This document shows positions 1 through 20,000 of a stretch of DNA of 20,000 nucleotides, in pieces. The translations under genes were made by a program, and so were the position numbers. Every line of letters starts with the position of its first letter. Positions within the stretch are counted from its first letter, which is position 1. Source of the DNA: Reclinomonas americana ATCC 50394 (lineage: Eukaryota); the NCBI GenBank assembly GCA_048213135.1, contig PS015219.1:143176-163175 (forward strand), in the 5' to 3' direction. Under the pieces are notes generated by a model. That model searched no databases, was not told the origin of the DNA, and worked only from the letters and a program-made list of their open reading frames with translations.

Positions 1-2644
1 GACCACATACACCGAGCAGCGATCGGCACCGACAATGTCTCGTGTGCAGTCGGCGATGCGCAGCAAGCAGTTGCTTGTCGTGTCGTGACTGAGAATGTTG
101 GCAAACTCCACGTACGTGTTGCTGCGCACAATCTCCTTTTGTGTGCGCTCATGATGCAGCGCATTGGTCAGCGAGATGCCGACAAACACTCCGAGAATGG
201 TGCAAAAGTATTCGTCGTCGTCAGTGTACGGCTCGCCGCCGTTCTTGTTGATGAACTGCAGCACACCAATGATCTGTCCGTGACTCTTGATTGGCAGGCA
301 CAGCATGCTCTGCGTGTATGCATGTGAGCCCACCGTTTTCCAACGCGGAAACGATTTCGAGATGATTTCCGTACCTTGGTGGTGTAGCCGGTGAGCTCGT
401 CGACATCGTGATTGAAACGCGGGTGCGCGTAGGCGTCGCGAACATTGAGCACCGTCTCTGCAGCGGTCGTGCACACACGAATGAGGAGACGCGTGTGTGG
501 TGCACCACAAAACAGAGAATGCGAGTTGTTACGCACCCGACGTGACACACAAGCCCGCAATACCCGATGTCGCGGGCAAGCGGAATTCACTCATGCCATC
601 GGCCATCAGCGACACCAACTCGTTTGTGTCCTTGTCCAACAAGAACATGGTGGCGCTGTGCATGTGCGCGAGGTGGTGAGTGACGAGCAACATCGTTTTG
701 TCACCGTCGCACTCACCGGTCGGAGCGTGTCAGTGTGCGGGCATCTGTGAGGATTTGAGATGCGAGTTGTGTGGTCGAAATGTTGCTCTGCGCAGGGCGG
801 TCGGGCAGTGAGGATGCTTGTCGACGTGCAATCACAGTGCAGGCTCGCGCACCGTGACATCTCGAGCGAATCCGAGAAGCGCCTGCAGTCGGTCCTTGTC
901 GTTGCGTGCGTGCTCGTAGTTGCGCTCCAGCAGCTGCTTGCTGAGAATGTTGTCGAAGGCCAGGCTGACCGACTGCAACACAATCTCCACCGCCTGCACC
1001 ACTTGATCGTCCATTTGGCGTCGGCTGCTGCCCCGCTGAATGCCGTAGACGAGAACGCCAGCATGCTATGATAGGAGATAGAGTTGGCACACGAGACAGG
1101 CATCAAACATATCACAAACAAAGATCCACTCTTACCGATGTCTTGTCGCGGTTCTGGAACGGCGAAAAGGCTACCTGCGTCACTGGAGCTGCTGTGCCGT
1201 GCAGTGCCGGATCATCGGTCCGTGCATTGTATCGTCTGTCGCTCGACAGATCTGCGACATGCACCACCGGCGAGCAGCTCAGCACGCTGCATCGAACCTT
1301 GCAGACTAAAAAGAACCGATGCTCACCATTGACCACCACCGTGGTCTGCGTGTTCATGGCAAACATGNNNNNNNNNNNNNNNNNNNNNNNNNNNNNNNNN
1401 NNNNNNNNNNNNNNNNNNNNNNNNNNNNNNNNNNNNNNNNNNNNNNNNNNNNNNNNNNNNNNNNNNNNNNNNNNNNNNNNNNNNNNNNNNNNNNNNNNNN
1501 NNNNNNNNNNNNNNNNNNNNNNNNNNNNNNNNNNNNNNNNNNNNNNNNNNNNNNNNNNNNNNNNNNNNNNNNNNNNNNNNNNNNNNNNNNNNNNNNNNNN
1601 NNNNNNNNNNNNNNNNNNNNNNNNNNNNNNNNNNNNNNNNNNNNNNNNNNNNNNNNNNNNNNNNNNNNNNNNNNNNNNNNNNNNNNNNNNNNNNNNNNNN
1701 NNNNNNNNNNNNNNNNNNNNNNNNNNNNNNNNNNNNNNNNNNNNNNNNNNNNNNNNNNNNNNNNNNNNNNNNNNNNNNNNNNNNNNNNNNNNNNNNNNNN
1801 NNNNNNNNNNNNNNNNNNNNNNNNNNNNNNNNNNNNNNNNNNNNNNNNNNNNNNNNNNNNNNNNNNNNNNNNNNNNNNNNNNNNNNNNNNNNNNNNNNNN
1901 NNNNNNNNNNNNNNNNNNNNNNNNNNNNNNNNNNNNNNNNNNNNNNNNNNNNNNNNNNNNNNNNNNNNNNNNNNNNNNNNNNNNNNNNNNNNNNNNNNNN
2001 NNNNNNNNNNNNNNNNNNNNNNNNNNNNNNNNNNNNNNNNNNNNNNNNNNNNNNNNNNNNNNNNNNNNNNNNNNNNNCACAGACTGATGCCGGTATCCTC
2101 CGTGCGTTGCACAGTCTTGCCTTGATCGTCGACGCAGAACCACACCAACTTCTTGTGCCGTGCGTCGTGGAACACGATATTTGCAAAGTCCACCGGCAAC
2201 ACGGCTGTGTGTGGGGGGAGTGTGAGCACGCTGATACTCTTCCTCACTCTCTCTCTCTCCCTTTCTCCCACTCACGCACCTGGTAGTCCCTGCTTCACCG
2301 CGGTCATGAGACCCGACGGATCCTTGTCGCACATGCCACATGTCACAATGGTATCGAGCAGGTCGCAGGCGGCCACCATGCGCTCTGCCGGAATTAGCTC
2401 GCGCAGCAGTCGAGCCGTCTGCAGCTTCGCTCCACCTGCTCCAGCCACGCCCGCTGCCGCTTCGCCGACGGAGGATGAGCCCACCGAGCTCGCACCCCGT
2501 GATCGGCCGGCACTCGTCGCACGCGCGCTCATGCTTCCGCCTCGCGCACTGCTCAGTGGTGTCTGATCCTCGCTGAACCGGGGCGTCACCAGGGCCGGCG
2601 CGAAAGACAGCGCGCCTCCTCCCAAGATTGGCACCGGATCTACA

Positions 2645-2678
<34 letters not shown>

Positions 2679-3270
2679 CGATGATTTAATGCATGCATTG
2701 CAATCGTGCACAAAAAATCGAGAAAACGGAACAAGACGTAACTGACAATGCCGAGCATCGTCGCTCCGGCGTGCACTCCAATGTCTTGCAGCGCATTCGC
2801 ATCGTCCAGCGCAAGCCCATCATACGATAGTACCTGACTCCACTCCTCGAATCCTGCCGTCACATGCGTGTGTGAGCCGGAAGACACACAAACCAAACGA
2901 GAGACAGACGGACGAGTGCCGGTATTGAGGAAAACGTGAGTGATACACGAAACAAAGAATGACACGGCTGTGTGTGTGTGCGTGCGTGTGTGTGCGTCTC
3001 TCGCCCTTTCACGGGTGCGCACACAGAAGGGAGAGAACACACGCAGAGGAGTGCGAGAGTGAAGGGAGTGTTTCGGAATACTAACGGCGCGTCACGCATC
3101 CGGCAAGGAATAGGCACAAAGGAAGAGCCGTCCACTCCACACTCACCCGTCTGCGCCTTCACCAACGCCTTCACATCTCGCAGGGTGGCGTCAGCCGCAG
3201 CATCCACCTCCACACGCTGTTGCGTGACAGCTCCGCGTTCGACACGCGTCAAGTTGACCGAAAAGCGCAT
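1..3270 (-). CDS. Multi-exon protein with N-terminal ubiquitin-like domain and at least 3 tandem GAF domains (PDE/cyclase-type GAF); 3' part lies outside the window
   Basis: ATG at 3270. Spliced translation: MRFSVNLTRVERG...TLRDVKALVKAQT|GFEEWSQVLSYDGLALDDANALQDIGVHAGATMLGIV (Ubl-like). GAF segments follow: LPVDFANIVFHD...; VVVN|DLSSDRRYN; SDR|ATMFLLDKDTNELVS...GIAGLCVTS|AETVLNVRDAYAHPRFNHDVDELTGYTTK|SMLCLPIKSHGQIIGVLQFINKNGGEPYTDDDE (NKFDE-like motif); then VGADRCSVYVV at the window edge. Continuity across the 1368-2077 gap is inferred. Confidence 0.8.
1368..2077. other. Assembly gap (710 N)
   Basis: Run of N inside the GAF gene. Confidence 0.99.
2645..2676. repeat. (AAGC)n tetranucleotide microsatellite, intronic
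   Basis: aagcaagcaagc... about 8 units in intron 2 of the GAF gene. Confidence 0.95.
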
Positions 3271-3449
3271 GTGAGACAACTCAACCACGCCGCCGCAGCG
3301 ACTGAGACCAGAGAGGACGACTGGGGGTGTTGCTCCAGTGGCTTTCGGAGTCCCCTGTTGGTTTCTTCTTTGCTCCGAACTCTTTTCTCTCGCTCACAGC
3401 CTAAAAACGGTCGCAGTATGTGCTCGCGCGATCACACTGTCCCATCACA

Positions 3450-4746
3450 ATGCTCGTGCGACGTCGCGCTCTTGTGCTCCTGCGCCATCTCGCGCAACCG
3501 CCCTCAGTGCGACCGTTGAGCACTACTGGCATGTCACATCAAGTGCAGCGCACAAAGCTGCAGGAGATCATGTCGAGCAAGGAGCAAGCAGAAGGTCTCT
3601 CTCTCTCACACTCTCTCCTTGGCCGCTGCGCACAGCTCGTTCTCACGTGTGAGCAGGGTGGGATGAGGCATGGCGCACGGGTGTCACTCCGTGGGAGACC
3701 AGTGAGGCGTGGTGCGCATTGTTCATCATCATCGTCCTCATCTTTGTTTCTTTGTGTTGACATCTCCCCTGCATGCAGTCCTCTGCTGCGACGACTGGTG
3801 GCCACCAACTGGTTTGCGCATCATCAGGCGCGACCGGATGGTGGACGCGCACTGGTCCCTGGAATGGTGCATCCTCCCCTCGTCGCGATCGATCGCTGTC
3901 TTCTTTTTGCTGANNNNNNNNNNNNNNNNNNNNCTACACTTGCACAGGGAACGGGATACGATTGCCACGCGCTCAAGGGCGCCTTCCGCACAGTGGTCGG
4001 GCTCGATCTGGTGGAGGTGGCCGTGGAGCGTGCCCGCAAGGTGCTCACTCTTTCTCTCTTCGTCTCTCTCTCTCTCTCTCTCTCTCATACACAATCGTCG
4101 CAGATCGCGGAGGAGCGCAAGGTGGAAGGCTGTGAGTTTATTGCCGCCGACTTTTTCACTTACAAGCCCGACAAGCCGTACTCGTTCATCTTTGAGTTGC
4201 GTGTGCCGTGCTGCTGCTGCTCGTCTGCCGAGTGCCCGTCACTCACACGTTCTCCATCTCGTGGTCGCAGTTATGCGTTGCGTCTCTCCGCAAGACGAGA
4301 GCAGTGGTCGGTGTGGACATGCTGACCCCTTTCCCTGCCACGCAGCTTCCTGGCCGCACTGCCACCGTCCCTGCGACAGCCGTGGGCAGAGAAGGTCTGC
4401 CATTCCTTGCCGCCGTCTCTGCGACGTAGATTGTGACTGACAACCGTGCATCAAAGATGAAGGAATTGTTGTGCCCGGGCGGCGAACTGCTGACGCTCAT
4501 CTTCCCGCTGGGCACCTACGAGGGCGGCCCGCCATACGCCATGAGCTACGAGCTGTTGCGTGAAGTTGTCCCCGAATACCAGTATCATTGGTGCAACGTC
4601 GCGCGACTTACACGTTTTTTCCGCGCAGTGTGCAAGGCTTGCTGCGGCCGCTCGGCTTTGAGAACATCTACGACGAACCAGTGGTGAAGGACTCGATCAA
4701 GCCACGCCGAGGCGCCGAGCGTGCCGTCGTATGGCGACGTCCATGA
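3450..4746 (+). CDS. SAM-dependent thiol/halide methyltransferase (HOL1/TPMT family), 9 exons
   Basis: Spliced: ...EGWDEAWRTGVTPWETSEACPLL...GRALVPGM|GTGYDCHAL...VVGLDLVEVAVERARK|...EFIAADFFTYKPDKPYSFIFD|YA|FLAALPPSLRQPWAEK|MKELLCPGGELLTLIFPLGTYEGGPPYAMSY...PRRGAERAVVWRRP*. Family motifs present: TPW, VPGxGxGYD, DFF, FDY, GGPP. ATGs at 3450 and 3531; TGA at 4744-4746. Confidence 0.92.
3914..3933. other. Assembly gap (20 N), intronic
   Basis: Run of N. Confidence 0.99.
4271..4276 (+). other. 6-nt microexon (TTATGC) in the methyltransferase
   Basis: Flanked by cgcag| and |gttgcg. Joining ga|ttatgc|c gives D-Y-A in the conserved FDYxF motif. Confidence 0.85.
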
Positions 4747-4882
4747 AGTTAAAACAAAAAGTTCGGTTTTTCTTTCGTCCAAAAGTGCCGGCACGCGCTT
4801 ATTGTTTTTGTGCTCCGATCGCGCAAGCCACCACCACCACCACCGCCACTGCCAACTCCCGCGCACGCGACACTAGTGTGAG

Positions 4883-4906
4883 ACACACACACAGAGAGAG
4901 AGAGAG
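4883..4906. repeat. (AC)n(AG)n compound microsatellite just upstream of the ATG at 4913
   Basis: acacacacacagagagagagagag. Confidence 0.9.
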
Positions 4907-4912
4907 TGAGAC

Positions 4913-6720
4913 ATGACGAGTCACCGCGACAGTGAGCCTGTGGTCACCGCACTGGCCTCGGACTCGCTCTACCACCAACTGCACATGCACCAAAAGCCTT
5001 CGATGATGGCGACAACGCAGCAGAGTGTGTCGGACGCTGTCAACAACGAGCTGGTGCTGCTGACAACACCACTCGCTCTCTGGGACACACTGCTGATGCC
5101 GACGACCATGCCTGCGCCTGCTGCTGTCGACTCGGCCGCATGTGCCATTGGCCCGTCCTCCTCTGCCTCCTCACCACCATCATCCTCTCTGTCACTGGTG
5201 GACGCACTCCGCAAGCTCAGTGACGTGCTGGCCCGTTGCGTCACTCGTTGTCAGTCGTCTGTTCGTCGTCCGTGCTCAGTTTCACTCACTGATCGCGATG
5301 CAGTTGGCCAGTGGCGACTGGAGCGCAGTGAGCACCTGGAGCGGCTGCTGGAGCTGGCCAAGCACAAGGACGCGGAGACACGACACGCGGCTGTGTCGGC
5401 CTTGTGGGCGGCGTTGCATGGTCGGTCGAGTTTGGTTTCAGCCAACTGACACACCAATCATTGGTGGTGACTGACATGGTGATGTGTGATGGTGTGCAGA
5501 CAATGCCGAGTTGCAGTACATGCTGGGCGGGCTCGGTGGTGTGCGAGTGCTGAGCTCGCTGTTGGTCGACTCGTGTGCCGATGTGCGGTTGGCGGCTGGT
5601 GGAGCTCTGCGAAACGCGTTGGCGATTACTCCGCTCAATCGCGACGCGCTGTGCGAGTGTGGTGGTGTGGAGGATTTGGCGCGGTCCATTGCCCTTGGTG
5701 CCAACGTGGAGAATGTCGGAGCGCTGCGGAACGCCGTACGGAGTGAGCACAAGGGCAATGTCCGCACACTGCTGTCCAAGCCGTCGTATCTCGCCACGTT
5801 GATTGAGTGCTGTGCGTCGCGCGAGCGATCAGCAGTGCAGGAGCAGGCGCTTGCAGCCATCATCAGTGTGGTCAAGAGTTGCGGAATGCATCAGTGGAAA
5901 GGCAAAGAGTGCAGTTGAGTTGACGCTATATATGTGTGTACAGGCGACCGATCGAGTCGCAAGATGCTGGAGGATCTGGACGGGTGGGATCGGATTCGCG
6001 CATTGAGCGATCCCGGCAACTCGTGCGACGCTGTGCGACTGCTGGCCGAAGAGGCGCTCAAGCAACGGAGAGGTTTGTCAGTCGTGAGTGCACCACTGGT
6101 GACAATCTGCGCCGTGCTTCTCACCACCACCACCCCCAACAACAGCACTGTTGCACTGGTCGGCAGACCCAGCCACCAGCTCTGCAGGCGTTGCGTCTCT
6201 CATTGCATTGCGCTATTTCCTTCTTTGTTTATTGACACTTTCGTGCAGTACGATTTCTTGTGGACGATTGACGAGGACGGCTCCCGAGTGACCAAGAGCC
6301 ACATGAATGAGATCATCACCATCTGCAAGGTGTGTACACACTGCAGGATCACTGCTGCGGCGTCTGTTGTCTTACATTTTCGTGTTCGTGCAGTCGGTCG
6401 AGTACTTTGAACCGAATTCGGGGGTGCATGAGTTCTCGCTGCTGGTGGTGCGCAAGACCAGCTCCAACAAGAGTCACATTGGCTTGTGTTCGCACACATA
6501 CAACAACACGTCGTTGAGTTTCGACGGTGCACTGCACATGCCGATGGAGGCCTTCAAGGATGGCGACGTGGTCAAGTGCATTGTCGACATGCGGGCCTTC
6601 CAGGCTCAATTCTTGGTGAATGGACGCGCCGTGGCCGACATGCCAGTGCCACGCACGTGGACACGGGTGCATGTGGCCGTGGCTGTGCGGCACTTGGGCG
6701 GTTGCTTTGCATTTTGCTAA
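4913..6720 (+). CDS. Armadillo/HEAT-repeat protein with C-terminal PRY-SPRY (B30.2) domain, about 7 exons
   Basis: ARM-like: LGGLGGVRVLSSLL...VRLAAGGALRN, CECGGVEDL, VQEQALAAI. PRY-like: LHWSADPATSSAG|YDFLWTIDEDGSRVTK. SPRY-like: SGVHEFSLLV...SHIGLC...FKDGDVVKCIVDM...FLVNG...VHVAV. TAA at 6718-6720. Confidence 0.8.
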
Positions 6721-6801
6721 TACCGGCGAATGGGTTGCAAGCGAGAGTGTCACAGGATATTCGTAGAGAGATATGTTGTTTTTTTGAGGAGTCACAATGA
6801 A

Positions 6802-8541
6802 TTAACGCTGTTGCGACAAGTAGGCCTTCTCGCGCGAATCATAAAAGTGCAGCAAGTCTTCGCCACGTGGTCCCGGTGCGACACCGTATCGAATCGGCCG
6901 TGGTGAGCTCTACGCACGCGAGGGAGTCAAAGCAGCACACAAGTCCACGGAGAGACAAACCACCATACCGTGATGAACTCGGCAGGAACCCGCTCTCCCA
7001 GCTCCAACGTGAATTCGTTCGAGTCCCTGTTACAAAGGGTGAGCGACAGATGACCACAAGACACACAACACTCATCGGCAAGGTACCTGAGTTTGACTCC
7101 ATCCTGTCCGCCGGGCCAGCCAACACCAATCTGCATGCGGGAGAAATGAGCGACCACCACGTGCGGCAGGGAAACACATACACGAGCGCAACATTCATGG
7201 CCACACACAGGCGTCCAGGTCCGGCGCACATCTCCGTAATGGGAATGCGACGAGGACGGGCTGCCGTCGATCGCTGACTGCGATACTCTTCCATGGCTTC
7301 GACTCCCTCCAGTGGTTTCAGTGCGCGAATGAGAACGCTGCACTTGTTGGGCAGCACAATGTTGAAGAGCGGGTAGCCCTGCAGTGTGAATATGTAGGCT
7401 CGACCAACCGCGTCCGGTGCATGCAGAGTGCCGGTGGTCTTGGTGTCTGTGCAATGCATTCATTTGTCAGCCATGGCAGCACTCGGGGGAAAGGGCAGCA
7501 TGGGCCATAGGGACGCAACGTGCATGTGACCCCGGATCTGTCACACCGTAATAGGCCTCCAGCTCCACAATCTTGGCCTTCATCTCGTGCCCGTCACACC
7601 TGCATGCACGACGTCAGTGCAAAACACCAGCGATGTTCGCCTCTCTCTCTCACACACACTCTCTCACCGGCGGACCACCACAGCACCGAGGAGGAACCTG
7701 GCCACATCCTCCACCGCATACTGCGGCGACTCAATCACATCCCACAACTGCAGCACGCCGGCAGCGATGCGTGAGAGCGAGGACAACTGCGTGGCAACCA
7801 CACACACATACCGATGCATCCGGCGCAATCGGCACCGGCTGTGCGTCCTCGCCGCCAATCGCCGCAGCAATCGCTGGCGGGGGAGCAGCTGCCGACGCAG
7901 CTGCTGATGATTTCTGCCGCTTGCGCGGGGGCTCTGCTGCTGATGGTGCTGGTGGTGGTGGCGGTGGCGCGGCAGCTGCAGCTCCCCCAGCCGGACGGGC
8001 GAACCGCGACCAGTCGTCCTTTTTCTCCTTCTTCTCCTCCTCCTCTTGATCTTCTTCCGAGCCACCGCCATCGTCGACAATCATCACATCACCATCGTCG
8101 TCGACGGCCAGCACCTCGGGCGATCGCGATCGCTTCCGCGGCATCGCCACTGCATTCGTCGAGTTGAGAACGACCTCCACCGCACCGGCAGCGAGGCCGC
8201 CATGAATACCGCACGCCAGCAGCGAGTCGTGCACGTCCGTGTCGTCGGGATTGGCGGCGTCAGTGGCCGGGTTGAGCAGACGCCCGTCGACCACCACCGA
8301 GCGTGCACGAAGCGGCGCAGCACCGTTGCCGACAATGCGCTGCATGCGTGTGGTCACTTGCTCGACCAGCGCGCCCAGTGTGTCGGCGTTGCGCAAACCG
8401 GTGAGCACAATGTGCTGCACGTCGGCGCCGCGAGTGACGCGCACCGAGCGCAAAGAGAACTGCAAATGGTGCGAATGGTTGGGAGCGCGCGCGTGTATGA
8501 TGAAGAAGGGACGACAAAACCCGCACCTGCTCCTCGCTCAT
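6802..8541 (-). CDS. MPG: DNA-3-methyladenine glycosylase (MPG/AAG family) with N-terminal Ubl-like domain and low-complexity linker, about 8 exons
   Basis: MSEEQ|FSLRSV... start (ATG 8541, intron 8526-8460). Catalytic domain: VARFLLGAVVVR|...KIVELEAYYGVTDPGSHA|...GRAYIF...FNIV...VLIRALKPLEGVEAM...CAGPGRLCVAMN...SSPRPIRYG...HFY. TAA at 6802-6804. Confidence 0.88.
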
Positions 8542-8626
8542 CGACACACAGAAAAACAAACAACAAATCGATGTCGACATCGATGTCGACCAAACGCCAA
8601 GAAAACACACAGGTCGATGTCGATCT

Positions 8627-9999
8627 TTATTCCGCCTCACTCCCACCACTCCCACTGCCACCTGCCGACGCCGATGCTCTCCTTCGTGCTCTCCGCACCG
8701 GCTTGGCTGCCCTTTCTCCGCTCTTGCTGGCCGATCCGCGCTCCGACTGCAACAGGAAATGAGTTGTTGGATGAAGAGAACGATGAGTGGCAAGCAACTG
8801 CAGCAGCGTACCGACTCCTCCCGCTTCATCCTCTTGCGTGGTGGTTCCGCGCTGTTCGATCGCATCTTCATGCGCTCCCGTTCCCGCTCCTTCTGCATCA
8901 GCAGCTTCTTCTTCTCACGACCGCGCAACGCCTTCAGTCCCTTCTTCTTCTTCTTGTGATTGAGCACGGGGGCGGAGGCGTCGGCCGACGACGCATCGTC
9001 GTCGTCACTGCTCGCTTCCGAACCACTGCGATGCGGCAGCTGGAGGACGAGCTTCTCCTGCTCCAGCTGCCAAGCGTGTATGCATGTCAGCAAGAGAAAC
9101 GCACAGCTCGCGATCGCGAACGCCGATGCCGTGCCGTGCCAACAAACCTTTTTGGCGTAGCGCTCGCTGTTGACCGACGGCTTCTCCAGAATCAGCACCA
9201 CACGCTGCATGTACAGAATGGGCAGGCCCGGCACGAGACGCATCTCGGCACGAAAATCCGGGTCCTCAGTGGCCAAGAAATAGTGGTCAGGGTTGTTCTC
9301 GCCGATAATGGCCCGAATGCTGTCGGGCGCCGAGCGCGGCACGACCTTCTTTGGCCCCTTTTCGCCCTCTCCCTTCTCCTCCTCCTCCCCATCCTCCTCC
9401 TCCTCGGCCTCCTTCTCCTTCTCACCACCTGCTGCTTCCTCGGCTGTCGGAGCACTGATGGGCCTTAGCCGCTGCGCATACCACCGCGCGTCGTTAAAGT
9501 CGGGACCGAGGCTACGCAGTTCCTGAACCACTTCACGCGTCACCAGTGCGCACACAAAGAGAGAGCGAGTCAAGGATCAAACACACAAGCGCGGACGCAG
9601 AGAAACGAGGGAGGTGTGGCGACAACAAAAAAAGGATATCCAACTGCACGCGATCGCCGAGCGCCTTCTCAATCATCTCCTGCGGATCGTTCTTGGTGCG
9701 CAGAATGGCCACGATGAAGCTCCCGTCCACTGCTCAAATGACGTCAGCAACTCTTCGCGCTGGCAACACCCCACCACCATAATCGTGGACGCAGAACAAG
9801 GTGCCGTTGAGCAGACGACACGAGCGGCCTCGGTGCACGTGCGGCGTGTGTGTGAATGTCTGTGCATGTGCAACGTCGCCCACCCTCCCCGCCTCGCCCC
9901 ACGCACGCAACAGAGAACGCGATACGGTGCGCGGAAGCCATAGACGGTGCGGAAGAAGAGCACCGTGCGGCGGAACTGTTTGAGTCGCTTGTAGCGCAT
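8627..9999 (-). CDS. UTP23: rRNA-processing PIN-domain protein Utp23 (Fcf1/Utp23 family), 5 exons
   Basis: MRYKRLKQFRRTVLFFRTVYGFRAPYRVL|LDGSF...VTREVVQELRSLG...IGENNPDHYFLATEDPDFRAEMRLVPGLPILY...LILEKPS, followed by a Lys/Arg-rich tail. TAA at 8627-8629. Confidence 0.92.
9546..9639 (-). other. U12-type (minor spliceosome) AT-AC intron, 94 nt, phase 1
   Basis: 5' site ATATCCTTT, branch site TCCTTGAC (9576-9569), 3' end CAC. Removal joins VQL-G|TG-VTREVV in frame. There is no AG within the intron to act as an acceptor. Confidence 0.93.
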
Positions 10000-10063
10000 G
10001 TGATTGTGATTGAAGAGGATGAGGACCAAGTCCTGCAACAATAATCGTCTTCGTTTTTTCTTT

Positions 10064-13023
10064 TTACAAAGCGTCGAGCGAGAAAAAGTGCACATTCTCC
10101 TTCTTCTCGGCCTTGTCCATTTTCTGCATGCACAATCAATCGTGAGAAGGGAAGGAAGTTACAGGGGACGGAGACTCGAGGGGGCGACGCACTCTTTCCC
10201 TTCTGTCGAGGATGACAATCGGAATGGCCAGCGACACGATCGAGACGAGGACGGCCACAATCACCCACAGAGCGTAGCTTGCAGGCGATAGCAACAAATC
10301 GAGACTCCACCTGCGCACAGACAGCAAGTGAGATATCGAACGAAGCTGATCAGTGTGATTCGACGACGACGAAACCCTGTGGGGTTGTCGAGCGGGTACG
10401 GATAGGCGACGAGCTGTGCATTGGGGATGACACTGGTCCACGTCTGCTGATTCGCAGACTGCCAGACACAATTGGTTGGTAAACAGCAGAATGCATCACT
10501 CCCTTGCATCGCTGCTCACCTGCACCGTAGGAATACCAACAGTCACGTACTCGATGTAGTTGTTGGTGCGCCCGACGCCAAACATGGCCGACGGCGACTG
10601 CAGCACATTGTACGCTGTCTGTGACATGATCGCTCCACTGCCCGTGTACAGCTCGCCACTAATTCCGCGAATGGTGAACTTGCTGTGCGCTCCCAACATG
10701 GGTGCCAGCGGCTGTCACATTGCGTTTGTCAGCGTCGGACGAGGAGGAGCAAGTTGGCGCGCGCGTACACACACACCTTGGGATCGGGGAAGCGCTCCCC
10801 ACTGGGGCACCATCCGGGGCAGACGCCATTGGTGACTGCACGTGGTTGTGAGTGTGACAAAGAGAGGAAACATCATCAACGTGATGGCACGAACCGTAGA
10901 TCTTGAAAAAGAACGCATCGGCGGTGTCTGTGTCGCCGAAGATGCTGATCTGGTTGTTGCCGCAAGCGATAACGTCCAAGGAGCCGATTCCGCGCGGATC
11001 GGCAAATGTCGCCATCGAAATGCCGGCCACAGGCAGCGCCGTGTGCGTCGCCCACTCAAAGCCTCGACCCGAGTACGAGCACGACTGATGCCGAAAAGAG
11101 GACGTGAGTGGGAGAGAAAGAAGAGTGTCATCTCCACGCTCGTGCGTACCGAACAGCTAATGTTGGTAAGGATGCGAGTCGAGTACTGCGCAGTGCCGGT
11201 CTTGGCGCTGATCATCAGATCCTGGAAGCCGTCCAGGTTCAGGTCGCCCGGTCGGATCGTGACGGGGCTGTACACGTCGTCGTTCCACATGGCAAACGAA
11301 GACGGCACCGACATGATGAAGCGATACTGTGACAAAGGAGGGTGAGTTCTCTCGCACGCACCACCCTGCCGACATTTTGCACGACTGCGTTACCGGTGTT
11401 GCACTCCACTCATTCAGCGCGTCAAAGCTGAAGTTGGCATCACTCGTGCACAGTGACGTGTACGACCTACAGCTGCTGCCGGTGCCGCTCTGCACGGCGC
11501 CACACACACCCATCTGCAGACCGCAGTGTCAGGAAACCTGTGAAAAATGCATCATTCGTGTTTCACCGTACCTGCTTGTTGTATGCAACCATGAAGCCAT
11601 TGGTGGTGCTGCAGTCGGGAGCCGGGTGGCACACGGGTATGACGAGATCGAGATTACCGTCCGAGTCTGCACACAGATGGTGAGCGACAGTGCTCCAGAA
11701 CAGCGACATGGATGGGCACTTGCCAATGTCGACGAGGGTCACTTGCTGTGCGCCACTCGGCAGCGCGAGGCGCGAGTGGAAGCGATACACCGCATCCGGT
11801 TCTCCTATCCATATCTCAATGGCAATCGCACGTCGATCGGCACAATCGCCAACTTGCGCTGCGTGCGTCGTGTCAGCATCAGCACCGGCACAATGAAAAC
11901 GTGCCAGTCGCGAACAGACCACACGGGCCCGTGACCGTCAGCACCATGTCGGCTCGACAGTCGCCGTTGATATCCGCAAAGGTGTGCGACGATGGCACCG
12001 ACAGAGCGTACGAGGCGACATTGTCGGCGGGCATCGATCGGAAGAAGGTGCTGAAAGAGCCATCCGACGTGCTGTGTGGCCAACAACGATCAGTCTCTCT
12101 GGTCACACAAAAACACTGCCCATTGCGCCCACGACTCAACGTGGTAAACGTGCGATTCTTGTTGTTGAGCCACATGATACGCTGCAAGGCCGAGTCGAGC
12201 GGACTGCCCAACAGATCCGGGTACGCATCGCCGTTCACATCAACCACCGCCACTTGTCCGTACGATGGTGGAAGCACGAGCGGCGAGGCTGACATGCACG
12301 CACACAGGCGTAGGTGTCGTTAGCAACAAAACGTACGATACACCCTTGGCCACCGCATCGACACGCACTCACCAAACGTGTGAAGATCGCCAAACAACAC
12401 CGTCAGCTTGGTCTCTGCTCGAGATCGCATGCGTGAGTCTCTCTCAAGCGCACACAACTTCGCCGATGAACGCACCTGGCGACGTGGCCATTACGTTCGC
12501 GTCTCGACTCTGCACCAGCACGTCGACGAACCCATCGTGATCAAAGTCGACGACCACCACTCCCACAATCACATCCGTCACATCCGCGGCACTAATGCTC
12601 ACATCCGACACGCGCGAATATGCCTGTTTATCTGTGGCACGTAAAACGGGCAATCGGTGCATGTGTGAGTGCGTGCGAGAGGGAGAGGGCGGATGGGGGA
12701 GAGAGAAGAGCAAGCACACACCGATGGAATAGATGCTGACACTGTGCCCGTCCTCGGCGAGAATAAACAAGTCCAAGCTGCGCAACGCACACTCTCAGCA
12801 ACACTCTCTCGCACTCTCCTGAGGCACACACACACACACGCGCACGCAACTTCTTGTCGTTGTTGTAGTCGGCGGTGGCCACCAACTTGCCGCGCACATT
12901 GGCCAGCCCACTCGACAGCTCTTCCAGCACCTTTTGCGACTGTGCATGCACCACAGTCGCCAGCACGACTATTGCTGCAAGCAGCACCGCGACAGACCAC
13001 GTGTGTGGCCCTCGCCTCCTCAT
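10064..13023 (-). CDS. ITFG1: ITFG1/LINKIN/TIP-like FG-GAP repeat type I membrane protein, about 16 exons
   Basis: Signal peptide (WSVAVLLAAIVVLATVVHA). FG-GAP motifs: ADYNNDK, VDFDHDGFVDVLV, DVNGDAYPDLLG, ADINGDCRADMV, DIDSDGNLDLV, GDLNLDGFQDL. Family C-terminus: SQTAYNVLQSPSAMFGVGRTNNYIE, IPNAQLV, a TM helix, then RERKMDKAEKKENVHFFSLDAL*. Confidence 0.93.
11667..11723 (-). other. GC-AG intron (57 nt) in ITFG1
   Basis: G|GCAAGT donor and TGCAG| acceptor. Removal restores the FG-GAP motif VDIDSDGNLDLV. Confidence 0.8.
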
Positions 13024-13072
13024 TCAAAAACGAACTTGCAATCCGGAGGACAGACAGACACTGTCACACAAG

Positions 13073-16000
13073 ATGTATCAATACTATGAGAGCGAAGACG
13101 GCGATGGTGATGATGCCGTGAGCCTGTGGTCCTCTTCCTCTTTCGCCTCGTCATCGTCATCGTCGGCGGCGGCACTGACCTTTTGTTGCGCACCAAGGGC
13201 GACGTTTCTGTCAAACAGTCTCTGATTGCCTGACATGCATGCACAGATGAGAGCGGTGAGGTGATTGCATCGCCGGCTGCTGCTGCTGCTGCAGAGCCAG
13301 TGTCATCACCGCCGCCACCACCACCACCATTGCGCGAAGAAGAAGCAGAAGATCGACATCGTGATTGGAATGCCGAGTTTCAGGTGGCGTTGGACGCGCT
13401 GCTGGCCGCCGTGCGACCGGTGCAGGCCACTCCCGATGAGCATGTGCGGCGCTTGGCGGCGGTGCATCGTGTGGTGACGGCGTTCCGGGAGGCGGCGCGG
13501 CAGCATGCGCGGACGATTGTGTTGGAGCTGGCGGTGGAGCCACCGGAGGCGCGTTCGATTCCTCCGGCGCGCTCTGTGGGTGGTGTGGCTGGTGGTGTCA
13601 AGGTGCGACGTCGTTTCTCTATTGTTTTCCGGCTTGAAGTGCTGATGGATGGTGCTGATGGAGAGCACAGTACATGGTCGACAACATATTCTTCAAGCTC
13701 GTGCGCGACCACACGGGTATGCTGTATGGCAGTGACCGCGAGGTGAGTGTGGTTGCTGTGCTTACTGTCGCTGAAGTGCTTCCCTGACCATCTCGTGCGT
13801 GTACAGGCCATGAAGGCGGCCAGTCAAGAGATGACTGTTGCGTGTGGACTGGATCGCCTTTGCCCGCATCGACGTGAGACAGTGGACTGACTGCTGCGCG
13901 TGTGCAGGGAATGGCGTCGTACTTGCAGGCTAATGTGTCACGCTTGCGCACGCCCCTCATGACCATGAGTTGCGTGGTGGATGAGGAGCAGGTCTCGTGC
14001 TTGTTTTCTCTGACTCTCTCTCCTGCAGTCGACTTTCTCGGATATCGCATCATTGCATCTACGGTGTTGCCGCTCTCCGGCGACACGCTGGTGTACGGCT
14101 CTGGTGACGGTGGCCGTACGGTGTTGGCCGACCCGGAGGTGTCTGCGTTGATGGAGGAGGCCGCGTGCTCCATCAATCTCAAGCGGCACGGCGCTGGTCG
14201 CGATGGTTCGGATCGTTGCCCGTCAGCGCGCAGTCACTTGCCAACCTTCTGCACAGGTGTTCCACTCTGGGCTCCGTGCGACATTGAAGTGCATCGCGCA
14301 CTCGACGGGCGGTTCTACGTCTTGGACACGGCGTGCGTCATTGGTTTCTTCGCTGCGAATCCATGTTGTTGTTGGCACTCACGCCTCTCGACCACGACAA
14401 CGCAGGCGTGTTTTCCCACCAGTGCCGTCCCTTGACGGAGGTACAGTGCTCCTCTTGTGTGTCTCGTCTCTTGCCGTGCTGACTCTGTGCGGCAGAGAAT
14501 GTGTCTCTGGTGCGTGTGCCAGCGACGGTGACCGACGACGGCCTCGAGGTGCTGCCGTCGGTGCCCAGCCGAGACATCGGTCGCGTGATCAGTGCGCTCT
14601 TTGGTAGCACCGAGCGAGCTGAGCGCGTGGCCGTCACGCGCGACACGCTGGTGTTTTTTGACCGACAGGCTACCGTCAAGGTGAATGCCTACAGCCGTTG
14701 TGCAGCATGGATGCATAGCACGTGCACCTCATGTGTATGTTCTGGTGCAGAACGACCGTGTGGCCACGCTGCTCAACATACCAGCTGAGCATGCAGTGCG
14801 AGGGCTCGCTTTGGTGGTCACTCGGTGAGCACAAGAGTTGGTGCGCCATGCGTAACGGGCGGTAGACTCATACGCTTTCATTTTCAGCAATCCTGGCCAG
14901 CATCTGACCCACTTGTTCCGCCCCGAGTTTGTCAGCTCCAATCCAGTCCCGCTCTCGTCCGATGCCTACACAGGTGCGCGCCCATACCCCTGTGAAAGAG
15001 AGAGAGAGAGTCTGCATGGGCTCAGTCACTATATAATAATAGGCTTCGGTGCACATCAAGCTGCGGAGCACAATGCTGAAGTCGCGGAGGCACGTCGGCG
15101 TTTGCTGGACACGGTGATACCGCAGCTGGTCGCCGATATGGCTTCCGGGCGAGTGTATCCCACCAACAGGTGCGGTGTCTCTCACTCCGTGGAAACAAAA
15201 TCACGTTGCCGACGCATGCCTCCTCCAGCGAACAGCTCCGTGCGGCACTGCATCAACGCGGAGTCAACATGCGCTACATGGGAGTCATTCGCTCCATGCT
15301 GGAACATCCTGTTGGCGCTGACCACCCCATGCGTGTCGAGCTACTCACCGAGATGCTGGCGCGTCTTGCCAAGACCCAGTTGCGAGATGAGCTTCGACGT
15401 GTGCACAGTAGCGACATTCAGGTGTACAGGTGCGTTTGTGTATTCTCTGTGTCTTTCACCTGGCGCAGACGAGCTAAGCTGGACTTCCTCGCATCAGGCG
15501 CCACATTGTTGCGTTTTTCAATCTGATTTTTGGAAGGTCGGCGGCCTCCGACTACATGTGGCAAGGTGCGTAAGACGCAATGTGTGTGTGGCATGTCCCA
15601 CGCATCACTCGCAGCTGAATGCGCATGCTACGTAGAGCGACTCTACTTTGCCGTGCTGGAACGATACGGACGTTTCGGGACGGTGTTCACGGAGCTGGAT
15701 CAGACTCGGCATTTGCATGTCGACATGCGTCTCAACACCAAGGTGGGTGTCGGTGGCGCCTGTTGTGCTTGTTTTGTTGCTGACAGACTGCTGCAGCTGC
15801 CTCGACTGCTGGATGCACTCGAGTACCACTGTGGCGTCGTGTTTTCACATCGTGCACACCAGCTCCTCTCCAGCGTGACGCCAGAGACGCCCACTCCACT
15901 GGCAGAGGAAGGTGTGCGGTCAAGGCGTTCTTTTGGTGTCTCTGTGCGCACGCTCACCGCAGTGTTGCGCAGATTTGCTGTTGGTGGTCCCTCGTGACAA

Positions 16001-18943
16001 GGGCAGCGAGAGGTTCTCTCCGCTGCCACCCCCACGTCTCTGATCGATGCTTCTTAACTAAACAGCATTCCGCCCGCAGATTCTACAGACTGGGTGAGGA
16101 ACTGGCGGCCATCGAGACCGCCATGGGTGTCATGCCGAACCTGGAAGACATTTTGTACATGATGGAGCACCAGGCACCTGGTATGTGTGCGACTCTGTGT
16201 AGTGTGTTGTGTACCTTCTGCGGCTCACTGCGCGAATGTGTGCAGCTCCAGCAGGCGATCTCGTCTCCACCTTCCGCAATCGACATTTGCTGCCGACGCT
16301 GCCGGCCGATGGCGGTGGTCAGGGAGTTGATCCCATGAAAGCTATGATGCGCCAGTCTGCCCGCTCGCTCATCCAGTCGCAGTTGATGGTGCATGCAATG
16401 CATCAGCAAGGTGCGCAATGTGCACATGCTTAAGTGTTCACACAGCGCGCTCACGAACTGACGCGCGCGCGGGGCAGCCTTGCTCACTGTGTTGGGTGGC
16501 AACACGAGCCACCCGGCGGTGTTGCGTTCCAAGATTCGACAGGCGTACCTGCACGAGAGGATCGACGAACTCGACAAGGCAGCTGCGCTGCTGCAAGAGT
16601 GTCTGGCGATCGTGTCAACCGCAGTCTACCTCGGCCCCAATGTGCGTGCAGGCCAAGTTTCTCATTGTTGCGATCTGCAAGCAATCATCGTTCATGTTTT
16701 GTGTGTGCACACAGATGACCGCTGCCTGCTTGTACTCGCTCGGTTGGGTGCTGTACAAAGCCGATCGCCTGAAAGAAGCGGCGCGGTGCTTTGAACTCGG
16801 CATGCACACACTGCACGCGGTGTTCGGCTGTGGCCCCGAGACCTTCCAGGTCGCTCGTGGCAACTGGCAGGCGGAACGCGGGCAGGTACACACCATGGTG
16901 TCGTACATCGGTTAGTTGGATGTTGGTTGCTCCGCGCATATGTTTGCTTCTCGGTGTCCTTGCTTACGATTGTTGTGTATCTTGGTTTGCAGATCGCGAA
17001 AGTCCATTCTTGGTGGCCACGGTGGCGCGTGGCCATCCCATGACCATGTTCTTCATCGATCGATTGACACACATTATGCGTGCTGAGGGCACTGTCGGTG
17101 ACTTTCTCGACCTGGGTCGTACCGCCATGCAGGCGTTTGGTGTGTGGGCGCCACCCCCCGATCCCGCCATTCTCGAGCGGGTATTTGGCGACCGTGTACC
17201 GGCGTTCCTCGTGGAGCTGATTGCGTGCTTCCGGTTCCCGTACGAGCCCATGCAGGCCATTCAACATTTCTCGCACAACTTTTACGATGGCGAGAGGACT
17301 GAAAAGCTGGCGACGATCAGCACGTTTATCCGCGAAATTCAACAGTTTGTAGAGCCTGAGCGACGCTTCGTGAACAACACCACTTTCGTGTGTGTTTTGT
17401 GCAACAGCGTCGCTTACCTGCAACGTGGTGTGCAGTGTTCAGCGACTCACTTGGCGAGTTTATGTGTATTCCCGACGCACCTGTTCTGAATCTCCAATCG
17501 GGACGACCGGGCGAGTCGGTGCTTCCGGAGATTGCGCATGTGTCGGCCGACGAGAATGTGGCCGACAATGTCGATTACTTTGGCCTCTGTTGCGTCTGCC
17601 GACTGCAGTCCATGCTAACCACGTTTTTTTGTTTACAACGTGGTTCGTGCAGCACACCTCACGTTCCGTCGTTACCCCGGCGCCCACCCGGTTTGTTCAT
17701 TATTATTGTCGATCACTTGCTGCTCACCGCGATGTTCGGCTGAATTCGTTGCTGCAGATCGCGCCGCCGCACACGTGGTCGTTCCCTATCGGCACCACCA
17801 TTATCACCTCGGTGTGTACGGAATGCCGTACATCTGTGAGCACCACGGCTACTGTTGCGTCGCCATGCACGTTCCTATCCGCAAACGCTCGTTGTTGATG
17901 ACCACTCGCATTGGTGCAGTACACGTTGAACAAGATGACACTGCAGAGTGTCGAGGAGCGCGATGGCGCATACTGGTGTGTCAAGAAGTTGTCGGGCAGC
18001 ACCTCTGGCGTTACGTATGTCGCAGGCCTGCTGTCGGTACTCGACGGTGAGCACCGGCGTGTTGGCGTGTGTGTGTGACGCATCCACTCGTTATTGACCG
18101 CTGCGTTTCGGTGCAAAAGACGAGCAGCAGTGGCTTGATCCCGCGCACTACACGCTGAGCGAAGACCGCATTTTCAGTCCGGAAGAGGAGATTGCCGCTG
18201 GAGGTGTTCAACGACCATCACAGGCCGTAACCATTCGTACTCCCGACGGCGAGCAAGCATTCATGTGCCAGGTCAGTGAAGGGCGTGGTGCGGAAACCAA
18301 TTGTTGAAACTGATTCATGTTTGTTGTTGTGTCTGCAGTGCGTTGCCTACGACGACGGTCTCAGTCCAGTGGATGCAGAGGGCCGTCCGCAACCCACCTC
18401 CATCATCTCCACCGTCAACGCCGCCGACGGCAACGTGACGAATCGACAGGTGTGCGCACAAGGGTGTGACGGTTGATCCGGTGCCCTCACTGTGGTTCAC
18501 GCAGGTGTGTGGTGTTGCTGGTGACGGCACGAGTTCGAACTCGCGAGAACACTGGCTTGTGCGCGGTTGCTCCTTCCCCGTGTACATTCGCACGGGCAAC
18601 AAAATGGCTGGCACAGGCATCACCAGCGAGTCGGAACTGACCATGGCGAATCTGTGTGAGGAAGTCACTGTGCCGGCCGGCACCTTCAAGTGCGTGCGCT
18701 TGGAGGGGGTGCAGCGTGCGGGTGGTATGATCAGCAAACTGGTGCAGTGTTTCTCGAGTGAGGTTTGGATCGGCTGAGCGTGTGGTACGCACAAAAAACG
18801 AATGTGTCTCACGCCGCCGCCGTGCGTAGGTACCTGGCACGTTGGTGATGATGCAAGTGACAATGACTCCCGTGCCAGGCATGGAGTACATTATGACGAC
18901 GCGACTGGAGCGGGTGACCCTCGGTGGAGCTGGCGATCAGTGA
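13073..18943 (+). CDS. Large Clu-domain (clustered mitochondria/TIF31-like) protein with TPR-like region and C-terminal DUF3108-like beta domain(s), about 30 exons
   Basis: Clu motifs: DWNAEFQ, GGVAGGVK|YMVDNIFFK, AMKAASQE, IDFLGYRIIA, TLVYGSGDGG, DIEVHRALDGRFYVLDTARVFPP, LFRPEFV, PLSSDAY, LHQRGVNMRYMG, EMLARLAK. TPR-like: AALLQECLAI...LGPN|MTAACLYSLGWVLY...EAARCFE. Tail: EEVTVPAGTFKCVRLE. One continuous frame can be spliced to TGA at 18941-18943. Confidence 0.82.
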
Positions 18944-18981
18944 GTGCGTCGAATCAATACAACAATTTGCATGTTATTTTA

Positions 18982-20000
18982 CTACAACAATGGGTGACGG
19001 GGCTGTGGTGCTCGTCGCGCAAATCCTCGCTCGGGTTTCACCACGGGCGGTGGCGGTGGCATTGACGGCAATGCGATGGGTGCCGTCAGAGTAGCCGACA
19101 AGTCCACGTCGTCGCGGTTGTCGACGACTTCGTCCCCATCGGCGTCGTCTGTGCGCGCCGAGTCGAGAGCGATTTCGACATCGCGTGCCGTGGCCATGGC
19201 CGCCACCAGCGGACGCACTGATATGTCCTCGCGACCCGTCAGCAGCGGCGGCAGTGGTGGTCCGCTGGCTCGTNNNNNNNNNNNNNNNNNNNNGGCATGA
19301 CACCCACGTCCACGTCGTTGGCGCTCCACGGCACCAAGCTGAGCGAGTCCGAGGGCGCAAAGGTCGCCATCGGTGGCGTAAACATGGGCGGCAGCAAGGG
19401 CGCCGGCAGTTTGGCAGGAACTCCGGTCTTGCGCGGTGCTCGCTTGATCATCCCGGGGGCAGTCTCGCGCAGAGGCATGGTATCGGGATGGTCACCCTTG
19501 CCGGCGCCCGCGGCCACTTGATATCTCCTGAAATCGCTGCCGACCGCTAGCGAACCGAGCACGCCAGGTGCACGGGCAGATTGAGTCGCCTCCGTGCTGG
19601 GTGGCATGGGCACGGGCACACGATTCAAGGACGGATACATGGCAGGCGGCGCGTACACAACGCCGGTGATGGGCGGCGGCGCCGCCGTCGGCACAATGTT
19701 GACCCACTCCTGCAGGAACGAAGGCGGAATCTCCGGTGGCGGGAACGACGACTGAGTGATGGTCTTCAAAGGTTGCATGCGACGTGCGTTGGGCGTCGGT
19801 CCGTACGCCGTAATGTCTGGCAGGGGGAGAGCAGAGAGAGGGAGTTAGGGAACGAAAAGGAGAGAAACCAACAGGCACATGCGCTCACCAAGCGCATCAC
19901 GATGAACTGCCAGAGTCTCGGAGCGTTCGTTCCACAGCAGCCGTGCTCGCTTCTGCACACGGCTGACCAGGCGCCGAGCGCGCTCCTGGATCCGGTGAAA
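18982..20000 (-). CDS. 3' end of an unknown gene with a Pro-rich, probably disordered C-terminus (partial)
   Basis: ...FHRIQERARRLVSRVQKRARLLWNERSETLAVHRDAL|DITAYGPTP...PPPEIPP...PPPPPVVKPERGFARRAPQPRHPLL*. One GT-AG intron near 19818-19888. The frame across the 20-N gap is not verifiable. Confidence 0.7.
19274..19293. other. Assembly gap (20 N)
   Basis: Run of N within the last exon. Confidence 0.99.

Follow-up and report, generated by a model that had tools for sequence, protein, structure and literature searches.

The 20-kb window of Reclinomonas americana ATCC 50394 analyzed here (the window meaning this whole stretch of DNA) contains, beside ordinary splice donors, a class of GTTGCG-type donors that is confirmed as a sequence pattern and whose 17 members all follow an exon base other than G. 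They are best read, on balance, as donors recognized through a U1-type pairing register shifted by one base. Independent curation of eight genes in the window, with a complete ORF from every gene model, gives 78 predicted introns, against the about 79 that the original prediction had inferred by hand: 55 with GT after G, 4 with unshifted GT after non-G, 17 of the GTTGCG type, 1 GC-AG, and 1 U12-type AT-AC intron. The single GC-AG donor follows G, bringing the G-preceded donors to 56; the earlier figure of about 56 GT donors after G, none of them shifted, is right in that none is of the GTTGCG type, and the count is properly 55 GT plus 1 GC-AG. The about four unshifted non-G donors that had been predicted are likewise recovered as four (14333, 16642, 10192 on the minus strand, and 17390). 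Introns are dense in the window (about 4 per kb of gene), ordinary donors are degenerate, and some boundaries had to be selected among several frame-compatible options. A gene finder without a donor model and another with an iteratively learned donor profile, both of which ran through many in-frame introns and fused genes, had the sole role of a donor-agnostic cross-check; seeding a finder with both donor forms gave 73 introns, and this set was then corrected by hand. The references in the family scan were single exons, and the genetic code was left unchanged.

All 17 donor positions named in the original prediction carry GTT[GA][CA]G, and all 17 follow A, C, or T (5, 5, and 7, respectively), exactly as claimed; the heptamers are GTTGCGT (12), GTTGCGC (2), GTTGCGG (1), GTTACGT (1), and GTTGAGT (1). 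The class makes up 17 of 78 introns (22%), a share that refers to this 20-kb window only. Over all 76 GT donors, G occupies −1 in 55 of the 59 ordinary donors versus 0 of the 17 shifted ones (Fisher exact p = 1.6e-13), and in the donor-agnostic subset five shifted donors, all after non-G, stand beside nine ordinary donors after G and one after non-G (Fisher p = 0.002). The claim that the shifted form is used only after non-G is borne out as a count, but taken alone the absence of a −1 G is weak (p = 0.004 to 0.04 against exon backgrounds) and equals the depletion of G at −2 of ordinary donors. The association is strong when read the other way round: of the 21 GT donors after non-G, 17 are shifted.

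An artefact of hand annotation or of chance, with boundaries fitted to the rule or a window that is unrepresentative, would be compatible with the modest p values for the lack of a −1 G, with the choice of several donors among frame-compatible options, and with the two of the 17 introns (5235 and 12140) that are in frame and stop-free, so that their intron status comes from splice signals alone. We nevertheless consider it very improbable, since five junctions were set by donor-free homology and five donors were recovered by the finder without a donor model; in addition, GTTGCGT occurs 16 times in the window versus 5.24 expected (a threefold over-representation; 0 of 200 shuffles get to 16), GTTGCG lies 22 times on the sense strand of the gene models versus 7 times on the antisense strand, and the paired acceptors look real on a profile built from other introns. 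Rival gene models exist at 3 of the 17 sites (7192, 12850, and 6190). Removal of five doubtful sites leaves, as arithmetic only, 12 shifted donors, none of them after G.

The 17 sites look like real U2-type GT-AG introns cut before the GT, with GT first and AG last in every case. The cut was set by homology without a donor model at five sites (4196, 4277, 4555, 13837, and 13969) and is backed by profile or PDB alignments at two further junctions (7519 and 9911), whereas the other 10 boundaries were placed by frame and/or splice signals; the five GTTGCG-type donors found by the finder without a donor model are 4555, 5878, 13185, 13837, and 17854. Reading the same sites as GC-AG introns that begin three bases downstream (GTT/GCGT, the slash marking the cut) lowers the homology score at all five testable junctions (3630 versus 3820; 3649 versus 3953; and 228.9, 234.3, and 234.7 versus 237.3). 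Moving the cut one base further in is likewise rejected, because E would replace the conserved D at 4196 and I would become S at 13969; the junction residues D and I agree with the homologues only if the cut precedes GT. The conserved codons adduced earlier for this cut are accordingly upheld at FD/Y and I/DF, whereas for L/DGSF exon 1 is supported up to ...RVL and the continuation is not confirmed.

Three of the five homology-set junctions lie in gene B (thiol methyltransferase-like, plus strand), in which the intron 4196..4270 (a/GTTGCGT, 75 nt, junction FIFD/Y) ranks first of 11 boundary variants by homology without a donor model, and the spliced model aligns with P0155 gap-free across FIFDYAF. 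It is followed by a 6-nt micro-exon, TTATGC (4271..4276), which is required for FIFD-YA-FLAAL and its gap-free match to FIFDYTFFCGL of P0155, and whose 3′ side adjoins a second GTTGCGT donor, that of the intron 4277..4345 (c/GTTGCGT, 69 nt; first of 9 variants by homology, with a gap-free alignment). The third of these introns, 4555..4628 (t/GTTGCGT, 74 nt, junction SYEL/VQG), is frame-required and ranks first of 16 variants under whole-protein scoring; under local-window scoring it is third, behind two GC-donor variants, and whole-protein scoring was used instead because the local windows are biased by their placement. In gene A (ubiquitin-like plus GAF protein), the minus-strand intron 2640..2742 (a/GTTACGT, 103 nt) is needed to keep the ORF because its length is not a multiple of three, and its acceptor score is matched by only 1.2% of exonic AGs; its exact donor is placed by frame only, with in-frame GT alternatives at 2838 and 2727. 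Gene C (ARM plus SPRY, plus strand) holds three members of the class. The intron 5235..5303 (c/GTTGCGT, 69 nt) is putative and not required by the ORF, being supported by its donor motif, length, and acceptor (0.2% of exonic AGs as high); retention of 5878..5943 (a/GTTGCGG, 66 nt) runs into a stop, and its acceptor outscores every exonic AG. The frame-required intron 6190..6248 (c/GTTGCGT, 59 nt) has no other in-frame GT donor with the same acceptor, and its first 12 bases are those of the homology-validated donor at 4277; its rival is a single intron, 6159-6248, reading through 6073-6145.

The genes D to F lie on the minus strand. In gene D (methylpurine DNA glycosylase), the exon upstream of the intron 7131..7192 (t/GTTGCGC, 62 nt, junction AMN/IG) aligns through ...CVAM with human AAG and with Pfam PF02245 position 128; this site is ambiguous, as a single intron 7181-7027 (t/GTATGTGT) also fits the frame. 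The other intron of gene D, 7447..7519 (c/GTTGCGT, 73 nt, junction GSHAH/TK), is frame-required. On PF02245, exon 4 reaches position 46 and the start of exon 5 extrapolates to about 49, a single codon being split between the two; a cut at 7546, the sole competing GT donor in frame, would lose the conserved DPGSH aligned to human AAG. In gene E (UTP23-like), the whole of exon 1, to ...RVL, aligns with yeast Utp23 residues 1–29, upstream of the frame-required intron 9730..9911 (t/GTTGCGT, 182 nt, junction RVL L/DGSF); exon 2 alone, searched against PDB, gave no relative and a chance match only. Gene F (FG-GAP membrane protein) contains the weakest of the 17, the putative intron 12072..12140 (c/GTTGAGT, 69 nt), with an acceptor at −1.28 bits and 19% of exonic AGs as high, together with the frame-required intron 12778..12850 (a/GTTGCGT, 73 nt), for which 12835 (t/GTGTGTGT) is an alternative in-frame donor. 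A Pfam scan of exons of 26–36 residues gave no match for five of seven.

Gene G (CLU-domain protein, plus strand) contributes five sites. The 13837..13907 intron (t/GTTGCGT, 71 nt, junction QEMT/G) ranks first of 12 variants against 154 CLU-domain homologues without a donor model, and the corresponding residues of homologues are HELTG, QELIG, and HELKG. The cut of 13969..14028 (a/GTTGCGT, 60 nt, junction TM I/DF) is first of 11 variants, the retained form scoring 3183 versus 3953; in a search of representatives, most of the matches listed start past the 20 residues that a retained intron would encode. The frame-required intron 13185..13246 (t/GTTGCGC, 62 nt), also recovered without a donor model, lies in the non-conserved N-terminal region and is therefore outside the homology test. 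The intron 17589..17652 (t/GTTGCGT, 64 nt) is frame-required as well, and its acceptor is matched in score by 0.2% of exonic AGs; no homologues cover this part of the gene. Retention of 17854..17919 (t/GTTGCGT, 66 nt), again recovered without a donor model, runs into a stop, and the alternative in-frame donor is 17836 (t/GTGAGCAC). Homology scoring gave no information for CLU introns 9 and 16–18, which are in non-conserved regions, and a protein search with the largest exon of the CLU gene gave no match. Two of the unshifted non-G comparators belong to this gene, namely 14333..14405 (c/GTGCGT, junction LDTA/RVFPP; first of 10 variants by homology) and 16642..16714 (t/GTGCGT; frame only, with an alternative donor at 16657, a/GTTTCTCA). 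A third, 10124..10192 (a/GTGCGT, minus strand), is the last intron of gene F, placed by frame and signals only within a complete ORF, and the fourth, at 17390, is putative.

The register in which these donors fit the ordinary ones was assessed with a profile trained only on the 55 ordinary G-preceded GT donors. In the register of the predicted cut, this profile assigns −10.0 bits to the 17 sites; a one-base slide raises the score to +5.15 bits, above the 4.24-bit mean of the ordinary donors themselves, in full agreement with the earlier description of the motif as the normal donor displaced by one base (G/GTGCGT versus /GTTGCGT); 72 of the 76 GT donors in the window carry the conserved G in the motif-aligned position. 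A second G directly ahead of this conserved G is present in 3 of 55 ordinary donors and in none of the 17 shifted ones; A is found at −2 of 29 of 55 ordinary donors, and the shifted −1 is not A-rich (5 of 17). The shifted class carries 1.68, 1.68, 2.0, and 1.17 bits of information at +4 to +7, versus 0.31, 0.22, 1.05, and 0.31 bits at +3 to +6 of the ordinary donors, and a perfect GTGCGT is present in three of the four unshifted non-G donors.

The same letters can also be written GU(U)GCGU, which fits the sequence equally well: U1, and later U6, would pair with G at +1 and U at +2 as usual, the U at +3 would be flipped out, and GCGU would pair as +3 to +6, so that the class would consist of ordinary donors with one inserted U and no shifted helix. 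In human sites, experiments have established registers with a one-base bulge at +3 (or +2), according to the available text of PMC4856993; the present GU-U-GCGU can likewise be written as an ordinary donor plus an extra U. The bulge would keep the G+1 and U+2 contacts and, like every other model, require U6 to accommodate one base. A −1 G would, however, add a pair to a bulged helix and be favored or neutral; a bulge model predicts no avoidance of −1 G, yet the present class has it in 0 of 17 cases, and the class is far more frequent than the human bulge sites. Since the bulge register also scores −1.92 bits on the ordinary-donor profile versus +5.15 for the shifted register, a gap that comes from the exon columns, we regard the bulged U as unlikely.

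The 3′ ends of the 17 introns are ordinary. On an acceptor profile trained on the 59 other GT introns, their acceptors average 4.33 bits versus −5.21 for 497 exonic AGs (p = 6.6e-12), with 16 of 17 within the top 5%; 15 of the 17 introns are 59–75 nt long, and a CTNAY motif is found in the last 50 nt of 12 of 17, versus 44 of 59 other introns. The class resembles U12-type introns in being a second sharply defined donor class beside ordinary introns, but its acceptors are ordinary and RTATCCTT is absent from all 17 sites, which rejects a U12 type; the only match in the window (9632-9639, minus strand) belongs to the U12-type AT-AC intron at 9639-9546. An introner or transposon-derived family is rejected as well, since weak matches are found in 23.5% of within-class pairs versus 20.7% and 20.8% of other pairs; the best within-class score between intron bodies is 20.3 bits.

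Returning to the shifted register, we infer U1 to be the reader, in the displaced register described, with U6 tolerating one extra base. In the predicted mechanism, the ordinary donor G/GTGCGT would be moved one base into the intron to give /GTTGCGT, with the G that usually ends the exon becoming intron base 1 and U taking the slot of the usual +1 G. One element, for which the 5′ end of U1 snRNA is the likeliest candidate, would read a seven-base motif (a non-G base and then G, G or U, U-R-M-G-U) and would require a G facing the snRNA base that usually contacts exon −1 (C9 in human numbering). Cutting would then take place at the sole available GU, which begins one base after the conserved G in ordinary donors and at the conserved G itself in shifted ones. 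Because the shifted form would carry an internal mismatch, a near-perfect downstream GCGU would be needed, whereas ordinary G-preceded donors would tolerate many mismatches; exons unable to end in G would therefore mostly use the shifted form.

The original prediction, whose interpretation is supported in part, had proposed an altered U1/U6 pairing register or a variant snRNA as candidate causes. Nearest-neighbor folding with a human-type U1 5′ end, which may differ from the organism's own U1, gives the shifted sites a mean of −0.96 kcal/mol versus −7.02 for ordinary donors, and the shifted helix forms with it at 1 of 17 sites (12140). Because pairing with a human-type U1 is weak in every register, a plain shifted register with a standard U1 would be insufficient, and the model needs either a U1 adapted to GUGCGU or help from a protein. 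Furthermore, by base-pair count H/GUGCGU pairs at least as well as H/GUUGCGU, but the counts are 17 to 4 in favor of the shifted form, an excess that pairing alone leaves unexplained.

These energetics would suit a dedicated reader, that is, a second U1 variant or another factor complementary to GUUGCGU, with the standard U1 serving the G/GU class: a human-type U1 gives only about −1 kcal/mol with the shifted sites, the class is sharply defined (an identical heptamer in 12 of 17), and 17 shifted versus 4 unshifted non-G donors is not what simple U1 energetics would predict. Variant U1 genes with altered 5′ ends are described for human in the available text of PMC3561869 and PMC10870369. We nonetheless think a dedicated reader quite unlikely, as it is less parsimonious: ordinary donors share both the GCGU consensus and the depletion of G ahead of the conserved G, which a single reader would predict, and an Rfam scan of the window for snRNA genes found no RNA family. 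A broader form of the preferred reading can be proposed tentatively, although we lean against it at present. The 5′ splice-site reader as a whole may be rewired, with a near-obligatory G opposite one snRNA position, a cut floating by one base, and about a fifth of introns passing constitutively through a shifted or bulged register, together with a co-evolved U1 5′ end that fits GUGCGU and a U6/U5 site accepting C at +5 and G at +6. If so, exon ends would be freed from needing G, and the organism would offer a natural system in which U1-to-U6 hand-over proceeds in two registers genome-wide.

Non-canonical registers in human have been established one minigene at a time. A shifted U1 register with the GU still cut is established for rare human sites (Tan et al. 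2016, PMC4856993, citing Roca and Krainer 2009), and the available text of that work puts the validated bulge and asymmetric-loop registers together at 1.5% of 201,541 sites. The sites described here resemble the human +1-register sites, as presented there, in having U at +3, a downstream consensus displaced by one base, and a cut at GU; they also match poorly in the normal register and well a base over. Unlike the rare human sites, they account for 17 of 78 introns (22%) and predominate among exons that do not end in G; the consensus that is displaced reads GCGU here and AAGU in human, and the register here is read from sequence alone. A genome in which one in five introns uses such a register would, if this is true, differ in kind from the human exceptions: the cut position and snRNA pairing would be uncoupled as a normal mode of splicing, and specific changes in U1, and perhaps U6, would be predicted that can be read from the genome.

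The available text on Ostreococcus (Irimia and Roy 2008, PMC2483917) provides another comparison, in that introns outside chromosome 2 have an atypical, strong GTGCGTG donor, sharing with the present window the GTGCGT core with C at +4 and a CTGAC-type branch motif; its authors asked whether snRNAs had co-evolved. That genome is intron-poor as described there, whereas here introns number about 4 per kb of gene and ordinary donors are degenerate, and the available text of the study makes no mention of a displaced GTTGCGT class. Literature searches covering main texts returned nothing relevant, among the matches listed, on the motif as a splice-donor class. In one search the listed matches to the motif were apparently all primer sequences; the papers found by another did not concern splicing. 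A protein scan and an exact 26-base scan for relatives in metagenomes gave no match. For gene prediction in this lineage, donor models of six intron bases in a single register would score the shifted sites poorly (−10.0 bits under the ordinary-donor profile) and could miss introns of this class, together with the 6-nt micro-exon at 4271-4276.

The window is G+C-rich (G+C about 0.56–0.60 outside the first 2 kb of the 20 kb), holds three runs of N, and is crowded on both strands with short-intron eukaryotic genes, eight of which were read: gene A (3270 to 1, minus strand), with ubiquitin-like and GAF domains; gene B (3450–4746, plus), thiol methyltransferase-like; gene C (4913–6720, plus), with ARM and SPRY; gene D (8541–6802, minus), a methylpurine DNA glycosylase carrying a long extension at its N terminus; gene E (9999–8627, minus), UTP23-like; gene F (13023–10064, minus), an FG-GAP membrane protein; gene G (13073–18943, plus), a CLU-domain protein; and gene H (partial, minus). 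Domain names derive from single-exon Pfam hits (PF02245, PF04900, ubiquitin, and a weak SPRY hit), PDB hits, the precomputed PF13236 of homologues, and our own reading of the translations, the whole evidence base being this window and the fetched homologues. The genes are very tightly packed, coding regions lying 50–170 bp from their neighbours (e.g., 4746/4913, 6720/6802, and 13023/13073), and introns number about 4 per kb of gene across the window, with lengths narrowly clustered around 60–75 nt. In gene D, a single long exon encodes the roughly 220 residues that lie ahead of the glycosylase domain, among them one acidic segment and one rich in proline and alanine, and the conserved loop after DPGSHA is present without the TPRN..MF residues of human AAG.

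Gene models were made with a purpose-written small Viterbi gene finder, which, seeded with both donor forms at intron positions only, called 73 introns, and were then curated manually. Every final model yields a complete ORF, and the set contains 78 introns: 55 with GT following an exonic G, never as GTTGCG; 17 with a GTTGCG-type donor (GTT[GA][CA]G), all after A, C, or T; four unshifted GT donors after non-G, at 14333 (c/GTGCGT, the slash marking the cut), 16642 (t/GTGCGT), 10192 (minus, a/GTGCGT), and 17390 (t/GTGTGT); and two non-GT donors, one GC-AG (g/GCAAGT, 11723–11667, minus) and one U12-type AT-AC (9639–9546, minus). These independent models match the counts of the original prediction (about 79 introns, 17 shifted, about 56 after G, and about 4 unshifted after non-G), and the motif stands at all 17 positions that it named, with a preceding G at none. 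The association of donor form with the −1 base among GT donors is strong (Fisher's exact test, p = 1.6e-13). The heptamer GTTGCGT, found in 12 of the 17 shifted donors, occurs 16 times in the window versus 5.24 expected, a count reached by 0 of 200 shuffles, and GTTGCG is seen 22 times on the sense strand of the gene models versus 7 on the antisense. By itself the motif does not bring about splicing; the modelled exons contain GTTGCGT at 15508 and 16521 and GTTGCG at 15379 and 8929 (minus).

Because some of these boundaries had been picked among frame-compatible options, support was sought without donor information. The finder run without a donor model, all GT being equal, placed donors exactly at 4555, 5878, 13185, 13837, and 17854, and read through many in-frame introns. 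For each intron within conserved stretches of gene G, all frame-keeping GT/GC donors and AG acceptors within 45 nt, plus the retained form, were scored as peptides against 154 CLU-domain homologues; among the 14 introns with usable homology, the model boundary came out on top for 9, in second or third place for 4, and 14th for 1 within a non-conserved insert, the top-ranked including the GTTGCGT donors at 13837 (first of 12) and 13969 (first of 11) as well as the unshifted c/GTGCGT at 14333. Alignment of the spliced gene B product to the plant thiol methyltransferase P0155 is gap-free across SYEL/VQG and across FIFD/YA/FLAAL, the latter requiring a 6-nt micro-exon, TTATGC (4271–4276, plus), flanked by introns with GTTGCGT donors (4196 and 4277). 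Whole-protein scoring of gene B ranked 6 of 7 introns first, including 4196, 4277, and 4555, the last of which ranked third under local-window scoring. The donor-agnostic subset thus assembled comprises 15 introns: 5 have shifted donors, each preceded by non-G, and 10 have ordinary donors, 9 of them preceded by G and 1 by non-G (Fisher p = 0.002).

The 3′ ends point the same way: under an acceptor profile trained exclusively on the remaining 59 GT introns, the acceptors of the 17 shifted introns averaged 4.33 bits and 497 exonic AGs averaged −5.21 bits (p = 6.6e-12), 16 of the 17 falling in the top 5%, and intron length is 59–75 nt in 15 of 17. At donor 7519, exon 4 matches the Pfam glycosylase profile as far as position 46 and exon 5 picks it up again near 49, a single split codon separating the two, and the sole other in-frame GT donor would remove the conserved DPGSH; at donor 9911, the full length of exon 1 aligns with residues 1–29 of yeast Utp23. 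The shifted-donor observation is real and, in this window, well beyond chance.

The position of the cut has a competitor, as an in-frame GC lies three bases on (GTT/GCGT) at every GTTGCG. The GC variant scored lower at all 5 homology-testable junctions, and cutting one base further on would replace the conserved D of FIFDY by E and the hydrophobic I preceding DF by S, so that cleavage before GT, as originally proposed, is upheld.

The further proposal that these sites are ordinary donors displaced by one base is supported by a donor profile built from the 55 ordinary donors after G. Applied to the 17 sites in the normal register it gave −10.0 bits, but with the sites slid one base, so that intron G+1 occupies the slot of exon G−1, it gave +5.15 bits versus the ordinary donors' own mean of 4.24. 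The shifted class varies far less than the ordinary donors, with positions +4 to +7 carrying 1.68, 1.68, 2.0, and 1.17 bits of information versus 0.31, 0.22, 1.05, and 0.31 at ordinary +3 to +6, and 3 of the 4 unshifted non-G donors carry a perfect GTGCGT; both features would be expected as compensation if a single reader needs a minimum of pairing. When donors are aligned by motif, a further G precedes the conserved G in 3 of 55 ordinary sites and in none of the 17 shifted ones. The rule that the shifted form is used only after non-G therefore holds as a count, with a probability of 0.004 at the exonic rate of G before GT (0.274) and 0.04 at the rate before GTT (0.173), but is weak on its own, being the −2 depletion of G in ordinary donors. 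The strong statement is the converse: GT donors after non-G are mostly shifted (17 of 21), and 72 of 76 GT donors have G at the common motif position.

On the profile scores and the common G depletion, we favour a single reader acting in a shifted register. The closest known case is that of rare human sites at which all U1 pairs move by one position and GU remains the cut site (Tan et al. 2016, PMC4856993, who cite Roca and Krainer 2009). The same paper treats one-base bulges at +3 or +2 as established too, and puts experimentally validated human bulge and asymmetric-loop registers at 1.5% of 201,541 sites; the shifted donors here make up 17 of 78 introns. A bulged U at +3 in place of the shifted helix would be a less likely reading of the sequence, the 17 sites scoring −1.92 bits when so treated. 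Against the simplest form of the shifted register counts the weak pairing with a human-type U1 5′ end, as given by Tan et al., for which the predicted mean duplex energy is −7.02 kcal/mol for ordinary, −2.98 for unshifted non-G, and −0.96 for the 17 shifted donors, and with which the shifted helix forms at 1 site of 17. The organism's U1 may be fitted to GUGCGU, C being the commonest base at +4 of ordinary donors (22 of 55) and present at the corresponding position of 16 of the 17 shifted ones, or proteins or a second snRNA may assist. The excess of H/GTTGCGT over H/GTGCGT (17 versus 4, H being A, C, or T) is not explained by pairing counts. We suggest that a G opposite the equivalent of C9 (the U1 position, in human numbering, facing exon base −1) would be close to obligatory. 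Under any of these models, U6 must tolerate C at +5 together with G at +6 unless its pairing moves inward by one base.

No snRNA or other Rfam family was detected in the window. U12 type does not fit the 17 introns, as the only RTATCCTT in the window belongs to the AT-AC intron of gene E, nor do they resemble a mobile family, with weak hits in 23.5% of shifted-class pairs versus about 21% of others (best score, 20.3 bits). An atypical GTGCGTG donor consensus has been reported in Ostreococcus (PMC2483917), where snRNA co-evolution was likewise raised as a question, and a tunicate preprint raises a shifted register only as a possibility, for non-GT sites. Among the listed matches of full-text literature searches, which drew on main texts and few subscription papers, no description of a GTTGCGT-type donor class was found; the organism's own genome paper could already report one. 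A protein scan and an exact 26-base scan of metagenomes found no relatives. Provisionally, we regard the class as a variant on known registers, in which a shifted or bulged 5′ splice site would be used as a major class.

The individual shifted sites differ in solidity. Donors 4196, 4277, 4555, 13837, and 13969 are fixed by homology, and 7519 and 9911 (both minus) have alignment support. At 2742, 7192, and 12850 (minus) and at 5878, 6190, 13185, 17589, and 17854, the intron is forced by frame or stop with strong 3′ signals, the donor being picked by frame; rival models exist for 7192 (a single intron, 7181–7027), 12850 (donor 12835), and 6190 (a single intron, 6159–6248). Donors 5235 and 12140 (minus) are in frame and stop-free and rest on signals, the acceptor of 12140 being poor.

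Two regions of gene G admit alternatives. Between two clearly coding exons, the frame change at 17330–17480 (plus) can be bridged by 46 frame-compatible GT/GC-AG solutions, and in none of them does a GT donor follow G; it was modelled as a 53-nt intron at 17390–17442 (t/GTGTGTTT), and an assembly frameshift or some unusual type of intron is just as plausible an explanation. At 14441–14887 (plus), the model has about 90 residues between the conserved RVFPP and LFRPEF motifs, versus about 10–15 in homologues, and homology scoring prefers shorter variants here, where the boundary of intron 9 ranked 14th; the excess may be an insert specific to this lineage or the product of two wrongly modelled exons.

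Two further introns are unusual. The U12-type AT-AC intron of gene E (9546–9639, minus; 94 nt) has the donor g/ATATCCTTTT and the branch motif TCCTTGAC about 23 nt before the 3′ AC, and no GT-AG solution joins ALGDRVQL to VTREVVQELRSLG in this gene; on this intron, a minor spliceosome appears to be present in the organism. The GC-AG intron of gene F (11667–11723, minus; g/GCAAGTGC, 57 nt), in frame and stop-free, rests on its splice signals and on the FG-GAP calcium-motif-like VDIDSDGNLD that its removal yields. At 2640–2700 (minus), a (GCTT)n microsatellite, read from the plus strand as (CAAG)n at 2645–2676, forms the end of the intron whose donor is GTTACGT and lies directly before its acceptor, and CT and CA dinucleotide runs are frequent in other introns (e.g., 4056–4086).
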